Below, one piece after another: positions 1 through 64,000 of a DNA stretch of 64,000 nucleotides. Origin of the DNA: Candidatus Bathyarchaeia archaeon (GTDB lineage Archaea > Thermoproteota > Bathyarchaeia > 40CM-2-53-6). The notes beneath the pieces are model-generated. The model worked only from the letters and a program-made list of their open reading frames with translations. It was not told the origin of the DNA and did not search any database. Every line of letters begins with the position of its first letter. Position 1 is the first letter of the stretch. The stretch spans positions 320,001-384,000 of the forward strand of contig JBEKVV010000002.1 in the NCBI GenBank assembly GCA_049513715.1, read 5' to 3'. The position numbers and the translations under genes are program-made.

Positions 1-2
1 CA

Positions 3-968
3 CAAGACAGGCTTCCGATTGTTCAAGAAATGATTCTGTCCGCGACTGACGGTGAGCGCGCGAAGGCCCTAGAGAAGCTTAGGCCTCTTCAGAAAGAGGA
101 TTTCAAACGAATATTCCGCAACATGCACGACCTACCTGTCACGATAAGACTCCTCGACTTACCGCTGCACGAGTTCTTGCCAAAGTATGAGGAACTGGTT
201 TCCGAGGTTGCTGCGCTTAAGGCGAACGGGAAAGCTGGGGCGGCGTTGGATTCCAAAGAGCGCATGCTCAGGAAGGTTGTAACACTCGCAGAACACAACC
301 CAATGCTGGGGCATAGAGGTTGCAGGTTGGCGCTGAGCCATCCTGAGATTTACGAGATGCAGGCGCGCGCAATTTTCGAGGCTGCCATCGAGCTACAAAA
401 GGAGGGTGCAAAGGTTGGTGTCGAGATCATGCTCCCACTTGTGGGGGAGGCTAATGAGATTCGTTTCCTACGCGAGCGCATTGAATCCGTGGCGGATGCA
501 GTTATGAAAGACTTGGGGTCGAGAGTTGACTACACAATAGGAACAATGATAGAAGTTCCCCGAGCGTGTGTAACAGCAGATGAGATCGCGAAGTACGCGG
601 ATTTCTTCTCTTTTGGCACGAATGACCTCACCCAAGCAACATTTGCCTTTAGTAGAGATGACGCTGAAGCAAAATTCCTGAAGGATTACTTGGACCAGAA
701 GATCTTGGCCGCCAACCCCTTCGAGGTCCTTGACCGCAAAGGTGTCGGCAAGCTGATGAGGCTGGCCGTGAAGGAAGGTCGGCAAACGAACCCGAAGCTC
801 AAGATCGGGATCTGCGGGGAGCATGGCGGAGAACCAAGTTCGGTGGAATTCTGCCACGAATTGGGCTTAGATTACGTGAGCTGTTCCCCCTACCGAGTCC
901 CTGTTGCACGCCTCGTAGCGGCACAAGCAGCAGTCCGCGACAAGACGCCGGTAATGGAAGAGAACTGA
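3..968 (+). CDS. ppdK: Pyruvate phosphate dikinase, C-terminal part (5'-truncated by window edge)
   Basis: Frame is open from the window start. Motifs EHNPMLGHRGCRL, GTMIEVPRA, FSFGTNDLTQ, GICGEHGG and YVSCSPYRVPVARL. Confidence 0.95.
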   Translation, partial: QDRLPIVQEMILSATDGERAKALEKLRPLQKEDFKRIFRNMHDLPVTIRLLDLPLHEFLPKYEELVSEVAALKANGKAGAALDSKERMLRKVVTLAEHNPMLGHRGCRLALSHPEIYEMQARAIFEAAIELQKEGAKVGVEIMLPLVGEANEIRFLRERIESVADAVMKDLGSRVDYTIGTMIEVPRACVTADEIAKYADFFSFGTNDLTQATFAFSRDDAEAKFLKDYLDQKILAANPFEVLDRKGVGKLMRLAVKEGRQTNPKLKIGICGEHGGEPSSVEFCHELGLDYVSCSPYRVPVARLVAAQAAVRDKTPVMEEN

Positions 969-973
969 TCCCG

Positions 974-2701
974 ATGTCGGAAACCCGGCCTGTCATTATG
1001 GGCACCCGCGGATGCCTAGCCTCTTCGAACTACTTGGCTACTGCCGCGGGTTTTGAGGTCTTATTGGCGGGAGGCAACGCGGCGGATGTTGCTGTGGCTA
1101 CCGGATTGGCGTTGCATGTCGTTGAGCCGCACATGAACGGGATTGGTGGAGAGAATCCGGTTATTCTGTATTCAGCGAAAGAGAGGAAAGTGTTCACTAT
1201 TTCTGGGCAGGGAACAGCTCCGAAGGCTGCAACCATTGACTACTTTCACAAGAACGGAATTGACCTGATTCCAGGCGATGGCTACCTTCCGGCAACCGTC
1301 CCAGCGTCCTTTGACACTTGGGTTACGCTCCTTTCCCATTTCGGGAAGATGACACTAGCGGAGGTGGCAGGGCCAGCAATCAGGCTGGCTGAGGAAGGGT
1401 TCCCGGTCTATCCTCCACTCCGTATGAAGATCAAGCAACACGAGCAGAGGTTCCGGGAGGAGTGGACGACCACGGCACGCGTCTTCTTGCCAAACGGAAG
1501 GGTGCCGCTGGTTGGACAGGTTCTGAAGCAGAAGGATCTCGCCCGAACTCTGCGCAGTCTTACGCATGCTGAGAAACGCTCTGGTGCCACAAGACTTCGC
1601 GGTCTTGATGCAGCAAGAGCTTTCTTCTATGACGGGCCGGTAGCACGGAGAATTGTGCAATTCGCCTCGACACATGCCTCAAGTGATGCAACAGGCAAAT
1701 CTCACACAGGCCTATTGAGCCTCCAGGACTTTAAAGATTACAAAACGAAAGTGGAAGAATCTGTCAACGTCGACTATCAAGGCCTGACAGTTCACAAATG
1801 CGGTCCATGGAGTCAGGGTCCAGTCTTCCTCCAACAGCTCCGCCTTTTGGAGGAATTCAACCTCGGCGAAATCGGGCACAACTCGGCAGATTACATTCAT
1901 CTCATTACCGAAGCATCGAAGCTTGCATTTGCAGACCGAGAGCGATTCTACGGGGACCCTCTCTTTACCAAAGTCCCCATGGCGAAACTTCTCTCTCGTG
2001 AATACGCAAACGCTCGGAGAAAACTGGTCGACATGGAAAACGCGTCAATGGAGCTAAGGGCAGGCGATGGAAATGTTCTGAAACCTGGGATTGACGCGCG
2101 AACAACGAGCTCCGCGGGGGATACAACACACCTAGATGTCGTTGATTGCGATGGGAATATGGTAACTGCGACTCCTAGCGGGGGTTGGATTTGGAGTTCA
2201 CCCGTAATCGAGGGGCTTGGATTTCCCTTGGGGACTCGGGGGCAAATGTTCTCACTGAATCCGGATCATCCAAACGCCCTCGCACCTGGCAAGAGGCCGA
2301 GGACCACCCTTTCACCGACCCTCGTAACCTCGAAAGGACGGCCGTGGTTGGCTTTCGGGACCCCGGGAGGAGATCAACAGGACCAATGGACTCTCCAGTT
2401 CTTCCTCAATGTCGTCAACTTCGGGATGAACCTTCAGGCTGCCATCGACGCTCCATCTTTCCACACTGCACATTTTCCGAGTTCGTTCTATCCCAGAGAA
2501 TCCCTACCTGGAAGCCTCTACGTGGAAGATCGGATTCCGAGCGAAATCCGAACGGAACTAAAACGGAGGGGCCACAAGATTTTCGTAGAGGATGGTTGGT
2601 CGAACGGTAGAGTTACAGCAGTTCAATACGATTGGCAGAATCGAGTCATGAAAGCGGCCGCGTCATCGAGATTTCAGACTGCATATGCGTTGGGGACTTA
2701 G
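974..2701 (+). CDS. ggt: Gamma-glutamyltransferase family protein
   Basis: GGNAADVA, EPHMNGIGG, nucleophile motif GDTTHLDVVD, PGKRPRTTLSP, FGTPGGDQQ. Confidence 0.93.
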   Translation: MSETRPVIMGTRGCLASSNYLATAAGFEVLLAGGNAADVAVATGLALHVVEPHMNGIGGENPVILYSAKERKVFTISGQGTAPKAATIDYFHKNGIDLIPGDGYLPATVPASFDTWVTLLSHFGKMTLAEVAGPAIRLAEEGFPVYPPLRMKIKQHEQRFREEWTTTARVFLPNGRVPLVGQVLKQKDLARTLRSLTHAEKRSGATRLRGLDAARAFFYDGPVARRIVQFASTHASSDATGKSHTGLLSLQDFKDYKTKVEESVNVDYQGLTVHKCGPWSQGPVFLQQLRLLEEFNLGEIGHNSADYIHLITEASKLAFADRERFYGDPLFTKVPMAKLLSREYANARRKLVDMENASMELRAGDGNVLKPGIDARTTSSAGDTTHLDVVDCDGNMVTATPSGGWIWSSPVIEGLGFPLGTRGQMFSLNPDHPNALAPGKRPRTTLSPTLVTSKGRPWLAFGTPGGDQQDQWTLQFFLNVVNFGMNLQAAIDAPSFHTAHFPSSFYPRESLPGSLYVEDRIPSEIRTELKRRGHKIFVEDGWSNGRVTAVQYDWQNRVMKAAASSRFQTAYALGT

Positions 2702-2716
2702 GGCCGAGGTCCGGGA

Positions 2717-3562
2717 CTAGAGTCTAGTGAGGATGAGTACGATGCCGATTCCCAGAACAGCGAAGGCAAAGACCCTCTCCAGCGTCACTGACCTAAGTCG
2801 TTTCGCAGTTCGCGCGCCGAATTGCGTTCCCAGTAGGATTCCAATTGCTAACGGGATGACGTATTCGATGCGCACGTTTCCCAGCAAAATGTGCGTTGAG
2901 ACTCCCGAAATCGACGTGAATATCATAGTCAGCATAGATGTCGCAACTGCTATGTGCACTGGCAACCCTACAAATGCAATCAATATCGGAACCACGATGA
3001 GTCCGCCGCCAATCCCCAAAAACCCTGAAGCTAAGCCGCCCACGAAGAGTAGGATTAGGCCAGAGTAGATTGACGCGTCATATTCGAAAACCTTCCCAGT
3101 ACTATCAATGAGCCTTCTATGCCAGACTCCTTTCGCAGTGATCGTTTTGCTTGTTGATGCGGTCGCAGTATTACGATCTGATTTGTGTTCAGCGCGAAAT
3201 GAACGGCGAAGCATTGCTGCTGCGATGAAGAATAGCGTCGCTCCAAATATGATTGCAAGAATCCGCGAGCTTACGAATTTGGTTGCATAGGCACCTATTG
3301 CAGCACCCGGGGTCGTCACTACGGCTGCCGCTATTCCAACTTTCCAATCGAGTCGTTTCTGACGGTAGTAGGCGAAGCTGCCTGAAAGAGCCGTGAATAG
3401 TATCATCGAAAGGCTTGTTCCTACGGCTATACGTGCGTCCAGGAGAAACGCGAGTACGAGTATGGGAACCACTATGACCCCGCCCCCGACTCCTAGCATT
3501 CCTCCCAAGAACCCGGCAAAAACCCCAAGAAGACTGAGAAGCACTGTTGTGATGGCGTCCAC
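2717..3562 (-). CDS. TauE/SafE family (sulfite exporter-like) membrane protein
   Basis: Duplicated GGMLGVGGG..VP / SGFLGIGGG..VP and AVGTSL/AVATS motifs. The GTG at 3562 is preferred over the longest-ORF start at 3688. Confidence 0.88.
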   Translation of the reverse strand: MDAITTVLLSLLGVFAGFLGGMLGVGGGVIVVPILVLAFLLDARIAVGTSLSMILFTALSGSFAYYRQKRLDWKVGIAAAVVTTPGAAIGAYATKFVSSRILAIIFGATLFFIAAAMLRRSFRAEHKSDRNTATASTSKTITAKGVWHRRLIDSTGKVFEYDASIYSGLILLFVGGLASGFLGIGGGLIVVPILIAFVGLPVHIAVATSMLTMIFTSISGVSTHILLGNVRIEYVIPLAIGILLGTQFGARTAKRLRSVTLERVFAFAVLGIGIVLILTRL

Positions 3563-3832
3563 GATTGCAGCCTTCGTTGACTTCGCGAGAACTAAACGCG
3601 ATATAAGCCTAATAGTTGAAAACCAGCGAGCAAATTCAAGAAACAATATCGACCTCCCACGAAACGAGCACACCCATTCTGTGACCACCGTCTGTCACTG
3701 CGTGACGTGCCGTGCCCTTTAATTGGCTCAAGACGAACCTGCCATCGGACGAAAGAGGGATGCTCCGCGAAAGCGTATTCGAATAGAGCCGAAACTTCGC
3801 AAGCACGTATACGAAAGAATAGATGACGAGAC

Positions 3833-4774
3833 TTGGCAATCAATAACTCCTTTAAAGAATCTGTTGTTGAGGCGAGGGAACTCAGGAAAGCTTTCGAGAC
3901 CACAGAGGCAGTTCGGGGTGTGGACTTCGATGTCCGACCCGGAGAGTGTTTCGGGTTCCTCGGCCCAAACGGTGCCGGCAAAACTACCACAATGCGAATG
4001 ATTGGTTGTGTATCTCCTCTCACTTCGGGTTCATTGAAGGTCTTCGGATTAGAAACAGGACGTTCAATGCGGCAAATCAAAAAGCGATTGGGTGTAGTGC
4101 CGCAAGAGGCGAACTTAGATGAGGCACTGCCTGTTGAGGAGAACCTTACCGTTTATGCTCGGTTCTTCAATATCCCATCAGACTTGGCGAACGAGCGCGC
4201 CAGAGAGCTACTGGCTTTCATGGAGCTGACAGAGAAACGCCGCGCAAAGGTGTCCGAACTCTCAGGTGGAATGAGGCGCAGATTACTGATCTCAAGGGCC
4301 CTGATGAATGAGCCTGAACTACTCATCTTAGATGAGCCGACAACAGGCTTGGACCCTCAAGCTAGGCATTTGGTATGGGACAAATTGTTCGAGTTGAAGA
4401 AACGTGGCGTTACACAAATCGTTACAACTCACTACATGGACGAAGCGCAGCAGCTGTGCGACCGAATCGCAATTATGGATCAAGGACGAATCATGGAAGA
4501 AGGCCAACCGAACGATTTGGTGATGAAACATATTGGGCGAGAGGTTTTGGAGATAAGAATTCCAGCGAATGCGCTCAAACCGATTCTCATGAACGAACCG
4601 TTGATTAGAGGTTCCGATAGCTATCGTGATATTACGATCTTGTACTCGGATGATGCAGACGAATTGTTAAGGAAAATTCAGGCTAGGGGATTCAGTACTG
4701 ATTACGCAATTGTGCGACGAAGCACGTTGGAAGACGTATTCCTGAAGCTAACGGGGAGGCGCTTGATCGAATGA
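3833..4774 (+). CDS. ABC-2 type exporter ATP-binding subunit (NodI/DrrA-like)
   Basis: GPNGAGKTT, LSGGMRRRL, LILDEPTTGLDP, C-terminal TLEDVFLKLTGR. Confidence 0.93.
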   Translation: MAINNSFKESVVEARELRKAFETTEAVRGVDFDVRPGECFGFLGPNGAGKTTTMRMIGCVSPLTSGSLKVFGLETGRSMRQIKKRLGVVPQEANLDEALPVEENLTVYARFFNIPSDLANERARELLAFMELTEKRRAKVSELSGGMRRRLLISRALMNEPELLILDEPTTGLDPQARHLVWDKLFELKKRGVTQIVTTHYMDEAQQLCDRIAIMDQGRIMEEGQPNDLVMKHIGREVLEIRIPANALKPILMNEPLIRGSDSYRDITILYSDDADELLRKIQARGFSTDYAIVRRSTLEDVFLKLTGRRLIE

Positions 4775-5553
4775 ACCCCTTCAAACCCTTCAGATTCTCA
4801 CCTCGCCAGGCGATCAGGGTTTGGCAGCGAGAGGTCAGCGTCTACAAGTACGTCTACAAATCAACCATAGTCTCGAACTTGATGGATCCGCTCATTTACC
4901 TTCTGGCGCTCGGTTTTGGTCTTGGCGCATACGTGACTCGAATTGCAGGGTTGTCATACATTCAATTCATTGCTCCAGGGTTGATTGCCTCATCAATAAT
5001 GACTGCCGCTTCATTTGAGACGACGTACAACACGTTCGTGCGGATACACTTCGACCGAGTCTATGAGGCTATGATGGCAACGCCAGTGACGGTAGAGGAT
5101 ATAGTTGTGGGGGAGATGTTGTGGGCTATGACCAGGAGCACAATCTACGCAACCGTTATGCTGGGTGTCGTAACTGCACTGGGTCTGACTCGGTCTTGGT
5201 TTGCAATTTTGATTCCGTTGATGGGCGCCTTGGGCGGGCTCATGTTCGCGGTAATCGGTCTTACTTACACATCTTTCTTGAAGAGCATTGACCAAATGAA
5301 CTTTTTCTTCACACTCTTCATAACGCCACTCTTCCTCTTCTCGGGCGTGTTCTATCCGCTCGACGCCCTACCGCTGGCAGTTAGGGACATAGCGTTCCTA
5401 AGTCCACTCTACCATCTCGTCGAAATAGTACGCCCGCTCGTACTGGGAACCGTGGAGCTAGGAGTGCTATGGCATCTCGCTTGGATAGTTTCGTTCCTGT
5501 TGGTCTTTACAGTGGTACCTGTGAATCGGCTCAGAAAGAACTTGGTCAAATGA
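4771..5553 (+). CDS. ABC-2 type exporter permease (NodJ-like)
   Basis: About 6 TM segments with YIQFIAPGL and LFSGVFYPL. ATGA overlap with the ATPase gene. Confidence 0.9.
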   Translation: MNPFKPFRFSPRQAIRVWQREVSVYKYVYKSTIVSNLMDPLIYLLALGFGLGAYVTRIAGLSYIQFIAPGLIASSIMTAASFETTYNTFVRIHFDRVYEAMMATPVTVEDIVVGEMLWAMTRSTIYATVMLGVVTALGLTRSWFAILIPLMGALGGLMFAVIGLTYTSFLKSIDQMNFFFTLFITPLFLFSGVFYPLDALPLAVRDIAFLSPLYHLVEIVRPLVLGTVELGVLWHLAWIVSFLLVFTVVPVNRLRKNLVK

Positions 5554-5668
5554 AGACGAGCATCCCAAACGTTGATTCTGCCCTTAGGGATGAAAGACTC
5601 TCGAAGCCTACGTCAAAATTGATGCGGGACTGAATGCTCCGCATATTTGTTAGGTCTTGAAGAGCGAT

Positions 5669-7333
5669 TCAATCTTCCGCATAGTGATATATTTTCGCGG
5701 CCTCTGTACTTGTGATGCAGTGATTTTCAATATCGCTCCTGACGAGTGAAGGGTCGCGATCATGAGGCTGGCCAAACCCTCCCCCGCCTGCGGTGCGCAT
5801 TGTCAAAGTGTCTCCCGCCTCTAGGATAGTTGTGTCTTTGGAATCCAATTTGACCTCTTCATCATTCGCTCGGGCGACTGAATATTCGGAGGATTTGCCA
5901 GCGAGACCTCCATTCAACCCATATGGTTGAATTTTGCATCGGTCTCCTAGCACTGTGACCTCAATGCGAGCTCTGGTCGTGAACGATCGCTCGATGCCCA
6001 ATCCTCCGCGCCATTTTCCCGCTCCACCACTTCCATCACGAATCCTGTATGCCCGAAACATGACTGGATAGTAATGCTCCATCACTTCAATCGGTGTGTT
6101 TAGTGTATTCGTCATGTTGACCTGAACCGCGTTCACGCCGTCTGATTCGAATCTACCTCCATATCCCCCACCATTCGTCTCGTAGAATGCCCAGGGTTTA
6201 CCGGTGACCGGATGCGTTCCGCCCATCATCAGGTTGTTCATGCTCCCGTGCGCAGCCGCTGGGATCGTTTTGGGAAGAGGTTCTGACAATGCCTTGTAAA
6301 TTGCGTCGACGATTCGTTGACTTGTCTCAAGATTTCCGGCAGCAACGGGCGCGGGCTTGTGTGGATTAACAATTGAGCCTTCTGGTGCCTTCACGTGAAT
6401 CGTGCGAATGAAGCCGTCGTTGAGAGGCAAATCTCTCGGCATCAACGTTCTTATTGCGAATGTCGAAGCCGCGGTTGTGACTCCGAGCACAGCGTTCAGT
6501 GGGGCGGGTACCTGAGGCTCGGACCCATTGAAATCAACTTCCACACCTTCATCCGTAATAGTTACCATGACTGCCACGACGGGTAACCTGTCGCCCAGTT
6601 CCACATAGTCGACACTTTTCCATGATCCTTTCGGCAGTTTGGCATACGCTGCCATTGCGAGTTTGTGCGTCTGGTCGAGTATCAATTCGCAAGATTTCTC
6701 AAAATCTTCGAGACTTGTCTTTCCCGCGAGTTCGAGTATTCTCCTCTCGCCGAGGAGGTTAGCTGCTATTTGTGCTCTGAGGTCGCCGAGGGTGGTTTCG
6801 GGCATTCTGGCATTCGACGTAAGCTGCTTCACGGCCTCAAACCGCAGATCGTTCTTCTCCATCAATTTCATGGGTGGAATCAAAACGCCTTCTTCACTGA
6901 GTTCTCGGGCAAGGGGATTGATGCTGGCCGGAGTCGATCCTCCCACATCTACATGATGCGCTTTGTTTGCAGCGTAACCGATTATGTTTCCGTCTAGGAA
7001 AACGGGACGGATTACGGTCACATCGTTGAGATGCGTTCCGGAGATGTAGGGGTCGTTGACAATGAACATGTCACCTGGGAGGCTTTCTATTCCCTCTCCC
7101 TTGAGATGTTCAAAGGTCTGCTTGAGACCGAGTGAGAATGATCCTATGTGTACGGGAATGTGTTCGGCCTGACCTAAGGTTCTGCCAGTTTGATCCAATA
7201 TCGCGCAGCTGTGGTCTGCTCGTTCCCTGATATTCGGTGAATAGGCGGACTTCTTGAGCGCTATACCCATCTCCTCGGACGCGTAGGTTAGGCTGTGCTT
7301 GATCACTTCGACTTGCAGCTTGCTCGCAGTCAG
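5669..7333 (-). CDS. Hydantoinase B / 5-oxoprolinase subunit
   Basis: SPNIRERADHS, NDPYISGTHLND, AHHVDVGG, NTPIEVME, GGAGKWRGG. The start is probably the CTG at 7333 overlapping the upstream stop; the ORF track start is 7387. Confidence 0.92.
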   Translation of the reverse strand: MTASKLQVEVIKHSLTYASEEMGIALKKSAYSPNIRERADHSCAILDQTGRTLGQAEHIPVHIGSFSLGLKQTFEHLKGEGIESLPGDMFIVNDPYISGTHLNDVTVIRPVFLDGNIIGYAANKAHHVDVGGSTPASINPLARELSEEGVLIPPMKLMEKNDLRFEAVKQLTSNARMPETTLGDLRAQIAANLLGERRILELAGKTSLEDFEKSCELILDQTHKLAMAAYAKLPKGSWKSVDYVELGDRLPVVAVMVTITDEGVEVDFNGSEPQVPAPLNAVLGVTTAASTFAIRTLMPRDLPLNDGFIRTIHVKAPEGSIVNPHKPAPVAAGNLETSQRIVDAIYKALSEPLPKTIPAAAHGSMNNLMMGGTHPVTGKPWAFYETNGGGYGGRFESDGVNAVQVNMTNTLNTPIEVMEHYYPVMFRAYRIRDGSGGAGKWRGGLGIERSFTTRARIEVTVLGDRCKIQPYGLNGGLAGKSSEYSVARANDEEVKLDSKDTTILEAGDTLTMRTAGGGGFGQPHDRDPSLVRSDIENHCITSTEAAKIYHYAED

Positions 7334-9402
7334 CTCGTGGCCCTCCTTACGACTAAGCAGTCCATCTCGTTTCTCATGCAATCCCATCTGGGGGGTAGAA
7401 CAAGCGTGGAGTCGTATTCCATGATTATTGCGGGACCGTTGATTTTGGCGTTTGTTGGAAGTAGGTTCCGAGAGTAAACCGGCGCCTCATGCCATTTTTC
7501 GTTGAACCATACCTGCCGCTTCGAGACAAGTGCTCGGTCCATGGCCCCAGTCGACGTCGAACGATTTTCGAGTCTCAATTTCTGAACAGGAATTGTGACC
7601 GTGAGTCGTAAGGCTGTGATCTCAAGCCTTTCACCTGAATGCCTGTACCCGTAGACCGTTTCGTGCCTCTTCTCGAATCTATCTGTCACCTGCCTCTTTG
7701 AGAAGGGTGTTGGGGCCTCTATCTCGAGTTCGTAACCCTGCCCAACGTAACGAACATCTACTGTTCGAACCACTCTCGCTTCTGAGGTTTCGATTCCACG
7801 ACCATTCAACTGTGACAGTGCACTGTTGGTGATTGATTGAAACGCTTCATCAAGCTCATCCTCAGTAAGCTCGTCCAGCGACCTCAGTATCCCTTTGACT
7901 TGGTTGTACTTGAGGTCGGACATCAACATGCTGAGGGCGGAGAACAATCCAGGCCACGGAGGGACAATGACCATGTCGATTCCAACCTCCTCGGCTAGCT
8001 GGACTGCATGCATTGGGCCCGCGCCCCCGAACGCTATCAGTGCGAATTCGTGTGGGTCCAGTCCGCGTTCAAGGCTTACGATGTGGATGGCTTTGGCCAT
8101 TTGCAGGTTCACGAGCTTCACGGCCGCATCGGCGCAGGAAATCATGTCAAAACCCGATTGTTGTCCAACATCGCGCAGTGCTTTTTCAGCCTCACCTCGT
8201 TGGAGTTTTACCTCGCCTCCAGACAGCTCGGACCCAATCCTGCCGAGTATGAGATTCGCATCGGTTATTGTCGGGTCGTTGCCCCCTGCTCCGTAACACG
8301 CTGGCCCTGGTTCTGCCCCAGCACTCATTGGTCCAACTCTCAGCGTTCCCGCTTCATCCGCCCAAATGATCGTTCCACCACCAGCGCTCACCTCCGCGAG
8401 GTCGATTGAGGGGTACCTAACCGGATAGCCACTTCCTTTGATTGTTCTTCCCGCGTGAATTCGGCCGCCGACTTCAATCTCAGGGACCGTCTGAGCCGTG
8501 TAATCTACGATGCTTCCGGCTTTCGCAGACGTGCCACCCATATCGAAGCTTATTGCGCGTGTGAGTCCAAGCAGTTTCGCTACCTCAGCTGCCCCAACCA
8601 CTCCAGCCGCGGGCCCTGACTCGATCGCCATGATTGGTCGGCGCTTCACCTCTTCGACATCCACTAAGCCACCCGATGAACTTAGAATCTGAAGATCGCT
8701 TTTGATACCTGATGCGCGCAGCCCATTCAATGCAGAGCCGAGATACCTAGAAACCACTGGAGCCAGAACAGCGTTTACAACAGTTGTACTTGTCCTCTCA
8801 TACTCTCTATGCTCAGGGTCTACTTCTGAAGAAGTGAAGATGGGCGTTTGCAGTTCCTGCGAGAGTTTGCGTTTAGTGTCTTGCTCGTTCTCCGAGTTCA
8901 GGTAACTGTTAAGGTAACTAACTGCGACAGCCTCTATGCCTTGAGAAGCGAGTTCAGCGGCGATGACCGACAGCTCGCTCTCTGAAACTCTCTGGAGCAG
9001 CCCTCCCTCAGCATCAACCCTCTCAGAAACCTCGAACCGAAGACGACGTGGAACGAGTGGTGTTGGACGCTGGAAGAATATGTTGTAGAGTTCTGCTCGA
9101 TTCTGGCGACCTATTTCCAGCACATCCCTGAACCCTCTTGTTGAGATTAGTGCTGTCTTGGGAAGATTCAAACCCATTTGGCCGAGGAACAGGTTCGTAC
9201 CAATCGTCCCCACGTGCACCACTCCACGGACCTCGGAAGTCGATAGTCGATTAGCCATGAGGAGGCGGGTCACGGACGAAAGGAAAGCACGATCGGGGGC
9301 CGCGGGAGTGCTGCGGATTTTGAGGACGAACAACTTGCCAGTGTCGTCAGCGGCAACTGTGTCAGTAAATGTTCCGCCAACATCCACAGCAATCTTGAGC
9401 AA
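7330..9402 (-). CDS. Hydantoinase A / 5-oxoprolinase subunit
   Basis: DVGGTFTD, REYERTSTT, ESGPAAG, DMGGTS, SAGAEPGPACY, FGGAGPMH. Confidence 0.94.
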   Translation of the reverse strand: MLKIAVDVGGTFTDTVAADDTGKLFVLKIRSTPAAPDRAFLSSVTRLLMANRLSTSEVRGVVHVGTIGTNLFLGQMGLNLPKTALISTRGFRDVLEIGRQNRAELYNIFFQRPTPLVPRRLRFEVSERVDAEGGLLQRVSESELSVIAAELASQGIEAVAVSYLNSYLNSENEQDTKRKLSQELQTPIFTSSEVDPEHREYERTSTTVVNAVLAPVVSRYLGSALNGLRASGIKSDLQILSSSGGLVDVEEVKRRPIMAIESGPAAGVVGAAEVAKLLGLTRAISFDMGGTSAKAGSIVDYTAQTVPEIEVGGRIHAGRTIKGSGYPVRYPSIDLAEVSAGGGTIIWADEAGTLRVGPMSAGAEPGPACYGAGGNDPTITDANLILGRIGSELSGGEVKLQRGEAEKALRDVGQQSGFDMISCADAAVKLVNLQMAKAIHIVSLERGLDPHEFALIAFGGAGPMHAVQLAEEVGIDMVIVPPWPGLFSALSMLMSDLKYNQVKGILRSLDELTEDELDEAFQSITNSALSQLNGRGIETSEARVVRTVDVRYVGQGYELEIEAPTPFSKRQVTDRFEKRHETVYGYRHSGERLEITALRLTVTIPVQKLRLENRSTSTGAMDRALVSKRQVWFNEKWHEAPVYSRNLLPTNAKINGPAIIMEYDSTLVLPPRWDCMRNEMDCLVVRRATS

Positions 9403-9465
9403 CCCAATCCTTCCTCGAATTGGAGTAGGCTAGATGCTGTCCGGGATAACAAGGTGATGTCAAGT

Positions 9466-9568
9466 TGGTGGGCCGGGAGAGATTTGAACTCTCGACCACC
9501 TGCTTCGGCCGCGCGTTTGATTTCGCGTGTGTCAGGCAGGTATCCTAACCAGTCTAGACTACCGGCCC
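9466..9568 (-). tRNA. tRNA-Val(GAC) with a 25-nt intron (about 9504-9528), CCA encoded
   Basis: Reverse complement reads GGGCCGG TA GTCT AGACTGGTT AGGAT A CCTGC CTGACAC [intron] GCAGG TGGTC GAGAG TTCAAAT CTCTC CCGGCCC ACCA. Confidence 0.93.
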
Positions 9569-9888
9569 AGAGCGTCGCGTGAATGTTGGGCGGAAGGAAA
9601 TAAAGCCTACCCAAGGTTTCGCTGAGGCTTGGGCGTTTTGGTTTGTGTTATGTGGGGTCTGAAATTTGCGTGTTCTCAAACGGCATGTAGGGTGACACGC
9701 ATCCAAACGCGCAATTCGAAAAAATCTCAGGTTTGTTGGAGGTCCCGGAGACCCGCTTCATGAGGTCGCCAATGATGCTGTCAGATTCCCTGCTCTCTCT
9801 ACTCCTCTCAAACCCGCTGAACTGAATGTCCAACCGCACAAACGCAGATTAAAATCAATCCTCACTCAACCCACTCAGGTAGGCCATC

Positions 9889-11406
9889 GTGATGATTACC
9901 CTCACAGCAAAGGTGCTCGACTTAGCCGCGGGTTCCAGAATAATCGTGCTGAACAGTAAGGACTCGGAGCGGCTCGGAGTTCTCGCCTGGGATAGGATTC
10001 GAGTCAAGAGCAGCGAAGAGAGGAGCGCGTCAGCTCTGGTTGACATAACGCAGACAATGATTCCGCCAGACCACGTTGGATTGCCACGGACTGTCGCACA
10101 AGAACTCAACGTTGAAGATGGGGGGTCGGTCACCGTTCAACCGATCCCACCGCCCATCTCGGTCAAGTATGTTCATTCAAAAATGCGCGGGGCAAAGCTT
10201 GGCCAGGAGGAGCTGTATGCTATTGTGCGGGATGTTGTCAACAAAAATCTGAGCGATGTGGAGATGGCCGCGTTCCTTATGGCCGAACAGTACCTTGGAA
10301 TGGATGATAATGAGCTTCTCTGGCTCACGCGCGCAATAGCCGAAACGGGAACTCAAATTGATTTTGAGAAACCAGTCTACGACAAGCACTCAATTGGGGG
10401 CGTTCCAGGGAACAAAGTGAGCCTGCTAATTGTTCCCATAATTGCTGCCTCGGGGCTCTTGATACCCAAGACAGCGAGTCGGGCTATTACGAGCGCGTCT
10501 GGTACGGCGGACACAATGTCCGTTCTGGCGCCTGTTGAATTCTCAGCTCAAGAGTTGCGCAAAATCGCATTGAAAGTGAACGGAGCGATTGTGTGGGGTG
10601 GGGGCCTGAGCTTGGCCCCGGCTGATGACGCATTCATCACAGTGGAATACCCGCTCCAAATAGACCCAGAACCTCAAATGATTGCAAGCATTCTCGCGAA
10701 AAAACTGGCTGTTGGAACCGATTTCCTAGTTCTTGACATACCCACCGGAGAGGAAGCGAAGATTGCAACGTCTGAGGAGGCCAGACGATTGGGAAACAGG
10801 TTCATCGAATTGGGAGCGAAGTTGGGAATCAGGATCAGGTGTGGCGTGACATATGGAGGTCAACCCGTAGGCCACGCTGTGGGCCCAGCGCTCGAAGCCA
10901 AAGAGGCCTTGCAGACCCTCGAAGGCTCTGGCCCTGCAAGCCTCATCGAGAAAGCAACCGCCCTCGCAGGCTTACTTCTGGAACTGGGCGGGAAAGCAAC
11001 TAAGGGCAATGGGCAACAAATGGCCAAAACTATTCTTCAGAATGGCCAGGCACTCAAGAAGATGAGAGAGATAATCGAGGCTCAGGGAGGAGACCCGAAT
11101 ATCACCTCCGAGAAGGTACGTGTAGGAACCCACAGTCAGGGAATCATCGCGGAGGCTGATGGCTACATTACACACGTCTCCAACTCAGCCATCAACCAAA
11201 TTGCGAGGGCGGCCGGAGCTCCCGCGGAGCGTGGTTCAGGAGTAGTTTTGTTCGGCAAGCGAGGCCATAAAGTCGCAAAGGGGGAGCCAATTCTAGAGGT
11301 ATACGCTGAACGAGCAACGAAACTCGAGGAGGCATATTCCCTGATTGCCAAACTTAAGCCCGTCAAAATAGAAGGAATGCTTCTGGAGGAGATACCGGGT
11401 TTCTAA
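9889..11406 (+). CDS. AMP phosphorylase (archaeal thymidine phosphorylase family)
   Basis: N-terminal double-psi-barrel-like domain, then DKHSIGGVPGNK, KTASRAITSASGTAD and LAPADD. Confidence 0.92.
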   Translation: MMITLTAKVLDLAAGSRIIVLNSKDSERLGVLAWDRIRVKSSEERSASALVDITQTMIPPDHVGLPRTVAQELNVEDGGSVTVQPIPPPISVKYVHSKMRGAKLGQEELYAIVRDVVNKNLSDVEMAAFLMAEQYLGMDDNELLWLTRAIAETGTQIDFEKPVYDKHSIGGVPGNKVSLLIVPIIAASGLLIPKTASRAITSASGTADTMSVLAPVEFSAQELRKIALKVNGAIVWGGGLSLAPADDAFITVEYPLQIDPEPQMIASILAKKLAVGTDFLVLDIPTGEEAKIATSEEARRLGNRFIELGAKLGIRIRCGVTYGGQPVGHAVGPALEAKEALQTLEGSGPASLIEKATALAGLLLELGGKATKGNGQQMAKTILQNGQALKKMREIIEAQGGDPNITSEKVRVGTHSQGIIAEADGYITHVSNSAINQIARAAGAPAERGSGVVLFGKRGHKVAKGEPILEVYAERATKLEEAYSLIAKLKPVKIEGMLLEEIPGF

Positions 11407-11446
11407 TTCCAGGTGGAAAAGCATTTGTGTGTAAGTGTAGTGAACT

Positions 11447-11797
11447 ATGGAGTTGGTTAGGTTGGTCCGACTCTATAATCGTATTATGAAGTTCAGCAAG
11501 CTTGTGCGCTTTGCGGCCCTCGTTGATGGGAATGGACGCATCTTGGAAGGTGGGATGCGAGAGGGCGTTGAACCAATAGAGCCTCTTGAAAAGACCCCAC
11601 ACCTAATCGCTAAACTGGTTTCTGTCCTTAAGGCTGAGGATTTGGCTGATTTCTTCGGGAAACCGGAGTACTCGATTTTGGTTCATGAGGAAATAGTTGC
11701 AATAATCTTCAGGACAGGAAAGAAGTTCGCCCTCATTACCGCGGACCGAAAGTTTCCTTTGGCAAAGGTCGCTAAGCTTAGGGACCTAGTCCCCTAG
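11447..11797 (+). CDS. Hypothetical protein, roadblock/DUF6659-like small alpha/beta domain
   Basis: VRFAALVDGNGRILEGGMREGVEP pattern, which is typical of this TACK family. Confidence 0.55.
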   Translation: MELVRLVRLYNRIMKFSKLVRFAALVDGNGRILEGGMREGVEPIEPLEKTPHLIAKLVSVLKAEDLADFFGKPEYSILVHEEIVAIIFRTGKKFALITADRKFPLAKVAKLRDLVP

Positions 11798-11917
11798 GGA
11801 ACCGGTTCTCGAACGACGAAACGACGCACGGAATGACTCGCAGTTTATTGCTTCTAGTAGGATTGTGGAGTAAGGATTCGGGGATGTTCGAAAGAGAAGG
11901 CTGGGGCCGATCTCTGA

Positions 11918-12241
11918 TCAATCGTTCAGTTCAGTATTAGTGCGCGACCATATGGATCCCAGTTCGTGTTTTTCTCTGTGACTGAGTGATTTTATCTGAT
12001 GTTCCCTTCTAATGGCGGCGGCGCGTGTCCTGAACTTTTCCACATAGGCAACCCTCTGCGGCTTGCGCATTCTGGTATATCGTGCGCCGTGCCCTTTCTT
12101 GTGTCTTTCGAGTCTTGAGGCTACATTGTTCGTGTAGCCGGTGTAGTAGCTGCCGTCATCGCAAAGAAGCAGATATACGTAGTAGGATTTTCTCGCCCTA
12201 TCAGGTTTCTTGGTCGATGCACTTCTCGTCGGGTCTTTCAT
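11918..12241 (-). CDS. GIY-YIG nuclease family protein (UPF0213)
   Basis: YYVYLLLCDDGSYYTGYTNN..RL..H..G.GARYTR; AIRREHQIK. Confidence 0.9.
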   Translation of the reverse strand: MKDPTRSASTKKPDRARKSYYVYLLLCDDGSYYTGYTNNVASRLERHKKGHGARYTRMRKPQRVAYVEKFRTRAAAIRREHQIKSLSHREKHELGSIWSRTNTELND

Positions 12242-12282
12242 TTTCCTATCAACGAACCAAATGCGTCAGTCTACGCTGGAAG

Positions 12283-13404
12283 TTACCTGATGGCGTTTGA
12301 TTCAAAGTCTTTGTTGATTAGGAGATTCAGGATGGTTCGTGGAAGGTCCCATAGCATGACGCGTTTGCTGTGACGCATCGAATCATACATGAAACAGATG
12401 TGCGTACAAAAGCACTGGTCTAACTCCACTTGCCGCACCTCCTGCTTTCGCTCGAATGAATTCCAAAATTGCTGAAAGTCCATTCCGTATTTTCTGAGGT
12501 TGCCTATGGGCTTTCGGAGCTCGCAGACCCTCAAATCTCCGTTGTAATCGATTACGATCGATGTCTGGCCTGCTGTGCAGGGCATCTTCCATTTTGTTTT
12601 ATGTATGAAGTTTTGAAATTGTGTCTCGTAACTGAAAACGTATCCCGCCTTCCAGAAAGCCCGCCTCACCGAGTCGAGCTTCGATTTCTTACCCGATGGT
12701 TTTGAGACGTACTCGAAGTTTAGTGGTATAGCTTGGTTGTAGATTTGTCTCAGTTTCTCTGGTTTCACAGCCTGTAGGTTTGGTTCTTTCGGGTCGCCTC
12801 GTATGATCTGGAAATAATGTCCGTCTAGATCTGCGTTCTCTTTGAAGTGTCGCCCTAGATCCGAGATTTCTTGCTGATTTTCCTGAGTTATGACCGAGTT
12901 GACGTACAGCGTGAAGTTTGGCCAGGCCGAGCGTAATGATTGAAGCTGATCAAGCGTTTTGCAGGCTTGTTCAAAGTTGCTTGTGACGCCCCGGATTTTG
13001 TCATGGGTTTCAGAGAAACCATCTATGGAAATGTCGACTTCTAGGTGCAGGTCAGGGCATGTCTGCAAGACTTCTTGCACGATGGCGATGGTTTGTGCAG
13101 TCGGGAGGCCGTTTGTTGGGATTCGAACATCTCGAATGCTGTTCCTCTCGTAGAAGAGACGGATGACCTGCGCTAGGTCTTTTCGTAGAAACGGCTCGCC
13201 TCCGGAGATCCAGAGGTCGTGGAATTCTGGCATTGTTGAAGAGAGCTTTGTCAGTTCCTCGAAGCTCATGTTTCCCTTCCGGTTTAGTTCAAGCCAGTAG
13301 AAGCATGTTCTGCATCGTGCGTTGCAGATTGATGTGACGAAAAGGATGACGAGGTCGAGTTGTTTCATGAAGAGTGGTTTGAGGAAGGATTCACGGTGTG
13401 GCAA
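12283..13404 (-). CDS. Radical SAM protein with SPASM/Twitch-like C-terminus
   Basis: CNARCRTC, SGGEPFLR, CTAG..IDYNGDLRVCE, CFCTHIC. Confidence 0.9.
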   Translation of the reverse strand: MPHRESFLKPLFMKQLDLVILFVTSICNARCRTCFYWLELNRKGNMSFEELTKLSSTMPEFHDLWISGGEPFLRKDLAQVIRLFYERNSIRDVRIPTNGLPTAQTIAIVQEVLQTCPDLHLEVDISIDGFSETHDKIRGVTSNFEQACKTLDQLQSLRSAWPNFTLYVNSVITQENQQEISDLGRHFKENADLDGHYFQIIRGDPKEPNLQAVKPEKLRQIYNQAIPLNFEYVSKPSGKKSKLDSVRRAFWKAGYVFSYETQFQNFIHKTKWKMPCTAGQTSIVIDYNGDLRVCELRKPIGNLRKYGMDFQQFWNSFERKQEVRQVELDQCFCTHICFMYDSMRHSKRVMLWDLPRTILNLLINKDFESNAIR

Positions 13405-14599
13405 GCGATTTGATTCCTGTCAGGCTGTACTTGCGGCCTCGCCATTCGATGTTATTGGTTCGAGCCGACTTGATTATGCAGTATGTCATAATCCACGGCA
13501 CAATAAAGCTTGCCACAGCATCCGCCCGCTTTGTTCTGTCGAACTCGCGCTTTAGTTCAGGCATTGCCCGAGAGAAAGTCGTACTTCTTTGAACGCTCCT
13601 TAGCACGCCCAGCACGGATGGAGCGAGTAGAAGAGCTGTTGGGGCAAACCAGACCGGGTTCAGTAGAACACCGAGGAATGCGCCAACAACGGCCAGTAGG
13701 AAAGCGAAGTCAAAGAACAGGTATGCTGCTAACGCGTACCGCCAGAGCCCGTAGTTGAAGACTTTCGTAATTGCAGTCTGGGGCGTGGCCCATGCGAACA
13801 TATGGGCACGAGAAGTTTTGTTGAAAGTGGCAACCATGCATTGCGGTAGGAACGCGACTTGGTATCCGTGCGCTCGGAGTGCGGAATTGAGCGTCATGTC
13901 ATCGCTAACAGCTTTCGCCCACACCTCTCTGATTCCGACCTTGTCGAGGGTTTCTGACCTCAAGGCCATCGCGCCGCCCCACGGGAAATTGTACTTGTCG
14001 TTGAAAAGCAAGTTTGTTCCTGAAGCATTCCATGCCGCTTCAATGTGCGACCAAAAGCCCCCTTCAATGGGGAGGTACCAGCGAAAACCAGTCGTGGCCC
14101 CTATTGACTCATCACTGAGGGGGTCCACAATGTCTCGGAGCCACCGTGCAGGAACAAATGCGTCGCTATCGATGAAGGCGTAGACCTCGGTCTGAGGATC
14201 GGCTTGGGATAGGGCGGTCAGCAAAGCGGCGACTTTTCCGCTATTTCCTTCTGTTGGCTCCGCCGTGCAGATCTTAGCCGCGGATCCTCTGTGCTTGTCT
14301 ATTACCGAGGTCGCAATCGAATATGCAGGGTCGTCAATAGTGTCTGTTACGATAATCGTTTCGTAGTTTTCGTATTGCTGTGTTAGTGCGGCTTCAATGT
14401 TTCCAGCTAAGCCAGGCTCAGCACCTTTGCAGGGCATTATGAGGCAAACGTGTGGTTGGAACCCATTCTTCGGTCTCTGCAGAGCCACTGAGACTTTTCT
14501 GTCGTATTGGAAACCGAGATGGAGGGAATAGAGCGCGGCGAGAATTGAAAGTGATCCGATGAGGAGTAGGAAATCGAAACTAATCTCTGTTAAGGGCAG
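13391..14599 (-). CDS. GT2/GT21-like membrane glycosyltransferase (ceramide glucosyltransferase/HpnI-like)
   Basis: PCKG, SGKVAAL, FIDSD, WGGAMAL, SDD and C-terminal IEWRGRKY. An N-terminal TM helix is encoded upstream of the GTG at 14488, so the start is placed at CTG 14599. Confidence 0.85.
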   Translation of the reverse strand: MPLTEISFDFLLLIGSLSILAALYSLHLGFQYDRKVSVALQRPKNGFQPHVCLIMPCKGAEPGLAGNIEAALTQQYENYETIIVTDTIDDPAYSIATSVIDKHRGSAAKICTAEPTEGNSGKVAALLTALSQADPQTEVYAFIDSDAFVPARWLRDIVDPLSDESIGATTGFRWYLPIEGGFWSHIEAAWNASGTNLLFNDKYNFPWGGAMALRSETLDKVGIREVWAKAVSDDMTLNSALRAHGYQVAFLPQCMVATFNKTSRAHMFAWATPQTAITKVFNYGLWRYALAAYLFFDFAFLLAVVGAFLGVLLNPVWFAPTALLLAPSVLGVLRSVQRSTTFSRAMPELKREFDRTKRADAVASFIVPWIMTYCIIKSARTNNIEWRGRKYSLTGIKSLATP

Positions 14600-14635
14600 A
14601 GAAGATCCTCGCTTTCAATGGGCGGACTGCTTGAA

Positions 14636-14830
14636 TTATGCTTCGATGACTTCGCACCGTATCAGTTTCAGTAGCTCCGCGGCCTTGTTGGGGTCGACAC
14701 GGATCGTATAGAGCTGCCTAGGCGTCCGAAGCTTCAGTTTCACGATGTCCTTCAGGCGTTTCACTCTGCACTCGGTGGCCCGTTCTGAGATCTTGACAAA
14801 TTCCTCTGTGTCTGTCAGTTCTGATGGCAT
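14636..14830 (-). CDS. rpl38e: 50S ribosomal protein L38e
   Basis: 64 aa, MP.E..D.EEF....RA..CRVKR....VKLKLRT.R.LYT pattern. Confidence 0.8.
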   Translation of the reverse strand: MPSELTDTEEFVKISERATECRVKRLKDIVKLKLRTPRQLYTIRVDPNKAAELLKLIRCEVIEA

Positions 14831-14892
14831 TCTAGTTCCAGCCCTATTTGGGCGGTACAGAACAAATCGGACAATATAAGTCTGAAACCCTG

Positions 14893-15735
14893 TCAGGAGA
14901 ATACTAGCAACTCTTCTTGATAGCGTCTTCCATCTACAATTGACCCCGGTGCCTTCCGCTCCACATGGCGTGTGGCGAGCATCTCCCCGAACTCTCGGTT
15001 TGCTTCCTCCAGAGGAACACGCGGCCTTTTCAGCAGCTCCAGTGGAACATCAATGCGCATGGGCCGCGAGGGGATGACGTGCCGCGTAACTTTGTACGGC
15101 AGAAGACGGTTCTGCAAACCGAACTCCCGAATCTGCTGCTTTGTGAAGATCGGGAGGCATATGACGAAGTTCCCGGAGCCCGACTTCAGGTGTTCCATCG
15201 CCACGATTTCCGAAAGGTAGTCAACGTTGTGGCCTTTGGCGGTCATGGTTTTTTCTAGCCTGACTGCTGTTCGTGTTTGTTCAAGAAGGTCTAGGCTTTC
15301 CGGAAGCGAATACTCAACTCCGTTTCCAGTGAGGAGAATCGTGTGCGGATTGTAGCTCATTTTTCCGACGGTCGCTTCATGTGTTGAGAATTTCAGCCCA
15401 GTCCCGGAGAGCAACTTATCAGCTAAGCCGGTAGGATCGTTGACCACGTACACTCTGAACCAAGATCCGATTTTGATCTGTGGGCTGTCGTAGTTCAGAA
15501 GGCAACAGGGCGCGAATCTGCATTTCAGTGCTTTGAGAGAGTTGAAGCGATGCATGCCATCAAGGATGACATCGTCCTCTTGGTCTACGATGAGGGGGTC
15601 GCGAACTAACCCTTCCGTCTGCATCTCGTTGGAGAGAGCACGCACGGATGCTTCGATTACTTCTTCATGAGGTTTCAGCGCGTCAATGTCGACTAGCGAC
15701 AATTGGAAACTCAGATTTGACGAGCTGATTTCCAA
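14893..15735 (-). CDS. ParB/Srx-domain protein, SerK/SbnI-like (possible free serine kinase)
   Basis: LKPHEE...DPLIVD...ILDGMHR...Y..P.I.IGSW and C-terminal LLPYKVTRH. Confidence 0.65.
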   Translation of the reverse strand: MEISSSNLSFQLSLVDIDALKPHEEVIEASVRALSNEMQTEGLVRDPLIVDQEDDVILDGMHRFNSLKALKCRFAPCCLLNYDSPQIKIGSWFRVYVVNDPTGLADKLLSGTGLKFSTHEATVGKMSYNPHTILLTGNGVEYSLPESLDLLEQTRTAVRLEKTMTAKGHNVDYLSEIVAMEHLKSGSGNFVICLPIFTKQQIREFGLQNRLLPYKVTRHVIPSRPMRIDVPLELLKRPRVPLEEANREFGEMLATRHVERKAPGSIVDGRRYQEELLVFS

Positions 15736-15862
15736 CCCGTATGCCCCAGTGTGCCGCCTTTGGATTAGGGTTGATTCTAAGGGTTACTTACAAGTATTCG
15801 GTTTGAAAAGGGGGCGGGAGTAAACAGTTAGGAATTCGAGTTGGTGCGGAAAGTCTGACGAG

Positions 15863-16009
15863 TTACTTGGTGAACTTCGTCATCTTGGTGCCGCATGTTG
15901 GGCAAACGGCGCGCATCATGTTGCGGCCCTTCGCGGTCTTCTCCATGGTAGTCTGATCGTCAGGCACCGTCTTTTTCTCTTTGCACTTCACACAATACAT
16001 TTCAGCCAA
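15863..16009 (-). CDS. DUF5679 small zinc-ribbon protein (48 aa)
   Basis: MAEMYCVKCKEK...TAKGRNMMRAVCPTCGTKMTKF. The TTG at 16009 follows a purine-rich SD-like sequence. Confidence 0.8.
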   Translation of the reverse strand: MAEMYCVKCKEKKTVPDDQTTMEKTAKGRNMMRAVCPTCGTKMTKFTK

Positions 16010-16232
16010 TGAACATTCCCTCCCCTTTCTGAACCGAGTGGTGTTAGCGCATGCTGATGCCATAAAAGGCTTTTCTAAGAACCCTGAAAGTCGCAACAAT
16101 TCTCGACGAATTGGCATCGAATTGATTAGTAAATATCAATCGGGACCCCCCGCGCGGAAGGTTTGAGGACAGTTGGGAGGAGGATCCGTGGAAAAGAGAT
16201 TAAACCATATGCAAGTGCCAAAGTAACTGTCC

Positions 16233-17183
16233 GTGGCGTGGAAGTTGGCGGGACGAAAACTCATCTCGATCATTGGAACCGGGAAACTCGGCAGCGCAGT
16301 TGCCTTGCAGGTCGCGAGTAGGGAGCTGGGTGATCTTAGGCTAGTGGACGTCATCAAGGGTCTACCGGAGGGTGAAGCGCTCGACCTTCGCCAGATGGCA
16401 GCAGAGCAAGGAACTGACATAGAAATTGTGGGCTCAAATGATTACAAAGAAATCTCAGGATCGGACCTAGTTGTTGTGATAGGTGGTTTGGGCAGAAAAC
16501 CTGGCATGACCCGTCTCGATCTGCAAGAGAAGAACGAAGAAATCATTCGCGGAATTGCGGAGAAAATCGTTGAATATGCCCCAAAGACCTTGGTGCTAAT
16601 GGTCACAAATCCGGTTGACATTATGACGTACTTGGCTTGGAAGGTCACTGGATTTGAGCCGTCACGTGTCTTCGGCCAGAGTGGAATGTTGGACACGATG
16701 CGCTTCAAACATTTTATTGCGAAAGCTTTGGACGTGTCGACAAGTTCCGTGCAAGCTGTCGTGATTGGCGAGCACGGCGATTCTATGGTCCCGTTGCCGC
16801 GGTTCTCAACTGTGAGTGGCGTTCCCGTCACGGAACTTCTTTCACCTGACAAGGTGAAGGAAACTATTGATCGAACAAGAAAGATTGCGGCTGAGGTCAT
16901 CGCTTTGAAGGGGGCAACAATCTACGCCCCAGCTCACGGCATAACTCGAATGGTGGAGAGTGTCGTCAAAGACAAGAAGATGGCACTCTGCATGACCGCG
17001 CACCTCAACGGCGAATACGGCCTCAAAGACATCTACGTTGACGTTCCGGCGGTTCTGGGCGCTCGGGGAGTCGAGCGAGTGATCGAACTGAAACTGAACG
17101 CTGAGGAGAAGGATGCTTTCTTGAAATCAGTGGACGTTGTGAAAGCTGCCGTAGGCCACCTAAAGACCGTCAAGGCATCCTAG
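16233..17183 (+). CDS. mdh: Malate dehydrogenase (LDH-like)
   Basis: IIGTGKLG, RKPGMTRLDL, VTNPVD, GEHGDSMVP. Confidence 0.92.
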   Translation: MAWKLAGRKLISIIGTGKLGSAVALQVASRELGDLRLVDVIKGLPEGEALDLRQMAAEQGTDIEIVGSNDYKEISGSDLVVVIGGLGRKPGMTRLDLQEKNEEIIRGIAEKIVEYAPKTLVLMVTNPVDIMTYLAWKVTGFEPSRVFGQSGMLDTMRFKHFIAKALDVSTSSVQAVVIGEHGDSMVPLPRFSTVSGVPVTELLSPDKVKETIDRTRKIAAEVIALKGATIYAPAHGITRMVESVVKDKKMALCMTAHLNGEYGLKDIYVDVPAVLGARGVERVIELKLNAEEKDAFLKSVDVVKAAVGHLKTVKAS

Positions 17184-17205
17184 TCAGGCAGCAAGGAGCA
17201 GACGG

Positions 17206-17235
17206 TTGTTTACAATTCTCTGAATTTGTAAACAA
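17206..17235. other. Perfect 10-bp inverted repeat between convergent mdh and larB
   Basis: TTGTTTACAA-ttctctgaat-TTGTAAACAA. Confidence 0.6.
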
Positions 17236-17346
17236 GAACACCTGCCATCTCACCCTATATCGAGTCAAATCGCCCATCCCGTTCACGCCCTCACCAGAGG
17301 GTCGTTACTGTCGCTGGAACTAGTCGCTCAGGCTTCCATTGCGCAG

Positions 17347-18129
17347 TCAACGAGTGGCGGTTTTTCGGGCTCTTGCCACGCGGTTTGCAATTTGAGCTGC
17401 CACCACGCCAGCAGCGATTCCGGAATCAATGTTGACAACGGCGAGGCCAAGGGAGCATGCTTGTAGCATAGCCATCAGTGCCGCTTCTCCATGCCCACCA
17501 TAACCGTATCCCGACGAGGCAGGGACGGCGATTAGGGGGATGTCAACTAGGCCTGCGACAACTGTTGGCAAGGCGCCTTCACGGCCAGCAACAACAATCA
17601 GGCTGTCTACGTCGTTTTCTATCATGTGGCCCAAAGGTTCCGCGAGGCGGTGGAGTCCAGCGACACCAGCGTCCGCTTCCAAGTATGTTTCGCAGCCCAT
17701 CTCCCGTGCAATCATAGAAGCCTCTTCGGCAACCGCAAGGTCCACGGTTCCAGCAGTCAATACTCCAACTCTGCCGCCGGTCATCGGGCGCTTATGGTCG
17801 GCCTTCGCGATGACGATTGATTTGGCATGCGGGGGTTGTTCGATTCTGTGCTTTCCAAAAGCATCCTTTAGTCGTCTGAGCTGTTCGTCGTTCACTCGGC
17901 TGACGATTGCTCTCCCATTCTTCTCCAGCATGCGAGTGCAAATGCTGATGAGGTCGTCTGTGGTTTTTCCCTCAGCCAAGACTATCTCTGGAACCCCGCG
18001 CCTGAGTTCCCTGGCCACATCGAGCCTTGCAACACCTGCAACGGTCTCAATTGCATTGAACTTCAACGCTTTCTCGGCTTCATCCACGCTGATCTTGCCT
18101 TCAGCCAACCTCTGTAGAATTTCTCGCAA
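17347..18129 (-). CDS. larB: Nickel pincer cofactor biosynthesis protein LarB
   Basis: ARLD..RELRRGVPEIVLAEGKT, AGTVDL.VAEEA, DAGVAGLHRL, AVVNIDSG. Confidence 0.92.
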   Translation of the reverse strand: MREILQRLAEGKISVDEAEKALKFNAIETVAGVARLDVARELRRGVPEIVLAEGKTTDDLISICTRMLEKNGRAIVSRVNDEQLRRLKDAFGKHRIEQPPHAKSIVIAKADHKRPMTGGRVGVLTAGTVDLAVAEEASMIAREMGCETYLEADAGVAGLHRLAEPLGHMIENDVDSLIVVAGREGALPTVVAGLVDIPLIAVPASSGYGYGGHGEAALMAMLQACSLGLAVVNIDSGIAAGVVAAQIANRVARARKTATR

Positions 18130-18242
18130 TGATTTTTCGCCGCTTGGAAACGCCTAAGTACCATGACCCTGTGACGTACCATAAAATGTTAACAGCAAGA
18201 ACAAATGGGCGATCAACCGCCCGATGCGCGCCTTTGCCGGAC

Positions 18243-19085
18243 ATGTCGCCTGAACTGCGGGTGAAGGCGGAAAGCGCACTGAAAGTGCTCGGAAGTTATG
18301 GGAAGGCGCTCGTCGCATTCTCAGGAGGAATTGACAGTACTCTCGTCGCTTACCTTGCGAAGCTAGCACTCGGTGACAGCACAATAGCTGTGACGGCAGA
18401 ATCGCCCAGCCTACCTTCATCGGAATTGGAGGAGGCGAAGGAGCTCGCGAAAGAAATTGGAATCAGACACATGGTGATTAGGACTGAGGAACTTGAGGAT
18501 CCTAATTACCTCGCCAACCCTGCGAACAGATGTTACTTCTGTAAGAAGGAGCTTAGTGGGAAGCTGGAGCAGCTGGCTGATGAGCTTGGTTACTTAGTCA
18601 TAGTGGATGGTACGAATGCTGATGATTTGCATGGGCACAGGCCCGGCGCGGCAGCACTCTCGCAGGAAGGGGTGAAGAGGCCTTTGGCGGATGTGGGTAT
18701 GACGAAACCGGAAGTAAGGGAGCTGTCCAGGTTGCTTGGGTTACCTAATTTCGACAAACCCTCGATGCCCTGCCTATCCTCCCGCGTCCAGTATGGCCAA
18801 GTTATTTCGCCTGAGAGGCTCGTGAGAATTGAGAGATCGGAGAACTTCATCAGATCAATAACCGGAGTCAAGGAGCTACGCGTTCGCGACCACGGAAACC
18901 TAGCAAGAATTGAGGTTGGCAAAGGTGAGCGACAGCTTTTCTTCAACGAGGGCGTGTTGGATAAGATAGCTGCTGCGTTGAAGGGATATGGGTTCACATA
19001 TGTTTCTGTAGACATAGTCGGTTACCGGTCAGGCAGCATGAACGAACAGTCGACTTCCACGAAATCGAAAGGTACAGAAAATTAA
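18243..19085 (+). CDS. larE: ATP-dependent sulfur transferase LarE
   Basis: AFSGGIDS PP-loop, NRCYFCK, DGTNADD..HRPG, KPSMPCLSSR, RVRDHG. The ATG at 18243 is preferred over 18129. Confidence 0.92.
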   Translation: MSPELRVKAESALKVLGSYGKALVAFSGGIDSTLVAYLAKLALGDSTIAVTAESPSLPSSELEEAKELAKEIGIRHMVIRTEELEDPNYLANPANRCYFCKKELSGKLEQLADELGYLVIVDGTNADDLHGHRPGAAALSQEGVKRPLADVGMTKPEVRELSRLLGLPNFDKPSMPCLSSRVQYGQVISPERLVRIERSENFIRSITGVKELRVRDHGNLARIEVGKGERQLFFNEGVLDKIAAALKGYGFTYVSVDIVGYRSGSMNEQSTSTKSKGTEN

Positions 19086-19208
19086 ATTCCTGTTTCGAGT
19101 GCTGTCAAATCAACCCAACATGGGGTTGGTGATCTTCCAGAGCGCGTCGAGAATCGCGTAGCTGCTTCAGAATCCTGCCATGATCTGTCACGACGACAAG
19201 GCTGAGAA

Positions 19209-19595
19209 CTAAGGCCAGACTGTTTTGATTTCTTTCAGTTCTTGGAAATGTGGATCGTCCGTGACACATTTGGCTTGCAACGATTTGCAGGTAGCAGCTA
19301 TCACCCCGTCAGCCATGGGGATCTTGTGACCGTGTCTTAGTTCTGCCGCGGCGACAGCAATTTCAGCGTTTACGTCCAATGTGCGAAATGTGTCAAGGAG
19401 AACTTGCAATCGCATGCGTGCAGTCTCTCGACCCTCCTTCCTTAAGCTTAGAAGGTAGGTTTCATGAATCGTGAGTGTTGATACATAGCGGTCCTTGTTC
19501 TTCGAGACGAAACTCTTCGCTTTCTCGATGAACTCACTGTCTGACGAATAGAAATATTCGGCGAGGAACCGAGTATCAAAAACTAGGTTAGGCAT
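19209..19595 (-). CDS. vapC: PIN-domain (VapC) toxin
   Basis: VFDT, STLTIHE, MADGVIAAT, VTDDPHF. Confidence 0.9.
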   Translation of the reverse strand: MPNLVFDTRFLAEYFYSSDSEFIEKAKSFVSKNKDRYVSTLTIHETYLLSLRKEGRETARMRLQVLLDTFRTLDVNAEIAVAAAELRHGHKIPMADGVIAATCKSLQAKCVTDDPHFQELKEIKTVWP

Positions 19596-19818
19596 CCTCT
19601 TCTCTCATCCTGTCCAGAAGCTCCTTCACCTCTCTGACAGTGGCTTTGCTTGAGCCCGAGCCACCCAAATCAAAGAAAGACAATTTTGGCTTGAAGAGCA
19701 CGCCTTCTCCAGTGTCGATGGCCTCCAGCTTGGATCCTTCGACAATCCGATACTTCTTGCGCAACTCGATCGGAATTGTTGTCTGACCCTTTCTAGTTAC
19801 TACAACCTCTGCCGTCAT
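19588..19818 (-). CDS. AbrB/MazE/SpoVT antitoxin
   Basis: VTRKGQTTIPIELRKKYRIVEG; overlaps the PIN gene. Confidence 0.9.
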   Translation of the reverse strand: MTAEVVVTRKGQTTIPIELRKKYRIVEGSKLEAIDTGEGVLFKPKLSFFDLGGSGSSKATVREVKELLDRMREEDA

Positions 19819-19830
19819 ACTCCATCGTGG

Positions 19831-19860
19831 TAGTACTCAGTTCGGGTACTATATTTGAAT
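19831..19860 (-). promoter_or_regulatory. Putative operator palindrome and TATA box of the AbrB-PIN operon
   Basis: TAGTAC-N9-GTACTA (19831-19851) just upstream of the antitoxin start, adjacent to an AT-rich box. Confidence 0.55.
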
Positions 19861-20038
19861 TTCGAAGGACGACGGGCGATGCAACTCCTACACTCTCCAC
19901 ACGAAGTTGCTGGAGTCGCTTGTGTGTTCTCGGGTTGAAGGATTTGATGGTCTCAAGAGTGTTCGAGGCGGTTGTACGGAAAGCGGAGTATGTGTCCGCA
20001 AGCTGATGGGTCTTGCGTTCTGTGAGTGGCAGAATGTT
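19860..20038 (-). pseudogene. Probable N-terminal remnant of IS200/IS605 TnpB
   Basis: An alternative frame reads NILPLTERKTHQLADTYSAFRTTASNTLETIKSFNPRTHKRLQQL, resembling TnpB N-termini. Confidence 0.45.
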
Positions 20039-20232
20039 CTCTCTTCTTCTATCGGTAGCGGTACCGGTTCGTTATGTTTCTTCAAACTGGCCAGGTAACC
20101 TTGAATCGCGTCCCGGATATTGTTCAAGGCGTCTTTTCTGTTGGCGCCTTGTGAGGTGCATCCTGGGAGGCTGGGACACTGGACGACAAAGTTTCCGTCT
20201 TCATCCTGTTCAATTGTTACCCTGTACCTCAT
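19888..20232 (-). CDS. hicB: HicB family antitoxin; native C-terminus apparently replaced after ...PLPIEEE
   Basis: YRVTIEQDEDG.FVV.CPSLPGC.SQG....AL.NI.DAI..YL. Confidence 0.85.
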   Translation of the reverse strand: MRYRVTIEQDEDGNFVVQCPSLPGCTSQGANRKDALNNIRDAIQGYLASLKKHNEPVPLPIEEERTFCHSQNARPISLRTHTPLSVQPPRTLLRPSNPSTREHTSDSSNFVWRV

Positions 20233-20386
20233 ACGGTAATTCCACCCCGTCCTTACTTCTTCCTCGTGTCGATTCTCCTACCCTTATGTTTTTACGTTGT
20301 GCAGGTTTCAAGGGCAACTCCAACTGAGGCGCTTTGGGAATTCCCATCAGCGAGCGCTTCGTAATATGCATGGTAATTTCTCGAGG

Positions 20387-20680
20387 CTAGCCGCCATGGG
20401 CAATGGGTAAGAAGGCCAATTCGTCCTTTTCGTTCAACTCAGTATCAAGCCCTTTCAAGGAGTTTATTTCGCGGCCGGATACCATGATTAGTGCGTTTGG
20501 GCGGGGGTCAGACGTTTCCTTGTCGACCAGTATTTGCTTTAGGCCCTCGAAGCGTGTTTCTGAGAGAAGCTGAGCAATTACGGTCCTGACCGTGGGCACC
20601 TTCTCAGCCACCTTGAGTTCTAGCTCGTTTGCCTTCGCGGCGGTGCGAAAGACACCGTACAGTTTGAGATGAATGTTCAT
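20387..20680 (-). CDS. MoaD/ThiS family ubiquitin-like protein (SAMP)
   Basis: Beta-grasp pattern ending in FLPIAHGG. Confidence 0.9.
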   Translation of the reverse strand: MNIHLKLYGVFRTAAKANELELKVAEKVPTVRTVIAQLLSETRFEGLKQILVDKETSDPRPNALIMVSGREINSLKGLDTELNEKDELAFLPIAHGG

Positions 20681-20809
20681 CGCGCGGTTGGCCCCGAGGG
20701 TATTGGCGTCGGATGGCAGGATATAGGCTTCACGAAATCGGAGCTGAATCAGATGGCGTCCTTCTTTGGCCGTAATTCATCATTTCTTGTGGGAAGAACT
20801 CTTGATGCC

Positions 20810-21200
20810 GCTCTGTCCCGCATGGGTAAGGAATTGGCTGGCAAGAAGCCGCTTGTGCTAATCACCAATAGTCTACGAACCTATCATAATGCGTGCATGA
20901 AGGAACTGTGGCAAAAACAGAAGCCAATTCCGCAACACATACAGGACATACGATTCGACAAACAAGTTCACAACAACAAGATGGAAAGCATGAAAGGCGA
21001 AATCCGCGACCGAGAAAAGGTCATGTGAGGCCCAAAAAGGAACTGACACACAAATCTTGAAGGGCTACCAAATCTACCACAACTACGTCGGACCACATGA
21101 AGCCCTAGACAGGGAAACGCTCGCCGATAGGTGCGGAACCAAAGTCAAGGGAAAGAACAAATGATTGATGATAGTCCAGAACACGTCAAAAATCGCGTAG
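20810..21200 (+). pseudogene. Degraded DDE transposase (IS6-like archaeal family)
   Basis: KKP..LIT....Y, HNNKME...GEIRDREKVM*G, frameshift, then ILKGYQIYHNYVGPHEAL...KGKNK*L. In-frame stops at 21026 and about 21162. Confidence 0.8.
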
Positions 21201-21320
21201 TTACTTTTTCTTCTCTTTGCCTTTGCCATTCGTTGCCAGTAACTCGAACAATTCGGCGTTATCTGAGACTATCTTTTCCAATAGATCATTAACTGGCTTC
21301 CTCAGTTCGATCTGAGCCAA
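21201..21320 (-). CDS. 39-aa protein, putative antitoxin of the adjacent Doc/Fic protein
   Basis: TTG start after GGTGG; MAQIELRKPVNDLLEKIVSDNAELFELLATNGKGKEKKK; absent from the ORF track. Confidence 0.55.
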   Translation of the reverse strand: MAQIELRKPVNDLLEKIVSDNAELFELLATNGKGKEKKK

Positions 21321-21380
21321 TGCTTCCACCAAACGCGAAAACGGCCACAATCACCATATATGCTTTAGGTGCGATTGTGC

Positions 21381-21770
21381 CTATACCAGATGGCGTTCTA
21401 TCCATTTCTGGACTTCCTGAACCTCTTTCTTGGCGATGTTTTTTACGAAAGAATAGGAGATGTCCGCTCGAACTATGTTCACTGTCATCCCATTCTGGAT
21501 GAGGAAGAGGCTAGTTATTGCGTACGCAGTTCTATGGTTGCCTCCATCGAACGCATGAAGAACGGTTAGGTCCTGCATGAATCGAGCAGCTTGGTAAGTT
21601 AAGCCCATATGCTCTGATTCCTGAATGGCATCAATCTTGGCTTGAATTGCACCTATGGAGCGGAGCAACCTATGTCTGTGCTTGTCACTTCGCATGACAA
21701 TTTTGTTCGATGAAATGACATCTTCGGGCGACGGATACCAAACCATGCTACCCACTCGAGATGGAATCAC
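21381..21770 (-). CDS. Fic/Doc family protein
   Basis: HAFDGGNHRTA followed by FL..NG; Doc-like size. Confidence 0.85.
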   Translation of the reverse strand: MIPSRVGSMVWYPSPEDVISSNKIVMRSDKHRHRLLRSIGAIQAKIDAIQESEHMGLTYQAARFMQDLTVLHAFDGGNHRTAYAITSLFLIQNGMTVNIVRADISYSFVKNIAKKEVQEVQKWIERHLV

Positions 21771-22113
21771 CTAAATGACTAGCGGATATCGTCTCCCGAT
21801 GGGTAACCGTCACAAAAGGTCCCGGCAACTTACCAGAACGCAAAAGGGGTGAAGTAGAACTGCCTCCTTCATGAGGCGCGCCACCTGATATGTCAAACCC
21901 ATATCCTCTACCCTCTTGATCAATGACCATTCGACGGTTTCGTCCATCGCAGGATGTAGGGTTCTCGAAATTGAACCAAAGCCGCTGGTTCCCTCTGTAA
22001 TCAGGCCATTTTTGCGATAAAAACCGTCATTGAGTACGATTGGTGTTTAACATGTAATGTTTACTTAATGTTATGTAATCAGCCCTGCAAAGCCTTGCCG
22101 TCATAGACGGTAG

Positions 22114-24675
22114 ATGTTCCTGATGCGCAAAGCCAGTCTGATAATTCTAGGTTCCATCGTTCTTGTTCTCCTGATAGGCGTGGTGGCGTTGCCTGACCTA
22201 GGTGTTGCGGGGAGTTGGAGGGACATTAATCCAGATGCGTACATCAGCCCTCCAGCTAATCCTCAACTAAACTCCGTTTACATGCTCTCCTCAACCGAAG
22301 GATGGGCCGTCGGAGATTCGCGGCCAAGCGTAAATGCCACAACCGCCCTTCCCGCAATATTCCATTATGATGGTGCTACTTGGAATTTCGTTCCTGCTCC
22401 AAAGTTTCCTGACTTTCCGTCGACTCAGTCACCGTACAATCTGACATCTGTCACTTTCGGGGCGCCAGACAATCCGATCAGCAGGAATGATGGTTGGGCT
22501 GTTGGATACAATACTACGCTCAGCGTGACTTCGCCCGAGACTTGCGGTGGTGGAATATTGCCCCCACTCCCCCACTGTAACTCCGTAGCCCTTCACTGGG
22601 ATGGGGTGACTTGGAAGCCCCAAATTGCAGGATTATCAGGTGTCAGTGCTGGTCCTCTATGGTCAGCCTTTATGGTGAGTTCTTCTGATGTCTGGGCTGT
22701 CGGACAGGATATCGCTGGGACCTCTGGCACAATTTGGCATTGGACAGGGATTCCGGGTCTTGGTGGAGGATGGAACCTTCAGCCGCTAGTCGGAACTCCG
22801 CTATACTCTGTCTTCATGTCGAGTTCTACTGATGGTTGGGCAGTTGGCGCAGGCGGAATAATCTTCCATTATACGGCAGGTGTTTGGGCACCGTTTACCT
22901 CGCCTGTCGCAACGCCTCTGAGATCAGTCTTCATGTTGAGCCCGACAGAAGGCTGGGCAGTTGGTGACGGGGGGGTACTGATCCAGTTTACGACTGGAAT
23001 ATGGACTGGGCCAGTCAGCCCTGGAACGACTGTGAGAAATCTCTTCTCAGTCTTCATGGTCTCTGCCGCTGAGGGTTGGGCTGCAGGCTCTATGGGCACG
23101 ATACTGCATTTCTCCGGAGGGTCGTGGACTGCTCTCTCGCCGAATTTGGTTCCAACCTCACCTGTAACATCTCTTAGCTTCAATTCCCTTTACTTCAATA
23201 GCGCCGCCGACGGATGGAGCGTTGGAACAGACGGCGTCATCCTGCGGTTTGATGGAACAAACTTTGGGACAGTTACGAGTCCCTCAATCAATAACTTCAC
23301 ATCGGTATCCTTTGGTCCACCACTCAGTGGCTCGATTAACCCGAATGATGGCTGGGCCGTAGGAAACTCGTCAGCAACGCCATCATTCGAACCGACAATC
23401 TACCATTGGAACGGGTTCATGTGGACAAAGGGAACTGCGGTGGGGACAATGAACAATCTGAACTCGGTCTTCATGGTGAGTACGAGCGATGCTTGGACCG
23501 TGGGAGGAGGCCCCCATCCAACCGGAACTTGTTCAGCAAACCTCTGTCCCGTGATTATGCACTTCTCTGGAGGTTCCTGGAATACGATCACCCCTCCACC
23601 AGGCTCATACACACTCAGGTCTGTCTTCATGGTAAGCTCGAGTGAGGGTTGGGCTGTTGGTTCCCAAGCCCGCGCGCCAGGATCGCCACCGCCCGGTATC
23701 ATTCTACATTACACGGCGAGTGGTGGTGTTGGATCGTGGGCCATCTTTCCTGCTCCGTCATCTCCTCAACCGATCCCCGCGCTCAATTCCGTATTCATGG
23801 TGAGTCAAAGTGAGGGATGGGCAGTTGGCGACAACGCTACAATTATTCATTATACTGTCACAGGCGGAGTTGGAACTTGGAACGTTGTTGGTGTGAGCGG
23901 AACTCCTACGTTGTCTCAGGATGCAAACTTAACTTCGGTTTTCATGCTAAGTCAGACAAGTGGTTGGGCGGTAGGCGGCATACAGCAACAGGGCTCATTC
24001 TCCGCTGGACCTGTTATGGTCTACTGGGACGGTGCCAAATGGACACAAGTTGCTGTACCAAATGTTCCAGGCGGAATCTCGCCATGGGGTCATACTAGTG
24101 CGACTTTGAAATCTGTTTTCTGCTCGGGCTCGAATGACTGCTGGACAGTCGGTTATCCGGGGAAATTGGTTGCTACAATTATGCACTGGGATGGCGTGGC
24201 TTGGAACCACGTAACCACCACACCAGCCCTTCTCGGTGAAATCCCACCAATCCTAACCTCCATCTACATGATATCTCCAACGAACGGTTGGGTCATGGGA
24301 GCCACTCCTGACTTCAGAAGCCCAATCTACTACGGCGGACCAGGCTTCAAGCAACCGCTCTCAACAATGCTCCAGTTCGTTTCTTCGGGTGGGCAGGCGG
24401 CAACAACGTCAATATCGACAACCATAGTCGTATCTACATTCACATTGTCGACTGGAACAGTGACCACTTCGGTTGTCTCGACCCTCACCTCACTTGGCGG
24501 TGCTCCCACAACAACCACGACAGTGACTGTTGGTGGTTCGCAGTCGAGCAGTGGTGGATCGGTGGGCGGAATTCCGGGCTTCCCGGTAGAGTCGATCATT
24601 GTTGGAGTTATCGTCGGGATATTAGCGTTGGCCATAATTAGGCGGCGAGGTAGGAAGATGCGAGGTGTGATGTGA
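22114..24675 (+). CDS. Secreted beta-propeller-like surface protein with Ser/Thr linker and PGF-like C-terminal anchor
   Basis: Signal peptide, many L.SV.M.S..EGWAVG repeats, C-terminal IPGFPVES + TM + RRRGRK. Confidence 0.85.
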   Translation: MFLMRKASLIILGSIVLVLLIGVVALPDLGVAGSWRDINPDAYISPPANPQLNSVYMLSSTEGWAVGDSRPSVNATTALPAIFHYDGATWNFVPAPKFPDFPSTQSPYNLTSVTFGAPDNPISRNDGWAVGYNTTLSVTSPETCGGGILPPLPHCNSVALHWDGVTWKPQIAGLSGVSAGPLWSAFMVSSSDVWAVGQDIAGTSGTIWHWTGIPGLGGGWNLQPLVGTPLYSVFMSSSTDGWAVGAGGIIFHYTAGVWAPFTSPVATPLRSVFMLSPTEGWAVGDGGVLIQFTTGIWTGPVSPGTTVRNLFSVFMVSAAEGWAAGSMGTILHFSGGSWTALSPNLVPTSPVTSLSFNSLYFNSAADGWSVGTDGVILRFDGTNFGTVTSPSINNFTSVSFGPPLSGSINPNDGWAVGNSSATPSFEPTIYHWNGFMWTKGTAVGTMNNLNSVFMVSTSDAWTVGGGPHPTGTCSANLCPVIMHFSGGSWNTITPPPGSYTLRSVFMVSSSEGWAVGSQARAPGSPPPGIILHYTASGGVGSWAIFPAPSSPQPIPALNSVFMVSQSEGWAVGDNATIIHYTVTGGVGTWNVVGVSGTPTLSQDANLTSVFMLSQTSGWAVGGIQQQGSFSAGPVMVYWDGAKWTQVAVPNVPGGISPWGHTSATLKSVFCSGSNDCWTVGYPGKLVATIMHWDGVAWNHVTTTPALLGEIPPILTSIYMISPTNGWVMGATPDFRSPIYYGGPGFKQPLSTMLQFVSSGGQAATTSISTTIVVSTFTLSTGTVTTSVVSTLTSLGGAPTTTTTVTVGGSQSSSGGSVGGIPGFPVESIIVGVIVGILALAIIRRRGRKMRGVM

Positions 24676-24701
24676 CCGTGCCAGGCCGTAGACTCGAAAG
24701 G

Positions 24702-24848
24702 ATGGCGAACATAACTGCCACTCTTCCCGTCCAATTTCTTGACATGATCGACAAGCTAGTAGACGAAGACAAGGTGCCCTCCCGTTCGTATCTGATTCGT
24801 GAAGCGGTAGGCAACTTCCTAAAGGAAATGGAGAGGACATCAGGTTGA
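24702..24848 (+). CDS. Ribbon-helix-helix (CopG-like) protein, 48 aa
   Basis: MANITATLPVQFLDMIDKLVDEDKVPSRSYLIREAVGNFLKE; absent from the ORF track. Confidence 0.8.
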   Translation: MANITATLPVQFLDMIDKLVDEDKVPSRSYLIREAVGNFLKEMERTSG

Positions 24849-25040
24849 GGTGGAAAGTGTTGATATGTGGCACTAGGCAACACTTAAATAAGCACCAGAA
24901 TACACCACTTGTTAGTGTTCGTAAATTGGCACTGATTCAAGCGAACGGCCTTAACACAAACCAGCTTGCTGCTTCCAAATGCACCGAACAATACATTATT
25001 TACCGCACTGGGATTAATCTGCAGCTAGGAGCTGAGCACG

Positions 25041-27584
25041 TTGAATAGGTCCAGACAGTTAGGTGCACATCGACGCGCAATATTGGGCGCAATTTTCATC
25101 ATCACATCTATTGCGATTGCAAGTATACTTCCTGTCCAGGGCGCGATAAACTTTGGACGATGGCGCGACATTAATCCCGCGCAATATGCCGCGTCGCCTT
25201 TCAGTAATTTGCATGGGACCTACGTCAGGTCAGGCGGGACAGGTTCGATTGGTGCAGGCGATGGGTGGGCCGTCGGCGACAATGGTGTGATTCTTCATTA
25301 TGATGGATTCTCATGGAACTATCTAACTTCCCCCGCCGGGACCACAGTCAACTTCTACGGTGTAAGTTTCGGTGCCCCTGCTGGAGCCCCAAACGCAATC
25401 AACAGTCCGAACGGTGATGGGAGTGACGGATGGATAGTCGGAGGCATTCCGGGGACTGCAAGCGCCGCTGTTGCACTTTACTGGGATGGGTCCGGCCTTA
25501 CACAAGTTAGCAGTTGCATTGGTGAGGTCTTCTACTCCGTTTTCGTAGCTGTTCACTTTGTGCCGGGTTCGCCGTCGACAGCTACCGATGTTCTGTTGGC
25601 GGGGACCGACAATGCTGGACAAGGTGCAATATGGGAACTCACTGGTAGTCCAAAGCTTTCACCAGGCTGCGTCCCGGTTCAAACCTTTGCTGCCACCACA
25701 GCTATGAATTCAATCTACATGTTCAAAGACGGGAGCAGCGTGCAACATGGATTTGCTGTTGGTAACGGCGGGATCATAGCGTGGATACCTCCTAGCGTCG
25801 CCGGCCCATGGTCAGTCCAGGAAGCTCCCGGCGCTGTGACCGCTAATGATCTGTTATCCGTCTTCGTGGACAACGGGAACCCCTTTGACGCTTGGGCAGT
25901 GGGTAAGTTAGGGACCATCCTTTGGTTTGCATCAGGAGTTTGGGCCGCTGTCTCACCCGCGGCTTGCTTGGGTCCCCCTGCTTTCGCATCTGTCGCTCTA
26001 GTAAGTACCAGTGAAGGGTGGATAGTCGGAAGCACGGGAGCGATAGTTCATGGAATAAATCTTGGGTCGGGTAACAATTGGGGCTGCCTCGCTCCGAACG
26101 CTTCACCTACGAACATTAACCTGAACGGCGTAAGTCTCACGGGGAGCGGAAATGGATGGGCCGTCGGCGACCACGGCGTAATACTCCATTATGATGGGTC
26201 GGCATGTTTCGGCGTTAATCCTTGCTGGGGCGCAAGCACCAGTCCAACGGTGACTCCTTCTCTCAACTCCGTCTTCGAAACATCACCCAGCGATGCTTGG
26301 GTCGTAGGATCCTTCGACACGACAGCCGTATTGAGCACAATTCTTCATTGGGACGGCAGCAAGTGGACGAGACCAAACGTGGGGGGTTCCTTCGATCTGT
26401 TCGGAGTTGGCATGGTAAGCTCAAGTGAGGGTTGGGCGGTAGGCAACATACACGCGACCACTAACCCCGCGACTCTTCATTTCACCGGGAATACATGGAC
26501 CCCTCAAGGCGCCCCGGTCTGTGTTTGCACCCTCCTTGCAGTTTCTATGCTCGGTTCAGGTGACGGATGGACGGTTGGAACGGGAGGTACGATTGCCGAA
26601 TTTCATCCCGGACCACCAGCGAATTGGGGTACTGTCTTCAGTCCCACAAGCAACAATCTCAATTCAGTGTTCATGATCGATTCGACTCATGGATGGGCTG
26701 TCGGAGATTCTGGGACTATTCTGACCTACACCACACCAGGGGGATGGACAAAGGTTGCAGACTCCGTGACCCCCTTGCATGGCGTGACTGCAGCGCTCTA
26801 TGGTGTTCAATTCAAAGATTCTCAGCATGGCGCTATCGTTGGAGCATCTGGAACAATACTAACGACGACCGACGGCGGCGCTTCTTGGGCTGGGGGAATG
26901 GGTCAAGTCCCAGGTACGATTACTTTGGAGTCTGTCTTCATTGATGCTTTCTCGCCAGGTGCGGGAAATGGTGACGGTTGGGCAGTGGGCTTCGATACAG
27001 GAACTACCAATGCAGTGTTCGTGCATTGGGACGGAAACGTCTGGAACATTGCCCCACTTTCGCCTCCTCTGAAAGCGGGTGCAGCTACTTTCGGTCAGCA
27101 ACTATTCTCAGTTTACCTTACTTCACCCACCGATGGGTTCGCTGTAGGCCAAGGTCCTGCTGGTGGCATTGGAACTGAGCTAGATGGGATCTTCCACCTA
27201 GACCCACCTAATCCGCCTACCCAAGGTCAGACCACTGTTAGTACCTCAGTTGTAACCGTCACAAGTTCTCCCACGTCAACTACGTCGGCCGCGTCGTCTA
27301 GTACCAGTTCTAGCATTAGCAGTAGTAGCAGTTCAAGTACGCCTGTGACCGTTCCTACATCCACTGTGACTACGGCTGTCACTTCGGTCGTAACTTCAGT
27401 TCGGACTTCAATTGGTGCAACCACTTCTCCACCGACCACATCTAGCTTATCATCCTCAACCTTCGCGCCACCTCAACAGCTACCAGCCATACCCGGATTT
27501 CCATGGGAATCAATAATCATCGGAGTAATTGTAGGCCTGACGATACTTGGAATAGCCAGACGCCGCAGACGCGAGCAAGACTAG
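25041..27584 (+). CDS. Second beta-propeller-like surface protein (paralog), PGF-like anchor
   Basis: Shares N-terminal WRDINP and the GWAVG repeats; Ser/Thr tail; IPGFPWES + TM + RRRRR. Confidence 0.85.
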   Translation: MNRSRQLGAHRRAILGAIFIITSIAIASILPVQGAINFGRWRDINPAQYAASPFSNLHGTYVRSGGTGSIGAGDGWAVGDNGVILHYDGFSWNYLTSPAGTTVNFYGVSFGAPAGAPNAINSPNGDGSDGWIVGGIPGTASAAVALYWDGSGLTQVSSCIGEVFYSVFVAVHFVPGSPSTATDVLLAGTDNAGQGAIWELTGSPKLSPGCVPVQTFAATTAMNSIYMFKDGSSVQHGFAVGNGGIIAWIPPSVAGPWSVQEAPGAVTANDLLSVFVDNGNPFDAWAVGKLGTILWFASGVWAAVSPAACLGPPAFASVALVSTSEGWIVGSTGAIVHGINLGSGNNWGCLAPNASPTNINLNGVSLTGSGNGWAVGDHGVILHYDGSACFGVNPCWGASTSPTVTPSLNSVFETSPSDAWVVGSFDTTAVLSTILHWDGSKWTRPNVGGSFDLFGVGMVSSSEGWAVGNIHATTNPATLHFTGNTWTPQGAPVCVCTLLAVSMLGSGDGWTVGTGGTIAEFHPGPPANWGTVFSPTSNNLNSVFMIDSTHGWAVGDSGTILTYTTPGGWTKVADSVTPLHGVTAALYGVQFKDSQHGAIVGASGTILTTTDGGASWAGGMGQVPGTITLESVFIDAFSPGAGNGDGWAVGFDTGTTNAVFVHWDGNVWNIAPLSPPLKAGAATFGQQLFSVYLTSPTDGFAVGQGPAGGIGTELDGIFHLDPPNPPTQGQTTVSTSVVTVTSSPTSTTSAASSSTSSSISSSSSSSTPVTVPTSTVTTAVTSVVTSVRTSIGATTSPPTTSSLSSSTFAPPQQLPAIPGFPWESIIIGVIVGLTILGIARRRRREQD

Positions 27585-27599
27585 GCCCGCTCAACCCAA

Positions 27600-27960
27600 G
27601 GGCAGAAGCACAGCATTCAACAACCCACGATCCAAAGAATCAAGCACGACCAACAATACCCACAACCACTTCACGCTACCAACCAAGCGTGAACTCTACC
27701 CTGTTAGTCGACCTAGCAATCTAATCATCCGATGAGGCACAAAACGCCGATCGCTGCATGCCCCTCAAAGGGGATTGAGTACAACAAGCGCCATTGGTAC
27801 CGTTGGTCGAGTAACACCGTGGTTACAGACCCTGCGGTTAGCCACGCGGCCAACATTGTCGCTGCTTGTGGATTGTACTTGGCGAGAAACGTGCCGCCGA
27901 GAATTGTGAGCATTAAAGGCCACGGGTATGAGAGTGTTGCCCCAACGTGCTTTTGCAGAG
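27600..27960 (-). pseudogene. Fragment of a polytopic membrane protein
   Basis: Hydrophobic fragment ...YQWRLLYSIPFEGHAAIGV with stops and no full gene. Confidence 0.35.
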
Positions 27961-28179
27961 TGAGGGGACCCAGGTACGATCAAGCGAATTTGTCCTTTTC
28001 GTAGGAGGTCGTTATCTGGTGCGCTTATAGTCAATAATGCTGATACACGAAAAAGTGTCGAGCCATGTAAACATTAAAGGGGCATAGTCGCTGCGCATGC
28101 GGCTCGGCTTTAAATACCCGCAATGAAGAATTTCAGCCCCTTGAATGTTTAGGTTCAAACCGGAGCGGATCTGAGCCAA

Positions 28180-29454
28180 ATGCGTCTGACCATTGAGATA
28201 CCGTCGATGCCGAAGGTTCGTTTCAGACGCAAGTGGCTATTGGTAGCTCTGCTATCGTTGTTATTCCTGCAGCAGGCAACTCAGCCAGTCATCCTGTCGG
28301 TGCTCTCTTTCAAGATTCCAACGGTGTCAATGCCAATGATCAGGCCCGTGGCAGCCTTGGTTACTACGACAACTTCGGTGTCGCCTAATCCGTCAGCAGT
28401 CATAGTCGGCAACAACATTGCCTTTACGGCAACCGTAACTGATCCTTCAGGAAGTCCAATCACTCCTACTGGCAGCGTGAACTGGGATGATGATGTCGCC
28501 GGCGGCACCTTTAGTGAAAGCGGGAACTGCACGTTATCCCCAGTCTCGTCCTCAATAGGGTCGTGCACGATAATCTACACGCCTCCCAACGCTGCTGCGT
28601 CGGTTACGATAACCGCAGCATACCAAGGGGATGGCGTGCACTCTCAAAGCTCTGGTACTTCATCGTTGGCCGTAGCAGCTGAGACTCAAGCCACTGAGAC
28701 CTTCACTACGACTGTAGCTACTGAGTCTAGTACTTTGACGACTACTGTTGCAACAGAATATTCCACTTTGACGACTACGCCTGTGACTGAGTCTAGTACT
28801 TTGACGACTACTGTTGCAACAGAATATTCCACTTTGACGACTACGCCTGTGACTGAGTCTAGTACTTTGACGACTACTGTTGCAACAGAATATTCCACTT
28901 TGACGACTACTGTTGCAACAGAATATTCCACTTTGACGACTACGCCTGTGACTGAGTCTAGTACTTTGACGACTACTGTTGCAACAGAATATTCGACTTT
29001 GACTTCGCCAACTGTGACTGAGGTTTCGACTTTGACTTCGCCAACTGTGACTGAGGTTTCGACTTTGACTTCGCCAACTGTGACTGAGGTTTCGACTTTG
29101 ACGACTACTGTTGCATCATCATCAACATCATCAACATCATCAACATCATCAACATCATCAACATCGCATACGACCACCTTAGCGACCGTCCAGATCAACG
29201 TGAACCTCTTTCCGGGTGGTCCATTAGGAACTGTCTTGGTTCAGGTGTGTACTGTCGCAGATTGCTCTAGTGGTGTTTTGAATTCTCATTCAATCACGCT
29301 AAATGGGCGCTTGCAGGCTATAACGTTCGTAATCTCTGTTCCGCCTAACACAGTATATGTACAGGTCACTGGAATCTCAGCCAGCATTCACACCCAAACG
29401 AGAACTGTCACATTCGGGCCGTCCCCACAAATAGTAAACATTGTAATGTCCTAA
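28180..29454 (+). CDS. Surface protein with Ig-like domain and Thr-rich tandem-repeat stalk
   Basis: N-terminal TM; TTTSVSPNP..V.VG...FTATV.D...PTGSV.W...C...ITAAYQGD (Big_3-like); repeat region. Confidence 0.8.
   Translation: MRLTIEIPSMPKVRFRRKWLLVALLSLLFLQQATQPVILSVLSFKIPTVSMPMIRPVAALVTTTTSVSPNPSAVIVGNNIAFTATVTDPSGSPITPTGSVNWDDDVAGGTFSESGNCTLSPVSSSIGSCTIIYTPPNAAASVTITAAYQGDGVHSQSSGTSSLAVAAETQATETFTTTVATESSTLTTTVATEYSTLTTTPVTESSTLTTTVATEYSTLTTTPVTESSTLTTTVATEYSTLTTTVATEYSTLTTTPVTESSTLTTTVATEYSTLTSPTVTEVSTLTSPTVTEVSTLTSPTVTEVSTLTTTVASSSTSSTSSTSSTSSTSHTTTLATVQINVNLFPGGPLGTVLVQVCTVADCSSGVLNSHSITLNGRLQAITFVISVPPNTVYVQVTGISASIHTQTRTVTFGPSPQIVNIVMS
28699..29115 (+). repeat. 33-bp coding tandem repeat, 12 full units plus a partial unit, three main variants
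   Basis: Units encode TLTTTVATEYS, TLTTTPVTESS and TLTSPTVTEVS. Confidence 0.95.
29116..29166 (+). repeat. 9-bp coding microsatellite (TCATCAACA)n
   Basis: About 5 copies encoding SST repeats. Confidence 0.9.
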
Positions 29455-29514
29455 TCTCCGACGTTCCCCCAACCCCAGAGATTCCTGATCGTCTACTGAA
29501 CGTCTGGGGAATGC

Positions 29515-29663
29515 GACCCCATCTAGCCTGTCGTCATCGACATTCGTGCCACCTGGACAGATTTCACCCACACGGTTTTCGTTGGGAATCAACCCTCGCA
29601 GGAATCATCATAGGCCTAGCAACACTCGCAATCACCAGACGACACCGCCACGAACGAACCTAA
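29515..29663 (+). pseudogene. Orphan, frameshifted C-terminal sorting/anchor segment of a surface-protein paralog
   Basis: SSLSSSTFVPPGQISP /fs/ HGFRWESTLAGIIIGLATLAITRRHR* matches SSLSSSTFAPPQQLPAIPGFPWESIIIGVIVGLTILGIARRRR of 25041-27584. Confidence 0.8.
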
Positions 29664-29772
29664 CACCCAAGAAGCGCAACCTATCCATCTCAAAGTACTC
29701 GACTTGGCCGCGCACGTCGGGCACTTAAGGGCCTAGTCATTTTCACTTGAAGGCCCAATTGAGTAATGCCTT

Positions 29773-30018
29773 TCATCCCGTTCTTTGCGCTCTTGAACTT
29801 TCAGGCGAAACTTGTTGACTAGCCCGGGCTAAATCGTCGATAATATTCTTTGGTATAATCTCTCGTTTGGATTTCAAAGCCTTAGAGAACTCGTTCGCTG
29901 TCGCCTTAGCAATCGCATCTGCGACGCGCTCGTACTGCATCGACCATTTCCTAACCATTGTTTCATCAGGTTTCTTTCCTAGCTTCTCGCATTCCCTAAT
30001 CTCTTCGAGTGCCTTCAC
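29773..30018 (-). CDS. Hypothetical protein (possibly a 5'-truncated remnant)
   Basis: Charged helical ORF; the frame stays open upstream to about 30123 without a canonical start. Confidence 0.35.
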   Translation of the reverse strand: MKALEEIRECEKLGKKPDETMVRKWSMQYERVADAIAKATANEFSKALKSKREIIPKNIIDDLARASQQVSPESSRAQRTG

Positions 30019-30222
30019 TATGGGAGTTGAATACCTAAAGATACGCGTCAGTTCACGTGGATCGATGCCCCTGCTCCTGATGGCACCGCTCGGATATCTG
30101 ACATTATTCAGTGCAATAGGCTGTTAACTCTGAGCCCGTAGTCTTCTAGAAAGTGACATGGTTTTGCGTGTTTTTGCGGGTAGGTTTATCAACGCAAATT
30201 CCGTCTCCCACCTCGATTAGCG

Positions 30223-30783
30223 TTGAAAGTCAAATCATTGGTCACATTCTGCATAATGTTCGCAGCTCTTCTGGCGATATCAAGTATCGGTGCCGTTGCT
30301 TCGTCAACTACCCCACAAGACTCATCCACTCTATCCTTCACCGTTACCACAACTACGAACTATCAGGTGACCAATGGTGGGCCTTTGGCTGTAAACTTCG
30401 ACTCAATTCAGTATACTCAGATGCCACCACAGGCGTACTCGTTCGGAGTCTTCGCCAAGACCTATCCTGGGTTTTGGATTACGAACCTTCATTGGGTATT
30501 TGGAGACGGGGCGATCAAAGATGTTCCTTACTGCTGCCAAACCCAGGTAAGCGAAGTCCAATACCATGCCTATCCTGCGCCTGGGCAGTACACGGTTTAC
30601 GTGGTTGCGTACGATAATGCGGGCAATTTCGGAACCGCTCAAGTGACCGTCAACTGGGCAACACCGATTCCGGAGTATCCCAGCTACGGCCTACCACTGA
30701 TGGCGTCGATTCTGGTCTTGATCGTGGCGCTAGCGTCGCTCCGAAAGCTGAAATCAACATCCATCCCAACCCTTCGCCTCTAG
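30223..30783 (+). CDS. Secreted PKD-domain protein with PEF-like C-terminal anchor
   Basis: Signal peptide; W.FGDG...HAYPAPGQYTVYV; IPEYP + TM + basic tail. Confidence 0.85.
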   Translation: MKVKSLVTFCIMFAALLAISSIGAVASSTTPQDSSTLSFTVTTTTNYQVTNGGPLAVNFDSIQYTQMPPQAYSFGVFAKTYPGFWITNLHWVFGDGAIKDVPYCCQTQVSEVQYHAYPAPGQYTVYVVAYDNAGNFGTAQVTVNWATPIPEYPSYGLPLMASILVLIVALASLRKLKSTSIPTLRL

Positions 30784-31271
30784 ACAGAATGACTCTGCTA
30801 TGGATCATGTCCCTGACTTCGCCGTCGAACCAGATTTCGTTAAATCTCTTGGCTCCTCGTTGAATCGCGTATAGGACTGCGAAACGTCGGTCGGGGTCTC
30901 CCGCCTTAACCTTCTGCGCGCTGTTCGAGTGTACCTTCCGTCCGTGATGGGTACATAGGTACACCAGTAAACCTATTTACATTTTCAAACAGCAGGCAGG
31001 TGAGCATCCAATTAACCCAGCCAGAACTGGAAGGGAGCCATTATGCAACCCGAAACGACATCATCCCGCCCACCAATAGGCTACATTTCAACCCACAGGG
31101 GGCAGAAAACGCACGTTACACGAGTGCCTCGATCGGAGCCTCTGATTGGTTAGGCTAACCGCTTTTGGCTTAGTTTTTCCTTGGTTTTTTTTCGTCTAGT
31201 TTAGAGATTGCCTGTTCGTAACGCTCAAAATGTGTATGTGATTATATCATATGGCATGGATCAAGTGTTGC

Positions 31272-31648
31272 ATGGACAGTGAAATTCAGGCACTATTCAT
31301 CGCGTCAGTCGATGAAGTCCTAAAAGACCTGCTAGGCATCAAAGTACGGCAGACAATTTACAACTGCCTAGAGGAGAAAGGTATTCGCAGAGAAGAAATG
31401 CCCAGTCATCTCGATCACCTAACTCCTTCCTAGATCAAAACCTTGGCGAAGGCGGTAAAATCGTTCAGAAGCATATTGCTAGGAGACTCTACGCAAAACT
31501 CGGATGGCAAATGGTTGATGTTCCGACTTCTAATCTCTCAGACTACGTTGAACAGGCTTCACAGAAAATTCGCAGACATGTGAATTGGCAAACACCGGAA
31601 AACCACTATGCCGAACTCGATGATTTGCTGCCAAATCCGATTCCTTGA
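31272..31648 (+). pseudogene. Frameshifted DUF3227-like archaeal protein
   Basis: SVDEVLKDLLG.KV...IY..LE..GI.REE.P /fs near 31423/ FLDQNLGEGGKIVQKHIARRLYAKLG. Confidence 0.65.
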
Positions 31649-31916
31649 ATTCTTGTGATCCCGCATTTCGCAAGTAACCGTCAACCGGTTCACGCCCATT
31701 CCAGAATAACTCCAGCTACCCTCTACCCTTGCTAGCCTCACTCCTCGTATTGTTCATTGCATTGGCATCCCTACGTAGAGTACGAGCTCCTTTCCTTCCA
31801 ACGCGTGCATAAGGGCTAAGTTTCGACAAACGCGCCTTGGGCGTGCACCCTGAATATCCTGTGAGCAACTTGGCCTTCAGCATTCCTGCAGGTGCGCAAT
31901 CTTCTCACGAAATTGT

Positions 31917-32273
31917 TTGTGGTCCCATCTTGCGCGCTTTGGGTGGCCAACACTAGTGCTCACGCGGCCTTCACTATCCGATATCAAAAAAATACAGGAA
32001 CAAATGCAGTTAGAGTACATCTACAATTCGAACTCCATCGAAGGCAACACGTTAACGCTCAGAGACGCTCAACTCGTCTTAGAGGAAGGAACAACAGTCG
32101 GCGGCAAACCACTACGAGAAATCCTAGAAGTCAAAAATCATCCGGAAGCAATCACTTATGTCGAAACATTGGCCAGCGGCAACGAACTCAAAGAAACAGA
32201 CATCCTAACGCTCCATCAGATACTCATGAAAGACATACTCGGCGGTACAGGTCGGTATCGAACAGGCGGCTAG
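31917..32273 (+). pseudogene. Truncated Fic family protein (N-terminal half)
   Basis: YIYNSNSIEGNTLT...REILEVKNH...ILTLHQILM...GRYR, then a stop before the HPFxDGNGR motif. Confidence 0.8.
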
Positions 32274-32393
32274 ACGCGCCAGTTACCGAACAGAGCCACT
32301 TTCACGCTAGAAAGCAGCAATATCTCGCCCGGAAAAAACTGCTATTCGTCAAGAGTAAAGAAAAGCGGAGAGAGAGTGGGTGGTGTTCGTGGC

Positions 32394-33860
32394 CTATGGC
32401 ATGGGGTGGACCGGGAAGTAGTAGATGAAGAATGCGAGGGCTAGGAGCACGTTCAAGGCGAGTACAGGCTTCCCTAGCCCCTTTGGAAGGAGCTTCCAAG
32501 TGAAAGCCAATCCGAGTGCCACGAAGGGCAGCGTGTATATCATGTAATAGTTGAAGCCAATCCTCCTCACAAGTATGCTCAACGCCAGCCATGGAACGTA
32601 GTTTAGAATCATTCCGCTCAAAATGAACAGGGCGGTGGCTCGTGTGTCTTTTGCTGCTTCGCTGTCGGTTCGTTTTCTTTCTTTTGGTCTTTCTGTGGGT
32701 ACCGTTGTTTCTTCTTTGGGTTTCCACCTTAAGAGGACGTAACCCAACCCGACCAGAGCGGGCCACAACCCGTACCAAAGCGCCAGGTTCGCCTGTGCGT
32801 GGTACCATATCGGAATGTAATGCGTAGCGGCACCGCCGGTCGTGACTTCTACGTCAACCCTGAAGTACGTTGGCGCACTGAACGGGTCCGGTTGCTGAAA
32901 TGTTCCATTATGAGGTACTGGGTCGAAGGGAAGGATCCAGTTCCATGCGTATTGGTATGGGGCGTAAGGTTCATCGATCACTATGCCTCCCGGTCCGTGG
33001 TACTGGTAGATGAAAACCAGATGGTGATACGCGTCTAATATCACGTCTTTGCTTGTGCTCAAGGATGTGCTATAAATCGTCGTAATGGGTTGTCCGTTTC
33101 CGTTCAGCACAATCTTGGCATTCACGCTGCTTGAAACTGAAACCGCTCTTGGAGGTTGATACCTCAAATCGTAGGCGGTCAACAGTATGAATAAAACCAG
33201 CACCGCGACGACAGTGTACCGTATTGCGATCTTGAGCGGGACGGACTTCCGGATTGGCCTCAAGGATTTGCGGTTAACGTAGAGGTGGTATATGCCTAGT
33301 GCTGCGAATAGGAAGATGCTCATCTCTCTAGAAATGAAAGCTAAGCCCATGCTGACCGCTGACCAGCCGTAGTGTTTCCTGAAGTACAATTCGACCGCCA
33401 AAAAGCCGAAGAGGAACATTGGCATGTCAATGAGCAGGCTTCCGCCGTGAATGAAGAACACCGTATCCAAACCCAGAAGCATTGTTCCTCCTAAGGCCCA
33501 AGGGTCGCCGAGGAAACGTTTCGCAATCAAATAGATCAGGTAGAGTGCAGCTATTTCCATTATGACTGAGGGAAAGCGCCAAGCGAACCAGTTGTTTCCG
33601 AAGATGGCTATGCTGATTGCGCCTATGATCTTGGGCAGTGGAGGGTGTTCGGCGTTAGCTGCAATTCCGTTCAACGTTGCAACGCTGGCAGGAACGTAGT
33701 GCGCTTCGTCAAATATCATCGAGCCGTCTGATGGGAAAGCGATTTGGAGCATGTGGACGGCGAAGTAAAGGAGCAGGAAATGCTCTATGCGGAATTTACC
33801 AACTAGCTCCTTGGCTCCTCGCCATATGTAGGTTGGGTCGATTTCAATTTGAACTTTCAA
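32394..33860 (-). CDS. GT39/PMT-like glycosyltransferase (GT-C fold)
   Basis: FDEAHYV, EHPPLPK, WRFPS, many TM segments. Confidence 0.85.
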   Translation of the reverse strand: MKVQIEIDPTYIWRGAKELVGKFRIEHFLLLYFAVHMLQIAFPSDGSMIFDEAHYVPASVATLNGIAANAEHPPLPKIIGAISIAIFGNNWFAWRFPSVIMEIAALYLIYLIAKRFLGDPWALGGTMLLGLDTVFFIHGGSLLIDMPMFLFGFLAVELYFRKHYGWSAVSMGLAFISREMSIFLFAALGIYHLYVNRKSLRPIRKSVPLKIAIRYTVVAVLVLFILLTAYDLRYQPPRAVSVSSSVNAKIVLNGNGQPITTIYSTSLSTSKDVILDAYHHLVFIYQYHGPGGIVIDEPYAPYQYAWNWILPFDPVPHNGTFQQPDPFSAPTYFRVDVEVTTGGAATHYIPIWYHAQANLALWYGLWPALVGLGYVLLRWKPKEETTVPTERPKERKRTDSEAAKDTRATALFILSGMILNYVPWLALSILVRRIGFNYYMIYTLPFVALGLAFTWKLLPKGLGKPVLALNVLLALAFFIYYFPVHPMP

Positions 33861-34362
33861 CTTTCACAGCCTTCACAAGGATCCTCGGGAAAGATAGGGA
33901 GGGTGCGAATAACCGCACGACCCTATCAAAGAAGCGTGTGCAATAATCCGTATCGATAAGCCTGAGCTCATCAATCTTGAAACCACAAAGGTCCATGAAA
34001 TTTCGCATATGTTCCTCTGTAAAGAGGGCGAAGTGCCTGTCCTTTCCACCGTGCTTTCGGTACCCGCCGGTGTGAGTGCCCAGAATATAATACTTTAGAC
34101 AGGCTGCATTGTCCGTAATTATCGTTAGGGTTCCATTGATTTTCATAACCCGTCTGATTTCGTGCAAATGCTGTGCTGGGTTGGGCAGGTGCTCGAACAA
34201 GTTTCTCTCATATACTTCAGTGAACATTGAATCTTTGAAGGGCAGGCGCTGGGAATCTCCAACGACATTTGCTCCTTTCGTCGGGAACAAGTCCAAGCGT
34301 ATGTCACCGTAAGTGTCGTTTCCGCAACCGAGGTTGAGTTTCAATTTATTTTCGTTGTTCAT
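33844..34362 (-). CDS. Class I SAM-dependent methyltransferase (type 11)
   Basis: LNLGCG, LPFKDS.F, FEHL.NP...L.EI.RV.K..G. Confidence 0.85.
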   Translation of the reverse strand: MNNENKLKLNLGCGNDTYGDIRLDLFPTKGANVVGDSQRLPFKDSMFTEVYERNLFEHLPNPAQHLHEIRRVMKINGTLTIITDNAACLKYYILGTHTGGYRKHGGKDRHFALFTEEHMRNFMDLCGFKIDELRLIDTDYCTRFFDRVVRLFAPSLSFPRILVKAVKVESSN

Positions 34363-35509
34363 CCAATGTTCCTTCCAACAAATCGATGTGAGTCTTCCAG
34401 TTGAAAGATGAAGCCCACGCTTTCGCATTGCGTGACATTGCTTGCCACCTACTATTGTCTGAGAGGAGTATGTCGAGTTTCTTAGAAAAGTCGTCTATGT
34501 TGTATGGTTTTGCGTGGAACCCCGTCCTGCCATCTTGGACTGTTTCCGCTACGCCCGCGTCACCCCAAACCACTGCTGGGGTTCCATTCAACTGCGCCTC
34601 GACGGGGCTTAGGCCGAAGGGCTCTTGAATGCTTGTCTGAATGTACGCTCTCGCTTCAGAATACATTTGCACCAAGGTCGCGTCGTCAACATAACCTGTG
34701 AACCGGATACGATCGCTTAGGCCCGATTTGGCAGCTGCGTCAATTAGAAATTTCGTGTGCACTGTCTCCTTTCCAGTAACAAGGAGTTCTGGTCTGTTCG
34801 TTCTCAGCCCTTTAAGAACCGAGAAGGCGAGGTCGATGCGTTTCCAAGGATAATGCCGGCTTGCAATCACGACAGTGTTTTTGCGCTTGGAAGACTTTGC
34901 TTTCAGGGGCGTCTCGACGGCAGGATAACACACCTCACCCGTGAGTCCGTACTCTTTCTCGAACAGTTTCCTCGTCCAACGACTATTGAAGAGTAACGCT
35001 GATGCATTCATGTGGCAGAGCCTGTCCAAGTGGAGTGCGAGCTTCTTGGCGAACACACCGAGTAACCCGTCGAGTAGTAAGAAGTCTCCTCCCGACGCCC
35101 ATTCTCCCGCAGTGTCAGGCCGACGATGTATGAATGTGGTTAGTTGATGCAGATAGCCGACGTATGGTGTGCCGAATAATGTGTTCACCCGGTAGCCTAG
35201 CCACATGCTCGGCTGGGAATGACATAACATGACATCGCAATCAGAGACCTTCTTTACACCAAATGGGATTATCGCTGACGCTAGCATACTTGAGCCTTCC
35301 CGGAACGGAAAGGGCAGTGGTAGATGTGGGACGAGGCGTTCCGGCTTAACCTGAGCAAGCAAATCTGGAAAGCATTTGTCCCAGTAGATAATTGGCGAGA
35401 AAACCTTCACGATATGTCCGCGCTTTCGTAGGAACCGCGCTTGCTCCAGGGCTACGCGCTCGCCGCCTCCAGAGTAAAAGAAACCCATGTGGATAATGTT
35501 GATTTTCAC
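34346..35509 (-). CDS. GT4 glycosyltransferase
   Basis: GGGERV, KRIDL, EPFGLSPVEA, ETVQDGRTG. Confidence 0.92.
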   Translation of the reverse strand: MKINIIHMGFFYSGGGERVALEQARFLRKRGHIVKVFSPIIYWDKCFPDLLAQVKPERLVPHLPLPFPFREGSSMLASAIIPFGVKKVSDCDVMLCHSQPSMWLGYRVNTLFGTPYVGYLHQLTTFIHRRPDTAGEWASGGDFLLLDGLLGVFAKKLALHLDRLCHMNASALLFNSRWTRKLFEKEYGLTGEVCYPAVETPLKAKSSKRKNTVVIASRHYPWKRIDLAFSVLKGLRTNRPELLVTGKETVHTKFLIDAAAKSGLSDRIRFTGYVDDATLVQMYSEARAYIQTSIQEPFGLSPVEAQLNGTPAVVWGDAGVAETVQDGRTGFHAKPYNIDDFSKKLDILLSDNSRWQAMSRNAKAWASSFNWKTHIDLLEGTLDEQRK

Positions 35510-35661
35510 TTCAAGTGCCTCATACGACGGCGGCGTCCGCAGTGTACTCGCGCGCTGGCTCTGTTTCCTAACTGGCGCTTTCCGGTTTTTGGTTTTAAAT
35601 AGGGCTTATATATGCAGGCTATTTACGGGTGATTAAATCCCCAGTATATAAGGTGGCCAAC

Positions 35662-36243
35662 CTGCCCGTCAAGAAAGTGTTCATCAACATTGAAAACGTC
35701 GTAGCGTCCGCGACTCTTCATCAGAATATTGATCTAAATTCGATTGTTCGCGTTTTCCCAGGCGTTGAGTACAGGCCTGAACAGTTCCCAGGCCTCGTTT
35801 ACCGCCTCAAGAAACCTAAAACGGCCACCTTGATTTTCAGCTCAGGCAAAATGGTCTGCACAGGCGCCAAATCCGAGCGCCAAGCGAGGAAAGCAGTGAT
35901 GAAAGTTGTCGATGAGCTCAAGAGAAACGGAATTGTTATTCTCGGGAAACCCGAGATTCAAATCCAAAACATCGTTGCCTCCGCAGGTCTGGGCGGCGCC
36001 ATCGACCTCGAGAAGTCCACCTATTCTCTTAAGCGCACAATGTACGAGCCGGAGCAGTTCCCAGGCCTAATTTACCGCATGGACGACCCAAAGGTTGTGA
36101 TTCTTCTATTTGCAAGTGGCAAGCTCGTCTGCACCGGGGCCAAGAAGGAAACTGAGGTTCACAGGGCCGTGGCGATTCTTCAGGGAACCCTTGAAGAAAA
36201 AGTCCTCATCGCCTACGAGCCAGCACTACCCACACAATCATAG
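35662..36243 (+). CDS. tbp: TATA-box-binding protein
   Basis: Two repeats of NVVAS/NIVAS, Y.PEQFPGL.YR and IF.SGK.VCTGAK. Probable CTG start at 35662; the ORF track start is 35629. Confidence 0.97.
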   Translation: MPVKKVFINIENVVASATLHQNIDLNSIVRVFPGVEYRPEQFPGLVYRLKKPKTATLIFSSGKMVCTGAKSERQARKAVMKVVDELKRNGIVILGKPEIQIQNIVASAGLGGAIDLEKSTYSLKRTMYEPEQFPGLIYRMDDPKVVILLFASGKLVCTGAKKETEVHRAVAILQGTLEEKVLIAYEPALPTQS

Positions 36244-36316
36244 GTGCCCCCTTAGATTTTCTAGTAAGAAAAAAACCTGAAATACGAAACAAGAATCACG
36301 GTTCTACTGATGGGGC

Positions 36317-37069
36317 TTGGTGGAGTGCGATAGGTGTCACAGAAAATTCGCAACCTATGCTGCACTTAAACAGCATTACGAGAACCAACACACCAACGCC
36401 AAATGGCCAGCCACACTCGAAAGCAAGTTGAGTGAAGAGCAGAGCCTACAAGCCTACAAAGCGAATCAGCACCCAACTCGAAGCTCGCACACCAAACTAA
36501 TCATAGCTGCAGTCTTGGTTTTGATTGTTGCTGGCGCGAGTATGGTTTATTTGCCCAACGTGTTGCAGTCAGGCGGAACCAGCAATTGCGCAGGTTTTCC
36601 TTTTCCGCCAATAGGTGACCAAAGCCTTGCGGAGCACTACCATGCCTTGCTCTTGATTTACGTGAATGGAGCGCAGCTCAATGTACCACCCAATGTGGGT
36701 GAGGGCGATGGGGGGCCTTGCACTCAGCCTCTCCATGTTCACGTGAACGAGCCTGACACGAACGTTATCCATATTGAGTCGCCCCAGTTGAGAAGTTACA
36801 CGATGGGAGATTTTTTCAAGGTCTGGGCTGCAACTCCAAGCATTGGTCCGCCAACTCCCGTAGTATTCAATCAAAACCAAATATTCGGTAACAGCGTTGG
36901 CAATGGTTACGAGCTGAGAATGTACGTGAATGGCCAACGGTCGGCCGCTTATGATTCATTGGTCCTTCAAAACCACATGACCATCATGGTTGTCTACGGA
37001 AACTCTGCCACAGAATGGTCTCACTATCAAACCCTTTCCGGTGAGCCATGGCCGTACCCGAACTATTGA
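36317..37069 (+). CDS. C2H2 zinc finger + TM + extracellular His-rich domain protein
   Basis: CDRC..F....L..H...H, TM segment, HYHA...C..PLHVH...IHIES. Confidence 0.7.
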   Translation: MVECDRCHRKFATYAALKQHYENQHTNAKWPATLESKLSEEQSLQAYKANQHPTRSSHTKLIIAAVLVLIVAGASMVYLPNVLQSGGTSNCAGFPFPPIGDQSLAEHYHALLLIYVNGAQLNVPPNVGEGDGGPCTQPLHVHVNEPDTNVIHIESPQLRSYTMGDFFKVWAATPSIGPPTPVVFNQNQIFGNSVGNGYELRMYVNGQRSAAYDSLVLQNHMTIMVVYGNSATEWSHYQTLSGEPWPYPNY

Positions 37070-37114
37070 GATCGCAATCAAGTTCTACACGTACTTCGGG
37101 TTTCGAGCCAAGCC

Positions 37115-37327
37115 GTGGAAATTCCGGAGCCATTACGGAGGAAATATCGAAGATTGGGGGTTAAGGCGGCCCACCCTGTTACAGGAATGTTCGATATTAT
37201 CGCATTCATCGAAGCCGCGGACATCAACAACCTAACGGGTGCGGTGCGGACGAGGATGCAGGCGATTGATGGAGTGCTTCGGGCTCACATTGCCATCGTT
37301 GGCGAACTCGTGACTGCTGGCGACTGA
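37115..37327 (+). CDS. Lrp/AsnC ligand-binding-domain protein (possibly truncated)
   Basis: GV..AHPVTGMFDIIAFIEA.D...L...V......IDGV. Confidence 0.65.
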   Translation: MEIPEPLRRKYRRLGVKAAHPVTGMFDIIAFIEAADINNLTGAVRTRMQAIDGVLRAHIAIVGELVTAGD

Positions 37328-37335
37328 AAGCGTGG

Positions 37336-37878
37336 TTACTTGGGTTTCGATGGTTTCGATTCTTTGTACTCAATCGCTATGATGAGAGCCACAAGCAGGA
37401 TGATTAGAGTTACTCCGACTGGGCCGCGGAGTTCTAGGCTCAGCAGGCCAACGTATGGGAGTTTCACCACATAAACGCCCATCAAATTTGCGGTCGGCAC
37501 TCGCCACCCGTCTTGCACTGGGTTGTTGTCGCCTTTCGTTTCAAAGAAGATGGAGCCACTCTGGTTGTCCACAGCAATAACGCGATGAACAATCGGCATG
37601 TTCCAATCGTTCGGGCTGTGGAAAATAATTATTGTTCGAACGGTGACGGTCCGGGGGTCAACTCCTCTGACGAGTATTATGTCGCCAACGTTCAATGTCG
37701 GAATCATGCTTCCCGACGAAACCACCATGAGTGGCGACTCAGTGCGCAACGCTATGCGGAGGCCATCCACGCTGCCATAAGTCACGACGAAGAGTATCGC
37801 TATGAGAAGTATGACGCGTGCTGTTGGGTTCTTCTTGAAGAACCTCATTATCTTGGATAGGGCGTTGTCCTCTTTCAA
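37336..37878 (-). CDS. Signal peptidase I (Sec11 type)
   Basis: VVSSGSM.P, GD, IVHRV, TKGDNN. Confidence 0.93.
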   Translation of the reverse strand: MKEDNALSKIMRFFKKNPTARVILLIAILFVVTYGSVDGLRIALRTESPLMVVSSGSMIPTLNVGDIILVRGVDPRTVTVRTIIIFHSPNDWNMPIVHRVIAVDNQSGSIFFETKGDNNPVQDGWRVPTANLMGVYVVKLPYVGLLSLELRGPVGVTLIILLVALIIAIEYKESKPSKPK

Positions 37879-37949
37879 AGGTGGGTCGCAGCACGGAATT
37901 CATTCATTATTCATATTGCTTTCGTATTTGTGCAAAGTCAGTACGCGTC

Positions 37950-38363
37950 TTATTGGGGTGGGGGTTCTTGGGCTTGGCTTTGCATCATCCGTGACAATTC
38001 GAGTGTTGCACGTTCGCCTGCTTCCAAGAAACCCATTCCGCTTTCTGTGATCTTGTAGATTCGTCTTCCGCGTCCCTTCTCTGATTCCCACTCACCTTGG
38101 ATGTAACCCTCCTCTTCAAGTGAATGAAGCAACGGGTAAAGCGTTCCTGCACTTAGGTACACTCGGAATCTGTCTCGGATGGAGATGTTCACCTCATAGC
38201 CCCACTGAGGCTTTTGGCGCAATAGCCTCAGAATGATCAGGTCGAGGTTGTTTTTCACAACCCTTTCGCGCCAATCTTTCTCGATATTCCTAATCAAATC
38301 CGAAGCCTCAAGGAGCCGTGGACTCATATGGTCTATTGTACATACTTCGATGGCGCTCTTCAT
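37950..38363 (-). CDS. PadR family transcriptional regulator
   Basis: LDLIILRLL...WGYE...GTLYPLL..LE..GYI...RRIYKIT..G. Confidence 0.9.
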   Translation of the reverse strand: MKSAIEVCTIDHMSPRLLEASDLIRNIEKDWRERVVKNNLDLIILRLLRQKPQWGYEVNISIRDRFRVYLSAGTLYPLLHSLEEEGYIQGEWESEKGRGRRIYKITESGMGFLEAGERATLELSRMMQSQAQEPPPQ

Positions 38364-38418
38364 TATAAGTGCCCCGCAAATGGAACATTGCGGTTCACAC
38401 GGGCCGTTTAGTGAGAAT

Positions 38419-38646
38419 TCATTCTGCTATTTCGACTTGGCTACCTTGCCCGAGCCCTAGTGGGGGTTCCTCGAACTGGACTACTAGGAAATCATCTTCA
38501 ATGCCAAGGACTTTTCCGTTGAAGTCCTTTGTTTTCGAGAAATGAAAGCTTGTATTATGGCCGATTAGACGCTGAAGGTCACTTTCGGAAACTGTTACCC
38601 AAGCTTTGTTCAAGGCATCATCGAACGTGATTACTACTCCTATCAT
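38419..38646 (-). CDS. Hypothetical protein
   Basis: 75-aa ORF co-oriented with its neighbours. Confidence 0.5.
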   Translation of the reverse strand: MIGVVITFDDALNKAWVTVSESDLQRLIGHNTSFHFSKTKDFNGKVLGIEDDFLVVQFEEPPLGLGQGSQVEIAE

Positions 38647-38710
38647 CTAGAACCCCGCAACCTAGACTAGGCGGGAGTGTTCTTGAAGTTTTCTTGCCCG
38701 AGGGTTTGGC

Positions 38711-39193
38711 TTAATTCTCGTGCCTGCCAATCATCTGGAGCCTTTGCTTTCGTCTACGTTCAGCCTCGGTCCATCGTCGCTTCTCTTCCTCTGTTTGCGG
38801 CGTCAACTCCGGCACTGGGGTGGCTTTCCCGTTCTTATCAAGCGCAACGTACGTTAGATAACACGTCCCTGTGTGCCGCACCTGCCCAGTTAGGGGGTTC
38901 TCTGCTTCAACGCGGACTCCGATTTCCATTGATGTTCTGTGGGCGTAATTCATCGATGCGATAAGGCGTAGCAGGTCTCCGATGTACACGGGAGAGAAGA
39001 AGTCCATGCGGTCAAGGGAAGCTGTGACCACGTTATTGCGGGCGTGCTTGAACGCAACGATTGAGGCCACCTCATCGATAAGCCTGAGGATTGTACCGCC
39101 GAAAACATTACCTGCAACATTCGCATCCATGGGCATCATTATCCTCTGCATCGTAGTCAAAGAATCACTCGGCGTCTTCGCAACGTGACTCAA
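38711..39193 (-). CDS. Acyl-CoA thioesterase (hotdog fold, YciA-like)
   Basis: DAN..GNVFGG.IL..IDE, VTAS.D..DF..P, TSMEIGV. Confidence 0.92.
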   Translation of the reverse strand: MSHVAKTPSDSLTTMQRIMMPMDANVAGNVFGGTILRLIDEVASIVAFKHARNNVVTASLDRMDFFSPVYIGDLLRLIASMNYAHRTSMEIGVRVEAENPLTGQVRHTGTCYLTYVALDKNGKATPVPELTPQTEEEKRRWTEAERRRKQRLQMIGRHEN

Positions 39194-39532
39194 GTCTCAT
39201 CAACTCAACCCGCAGGACGATCAGCACGGATAATTGTTTGCCTTCGACCTAGGCTGGATGAATCTGTCCGGGTCTTGGAAATTCCAGGGTCTTCATATAC
39301 CACTCTTTAGCATCCACTATTGAAACGTGGACCATAGGTACCCACCATACCACATCATGGATGCAGGCCATTTCCAGTGGGCTGGACTGGACAGAACGGA
39401 AGATGTAGGCCGCAAATGAGAGGCGCTTTCCCTGGGAAAGTACATACTTTTCACCTTAGTTTTGGTTTGGAAAGGATTAATATGCATGAAAACTAACCCG
39501 CCGACTAGTTCACCCATCACGGTGGTTAAGAA

Positions 39533-41200
39533 ATGGAAACTATTCAGATTGAAAGACCAGAGACTAAGCAGATCAGAGAAACCAGAAGCATCTGCCCTGA
39601 CTGCAACAAGATCCTCCCAGCAAGCGTCTACGAACGTGAAGGGAAGATTTGGTTAGGCAAAACCTGCCCAGACCATGGCGAGATCGAGGAATTGTATTTC
39701 GGCTCATCCGATATGTACTACAAGTTCGCCAAGTACTCGCATAACGGGAAGGGTATTGAGAACCCGAACGTGCCATTGGAGAAATGTGCCTGCCCGACAA
39801 ATTGTGGGCTATGCACAAGCCACCTTAGCCACTCGGGCCTGACTAACCTGGTCATCACAAACCGTTGCGACCTAACATGCTGGTACTGCTTCTTCTACGC
39901 CAAGAAAGGTGTGGAGGGTGCTTACGTTTACGAGCCAACTCAGGAGAAGATTCGTGAGATGGTTAAAGTTCTACGCGCAGAGCGACCAGTACCAGGTAAC
40001 GCAATTCAAATCACAGGTGGAGAGCCCACTCTCCGAAGCGACCTTGAGGACATCGTAAGAATCTGCAGGGAGGAAGGCGTTGAGCACATCCAACTGAACA
40101 GCAACGGAATCAACCTGGCCCAGGATGCTGACATGGCGAGAAGAGTAAGGCAAGCTGGCGTTAACACGGTCTACATGAGCTTCGACGGCGTCACACCCAG
40201 AACCAACCCGAAGAACCACTGGGAAGCACCAATGGCAATTGAAAACTCCAGAAAAGCTAACCTAGGAATCGTCCTCGTGCCAACCGTCATTAAGAGCATC
40301 AACGACCACGAACTTGGCGGCTTGATCAGATTCGGGCAAAGAAACATGGACGTTATTCACGCTGTCAACTTCCAACCAGTCTCATTGACTGGCAGGCTCA
40401 GCAAATCCGAGAGGGAGAAATACCGAATAACCATCCCCGACTGCATCGAACGCATCGAGGAACAGACGAACGGAGAAGTCACGAGAGATGCGTGGTTCCC
40501 AGTTCCGAGCTGTGTCCCGATAACGCACTTCGTGGAGGCACTGACCAAACGCCCCAGATACGAGCTGTCAATCCACTTCGCATGCGGCGCGGGTACCTAT
40601 GTCTTCAAAGACGGCGACAAGCTTGTCCCAATCGCTTCATTCGTGGACCTCGAAGGTCTTCTCGAGTACTTGGAAGAGAAGGCCGACGAACTCAGAGCTG
40701 GCCAGAGCAAGTATCTAGTCATAGCCAAAGTACTCGCAAAAATGGGAACATTCATAGACCGAAGCAAGCAACCAAAGGGACTAGCGCTCAGCAAGCTACT
40801 GTTCAACGCACTCGTCAAGAACGACTACAGAGCCTTGGGAGCGTTCCATCACAAGTCAATGTTCCTCGGCATGATGCACTTCATGGACAAGTACAACCAC
40901 GATGAAGAACGCCTGCGAAGATGCGACATACACTACATGAGCCCCGACCTACGAATCATTCCCTTCTGCGCCTTCAACGTGATTCCGGAATGGTACAGGG
41001 ATGCGATTCAACCAAAGTACGGAATCCCAATCGCAGAATGGGAGCAGGCGCACGGCACCACGATCGAAAAAGGCCTCTACAAAGGTACACTCCGCAAGGG
41101 CAAGGGACATGCAGCAGGCTGCGGATGCCCACTCGGTGCACTCAACACACCAAGCTCGGACCTTTTAACCATCGAAAACGGCATGATACAGGGCAAGTAG
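39533..41200 (+). CDS. tes: Tetraether lipid synthase (GDGT-MAS, MJ0619-like radical SAM)
   Basis: SICPDC..KTCPDHG, CPTNCGLC..H.SH, TNRCDLTCWYCFF, NFQPVSL.GR, H..CG, RCDIHY..PD.RIIPFC. Confidence 0.9.
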   Translation: METIQIERPETKQIRETRSICPDCNKILPASVYEREGKIWLGKTCPDHGEIEELYFGSSDMYYKFAKYSHNGKGIENPNVPLEKCACPTNCGLCTSHLSHSGLTNLVITNRCDLTCWYCFFYAKKGVEGAYVYEPTQEKIREMVKVLRAERPVPGNAIQITGGEPTLRSDLEDIVRICREEGVEHIQLNSNGINLAQDADMARRVRQAGVNTVYMSFDGVTPRTNPKNHWEAPMAIENSRKANLGIVLVPTVIKSINDHELGGLIRFGQRNMDVIHAVNFQPVSLTGRLSKSEREKYRITIPDCIERIEEQTNGEVTRDAWFPVPSCVPITHFVEALTKRPRYELSIHFACGAGTYVFKDGDKLVPIASFVDLEGLLEYLEEKADELRAGQSKYLVIAKVLAKMGTFIDRSKQPKGLALSKLLFNALVKNDYRALGAFHHKSMFLGMMHFMDKYNHDEERLRRCDIHYMSPDLRIIPFCAFNVIPEWYRDAIQPKYGIPIAEWEQAHGTTIEKGLYKGTLRKGKGHAAGCGCPLGALNTPSSDLLTIENGMIQGK

Positions 41201-41352
41201 GCAAGCCAACGAAGGCTTGGCCACTCGCCGCCGTTTTCATCTTTTCCTAATCAAGTAATTTGGCTTACGGTAAGCTCCGCTGGGTGACCTGAAGATTTTT
41301 CTGTCAAGCCTATTCTAAAAGGAATCCGTTCGACACGGGAGTCAGTAGTGAT

Positions 41353-42816
41353 ATGAATAGCGATTATGACCTGATCATTGCTGGAGGCGGAATCGGTGGG
41401 ATGATAACTGCAGCCTCTGCTGCAAAGCACTCACACCAGCACCCGAAGATTCTCGTCATTGACCGGAACCCCAGGGAGGAGGCCGGCAAGAAAACGGCCA
41501 CTGGCTGGATCTGCGGCGACGCTGTCAGCAAAAACAGCGTGGACTTCCTCGCCTCGGAGATTGGAATCCAATACGGAGAGCCTGAATTGGAGCATAAGGT
41601 CCATGGTGTGGTTGCCTACTCACCCGACCACCAATCTAAAGCCATGTTCGACGGTCCGGGATTCGTTCTGAACCGTAAGGTCCTACCCCAGAGACAAATT
41701 GCAGACGCTGAGAAACTTGGCGTGGAATTCCAATTCGAAACCTATGCAGAAGCGCTTCTTGCCGAAAACGGTTCCATATGCGGCGTCGCATGCCGCTCGT
41801 CCAAGGACAATTCCAAGTTCAAACGCACAGCAAAACTTGTAGTTGATGCAACCGGCGCAGCTTCGAGGTTGAGAACTGGTCTACCGATTGCGAGCTACAT
41901 CGAGAAAGAGATCGACAAAGAGAACGACATGGAATCAACAGGACGCTACATTCTCCAGTTTGAAGCAGCCACCAAAGACGACACATTCTTCAACCCAGAC
42001 TACGCCCTCATCCACTTGGATCAAGAGATCGCACCTGGGGGATATGCCTGGGTTTTCCCCAAAGGACCAAACAAAGCGAACATTGGACTGGGTGTTCAGA
42101 AACGAATTCTCCAACAGCGAAACAAGAAAATGGGAAAGAGGGACACGCTGCAAAGCCTAATTGATGAATACGTTCGAATGAACCCTGTGTTCAAGAGTTG
42201 GAAACCATCGGAAGGCCAAGAGGATAAGGGAAATGAACGTGGGAGCTGGCAAGTCCCCGTCCGAAGGCAGAACGACTGCCTAGTAGCAAACGGCTACATG
42301 ATCGTTGGCGATGCCGCATGGATGCCCCGCCCAATTGATGCAGGCGGCATAGGGCCCGCAATACATGCCAGCGTCATCGCCGGAGCAGTAGCCGCCGAAG
42401 CCTTAGAGGCAAAAGACACGAGTGAACGCGGTCTCTGGAAATACAACACCGAATACGTTAGGACATATGGTTACCGGATGGCAAGTTCCGAGGTCCTTAG
42501 GAGGTTCCTGCAGATAATTAGCAACGAGGACCTGAATTATGGAATGAAACATTTCTTGAATCAAGATGATGTCGATAAGATCATCAAGAGAGAACACCCA
42601 GAATTCAAGAGCGTAGGTTATGGCAGCCCAATGAAAATCCTAGCAGCCTTACCGCGATTAGCTTTGGCAAGGGGGCTTCGATATACTGCCCAGAAGAGCA
42701 CGAAACTCATCGGGCACTACATGAACTACCCACAAACACCCGATGACTTTACAGAATGGCATAGACGCTTCAAGGCTGAACTGCAAGAAGCGTATACAAG
42801 ATTTTCTCTTCCGTAG
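41353..42816 (+). CDS. Geranylgeranyl reductase family flavoprotein
   Basis: GGGIGG, ICGDAV, PGGYAWVFP, VGDAA..P.P...GGI. Confidence 0.87.
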   Translation: MNSDYDLIIAGGGIGGMITAASAAKHSHQHPKILVIDRNPREEAGKKTATGWICGDAVSKNSVDFLASEIGIQYGEPELEHKVHGVVAYSPDHQSKAMFDGPGFVLNRKVLPQRQIADAEKLGVEFQFETYAEALLAENGSICGVACRSSKDNSKFKRTAKLVVDATGAASRLRTGLPIASYIEKEIDKENDMESTGRYILQFEAATKDDTFFNPDYALIHLDQEIAPGGYAWVFPKGPNKANIGLGVQKRILQQRNKKMGKRDTLQSLIDEYVRMNPVFKSWKPSEGQEDKGNERGSWQVPVRRQNDCLVANGYMIVGDAAWMPRPIDAGGIGPAIHASVIAGAVAAEALEAKDTSERGLWKYNTEYVRTYGYRMASSEVLRRFLQIISNEDLNYGMKHFLNQDDVDKIIKREHPEFKSVGYGSPMKILAALPRLALARGLRYTAQKSTKLIGHYMNYPQTPDDFTEWHRRFKAELQEAYTRFSLP

Positions 42817-42909
42817 TGAGATTTGCGAGCCGCCTCACGGTGGCAGCATTCACACATCAAATTCAAATAGGCCAAGGCTCGAAGCAAACTCGGAGCCAAC
42901 GAGCAGCCA

Positions 42910-43295
42910 TGCAGGAATTCCTTGCACGTGTCAACCCGAAGCAGAAGAAGATATTCACCTCATTGAGGTCTGCGCTCAATGCTTTACCTGAGGTTGAGGA
43001 GTCGATCGAAATCGATGATGTTTCAGGCGAGTGGTGCCCAGCATACAGGGTTAGAGGCACCGACTTGGCTTGGGTCCGCTTCGAGGACCAGCTGGCAGTC
43101 ACCTTTCCAGTTGAGCCCAATTTCGAGAAGAAAGTGTATCAAGATGAGAACTTGGATAGTTCCGTGGTGGATCAAATTAAGGAAGCGGAGGAATCAGGCG
43201 AGATCAAGTGGGCCTCAGTAGATATCAAGTCCACTGAGGATGTTGACAATGTATTTCCCGTATTGAAGCTAAGGCATTCGATCCTGATGGCATAG
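42910..43295 (+). CDS. Hypothetical protein
   Basis: Acidic 128-aa ORF from the ATG at 42910 (longest ORF starts at 42816). Confidence 0.6.
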
Positions 43296-43661
43296 CTCTC
43301 TCATCTGTTGGTGGTGGGAATAGGCCTTCGTTTAGTTCTTACTGCAAGACATTAACCCGCCAATAACTCCTTTCGAATAGAGCGCTCCGACCGACATCTC
43401 CGAGTCAGAGCCTATTGGTCCACGTATCTGGATATGATTGGCGCACCTACACAAACCACAACCAGACCTAGACCGGAGGGTCTACAAGCGGCAGACCACT
43501 CAAGTTGCAAGTGGTTCAGATGTGTATACTAAGAGCAAACATTGTGAAGAACTGCCGAAAATGCCAATCCTCCTACAAGACTCAATGTGGCCTACGTAGA
43601 AGGGCACCCATCAAGGCCTACTTCGACGGCAAGGACAGAAAATCGGCATAAGCTGCGTTTG

Positions 43662-44468
43662 TCAACGCGGCCGAGTTCGTTGCTCAGGGCGGGCTGTTGC
43701 AGTCGTATCTTTGGCTGCTTCAGTATCGGCCCACAGAAATTCGAAGTAGTTCTTCGCGAATTTCGCAAGCCCAATATGGTCTGACCATATCGCTAGCCCG
43801 ATAGCCTCTTCGCCCTCTTGACCCAGCAGAAGGATTACTTCGCGGCCATCTGCGATTATGCCGCCACCATACATCTGCTCTCGAGACCTCACCTCACAGA
43901 GCTTGGATAGCCTCATCATGGCGTCGCTGGGGGGTTGTTTCATCGTCATGAGCTGAACTTTCACTCCTCGTTCCACGATGCTCTTGACTAATGGAATGAG
44001 CATTTCCGCGACTTGGTCGGGGATCGTGGGGACTGCTGCGAGAATTTCTTTTTGGACACGCTGAATTGTCTCTCTAATCTTCGCGAGGACGTTGAAGTTT
44101 CCTCGCACAATCCAAATGTCAGGCCTCTCGCGGACCCCCTTCTTCTCGTAAATGGGTTGGAGTTCCTCAAGCACCAACGATTCGTTGGTCTTAAGGGCGT
44201 CCTCACGTTGCGACCTTGCAATTTCCATCGCTACGGAAGGTGGCTTTGGGTAGTACTTGCTCGGTCGACCGTGCTCCATCTCGATCCATCCTTTCTTTTC
44301 GAGTGAGCCGAGAACCTCGTAGATCTTGGAGTACGGAACGGTGGAGGCTTCACTGAGTTCACTTGCAGTGGCTGGTCCGATTTCAAGGAGTGAAGTGTAT
44401 GATCGGATTTCGTAGTCGGTCAATCCGAATTCTTGAAGCGAACGTTTGACCTTGTCGCTTATGGTCAT
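43662..44468 (-). CDS. TrmB family transcriptional regulator
   Basis: L..FGLT.YE...Y..LL, VPYSKIYEVL.SLE.KG. Confidence 0.92.
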   Translation of the reverse strand: MTISDKVKRSLQEFGLTDYEIRSYTSLLEIGPATASELSEASTVPYSKIYEVLGSLEKKGWIEMEHGRPSKYYPKPPSVAMEIARSQREDALKTNESLVLEELQPIYEKKGVRERPDIWIVRGNFNVLAKIRETIQRVQKEILAAVPTIPDQVAEMLIPLVKSIVERGVKVQLMTMKQPPSDAMMRLSKLCEVRSREQMYGGGIIADGREVILLLGQEGEEAIGLAIWSDHIGLAKFAKNYFEFLWADTEAAKDTTATARPEQRTRPR

Positions 44469-44553
44469 GAGTGTCCGGGTCCTAGTTTTCGGAGAACTGG
44501 AGACTGTTGCGAGCTATGAAATATAAGATTTCACAACTGGGAGTGGTTAAAGG

Positions 44554-45000
44554 CTAGTGGTGCGCTTCCGTGGAAACCCAATATGCATTCCTAGTTGTGA
44601 ACTCCTTTTTCCAGATTGGAACTTCCTTCTTCACTCTTTCCACCGTCTCCGACAGAGCAGGGAACACATCTTGGCGGTGTTTTCCCAACACCGCGACGAA
44701 CAGGCTTGGTTCACCCACCTTCACCGCGTCGATGACGTGATGAATAGCCAACTCAATAATGCCTGGCCGTTCGAGCATAGCCCGCCTAATCTCCTCCATG
44801 CGCTTCAGGGCAACCTCCTCATACGCCTCGTATTCGAGATGCGTGACCTTGGCATCCGTTCCATGCACTGGGTCTTCCCGTACCACACCGACAAAACTCG
44901 CAACCGCCCCGCCCTCATGATACCTAGGGAGCCGAGTGAAATTGTTTAGAATCTGCTGGAGGTCAATTTCCCCTTTCCTGTGAAGCCCAATCGCTTCCAA
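44554..45000 (-). CDS. moaE: Molybdopterin synthase catalytic subunit
   Basis: GAVASFVGVVR, LEYEAY, KVGE, HR, K..VPIWKKE. The TTG at 45000 is the likely start. Confidence 0.92.
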   Translation of the reverse strand: MEAIGLHRKGEIDLQQILNNFTRLPRYHEGGAVASFVGVVREDPVHGTDAKVTHLEYEAYEEVALKRMEEIRRAMLERPGIIELAIHHVIDAVKVGEPSLFVAVLGKHRQDVFPALSETVERVKKEVPIWKKEFTTRNAYWVSTEAHH

Positions 45001-45080
45001 ACAGCAGCACCTTAAGTCAGGATTCAGCCGACCATGCATGAAAACTAAGCGCCAAAACGATGATGCGGACGCAGGTCCGG

Positions 45081-45320
45081 CTAACCTGTGGGTTTAGTTT
45101 CGGCCTTCATCTTCTCCAAGTGCTGCCCTTCAGTGTCGAACTTCGTTCCGATGATTTGGACTTGGTAGATGGTTTTAGGGGCGTTGCAGAATTCGCACGG
45201 TGGGCCGAAGCCGTCCGGGTTGGGTGAGGTTCTGAGCCAGAGCTGGTTGACTCCGGCGTAAGTCAAGTCAAGCTTGACCTTGTCTTTGGCACAATCCTCG
45301 CAAAGGTAGAAAGGCATCAT
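45081..45320 (-). CDS. Small CxxC...CxxC zinc-binding hypothetical protein
   Basis: CEDC and CEFC. Confidence 0.6.
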   Translation of the reverse strand: MMPFYLCEDCAKDKVKLDLTYAGVNQLWLRTSPNPDGFGPPCEFCNAPKTIYQVQIIGTKFDTEGQHLEKMKAETKPTG

Positions 45321-45701
45321 TCACACGGTTTCGGTTAGTGGTTTGAGAGAATATTAACACTGCTGTGAACTGTTGACCATACTCGGTCTGAGCTTGAAGA
45401 AACGGTTCGGGCTTCGAGAAGACGAATCGCCGAGCGGTGGCTCTATGGGTTGCAGTCGGGTGCGGGGTTTATGGGCGTTAGGCGACTCGGGGTAAATGCC
45501 TTCTCAACATTGGGTGTTCAGGTTAACTCTGATTCCCTCATCGTCGCACCACAACAATGCCTCGGCTGTTTGTTTAAGCGTTCTCTGAGCTGAGATCCTA
45601 GCTTAGTTATCTCAGGAGTGAGAGATTGACTGTCCCAACTACGCGTAGGAAATTGTGAGAAATTCCACTTGGATTCTAACCATCTTAAATAGAATCGTGC
45701 T

Positions 45702-47420
45702 GTGAATATGCGCGAACAGTCATCAGGGGTCAGGGTTGGTTTGAGACATTCAAAGACGCTATTCCTATTATGGGTCATGCTTGCGGGAATCATGTTCTAT
45801 GTCGTGCCGAGTGTTCACGGAGCTGTCTCGGTTTCCATCACACCAGGATCGCAAGTGATGTCGCAGTTCGGTGCATCGACTTTCACGATCAGCCTGCCTG
45901 GCGCGGTTTATGCCGGGTCACCTTACGCTCTTGCGATTTCTGGTTTGGGAGCATCTTTTCCATTCTCTCCCAACCCTGTTTCACCTCCCGCCACGAGCGT
46001 CTTGACAGTAGATTTGAGCAGTTTCTTTGCGTGTCCGGGAACCTACCCGTTCACAGTGACGGCTGCAAACGCCACTGGGCACGGCTCGGGGACTTTTCCA
46101 GACGCTGGAACTGGGACTGCCAGTTTTACCGTCATCCCGTATGGGCCGCCGTTGCAAGTAACCGTTACGACGGACAAGTCATCGTACCGTATCGGGGATA
46201 CTGTCACTATCCTGATTTCGGCCAATAGGCCTGCAGAAGGCCAACTAATGGTTCAAGGACCCTCAGGGACACCTGTCGTGGCCAGCTACAACATGGGGTA
46301 CGGCTACGGTGTCGGACCCTCGTACACTGTCCAGAAGACACTTGTGGTCAATACCGTCGGAAGATACACGGCCACATTCCAAGCCGACGATTTCTGCTCC
46401 GTGTCCGCCAGCCAAACCGCCTACTTTGATGTCACGCCCAATACCTTCGACGTATCCATCTCCCTGTCTGGTGTCCCGCCGGACGTTTCGGCTCCAGTAA
46501 AAGTTGACAACTCTTCGCAAGGCACCGTAGGCGGCTCTGAAATCAAGAAGCTCACCTTCCCCATAGACACGAGCCACCAGATTGCTGTCGACCAATATGT
46601 TCCGGGACAGACTGGGGTTAGATACTTTGCGGCACAAAACACATGGAGCATTAGTGCGACGGGCAGTCACACATTCGACTACGAGACTCAATACCTCTTC
46701 ACGGTCAAAACGGACCCTGACGGCGTAGCCCAAGTCACTGGGGGCGACTGGTTCAAGGAGGGTTCCTCTGCGCAGACAGGCCCAGCACCCCAAACCGTTC
46801 AGGGCTCTGCTGGAACTCAGTACATCTTCAAGGATTGGGAAGTGGATGGGGTGCCGCAATCTGGAAACCCGATCACGCTCACCCTCGATAAACAACACAC
46901 AGCTGTGGCCAAGTACGTAGTCCAGTACCAACTCATTGTCGACTCGCCTGGAGGGCAAGGGAACCCGCAAGGTTCGGGCTTCTACGACACGGGGTCAACA
47001 GCACAATTCTCCGTAACCTCACCTGTCGGGTTCTTAGTCCAACAGGTTTTCGTGAAGTGGGACGGGGATTATACAGGCACTTCCCCACAAGGCTCCGTTG
47101 TGATGGACAATTCGAAAATCGTGCACGCGGTGTGGGCCACGAGCTACTTCCAACTTGAAATTGTTGCGATAGCTCTCGTCGCAATTGCAGTGGTCGCAGC
47201 ATTGCTGCTCATGAAACGCCGGCGAGAAGGCCCTCCACCGGCTGTGAAACCAACGCCGCCGATGCCTGGAGAACCCGGAGCTGAGACCGGCGAACCGGCG
47301 CCGGCTCTGCCTGGTGAAAGCCTGAAGTGCAGTGAATGCGGGGCCGACGTCCCAAGCGGGCAGACTTTCTGCCACAATTGCGGCGCACCCATGGGACCGC
47401 CCAGCGAGCACCAAACTTAA
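45702..47420 (+). CDS. Membrane-anchored Ig-like repeat protein with cytoplasmic zinc ribbon
   Basis: Signal/TM, TDKSSY..GD.V, QY.F.V...G.W repeats, TM, Pro-rich linker, CSECG...FCHNCG. Confidence 0.8.
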   Translation: MNMREQSSGVRVGLRHSKTLFLLWVMLAGIMFYVVPSVHGAVSVSITPGSQVMSQFGASTFTISLPGAVYAGSPYALAISGLGASFPFSPNPVSPPATSVLTVDLSSFFACPGTYPFTVTAANATGHGSGTFPDAGTGTASFTVIPYGPPLQVTVTTDKSSYRIGDTVTILISANRPAEGQLMVQGPSGTPVVASYNMGYGYGVGPSYTVQKTLVVNTVGRYTATFQADDFCSVSASQTAYFDVTPNTFDVSISLSGVPPDVSAPVKVDNSSQGTVGGSEIKKLTFPIDTSHQIAVDQYVPGQTGVRYFAAQNTWSISATGSHTFDYETQYLFTVKTDPDGVAQVTGGDWFKEGSSAQTGPAPQTVQGSAGTQYIFKDWEVDGVPQSGNPITLTLDKQHTAVAKYVVQYQLIVDSPGGQGNPQGSGFYDTGSTAQFSVTSPVGFLVQQVFVKWDGDYTGTSPQGSVVMDNSKIVHAVWATSYFQLEIVAIALVAIAVVAALLLMKRRREGPPPAVKPTPPMPGEPGAETGEPAPALPGESLKCSECGADVPSGQTFCHNCGAPMGPPSEHQT

Positions 47421-47453
47421 GCACCCTAACGCAACCTCAACGACAGAAACGTC

Positions 47454-48530
47454 TTGGCCTCGCTAGCAGTGCCCTTGCAGCCTTCGCCTGAGTCAAGCAA
47501 ACTCTTCTTCGTGCTCTCCGGCGAGCATGCATCGCTTCCCGCGGCTGAGGTCCAAGCTATTCTCGACTCCTCGGGGGCACCCTGCTCCGAAGTCCTGCAG
47601 AGCTACCGGCTGCTGACATTGCAGGCTTCCTCAGAAGTGCTTAAGCAAATCTCCGACAGGAGCTTGATGTATGATTGGTGCGGCGTTGAACTTGGAAGAT
47701 GCGAAGCTGACGAATCTGAGATTCGAAAACTGGTCAAAAGCCTTCCCCTGGAAGGCGTCGCCAAGAACGCCTCAAGCTATGCGGTTCGGTCAATGCGACT
47801 TGGAGGCGTGACCAAATCAATCCCACGCACAAAACTGGAGAGAGATATTGGGGGAATTGTGAAAGATGAAGTTCCGCGGTTGAGGGTGAAGCTTCGCGGC
47901 CCAGACCTCACCTTTGCATGTGTTCTGTTCGATGACTTATTCCTTTTTGGTGCCGAAGGATTTTGGAAAGCCTCAGGCCTGATTGCCCCGCGGAGGCCAA
48001 GGAAGCGGCCCGTGTTTCATCCTTCGACTATGCCGCCCAAGATCGCCCGTTGCATGGTCAACTTGGCCCGTGCAATTCCTGGAGAAACATTCGCAGACCC
48101 ATTTTCAGGTGTCGGCGGAATAGTGATCGAGGCGGCGGTGATAGGCTGCGAAACCGTAGCGGTTGACGCAAGTTACCGAATGCTACGCGGAGCCAAAAGG
48201 AACACGACGCACTTTGGCCTCGATGTGAAGGGGTTTGTCCACGCAGATGCAAGACACTTACCGCTTCATGGTTTGGATGCCGTGGCCACCGACCCCCCCT
48301 ACGGGCGGGGGTCATCAACCATGGGCGCCAAAGTTGCAGACTTGGTTGAAGATTTTCTCAACAACGCAAGGGATGCATTGAGAAGCAAGGCGCACGTATG
48401 CATTTCCTCACCCGTTGAGGTGGACATCGAATCCTATGCCCGCTCGGCTGGGCTCAAAGTGAAAGAGAAGCATCTAGCCAAAGTCCACCGCAGCTTGACG
48501 AGGCAGTTTGTCGTTCTCCAAAACCCATGA
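47454..48530 (+). CDS. trm11: tRNA (guanine-10-N2) methyltransferase (THUMP + MTase)
   Basis: LSGEH..LP.AE, RP.FHP..M.P..AR.MVNL, DPF.G.GG, TDPPYGR. Confidence 0.9.
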   Translation: MASLAVPLQPSPESSKLFFVLSGEHASLPAAEVQAILDSSGAPCSEVLQSYRLLTLQASSEVLKQISDRSLMYDWCGVELGRCEADESEIRKLVKSLPLEGVAKNASSYAVRSMRLGGVTKSIPRTKLERDIGGIVKDEVPRLRVKLRGPDLTFACVLFDDLFLFGAEGFWKASGLIAPRRPRKRPVFHPSTMPPKIARCMVNLARAIPGETFADPFSGVGGIVIEAAVIGCETVAVDASYRMLRGAKRNTTHFGLDVKGFVHADARHLPLHGLDAVATDPPYGRGSSTMGAKVADLVEDFLNNARDALRSKAHVCISSPVEVDIESYARSAGLKVKEKHLAKVHRSLTRQFVVLQNP

Positions 48531-48546
48531 CGGGAGGCTGACTTGA

Positions 48547-49455
48547 ATGCCGGTTTCTGTCATACTTCTCGGAACGGGAGGGAGCGTGCCGAGCAAGTTC
48601 CGGAACCTTCCCAGCGTTCTGGTAAAGAGAGGTCCGGAGCTCCTTCTGTTCGATTGTGGCGAAGGAACGCAACGGCAATTCATGCAAGCCAAAGCGGGTA
48701 CGAACCGGAAGATGCGCATTTTCGTCAGCCACATGCACGGAGACCACGTCTTCGGCCTCCCCGGCCTACTTCACTCGCTCTCCTTTATGGGGCGAAGACG
48801 CGAACTGGAGATAATTGGTCCAAAGGGAATCTCACAATTCATCAAATCAGTAAACAGGGCCGTGAGGCTATACGCAGAATTTCCTTTGCGGGTTAGAGAA
48901 GTAGGTTCAGGACGAGTAGTGAACGAGCCCGAATACGAGGTTAGGGTAGCGCCAGCGAAACATGGCATCGAATGTTTAGCGTACAGCTTTCAAGAGAAAC
49001 CAAAGCCAGGAAGGTTCAACCCAGCTAAGGCAAAACGTCTCGGTGTCCCTGAGGGGCCACTCTGGAAAAAACTCCAGAGCGGCAAAACCGTACGAATCGG
49101 ACATCGAAAGATCCAATCTCAATTAGTGGTCGGACCGCCTAGGCCTGGGGTGAAGGTCACCTATGCCGTAGACACGCGGCCCTGCGAGTCGGTGGTAAGG
49201 CTAGCTGCTCAGTCTGATTTGCTCATCCATGACAGTTCATTTGAGGAAGCGGCGTCCCAGAAGGCGCTGGAGTACGGACATTCGACTGCCCGCGAGGCTG
49301 CCACAGTAGCCAAACGAAGCAGGGCGCGCAAGCTTGTTCTTTTTCACATTAGCGCGATGTACGAAGACGCCACACCCTTGCTAACCCAAGCTAGGAAAAT
49401 CTTCCCCAACACAATTCTAGGCCAGGATATGGTTGTAGTTCAAGTTGAATCTTGA
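48547..49455 (+). CDS. rnz: Ribonuclease Z
   Basis: LGTGG..P, DCGEGTQ, SHMHGDH, GVP.GP exosite, DTRP, HST, HIS. Confidence 0.96.
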   Translation: MPVSVILLGTGGSVPSKFRNLPSVLVKRGPELLLFDCGEGTQRQFMQAKAGTNRKMRIFVSHMHGDHVFGLPGLLHSLSFMGRRRELEIIGPKGISQFIKSVNRAVRLYAEFPLRVREVGSGRVVNEPEYEVRVAPAKHGIECLAYSFQEKPKPGRFNPAKAKRLGVPEGPLWKKLQSGKTVRIGHRKIQSQLVVGPPRPGVKVTYAVDTRPCESVVRLAAQSDLLIHDSSFEEAASQKALEYGHSTAREAATVAKRSRARKLVLFHISAMYEDATPLLTQARKIFPNTILGQDMVVVQVES

Positions 49456-49874
49456 AATCTGATGTACCCCGGCTCGCCTAGCCTAGACGCCAAATAATCT
49501 ATGATCATTTGTGGGTTCGGGGCTTCTATCTCGATGGAAATCGGGCCCAACGGGGACTCGCCGACAGGTCCGCAGAAAGAAACCCGCCCAACGAAAGCTG
49601 CCTGTTTGTTCAAGTAGAACCGCATGGTTGGGCCTCTAGCTGCACCGAGGAGAATGGATCTAGCTGCGCTCCGAATCCTCTCTTGCCTAATTAGGTTCCG
49701 AAGGCTCGCCAAGAAGTCCAGTCCGCTTCCGAGGACCTTGAGGGTCGCTGTTCCATCGTTCTTTTGGTTTCTCTGGATCGGGGCTGAGGGGAAGATATTG
49801 AGTAGTGCGCGTTCGACCTTTGCGGGGTCCTCGGTGGGTTTGACGATCGATTGAGCGGTGACTTTCATGCTCAT
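49440..49874 (-). CDS. UPF0201/DUF54 RNA-binding protein
   Basis: PTED..KV..A..N.FP, IR..AR, LNKQAA.VG, PLGPI. Confidence 0.88.
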   Translation of the reverse strand: MSMKVTAQSIVKPTEDPAKVERALLNIFPSAPIQRNQKNDGTATLKVLGSGLDFLASLRNLIRQERIRSAARSILLGAARGPTMRFYLNKQAAFVGRVSFCGPVGESPLGPISIEIEAPNPQMIIDYLASRLGEPGYIRFQDST

Positions 49875-50425
49875 TTTGCGTTCAACTTGGCAAGCGCTTC
49901 TTTGAAGGCAGATTGGAGCTGAGTGATTGTGCCCTCGTTAACCAGCACGATGTCGGCTAGGGCGATTACATGCCCCAAACCAACGTCGAGCTCGCGTATG
50001 TCACGTTCGTAGAAAGTCTCCCAGTTCTTTGGGTCATCGCTTCTGTTTCGTGAGAGTAACCGTTGAAATCTAGTCTTTGGGGAGGCATGGAGTGCAACCG
50101 TTACAACCTCGTATGCCCTGTGCAACTCAACAAGTTCATGAAGGCTCCTCACGCCTTCCACCACAACATTGGCCGAGCGACAATTCTCGATTTTGGGTAG
50201 CAGCCTCTTCGCAACTACAGCCGGGCCTTCCTTCGCCCTAACCTCAAGCATTACAGCGCCCACGTTCTGTGGCGTGGGTTCGAGGCCCCTGCGCTCCGTT
50301 TCCTCCCGAATCACATCGCCCAGCACGAGAACATCAAAGCCGAGTAGTTTTGCAGCTTGGGCCGCGATTCCTTTGCCGGCTCCCGGCATACCTGAAAGTG
50401 CGATTACTCTTTTCTTCGAGTTCAT
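49871..50425 (-). CDS. UPF0200 P-loop nucleotide kinase-like protein
   Basis: GMPGAGK, GDVIRE, EGVRS, R.R.DD, RD.REL..G. Confidence 0.85.
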   Translation of the reverse strand: MNSKKRVIALSGMPGAGKGIAAQAAKLLGFDVLVLGDVIREETERRGLEPTPQNVGAVMLEVRAKEGPAVVAKRLLPKIENCRSANVVVEGVRSLHELVELHRAYEVVTVALHASPKTRFQRLLSRNRSDDPKNWETFYERDIRELDVGLGHVIALADIVLVNEGTITQLQSAFKEALAKLNAK

Positions 50426-50507
50426 GAGCCGGCTTGCGCCTCTGAGTTCCCTAAGTGGTTGATGGGTTGTGAACTGTTAAATTACCTCATTCAATATTAG
50501 CCTTCAG

Positions 50508-51092
50508 ATGGGTAATCATTTGTCGCAAGACCGCATTCGAAGCTTCGTCGCAGTCGACCTAGATGACAGAATTTTACGGGACAAAATCGTCACCGCCCAA
50601 AAGGGTTTAGAGCAAACCGGCGCACAGTTGAAACTCGTCAACCCAGAGATAATGCATTTGACCTTACGTTTTCTCGGAGAAATCCCCGCATCAACTGTGG
50701 AGCACATCAAGGAGGCAATGAGCAGTCTCCACTTTCCAAGCTTCGACGTGGATTTTCAAGGGCTGGGCGCATTTCCAAACATGAAGAGGATAAACGTCGT
50801 CTGGGTTGGCATGAAGCAAGGCCACGAACAACTGGAGGAGATCTTTCGGCAACTGGAGCCCAAACTGAGGCAACTTGGCTTACCAGGAGACGACAAAGGT
50901 TTCAGCCCGCACCTAACCATTGCCCGCGTTCGGTCAGGGTTGAATCTCGGCCCCCTTGCCGACTACGTATCGAGCATGGAAAAACAGGAATTTGGGATAA
51001 TGAAGGTGAATTCGGTCAGGCTCAAAAAGAGCACGTTAACACCGAAAGGGCCCATCTACGAAACCATCCACGAAGGTCCCTCATCATCCTAG
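50508..51092 (+). CDS. thpR: RNA 2',3'-cyclic phosphodiesterase (2H family)
   Basis: R.FVA, HLTLRFLG, GAFP, PHLTIAR, S.LT..GPIY. Confidence 0.93.
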   Translation: MGNHLSQDRIRSFVAVDLDDRILRDKIVTAQKGLEQTGAQLKLVNPEIMHLTLRFLGEIPASTVEHIKEAMSSLHFPSFDVDFQGLGAFPNMKRINVVWVGMKQGHEQLEEIFRQLEPKLRQLGLPGDDKGFSPHLTIARVRSGLNLGPLADYVSSMEKQEFGIMKVNSVRLKKSTLTPKGPIYETIHEGPSSS

Positions 51093-51116
51093 TGCCCTCT
51101 CTATGAGTGCCCCTCC

Positions 51117-52544
51117 TTGGACAAAGCCACACAAGTCTGCAACCAAGTCAAGAGAAAAATAGCTCCATCTCGCGACCTGAAGCGCCGCGTGGAGACCAAA
51201 GCCGAAGAGATCAGGCGCGCTGTAGAACGTGAATGTGTGAAAGCCGGTCTGCAAGCAGAAGTTCGACTAGACGGGTCAGTTGCGAAGGGCACGTGGATTA
51301 GCGATTACCGTGATGTGGATATCTTCATGCGAGTTTCGCCGGAACTGACAAAGAAGCAGCTTAGAGATGTCTGCTTACCGATCGCCAAGAGGGCCCTTAA
51401 ACCGAATGTTGTAGTTGAGAGGTTCGCAGAGCATCCTTACGTAGAATCAGTGGTTCCACTGGAAAGAGGCATTCTTCGCGTTAATGTCGTCCCATGCTAC
51501 GACGTCGTTCCTGGCAACTGGCTGAGTGCAACCGACAGAAGCCCCTTCCACACGCAATACGTCCGCGCACACCTAACCGAACAACAACGAGACGAAGTGC
51601 GGCTGCTCAAAGCCTTCATGAGAGGTATCGGCAGCTACGGGGCGGACATTAAGACCGGCGGCTTCAGCGGCATGCTCTGCGAAACGCTAGTGATTGCCAG
51701 AAAAGAATTCCTGAATGTTCTGGCAGATTTCACAGAATGGCGTGTTGACCGATACAGCGATGTCGAGAATTATTACCAAGATAGAAGCCGCGAGATTCGG
51801 AAGATCTTCAGAGAGCCCTTGGTAGTAATCGACCCTGTTGACAAAGGCCGCAATTTAGGTGCAGCTGTGCGACAGGAGCAGCTTTGGAATTTCGTTGCCG
51901 CTGCACGACATTTCATGTCGAAGCCCTCCACATCTTTCTTCAAAGAGCGGCGTGCTCGGGAGTTGAATGGCCCAGAATTCTTGCGGCTGTTGAAAATGAG
52001 GGGTTCCAGCATAATCTGCGTAGCAACTGGAGAGATCGACACGGTAGTGGACATTCTGTGGAGTCAGCTGTACAGAACCCAACGAGCGCTCACCAATCTT
52101 CTCCTGAATTACGACTTTGAAGTCATAAGGTCGGCTGCTTGGAGCGACGAAAGAAACCTGAATGTCCTGCTGTTTGAACTTGAAACCAACCAACTACCTG
52201 TCTCGAAGAAGCGTAAAGGGCCACCAGTAACTCGGCCAGCCGAAAGCTCATCATTCATCGCAAAACATCGCAGGAATGAGAGCACTGTGGCGGGGCCTTG
52301 GATTGAAGGTGAACGGTGGGCCGTACAAAAGAAGAGAGCTGCAATCTCCGCGAACACGCTACTGGTCTCGGCTGTGAGTGGGGGTGGAAGGCGGGTGGGC
52401 GTAGCCTCCCGCGTGTCACGAGCGTTCAAGAAGAAGGCGAATGTGGTCGAAGGGCCGGCCATTGGACGGCTCCTTTCGGGTAATCCAGAATTCGGAAGAT
52501 TCATGAGAACATACCTTTCAGGACGGCCCACTTGGCTTGACTAA
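51117..52544 (+). CDS. cca: CCA-adding enzyme (archaeal class I)
   Basis: GSVAKGTW...DVDIF, AEHPY, SATDRSPFH, GFSG.LCE, DPVD..RN. Confidence 0.95.
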   Translation: MDKATQVCNQVKRKIAPSRDLKRRVETKAEEIRRAVERECVKAGLQAEVRLDGSVAKGTWISDYRDVDIFMRVSPELTKKQLRDVCLPIAKRALKPNVVVERFAEHPYVESVVPLERGILRVNVVPCYDVVPGNWLSATDRSPFHTQYVRAHLTEQQRDEVRLLKAFMRGIGSYGADIKTGGFSGMLCETLVIARKEFLNVLADFTEWRVDRYSDVENYYQDRSREIRKIFREPLVVIDPVDKGRNLGAAVRQEQLWNFVAAARHFMSKPSTSFFKERRARELNGPEFLRLLKMRGSSIICVATGEIDTVVDILWSQLYRTQRALTNLLLNYDFEVIRSAAWSDERNLNVLLFELETNQLPVSKKRKGPPVTRPAESSSFIAKHRRNESTVAGPWIEGERWAVQKKRAAISANTLLVSAVSGGGRRVGVASRVSRAFKKKANVVEGPAIGRLLSGNPEFGRFMRTYLSGRPTWLD

Positions 52545-53310
52545 GGTTAAGGAAATTCCGTTGGGGCAGCTTCTCGGGACCGATTACTCTAGGTTTCTGA
52601 CGTACCCTTCACATGACGAGAGAGAAGCAAAGGCGAGAGTTCGGGAACTTGCTGCAATGGGTGTCACCAGCGTCAGCTTCGGAGGGCCCACCCTTATCGG
52701 TGGTGTTCCGATTCTAGGGAAAGGATGCGTTGGAATAGTGACCGGAGCTTCCATTGGTGAGGTTCCAATCGCCTTGAAGATTCGGCGGTTAGATGCGGAC
52801 CGGATAACGATGGTTGGTGAAAGTAGGCTGTTGCGCATCGCCAACAGTGTTGGAGTTGGACCCCGATTAATCACGGCAACAAGAAATTTCCTCGCCATGG
52901 AACTGTTCGATGGCCTTCCGCTGTTCAAGTGGTGCGAGGGGCAAGGCGGGAAGAGCAGCAAGATGGTGAAGAGAGCTTTAGCGTCTCTTCTTCTGGACTG
53001 TTTCAAATTGGACACGGTTGGTTTGGATCATGGAGAGTTGAGCCATGCACCGAAGAACGTGCTTGTTAGTGGACGGGGGGTGCCTTGCATTATTGACTTT
53101 GAAAGTGCAAGCACCGCTAGGCGAGTGGCAAACGTCACCGCAATAATCCAATATTTCCTGTTCGGACGAATATCCCAAGCCATTAGCGCGACCAAACTCT
53201 TTCCCAAGAGAAGAGCCGTTCTGAAAGTCTTGGGTGAGTATAAGCGTGAGGGCTCTGTTGAGAGGTTTGAAAGGATATTCAGCGCTCTTAACCTGCAATG
53301 GCCTCGATGA
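52537..53310 (+). CDS. Archaeal Ser/Thr protein kinase (RIO-like)
   Basis: LGKG..G.V, ALKIRR, DHGELS, KNV, IIDFESAS. Confidence 0.85.
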   Translation: MTKVKEIPLGQLLGTDYSRFLTYPSHDEREAKARVRELAAMGVTSVSFGGPTLIGGVPILGKGCVGIVTGASIGEVPIALKIRRLDADRITMVGESRLLRIANSVGVGPRLITATRNFLAMELFDGLPLFKWCEGQGGKSSKMVKRALASLLLDCFKLDTVGLDHGELSHAPKNVLVSGRGVPCIIDFESASTARRVANVTAIIQYFLFGRISQAISATKLFPKRRAVLKVLGEYKREGSVERFERIFSALNLQWPR

Positions 53311-53321
53311 AAAGTTATTAT
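53309..53321 (+). promoter_or_regulatory. BRE/TATA-like promoter of tRNA-Pro
   Basis: GAAAAG-TTATTAT about 30 nt upstream of the tRNA 5' end. Confidence 0.55.
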
Positions 53322-53348
53322 GAGCGCGTAATTCTCATTGCGGCTTGC

Positions 53349-53529
53349 GGGGCCGTCGTCTAGAAGAGATTCTCAAGAACTCTCTGGGCAACTTGGTCTG
53401 GGAACACGATTTCCGCCAACAGGATACCAGAGCGCAAAGTGCGCGCGGTCAACCTGGGGCGCTGGCGTCCCTGAGAAATCAAGGTCTTGGGGCCAGAGGT
53501 CGTGGGTTCAAATCCCACCGGCCCCACCA
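53349..53529 (+). tRNA. tRNA-Pro(GGG) with four introns: 53364-53391, 53400-53420, 53431-53452, 53468-53498
   Basis: Joined exons give 79 nt: GGGGCCG TC GTCT AGCTTGGTCTA GGAT A CCAGC CTGGGGC GCTGG CGGTC GTGGG TTCAAAT CCCAC CGGCCCC ACCA. Each junction pair forms a BHB-like motif. Confidence 0.9.
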
Positions 53530-53670
53530 ACCGTGACTTCTCTTCGCTCCACGGGCATGTGCCATCGAGGTCTTTCTCACACAAATCTTCCCTTCACAGG
53601 TGTCAGTTCAGACAAAAGACAGGATTTGATAGTCGGCGAAAGAAAAAACTGCTAGTGAAGGAATCAGTGA
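53504..53670 (+). repeat. Direct repeat copy 1 (tRNA-Pro 3' end plus flank)
   Basis: Matches 55277-55443 at a constant offset of 1773; the core 53536-53664 is identical. Confidence 0.95.
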
Positions 53671-53756
53671 AGACGGTGTGATCACATCAAAGTTAAGTCT
53701 TCCTAGGGTAAGTTTGACATGCATATGAGCCCTCCAACGGCGATGTACCAGCACCG

Positions 53757-53948
53757 TTAGTGTGGCGTTATTCGAATACTCTCACAATTCAAGTTGTGGA
53801 ACACTTGAAGGCAGTTCTTACAGAACATAACTTCGCATGCTTCACATGTGCCCCAGTTACGGACGGGCCTATCGACCAAATCTTTGCCACATTCTCCGCA
53901 GTTACTTTGTGGGCCTGGTTTGTCCGTCATGAGGTGTTCACACGCCAC
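53757..53948 (-). CDS. Small Cys/His-rich zinc-binding protein
   Basis: CGEC...CEAC...FCKNC...H..NC. Confidence 0.55.
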   Translation of the reverse strand: MACEHLMTDKPGPQSNCGECGKDLVDRPVRNWGTCEACEVMFCKNCLQVFHNLNCESIRITPH

Positions 53949-54222
53949 CGTTACGGACCGAGCTACTTAACGCATTGCCATGTCCATGACATGGAAGCGA
54001 TCTGTAATATCTACGAACTTGCATTCTTCGAATGGACTTGGGGACGAAAAGACGACTCAGATCCGGGCAACGCTGAACTGAACTCCCCAACTTTTGCCGG
54101 TGTTCCATGACCGACTCTGTATGATGAACACTCAGCCCGGCCTGGGTCGAAAGCAGTTGCCTAAATTAAGGCAGGTTAAAATTGAGAGTCGAGCTGTCAC
54201 CTTGTAGGATAGGCAGTGTGGA

Positions 54223-54525
54223 TTGGGAAAGAGAAAGGTCCTTTCAGAGGGAGACATTAATCAACTCGTTCTTCCAGGAACGGGCCAGCTGCTTGGGATT
54301 GTAACCCAAATGTTCGGGTACGATCGGATAATGGTGAAGTGTTCAGACGGAGCCGACCGACTCTGTCGCATACGAGGCAAGATGAAGAGGCGGACCTGGA
54401 TCAAGAACGGCGATGTAGTCTTGGTTGCCCCCTGGGATTTCCAAACCAGCCGCGCGGACGTGCTCTGGCGTTACACACAGAACCAAGCGCAGGTACTTCA
54501 CAGCAAGGGCATCCTCAAGATGTAA
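54223..54525 (+). CDS. eif1a: Translation initiation factor aIF-1A
   Basis: V.CSDG..RLCRIRGKMKRR.WI..GD.VLV.PWDFQ...ADV.WRY. Confidence 0.95.
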   Translation: MGKRKVLSEGDINQLVLPGTGQLLGIVTQMFGYDRIMVKCSDGADRLCRIRGKMKRRTWIKNGDVVLVAPWDFQTSRADVLWRYTQNQAQVLHSKGILKM

Positions 54526-54699
54526 CACCATAGGCCCAATGGTGCTACACACAAAAGCCAGATGCTTCAAACAGTTCCCCAAGTGTGCTCGCAGTTGCAA
54601 TAGCTTCTGATGCCTCCCCTTGCGTGAGTGGATTCTATGCTTTCTGGCTCTTCGAAAATTATCAAGTAGAAGAACTGACAAGAGGCACGTGGAATCGAA

Positions 54700-55113
54700 A
54701 TGCCGATCTCGCTCTTTAAGGGTCATTCTAAAACTAACGGGTTTGGAGCATTCACTCCGCAACCAATCAAGAAAGGCGAAGTAATTTCAGTTTGGGACGG
54801 GCCTTATGCGGAGAAACTACCCGAGAGCGACCTTGCCAAATACTACCTTTACGTTAGACCTAACAAATGGCTCATAGGATTCGGCGGCGAATATCCGGAA
54901 AGTTTCATTAATCATTCGTGCGACCCAAACACGAAAGTTACTTGGGACGGTGACATAGCAACACTCTCCGCAGTTCGGAGTATCGAGCCGAATGAGGAAA
55001 TAACTTTTGATTATGAAACAGTAATCCCGTCGGACGACAGTTTCACTTTCATTTGCGGCTGCGGAGCTGGTAATTGCAGAAAAGTGATTCGTATTCCCAC
55101 TTGTAGTCTATGA
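54700..55113 (+). CDS. SET-domain lysine methyltransferase with post-SET cysteines
   Basis: GFGAF...I.KGE.I, FINHSCDPN, EEITFDY, CGCGAGNCR. Confidence 0.92.
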   Translation: MPISLFKGHSKTNGFGAFTPQPIKKGEVISVWDGPYAEKLPESDLAKYYLYVRPNKWLIGFGGEYPESFINHSCDPNTKVTWDGDIATLSAVRSIEPNEEITFDYETVIPSDDSFTFICGCGAGNCRKVIRIPTCSL

Positions 55114-55236
55114 CTCCAATTGGGATGAATGGGAGTTTTTCGATGCGGGTGTAGTGGGGTTTCTCGAAGGGGGTTTTCATGTAGTGGTAGAATCTTGCTA
55201 GGTCTTGGGTCAACTTGTCTTTATTCGAATAGGAGG
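55113..55236 (-). pseudogene. Remnant of an archaeal tyrosine integrase
   Basis: K.KL...L..FY......FEKPHY.RIEKLPFIP, resembling the linker that precedes the catalytic domain of tRNA-targeting archaeal integrases. Confidence 0.55.
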
Positions 55237-55276
55237 AAATATCTCTGGGCAAGGGACCAATAGTTCCACAAGTTGA

Positions 55277-55443
55277 GGGTTCAAATCCCACCTGCCCAAC
55301 CAATCGTCACTTCTCTTCGCTCCACGGGCATGTGCCATCGAGGTCTTTCTCACACAAATCTTCCCTTCACAGGTGTCAGTTCAGACAAAAGACAGGATTT
55401 GATAGTCGGCGAAAGAAAAAACTGCTAGTGAAGGAATGAGTGA
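55277..55443 (+). repeat. Direct repeat copy 2 (degenerate tRNA 3' fragment, att-like)
   Basis: GGGTTCAAATCCCACCtGCCCaACCA followed by an identical flank. Confidence 0.95.
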
Positions 55444-55681
55444 CGATCAACGGTCTGAATGAGCATAGAAGTCGAAGAGCTCTTTCAATGTGAATCGTCT
55501 CCTCCGCTTAGGCACAGCCCCAGGTATTGGGTCACCTTTTATAGTAGTCTTACCTGATACGCGGCCAGTATATTGGAGATCTTACCTGCGTGGATGATGG
55601 GAGAGCCGTCAAGCTCGTACCGATTATCGCGGCGAGTATTATCTTTCGTATAACTAGAAAATTGGGACGGTGGAAAACGAA

Positions 55682-55834
55682 ATGGGATATGAGAATAGAC
55701 GCTCTGGTGCCCCGAGGCAAATGACGAAAGTCAAATGCTCCGACTGCGGCGCAGATACAGAAGTACCGTTTGTGCCGACGACGGGCAGACCAGTCTACTG
55801 TAGAGACTGCTTCCAGAAGCACCGAAGATACTAG
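55682..55834 (+). CDS. CxxC-x17-CxxC domain protein (50 aa)
   Basis: MGYENRRSGAPRQMTKVKCSDCGADTEVPFVPTTGRPVYCRDCFQKHRRY; absent from the ORF track. Confidence 0.9.
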   Translation: MGYENRRSGAPRQMTKVKCSDCGADTEVPFVPTTGRPVYCRDCFQKHRRY

Positions 55835-56446
55835 GCAAACAGCCTAGAACCGATGTTAACCGGAATTTCTTCTTTTTATTTATTACTTTTATTTGCCTTC
55901 AAACGTGCGTCCTGTGGGGTTCGCCGGTCTAGATTTTCCACGACCAGGTCTGCCAAGTGTGTGTACGATAAGCGGAGATGTAGCGAAGCGTATCATAGAT
56001 GAACAGCGGCACTGAGCAAGCGATGTGTCAATTGGCAGAAGAAGTAGGTGAAGAGGAAGAAAACGAGGAAGCCTAGCAGCGCGGACCGCCACTTTCGTGG
56101 CGGTCGGAAGTGTTAAACCTGCAATAGCGACATTGAATCTACACGTGATCTCTGTGCCGAAAGCGAAGAAGAAAACAAAGAAGAAACGAAAGTAAACAAG
56201 CGTTTCCTTTGCGGCGACGAGGGCTGAAGTAGGTACATGAGCGCCCCCGCGAAGCTCTTCCACCGAAACCTTGCTGCCATAGGAACTGCTTTTCGCCATA
56301 CCTATTTTTTTAGGCGATGAGTGCCGCATTCGCGGGTGCGGTGCCCTCAGAATGGGGCATAGTTCTTTTCTTTCGCAGAAGTCACAAGAAAGACTAATCT
56401 CCTCATCGCAATGGCGTTCATTCTTACTCGCAGAGAGGTAGAATGA

Positions 56447-58567
56447 TTGGCGATTGCGGAACTCAGGTATGATCGGGGCAAAGTGCACAGGGGTTACAAC
56501 AACAGATCATTGTACGTTGACCTTTCACACGCACGCATAGCTGAGAAGTCAGTCACACAGGAAATGAAAGAGAAATTCGTCGGTGGTCGTGGATTCGACC
56601 TATGGCTCCTATGGCAAGCTTTGCCAAAAGGGCGTGCTGCGAAATGGGATGACTCGGAGAACGAGGTTTGTATTGCCTGTGGTCCGCTGGGAGGCATACC
56701 TGTGTACCCAGGCAGCGGAAAGAGCATCGTAGTTTCGGTCTCCCCGCTAACGGGGTCTGTAATTGATTCAAATGTCGGTGGATACTTTGGCCCCTACCTC
56801 AAATTCGCCGGTTGGGATGCATTGGAGATTCAAGGAAAGGCTAACGGCGACGTAGTCATATTCATTGATGGGGACAAAGGGGTAGTTCGTATAGACGATG
56901 GTTCCGGACTTCCTGCCGACACGCACCTGCTTGTAGACGTTTTGGCCAGCAGGTATGGGGATGGAAACCCACACAGTATCTCAGTAGTTTCCGCAGGTCC
57001 TGGGGCCGAGCACACTCTGATGGGTTGTCTAAACTTCTCATGGTATGACGCAGGCCGCAAGGTTCACAGGATCAAACAGGCAGGACGAGGTGGTATCGGC
57101 ACAGTCCTTCGAAACAAGAGAACAAAAGCACTAGTCGTAAAGTACTCTGGGAGAATCGGCGTCGAGTCAAACGACCCGGTTGATCCACAACTAGTAAAAG
57201 AGATCGGAACCGCGTACACGCAGGAAATAAGAACACTCGATCCCAAACAGAACGAAATGGCAACAGTCGGAACGGCGCACCTCGTAACAATAATGAACGA
57301 ATTCGACCTACTGCCTGTAAACAACTTCCGGTTTGGCAGCAACGCCGAAGCTCACAAGATTGGCGCAGAAGTCTACCGAAAGAAATTCCACAAAGGCTTT
57401 GATGGATGCTGGATGGGATGTGCCATGGCGTGTGCTCACGTGGTGCAAGACTTTGAGCTTAAGACCGGTCCTTTCCGTGGGCAGCGGATATCCGCCGATG
57501 GGCCAGAATACGAAACCATAGCAGGTGTCGGCAGCAACTGTGGAATCTATGATCCAGACTACGTTGTTGAGATGAACTTCTACTGTGACACGTACGGGTT
57601 GGATACCATATCAGTCGGAACCGCCATTGCCTTTGTAATGGAATGCTACGAGATGGGTATTATTGACAAGAAAATTACTGGCGGCTTGGATTTGAAATTC
57701 GGTAACAAGGAGGCAGCTCTTGAACTTCTGCATCAAATGGCCAAGGGCATTGGTTTCGGGGCAGTCGTCGGTCAAGGCATCAGACGGATGAAGAATCTTT
57801 TCTCAGAGAAGCATGGTGCGGATCCGAAGATTTTGAGAGACATCGGGATGGAAGCCAAGGGATTGGAATACTCGGAATATGTGACGAAGGAATCGTTGGC
57901 ACAGCAAGGCGGATACGGGCTTGCTCTCAAAGGCCCTCAACATGACGAAGCTTGGTTGATATTCTCGGACATGGTACACAAACTAATGCCAACTTTCCAA
58001 CAGAAGGCCGAAAACCTATACTGGTTCCCAATGTTCCGCACATGGTTTGGTCTGAACGGTCTATGCAAACTGCCATGGAATGACGTTATCCCCGAAGAAA
58101 ACAGCAAGACCAAGGAGCCCGCGAAGGTGATGAGCCATGTTGAGAACTACGCCACACTGTTCTCTGCGGTCACAGGGACACAAGTCACACATGAGGACAT
58201 CATTTCAATGAGTGAGAGGGTCTACAATTTTCAGCGAATCTTCAACCTGAGAATGGGTTACGGTACACGAGAGCATGATGCGGTGCCTTATCGGTCCGTT
58301 GGGCCCGTAACGCGAGAGGAGTACGAAAGTCGCGAAGAACGCTACGATGCACAACTCAAAGAGAAGGTAGGCTGGGATCCAACAGACAAGACGATTGAAG
58401 GCAAAATGGAAGCTCTCAGGAAATACCGTGAATCAGAATACGAAAAACTGAAGGACGCCGTCTACCAAAGGAGAGGCTGGGACAGGAACGGAGTGCCAAC
58501 CTTAGAAAAAGTCAAAGCCCTCGGCATAGACTACCCGGACGTAGTGGATCTTCTGGAAAATCATTGA
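56447..58567 (+). CDS. Aldehyde:ferredoxin oxidoreductase family (W/Mo-pterin)
   Basis: SPLTG...DSNVGG, AGRGG.G.V, CWMGCAMAC, GPEYET, CDTYGLDTIS, Y..RGWD.NGVPT. Confidence 0.93.
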   Translation: MAIAELRYDRGKVHRGYNNRSLYVDLSHARIAEKSVTQEMKEKFVGGRGFDLWLLWQALPKGRAAKWDDSENEVCIACGPLGGIPVYPGSGKSIVVSVSPLTGSVIDSNVGGYFGPYLKFAGWDALEIQGKANGDVVIFIDGDKGVVRIDDGSGLPADTHLLVDVLASRYGDGNPHSISVVSAGPGAEHTLMGCLNFSWYDAGRKVHRIKQAGRGGIGTVLRNKRTKALVVKYSGRIGVESNDPVDPQLVKEIGTAYTQEIRTLDPKQNEMATVGTAHLVTIMNEFDLLPVNNFRFGSNAEAHKIGAEVYRKKFHKGFDGCWMGCAMACAHVVQDFELKTGPFRGQRISADGPEYETIAGVGSNCGIYDPDYVVEMNFYCDTYGLDTISVGTAIAFVMECYEMGIIDKKITGGLDLKFGNKEAALELLHQMAKGIGFGAVVGQGIRRMKNLFSEKHGADPKILRDIGMEAKGLEYSEYVTKESLAQQGGYGLALKGPQHDEAWLIFSDMVHKLMPTFQQKAENLYWFPMFRTWFGLNGLCKLPWNDVIPEENSKTKEPAKVMSHVENYATLFSAVTGTQVTHEDIISMSERVYNFQRIFNLRMGYGTREHDAVPYRSVGPVTREEYESREERYDAQLKEKVGWDPTDKTIEGKMEALRKYRESEYEKLKDAVYQRRGWDRNGVPTLEKVKALGIDYPDVVDLLENH

Positions 58568-58637
58568 GTAAACTGATTTCAAACTGAACTTAACACGCGG
58601 CAGGTTGGGAGAGCCTCCCATCGGCCGAAAAGATCAC

Positions 58638-59540
58638 TCAGATGTTGATCAGTACTATGCCTCCAATTGCAAAGACCGCTCCCAAGATCACCTTAGCGTT
58701 CACTCTTTCCGATTTGGGTATGAGCGCATAAGCGAGAAGAACGGTCACGAGAGATTTCAGGTTGTATGTGGGAACAATGTAGACTGTTGCTGCGAGAGCT
58801 AGGGCGGCAAAGAGTGTCACCTGACCTAAACCGCTAAGGAAAGATCCGGCAATGAGTTTCTGGCTTCGTTTCATGTCGGAGAGCACTACTTCCTTACTCT
58901 TGAGAATGAGGAATATCGTTAGTGGAATGAGAGGGACTCCCGCTGCGATTACTAGTCCCGTCATTGGAAGGCTGACCAACGTGAGGCCAAACCGGGTCAG
59001 GAGGTTCGTTATGGACCAAATGAAACCAGCAAAGAGCCCATACATAATCCCTCTTTGCCACCGCCAACCGGTACTGTTGGAGTCAGATGAAGAGACCGTG
59101 ATTATTCCAACCCCAGCCGCAAGGACGCCAACAATTATGTTCAGGCTGGAGGGTTCACTCAACAATGCCATGCCAAGAAGAGGTGTCACAATGGCAGACG
59201 TATTAGAAACAACGCTAGTCCTGGAGCCTCCCACTGATTCTATGCCCTTGTAGTACAAGGTCATGGCCATTGGAAAGTGAAGCGCGCCTATCATCGACCA
59301 CAATAGGAAATCCGTGATGCTCAATTGATTCCAGAACGCCGATTCGTAGAGGAAAGCTGCGATCAAAGAGATGAGGCACGTGGCCAGCATGGTCACTAAG
59401 AGGCCTGTAACTGGCTTGGTTTCCTCGAAGGCCTTCCTAAGCAGAATTTCTCTGCTACCCCAGGTGACCGCCGTGACTAGGGCTAGAAGAACTCCAACCG
59501 TCACGTCCATGTCAATCAACCGAACCTCGGCGGTTTTCAC
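58638..59540 (-). CDS. DMT/EamA family transporter
   Basis: About 10 TM segments, two EamA repeats. Confidence 0.85.
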   Translation of the reverse strand: MKTAEVRLIDMDVTVGVLLALVTAVTWGSREILLRKAFEETKPVTGLLVTMLATCLISLIAAFLYESAFWNQLSITDFLLWSMIGALHFPMAMTLYYKGIESVGGSRTSVVSNTSAIVTPLLGMALLSEPSSLNIIVGVLAAGVGIITVSSSDSNSTGWRWQRGIMYGLFAGFIWSITNLLTRFGLTLVSLPMTGLVIAAGVPLIPLTIFLILKSKEVVLSDMKRSQKLIAGSFLSGLGQVTLFAALALAATVYIVPTYNLKSLVTVLLAYALIPKSERVNAKVILGAVFAIGGIVLINI

Positions 59541-59696
59541 TTAAGAAGCGTATGACCTAAGCGTACATGAGGGAGAAGGGCGGCCTGGAACACTCTAGGT
59601 CAGATTCCTCTAGAAAAATCATCCTAAGCAGGTAAGCGTTTAAGTCAATGAGCTGGGTCTCTGGGCACAGCTTTAGGTGAAAGAAGGTTTCGGAAC

Positions 59697-59903
59697 TTGG
59701 TCCGAAGAATTACGATGGCGGGTTATGTGTTGACTGTGTTGGGGATAGCAGGGACCATGTTTTCCCTGGTCATCGAACAGTCTGATTACGACCCTGTTGC
59801 TTTCGGATTGGCCACAGTATCGATTCTTGTTGCAATAGTTGGCCTCTCACTCGCGCTTAGGATGCCACGAAACGACAAGCAAGCGGCCACAAGCGCTTCC
59901 TAA
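59697..59903 (+). CDS. Small two-TM hypothetical protein
   Basis: Two hydrophobic segments; preceded by an AT-rich box and a purine-rich SD-like sequence. Confidence 0.5.
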   Translation: MVRRITMAGYVLTVLGIAGTMFSLVIEQSDYDPVAFGLATVSILVAIVGLSLALRMPRNDKQAATSAS

Positions 59904-60027
59904 AGAAGCCTAGCGCAAATTCGTCCAGGCCGATTTCAAGTAAATCACATAATCAGAGTGTTCTACGCGACATTTAGCAACACAACAGATTTAAATACAT
60001 TAATCTGAACGACTCATTGGATACCAA

Positions 60028-60426
60028 ATGAGTGTGGAACTCACCCAGGACAGATTGAAACGGCTAGTGGATTCAGGGCTCCGCGGCACTTGTCGCCCGA
60101 GCGAGCGACTATTACAGTTGAAGAGAAAGGCGGAGGGAGTCGATCATTTGGAGATCAAACGGCTTGAACAGCTGTTCTTTGGGCTTTCAGATAAGACTCG
60201 TCTAATGATTTTGCAACTACTGGCGGACGAAGAACTATGTTCATGTGAAATAACGGCTGCACTGAACTTAACAGAGCCAACTACGTCACATCATCTTGGC
60301 ATTCTTGAAAGATCTGGCTTAGTTGCCTCACGGCGTGACGGAAAATGGGTCTTCTATCGGCTTGCCAGACACGACGCCAAGACTCTACTCACGAAAGGTG
60401 CCGCGATAGTCAAGGGAGCCACGTGA
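60028..60426 (+). CDS. arsR: ArsR/SmtB metalloregulator
   Basis: LSDKTRL.IL..L..ELCSCEI...SHHL..L...[12 protein letters not shown]. Confidence 0.92.
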
Positions 60427-60427
60427 G

Positions 60428-61516
60428 TTGGCGGCGAAGAAGCCAAAACACCTTTCCCTTCTCGATAGGTTTCTGACTGTCTGGATATTTCTTGCGATGG
60501 CGATCGGCGTAGGTGCTGGCGCAGTCTTTCCGCAACTCCCGAAACTCCTCGATGCATTGAGCGTGGGAACTATTTCGGTGCCGATCGCAGTGGGTCTGCT
60601 TTGGATGATGTACCCACCGCTGGCTCGCGTGAAGTATGAGGAACTTTCGAAGGTTGGAAGAGCTTGGAGAATGTTCGGCGTTTCCCTTTTTCAGAACTGG
60701 CTCGTAGGGCCCTTCCTAATGTTTGGTTTAGCTTGGCTGTTTCTGCCCGACATGCCCGAGTACAGAATTGGAATCATCATAGTGGGGCTTGCGAGGTGCA
60801 TCGCAATGGTCCTCGTATGGAACATGTTAGCAGAAGGGGATAATGAATACGCAGCTGTGCTCGTCGCCCTCAACTCAATCTTCCAAGTCGCACTTTACTC
60901 CGTTTACGCGTGGTTCTTCGTGACTCTCCTCTCATCTTGGGTTGCACAAGGTTCAGGTGTCACAGTCGCAATTTCCATTTGGGACATAGCCAAAACAGTC
61001 TTCATCTATCTTGGCATCCCGTTCATCGCAGGAATGGCAACCAGATTCATTCTCGTGCGCAAGAAAGGCAAGACCTGGTATGATGAAACGTTCGTGGAGA
61101 AGTTGAGTCCAACCGCTTTAATTGGGCTACTCTTCACGATAGTTGTAATGTTCTCGTTGAAAGGCGGATATATCCTTTCGCTGCCGTGGGACGTTGTACG
61201 TATTGCAATTCCTCTCGTGAGCTATTTCTTGATCATGTTCACTGTCTCCTTTGTAATATCCAAGGCATGGCGATTTTCATACCCAGAAACGGCCACATTG
61301 TCCTTCACAGCCGCGAGCAACAACTTTGAGCTCGCAATAGCGGTCGCGGTCGGTGTTTTCGGCATAAATTCGGGGGAAGCCTTTGCTGCAGTATTAGGGC
61401 CACTGTTCGAAGTGCCCGTCCTAATCGGCCTCGTAAATGCGTCACTGTGGGCGAGACGGAAATTCTTCACAGCAGGCGCAGAGCAGATCGCGGATGTGAT
61501 TCACCACGAACGGTGA
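60428..61516 (+). CDS. acr3: Acr3 arsenite efflux transporter
   Basis: [40 protein letters not shown]. Confidence 0.95.
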
Positions 61517-61522
61517 TAGCTC

Positions 61523-61927
61523 ATGAGCACCCTGAAGGTTCTATTTGTCTGTGTTGAGAATGCAGGTCGCAGTCAAATGGCCGAGGCATTCGCTAAAAGA
61601 CACGGGATAAATGCAGTGAGCGCAGGGACGCAGCCCTCGACCGCGATTGACCAGATGGTTGTGATAGCGATGAAGGAGAAAGGAATCGCATTTTCCGATG
61701 CTAGACCGAAGGCTCTCACTTCAGCCATGATTGAGGATGCCGATCTGGTAGTTACCATGGGATGCTCCGTTGAGAAGGTCTGCCCGGCCCCAATGATTGC
61801 GAAAATGCAGAAGAAGATACTCGATTGGGACCTAGAAGACCCAAAGGGCAAATCCGTCCAGGTGGTCAGACAAATCAGGGACGAGATCGAACGCAAGGTC
61901 ACTGAACTAGTAGGGAACAATCCGTAA
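61523..61927 (+). CDS. arsC: Arsenate reductase (LMW-PTP fold)
   Basis: CVENAGRSQMAE, TMGC, CP, W.L.DP. Confidence 0.93.
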   Translation: MSTLKVLFVCVENAGRSQMAEAFAKRHGINAVSAGTQPSTAIDQMVVIAMKEKGIAFSDARPKALTSAMIEDADLVVTMGCSVEKVCPAPMIAKMQKKILDWDLEDPKGKSVQVVRQIRDEIERKVTELVGNNP

Positions 61928-62057
61928 TTTAGTAATCACGGCATATAGAAGTCGCCTGGCTTGAGCAAGGTTGCGTTTCGTCTATGGGGCAGTTCTCTCT
62001 TTGTGGCGACAGACTGCGAATGGAGTCTTGTAGGCCGATCAGTCTCGAAACGTCAAA

Positions 62058-62360
62058 TCACTTCTTCGTTGTTCGTTGAGCAATCTCGTTAGCGAGCTCC
62101 TCTTTGGTTTTCCCTTCCGTCGTTATCCCCAAGGATTTTGCAGCGACGATGAGTGGGTCTTGTTGGGTGCTAGCGGCGGAAGTCGATGGAGCTGTTGTTG
62201 CTGCCGTCGCGAGCGTAGTCATCTCTTTTGTAGCCTTCTCAAACTCACGCTTGGCCAGTCCAATGGACCTCGCCATTTCAGGCAGTTTCTGGGGTCCCCA
62301 AATGAACAAAATCACTAGAATGGCGACTACGGTGATCGCCTCAAAACCGACTATGGCCAT
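62058..62360 (-). CDS. tatA: Twin-arginine translocase TatA/E subunit
   Basis: TM + WGPQKLPEMARSIG.A.REF. Confidence 0.9.
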   Translation of the reverse strand: MAIVGFEAITVVAILVILFIWGPQKLPEMARSIGLAKREFEKATKEMTTLATAATTAPSTSAASTQQDPLIVAAKSLGITTEGKTKEELANEIAQRTTKK

Positions 62361-62618
62361 CGTAACTCACATCACAGGGCACTTCGTGCCCGATATAAGA
62401 GTGCTGAATCTACCCAGAGAGAGAAAATCAGGTTTCAGTTAGCCCACCATCCAAAGGACAAGTCGCCTACCGAGAGCGGATTCAGGAGGACCGTTGCGAG
62501 GTTCCAAATACGTGCGTTGCCGACGTCAAGAGGTTACTTCTAACCAAAGCCAAACTGCCAATCAGTCGGCATGATAGGTAAGTGTTCTCGTGCGGCCGCT
62601 GAGATTCAGCGGTTGAGT

Positions 62619-63497
62619 TTAAGCAAAAGCCATCAACGTGAGACCTACAAACATTAGTCCAGCCCCTATGATCCGCACCGAGTTATGGCTCTCCTTCAGC
62701 AGAAGTGAGCCAAGTAGCGCGCCGATGACCACGCTAAATCCACGTCCGGCGACGACGTAACTCGCACTCGTAATCGCCAAAGCAGCTAGCGCCGCAGCAT
62801 ACGCGCTGACCGTCATCACGCTCGTCAAGATGATATTCCGCGCGTTAGATTGCAGTTCGTCGAAATTTCTGCTGACGCGTGCACTTCGCCACACCACGGG
62901 CATCCAAAGGATTGTGTTACCAGCAAAAACCCACCAATTGTATATGAGAGGGGGAGTCGCAATTACAGCGATTTTATCCGAGACAGAATAGACAGCTATG
63001 AAGACCCCGGACATGAGAGCCCAAAAGGCCGCCCTGTTACGAAAGGGCGAAGTAATCGCGGAAAGTTCGAAGGTCATGCGTGAGCGTTCGACAGGTACCG
63101 ACGCGACATAAGCCCCTACCACCATAAGCCCTATGCCGAGATACCCAAACCCTGCCAGTTTCTCTCCCATGAGTGCCCCCAAAACTGCAGAGAAGATCGG
63201 CGCAGAGCCGCGCGACAGGGGATAAACGAGAGAGAGGTCGCCCCGGGAATATCCTCGCACCAAAGTCACAAAGTATCCTGTTTCAGCAATCGCACTAATC
63301 ACAAACCAAGGCCACGACTGATCGTCAAGGAATATGGTTTGCCCACTCAGGAACACTGCAACACCGTAACCCAGCGTGCCGAAGGCAGTGGCCCACCACA
63401 TCAAAGCAATAGTGTTCCTTGAGTTCTTCGCAAGAACATTCCAGCCTGCGTGTAAGAACGCTGCGGCCACTATCAAAACGAACGCGAAGGACTCCAT
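62619..63497 (-). CDS. DMT/EamA family transporter
   Basis: AA.LHA.WN..AK, Y..GDLS.VYP..RG. Confidence 0.88.
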   Translation of the reverse strand: MESFAFVLIVAAAFLHAGWNVLAKNSRNTIALMWWATAFGTLGYGVAVFLSGQTIFLDDQSWPWFVISAIAETGYFVTLVRGYSRGDLSLVYPLSRGSAPIFSAVLGALMGEKLAGFGYLGIGLMVVGAYVASVPVERSRMTFELSAITSPFRNRAAFWALMSGVFIAVYSVSDKIAVIATPPLIYNWWVFAGNTILWMPVVWRSARVSRNFDELQSNARNIILTSVMTVSAYAAALAALAITSASYVVAGRGFSVVIGALLGSLLLKESHNSVRIIGAGLMFVGLTLMAFA

Positions 63498-63669
63498 TCA
63501 CTCCGTGTCTCCATGTGGAAAACCGTTTGATTCGACAGGAAGCGAATCTTGGCAAAGTGGTATTACGAGGTCCTCTTAAGTTTGCTCGCGTTGATTTTGC
63601 TATGATGCGAAACTGGGCAAAGAGGTTAAGTATCATCCAAGGCTTGGACAGAAACGTTGGTTCGCCGTT

Positions 63670-64000
63670 TTGTCGATAAAACTGTCTTCTGGCAAAGAGT
63701 TACCGATTGAGATGCACAAGGCGCGTATGGTGCAAAAAATCACACTGATACCCGTAGAGGAACGAGTCAAGGCCATAGCTGAAGCAGGCTACAACACTTT
63801 CCTGCTGAGGACCAAGGACATATTTCTTGACATGCTCACGGACAGCGGCGTCAACGCGATGAGCGATAACCAATTCGCCGAAATGCTAAGAGCCGATGAT
63901 GCATACGCCGGCAGTATGACCTTCTATGAGTTCGCGGACGCTGTGAAGGACGTAATGGGATTCAAGCATGTAATGAACGCTCACCAGGGCAGGGCGGCCG
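63670..64000 (+). CDS. tnaA: Tryptophanase / tyrosine phenol-lyase family (beta-eliminating lyase), 3'-truncated by window edge
   Basis: Read directly from the sequence: MSIKLSSGKELPIEMHK...AGYNTFLL..KDIFLDMLTDSGVNAMSD.Q...ADDAYAGS...HQGRAA. Confidence 0.88.
   Translation, partial: MSIKLSSGKELPIEMHKARMVQKITLIPVEERVKAIAEAGYNTFLLRTKDIFLDMLTDSGVNAMSDNQFAEMLRADDAYAGSMTFYEFADAVKDVMGFKHVMNAHQGRAA

Follow-up and report, generated by a model that had tools for sequence, protein, structure and literature searches.

Whether a 181-nt locus that standard gene finders pass over can encode a functional tRNA-Pro(GGG) is the question raised by the stretch of DNA analyzed here (64,000 nucleotides, hereafter the window). 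An earlier note on this DNA had proposed that five exons in the locus join into a tRNA-Pro and that the four inserts between them are BHB-type introns at non-canonical positions. The exon and intron coordinates and lengths given there proved exact (Table 1); the five exons are colinear, and the 79-mer obtained by joining them is identified by ARAGORN as tRNA-Pro(ggg) with an encoded CCA. On the evidence presented below, the locus is very likely a single-copy functional tRNA-Pro(GGG) gene of an uncultured, soil-type archaeon of the Bathyarchaeia, with four short introns that would be removed by enzymes.

Table 1. Features of the tRNA-Pro(GGG) locus and its upstream flank, in window coordinates
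Feature	Coordinates	Strand	Length (nt)	Position or content	Splice motif or conservation
Upstream ORF	52537..53310				stop codon overlapped by the BRE/TATA-like motif
BRE/TATA-like motif ATGAAAGnTTaTTATGAG (ATGAAAAGTTATTATGAG)	53307..53324	+			kept in 18/18 genus loci, flanks diverge
TATA-like TTATTAT	53315..53321			28-34 nt upstream of tRNA position 1	
tRNA-Pro(GGG) locus	53349..53529	+	181	contig 2, 373349-373529	
Exon 1	53349..53363	+	15	acceptor 5' strand, U8, C9, D-stem 5' strand, A14, G15	no variation in 18/18 aligned genus sequences
Intron 1	53364..53391	+	28	15/16	H G10-U13 = GTCT/GGGC; 5-bp h' AGAGA/TCTCT; 0 H mismatches
Exon 2	53392..53399	+	8	D loop 16-20b including G18 G19	7/8 alignment columns invariant (18 genus sequences)
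Intron 2	53400..53420	+	21	20b/21	H TGGT/GCCA; 4-bp h' GGAA/TTCC; 0 H mismatches
Exon 3	53421..53430	+	10	A21, D-stem 3' strand, A26, anticodon-stem 27-30	invariant in alignment
Intron 3	53431..53452	+	22	30/31	H TACC/GGTC; 4-bp h' GCGC/GCGC; 1 H mismatch
Exon 4	53453..53467	+	15	C31, loop C-U-GGG-G-C, anticodon-stem 3' strand, 44-45	few substitutions among relatives, pairing kept (C40 -> U = G:U pair)
Intron 4	53468..53498	+	31	45/46	H CTGG/CCAG; 8-bp h'; 0 H mismatches
Exon 5	53499..53529	+	31	positions 46-48, T arm, acceptor 3' strand, A73, encoded CCA	

As assigned by ARAGORN, the joined 79-mer forms a cloverleaf with stems of 7/4/5/5 bp, an 11-nt D loop containing GG and a 5-nt variable region. 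Its anticodon loop reads C-U-GGG-G-C, and both G37 and A73 are present. The identity elements of ProRS are G35, G36, A73 and G1:C72, plus G37, and the joined sequence carries all of them. When compared with three uninterrupted archaeal tRNA-Pro(GGG) genes (L042, L066 and L124, of which the first two score 61.5 and 59.7 bits, respectively, with the Rfam tRNA model RF00005), the joined product was identical to each at 74/76 nt. Because these three genes are uninterrupted, all four junctions have natural counterparts in which the flanking exons are contiguous.

The unspliced locus gave no ARAGORN call and stayed below the gathering threshold of the Rfam tRNA model, which bears out the expectation that standard finders miss such a gene. 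At a permissive threshold, the tmRNA model gave a 30.9-bit match, by way of the acceptor stem and T arm, that runs from exactly 53349 to 53529 and so fixes the gene ends independently. No Rfam intron family matched the locus, even at E values up to 10. Group I and group II self-splicing introns were considered and rejected, inserts of 21-31 nt standing against a ribozyme core of hundreds of nucleotides. A split or permuted tRNA gene was likewise rejected, the five exons lying colinear within 181 nt on one strand.

The BRE/TATA-like box that had been noticed upstream of the locus is real and is conserved in all 18 aligned loci of the genus. Its position and conservation suggest an archaeal BRE/TATA promoter that would give the transcript a leader of a few nucleotides. 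A scan for sigma-70 promoters and intrinsic terminators found none, as expected for an archaeon. A direct repeat of 181 nt lies just downstream of the locus.

To search for splice motifs, we used an enumerator that requires a 4-bp central helix (H) between four exon bases, the last of which lies 2 nt short of the 5' cut, and four intron bases that stop 2 nt short of the 3' cut, with an intron helix h' stacked directly on H. All insert combinations up to six were tried, and the score of a product took account only of its cloverleaf pairing and universal bases. Run blind, the enumerator returned exactly the four introns with a score of 53, which equals the score of the only intronless tRNA identified in this genome. 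In 200 dinucleotide shuffles confined to the interior, with the acceptor 5' strand and exon 5 held fixed, the score never reached 50 (maximum 47, mean 35.2). A relaxed-BHB solver solved more loci, but it gave 72 near-equal solutions for the Pro locus, with a slipped variant at the top; because of this ambiguity, we relied on the strict solver and on comparative data. The intron option of ARAGORN, applied to the whole genome, returned mostly wrong isotypes with introns of up to 2698 nt and was useless here.

As shown in Table 1, the central helices are those originally described, including the one mismatch in the third, and each is flanked by a 3-nt bulge cut after the second nucleotide. All four introns follow a common plan, in which h' is stacked directly on H beyond the bulge and the return strand runs through h', H and two intron bases to the 3' cut. 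Each motif is made up of the intron, the 6 nt of exon sequence before it and 1 nt of exon sequence after it. The position numbers follow from an 11-nt D loop, and the boundary of intron 4, which by sequence alone could be 44/45 or 45/46 (a one-base ambiguity), is set at 45/46 by the motif geometry. None of the four introns occupies the canonical site 37/38, and their reading as non-canonical BHB-type introns is supported by the motif geometry and by the relatives described below.

Under the strict definition, an hBHBh' motif has the opposite 3-nt bulge closed by an outer helix h with at least 2 Watson-Crick pairs, as given in the available text of PMC7714728. In the canonical register, the outer exon-exon helix has 0-1 bp in all four introns, short of the strict hBHBh' form, and the 3' splice sites lie 2 nt 3' of H in short single-stranded linkers to the next hairpin. 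The four motifs are of the relaxed HBh' or bulge-helix-loop (BHL) type, not strict hBHBh'. Since the outer helix is absent or irregular, cleavage would depend on an enzyme that tolerates relaxed motifs; such motifs are substrates of some archaeal endonucleases, according to the portion of PMC12397907 at hand.

The 181-nt locus was compared by BLAST with 41 related genomes. Surveying relatives, as the earlier note had suggested, recovered a full-length homolog with four introns (84-92% identity) in 17 of the 22 other genomes of the genus. The five genus genomes lacking a full-length match are 67-93% complete, and the places inspected in three of them are tRNA-Pro tail copies or other tRNAs. These data bear directly on the suspicion that the locus is a chimeric join of tRNA fragments produced during assembly or binning. 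The assembly is in multiple contigs with an estimated contamination of 8.8%, and the direct repeat just downstream adds to that suspicion; however, the same architecture, with the exons retained base for base, is found in 17 other assemblies of the genus, where its genomic surroundings are comparable and the upstream promoter motif is the same. We consider the probability of such an artefact negligible.

Outside the genus, both genomes representing the two sister genera of the family carry a three-intron form with introns 2-4, in which exons 1 and 2 are contiguous. Intron 1 is likewise missing, with exon 1 joined directly to exon 2, in many other archaea. In G026 (locus L026), a genome from a different family within the order, the gene has only the introns at 20b/21 and 30/31, and its exons 4 and 5 are contiguous; the intron at 20b/21 is thus found in the two-intron as well as the three-intron relatives. 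In the other families of the order, a Pro(GGG) ortholog was found only in G026, the remaining places inspected being Pro(CGG), Pro(UGG) or other tRNAs.

These relatives decide how the 5' half of the locus should be parsed. It could be read as a three-intron gene in which locus positions 19-69 form one long intron, with the 8-nt exon 2 inside it, and ARAGORN does accept the 77-nt product of that parse as tRNA-Pro(ggg). The D loop of that product, however, lacks G18 G19; the segment that distinguishes the two parses is CUUGGUCU. The longer intron would also have a poorer BHB, with one H mismatch and a 4-bp h'. Moreover, the 8-nt piece is conserved while its flanks vary, and it is contiguous with exon 1 in the sister genera and with both neighboring exons in the intronless homologs L042, L066 and L124. 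Because exons 1 and 2 are contiguous in the sister genera, the junction at 15/16 is proven and the three-intron parse excluded; we give it next to no credence and retain the four-intron structure.

In an alignment of 18 genus sequences, invariant columns made up 75/79 of the exons, 49/70 of the splice-motif intron positions and 8/39 of the hairpin loops, and the loop columns were rich in insertions and deletions. Selection thus appears, from this alignment, to act on the exons and splice motifs and not on the hairpin loops. Within the motifs, standard pairs make up 95.8-100% of the H cells in the 18 sequences. All 8 motif pairs of intron 2 are invariant and paired in 18/18, and the H mismatch of intron 3, which is T:C in this genome, is T:G in 15/18. 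Overall, the proposed structure has standard pairs in 97.7% of 882 cells, as against 32-47% when the partners are slid by 1-3 columns. Compensatory changes were seen at three pairs (13 cells), all in h' of intron 4. Most other motif pairs are invariant and hence neutral on pairing; the 18 aligned sequences are close kin.

We also considered whether the locus might be a decaying pseudogene riddled with insertions, its decoding having been taken over by another tRNA. Debris derived from tRNAs does exist in this genome, which holds abundant degenerate copies of tRNA-Pro 3' tails. Decay is nevertheless hard to reconcile with exons that, in 18 species-level genomes, stay nearly unchanged beside drifting intron loops, with conserved splice motifs and promoter, and with one uniform excision rule that gives a product 74/76 identical to intact genes elsewhere. 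Interrupted tRNA genes, among them a four-intron tRNA-Lys(UUU), are furthermore the normal state of this genome, and another Pro(GGG) gene that could have taken over was not found in it. The exon-1 15-mer has no second copy there, a BLAST search of the genome with the locus gave only 3'-tail matches of 23-50 nt elsewhere, and there is no other GGG anticodon arm in a tRNA context, in line with the expectation that this is its sole tRNA-Pro(GGG) gene. A pseudogene is very improbable on these grounds, and the assertion that the locus encodes a functional tRNA appears very probable from the conservation of exons, splice motifs and promoter.

In archaeal decoding, a tRNA with G34 reads CCU and CCC, and as the gene is present in a single copy, it should therefore be essential. 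The genome also contains a tRNA-Pro(UGG) gene with one insert (C1:308778-308876); a tRNA-Pro(CGG) gene was not located in it.

The remaining tRNA genes of the genome are fragmented as well. A search for T arm, acceptor and CCA gave 33 candidates of 75-202 nt, a number that includes alternative starts of the same locus, and only one of them is of intronless length. The tRNA-Lys(UUU) gene (C4:148380-148571) has four introns and exons of 17, 14, 7, 6 and 33 nt, the last including CCA. Among the genus loci, 12 carry intron 1 of this gene and 9 lack it; as the intron is polymorphic within the genus, the junction is confirmed and the gain or loss is recent. Putative four-intron genes, given that intron counts for the other tRNAs of the genome are approximate, are Leu(CAG) (C5:220120-220321) and the candidates at C4:128273-128445 and C1:746945-747099. 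The description of the tRNA-Pro gene as exceptionally fragmented was therefore overstated, since tRNA-Lys(UUU) of the same genome has as many introns and exons of 6 and 7 nt. Rather, the four-intron tRNA-Pro is typical of a genus with unusually fragmented tRNA genes; the tRNA set of the genus appears to hold at least two four-intron genes with exons down to 6-8 nt, and its introns appear to accumulate stepwise. A gene for a CCA-adding enzyme lies just upstream of the tRNA-Pro locus, yet all tRNA candidates of the genome encode CCA.

A wider scan with the exon-1 15-mer, using one genome per species, gave at least 120 loci. Among the loci listed, at least 80 have a plausible acceptor 3' strand and at least 45 are identical to the joined product at no fewer than 63/76 positions. 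Inserts of 9 nt or more, counted by motif-free alignment in the 45 tRNA-Pro-like loci listed, number zero in 25 loci, one in 10, two in 4, three in 2 and four in 4. The four-intron loci L073, L100 and L139 are from Bathyarchaeia and duplicate sequences of the genus set. Locus L092 (Thaumarchaeota archaeon) has its four inserts at 15/16, 20b/21, 30/31 and 37/38 and represents a second four-intron form; together with L030 and L075, it was unsolved by the strict solver and was analyzed by motif-free alignment and reading by eye.

From these distributions, by unrooted parsimony over kinship classes, we infer a stepwise gain of introns, in which those at 20b/21 and 30/31 would have come first, followed by 45/46 and then by 15/16 in the ancestor of the genus. 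A blastn-short search of the four introns against the genome returned only chance-level matches of 11-16 nt, and nothing in the sequences points to other tRNA genes as the source of these introns.

The genome encodes two EndA paralogs of 186 and 192 aa, both with the N- and C-terminal tRNA_int_endo domains (Pfam PF01974 and PF02778). The 186-aa EndA matches the catalytic subunits of A. pernix, S. tokodaii and P. aerophilum with E values of 2.5e-41 to 8.8e-28. Tyr/His/Lys contexts are kept in the 186-aa protein (...AIYEHGPGIDHAPF... and ...VRKQF), and the 192-aa paralog has no His at the catalytic position. The 186-aa EndA aligns without a large gap to the A. pernix catalytic subunit (PDB chain 3p1z_B) over residues 7-109, the region of the extra loop included, and its match to M. 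jannaschii EndA begins only at residue 50. The text of PMC2724299 available to us confirms the P. aerophilum (PAE) and S. tokodaii (STO) assignments and places the Crenarchaea-specific extra loop of the catalytic subunit at about residues 34-46. Judging from the sequences, the two proteins probably form a crenarchaeal-type (alpha-beta)2 enzyme with catalytic and non-catalytic subunits, an architecture linked to a broad substrate range in the accessible parts of PMC4033280 and PMC2724299. The relaxed-specificity endonuclease postulated for this gene thus has a plausible candidate in the genome, which also encodes an RtcB ligase (578 bits).

We propose that the conserved BRE/TATA box would direct transcription from a start ∼4-5 nt ahead of the tRNA, and that the 181-nt precursor would fold into an acceptor stem, a T arm and four independent intron hairpins. 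EndA would then cut all eight sites in no obligatory order, RtcB would join the exons and RNase P would trim the leader. This scheme departs from the earlier note, which had held that ordered splicing would be needed. RNAfold gave the precursor a predicted energy of -79.1 kcal/mol with the acceptor stem, the T arm and four separate hairpins, and RNAalifold, applied to the alignment, independently gave the same stem and arm and four hairpins holding the H helices. In the predicted fold, all four H helices coexist in the unspliced precursor with pair probabilities of 0.7-1.0; for h' of introns 1 and 3, slipped registers without the bulge are preferred by the energy model. Because each motif uses only 6 upstream nt, the intron and one following base, no splicing order is forced by structure, and a need for ordered splicing is not supported for motifs that are self-contained and whose central helices are predicted together.

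A gene that is real and spliced could still have an obligatory order, with some motifs cleavable only after a neighboring intron has been removed; a neighboring hairpin, or a re-formed D or anticodon stem, may for example supply the missing outer helix. The outer helices are indeed missing in the precursor, and with exons as short as 8-10 nt, neighboring hairpins are only 4-8 nt apart. Precedents are found in the available sections of the tRNAscan-SE 2.0 paper (PMC8450103), with close-set introns of which one must go first, and of PMC3728597, where ordered removal was shown in a red alga. Against this stand the simultaneous prediction of the four H helices, with h' or close variants, in the unspliced RNA, and the fact that no motif draws on sequence beyond its own upstream exon. 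We therefore regard an obligatory order as unlikely, though with a chance well worth keeping in mind, and favor cleavage of the eight sites in any order.

Several known systems resemble the tRNA-Pro gene. Multiple-intron tRNA genes of the Thermoproteales were reportedly described by Sugahara et al. in 2007/2008. Those of Pyrobaculum, Thermofilum and Caldivirga have three introns at most according to the text seen of PMC4033280 and PMC8450103, which agrees with the earlier figure of up to three. The Thermoproteales genes and the present gene share short non-canonical BHB-type introns, several per gene, with relaxed motifs, and are missed by finders; the EndA of the Thermoproteales is, as predicted for the one encoded here, an (alpha-beta)2 heterotetramer that has the crenarchaeal extra loop. 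Unlike them, the present gene has four introns rather than a stated maximum of three and belongs to the Bathyarchaeia, and intron transposition between tRNA genes, which has been described in the Thermoproteales, left no sign here.

Among Asgard archaea, 92-95% of tRNA genes in three genomes (Atabeyarchaeia/Freyarchaeia) have introns, over half of them several, as stated in the part of PMC11291895 available. A preprint of October 2026 reports, in its accessible text, up to five intervening sequences per Asgard tRNA gene and repeated gains (bioRxiv 10.64898/2026.10.13.758758), which further weakens the description of the tRNA-Pro gene as exceptionally fragmented. As far as those texts go, the Asgard and Bathyarchaeia genomes are alike in that most tRNA genes are interrupted, at BHB-compatible sites, with many D-arm inserts missed by annotators. 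The two differ in phylum-level lineage, and the junctions here, unlike those in Asgard, are confirmed by natural intronless and intron-poorer orthologs, the series of 2, 3 and 4 introns tracking order, family and genus.

In the red alga Cyanidioschyzon merolae, nuclear tRNA genes likewise contain ectopic and multiple BHB introns, as many as three per gene and placed in the D arm, the anticodon loop and the T arm, and splicing intermediates were demonstrated by RT-PCR (PMC3728597, in the portion available). Unlike the tRNA-Pro locus, these genes, as described there, are eukaryotic, hold three introns at most and in some cases are also permuted. Split, tri-split and permuted tRNA genes are known from Nanoarchaeum, Caldivirga and Thermofilum (PMC4033280, available text). 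The same chemistry of EndA and ligase at BHB motifs joins their pieces; here, in contrast, the five pieces lie in cis, colinear on one strand within 181 nt and behind one promoter.

A literature search found no report of tRNA introns in Bathyarchaeota or Bathyarchaeia, and none of the papers listed for 'four introns', tRNA and archaea reported a four-intron archaeal tRNA in its title or the start of its abstract. The known class of multi-intron BHB tRNA genes gains a member in a new lineage, one intron past the peer-reviewed maximum. Given the Asgard preprint, the tRNA-Pro locus is not the record, nor is it unique in its own genome. The number of introns in an archaeal tRNA nonetheless exceeds the peer-reviewed maximum of three in Bathyarchaeia, a widespread soil and sediment lineage. 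The tRNA inventories of such MAGs are incomplete, as ARAGORN and Rfam miss the only gene for the tRNA reading CCU and CCC.

The tandem intron hairpins may, by stacking, substitute for each other's missing outer helix; if true, this would be a new way to present relaxed BHB motifs to EndA. The same genomes hold many gene cassettes whose attachment sites are tRNA 3' tails. A cassette that replaces part of a tRNA gene could bring an intron with it; alternatively, introns could be retained because they break up integration targets. A joint reading, in which few cis-encoded tRNA gene sets outside Asgard archaea are as fragmented as that of this genus, its introns are causally linked to the cassettes and its hairpins stack, is in our estimate improbable as a whole. 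The orthologs with 0, 2, 3 and 4 introns, together with the polymorphic intron of tRNA-Lys, make a clean natural system in which to date intron gains and to ask how an (alpha-beta)2 endonuclease recognizes motifs that lack an outer helix and are spaced by 8-nt exons.

The four introns of the tRNA-Pro(GGG) gene (window 53349-53529) share a feature: in the exon-intron central helix of each bulge-helix-bulge motif, the 3' intron strand imitates the strand with which the covered exon bases pair in the mature tRNA. In intron 4, CCAG is identical to C27-G30, and in intron 1, GGAC/GGGC is similar to G22-U25. Splicing therefore exchanges the intron strand for the real strand of the stem.

A 178-nt ortholog of this gene is present at locus L092 (record title Thaumarchaeota archaeon) and carries four inserts: one of 49 nt at 15/16, two at 20b/21 and 30/31, and one at the canonical 37/38 site. 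Position 45/46 has no insert. Despite the four inserts, it still scores 30.3 bits with the Rfam tRNA model. This tRNA-Pro(GGG) is a second four-intron form, distinct from that of the source genome (G000).

The 3' end of the tRNA-Pro(GGG) gene is part of a 181-nt direct repeat with 94% identity between its two copies, which are spaced 1773 nt apart. The tRNA tail is degenerate in copy 2, where it has 5 changes in about 30 nt and a broken acceptor strand. The 1.77-kb segment between the copies contains three small ORFs and looks like either a cassette inserted at the tRNA 3' end or a replacement of that end. Furthermore, the last 25-30 nt of tRNA-Pro, from the T loop to CCA, occur without the 5' half in at least eight free-standing copies in the source genome. 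The sequence 3' of the intact tRNA-Pro gene in a relative (L009) matches the flank after the C3:181346 tail copy, and this match suggests that insertions displaced the original flank.

Coordinates of repeats, tail copies, genes and tRNA candidates (window positions, or contig positions in G000)
Feature	Position	Strand	Remark
Repeat copy 1	window 53493-53673		runs from the end of intron 4 through exon 5 to 144 nt beyond it
Repeat copy 2	window 55266-55446		degenerate tRNA-tail part, near-identical downstream 140 nt
SET-domain protein ORF	window 54700-55113		one of the three ORFs between the repeats
tRNA-Pro tail copies	C3:166057, C3:181346, C3:427309		
tRNA-Pro tail copies	C4:149706, C4:150379		
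tRNA-Pro tail copy	C5:206517	-	
tRNA-Pro tail copy	C1:892316		
tRNA-Pro tail copy	window 55277		
CCA-adding enzyme gene	window 51117-52544	+	Pfam tRNA_NucTransf2, CAA_C
Candidate tRNA Leu CAG	C5:220120-220321	-	four introns, solver
Candidate tRNA, Arg-like UCG	C4:128273-128445	-	four introns, solver
Candidate tRNA Cys GCA	C1:746945-747099	-	four introns, solver

Four introns are also found in tRNA-Lys(UUU) of the same genome (L143, C4:148380-148571), whose exons measure 17, 14, 7, 6 and 33 nt, with CCA counted in the 33-nt exon. Within the genus, intron 1 of this tRNA is present in 12 loci and missing from 9. The 3' part of the gene recurs as a second, partial copy at C4:150473-150589. Three more four-intron genes are candidates predicted by our solver, a BHB-intron enumerator with cloverleaf scoring (scores 49-52).

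A CCA-adding enzyme gene lies two genes upstream of tRNA-Pro(GGG), whose CCA is genomically encoded. CCA is likewise encoded in every one of the genome's 33 tRNA candidates, which were themselves sought as T-arm, acceptor and CCA matches. The sole tRNA detected by Rfam within the window (9469-9568, minus strand, 100 nt, 56.1 bits) is, according to the solver, a tRNA-Val(GAC) with one 25-nt intron.
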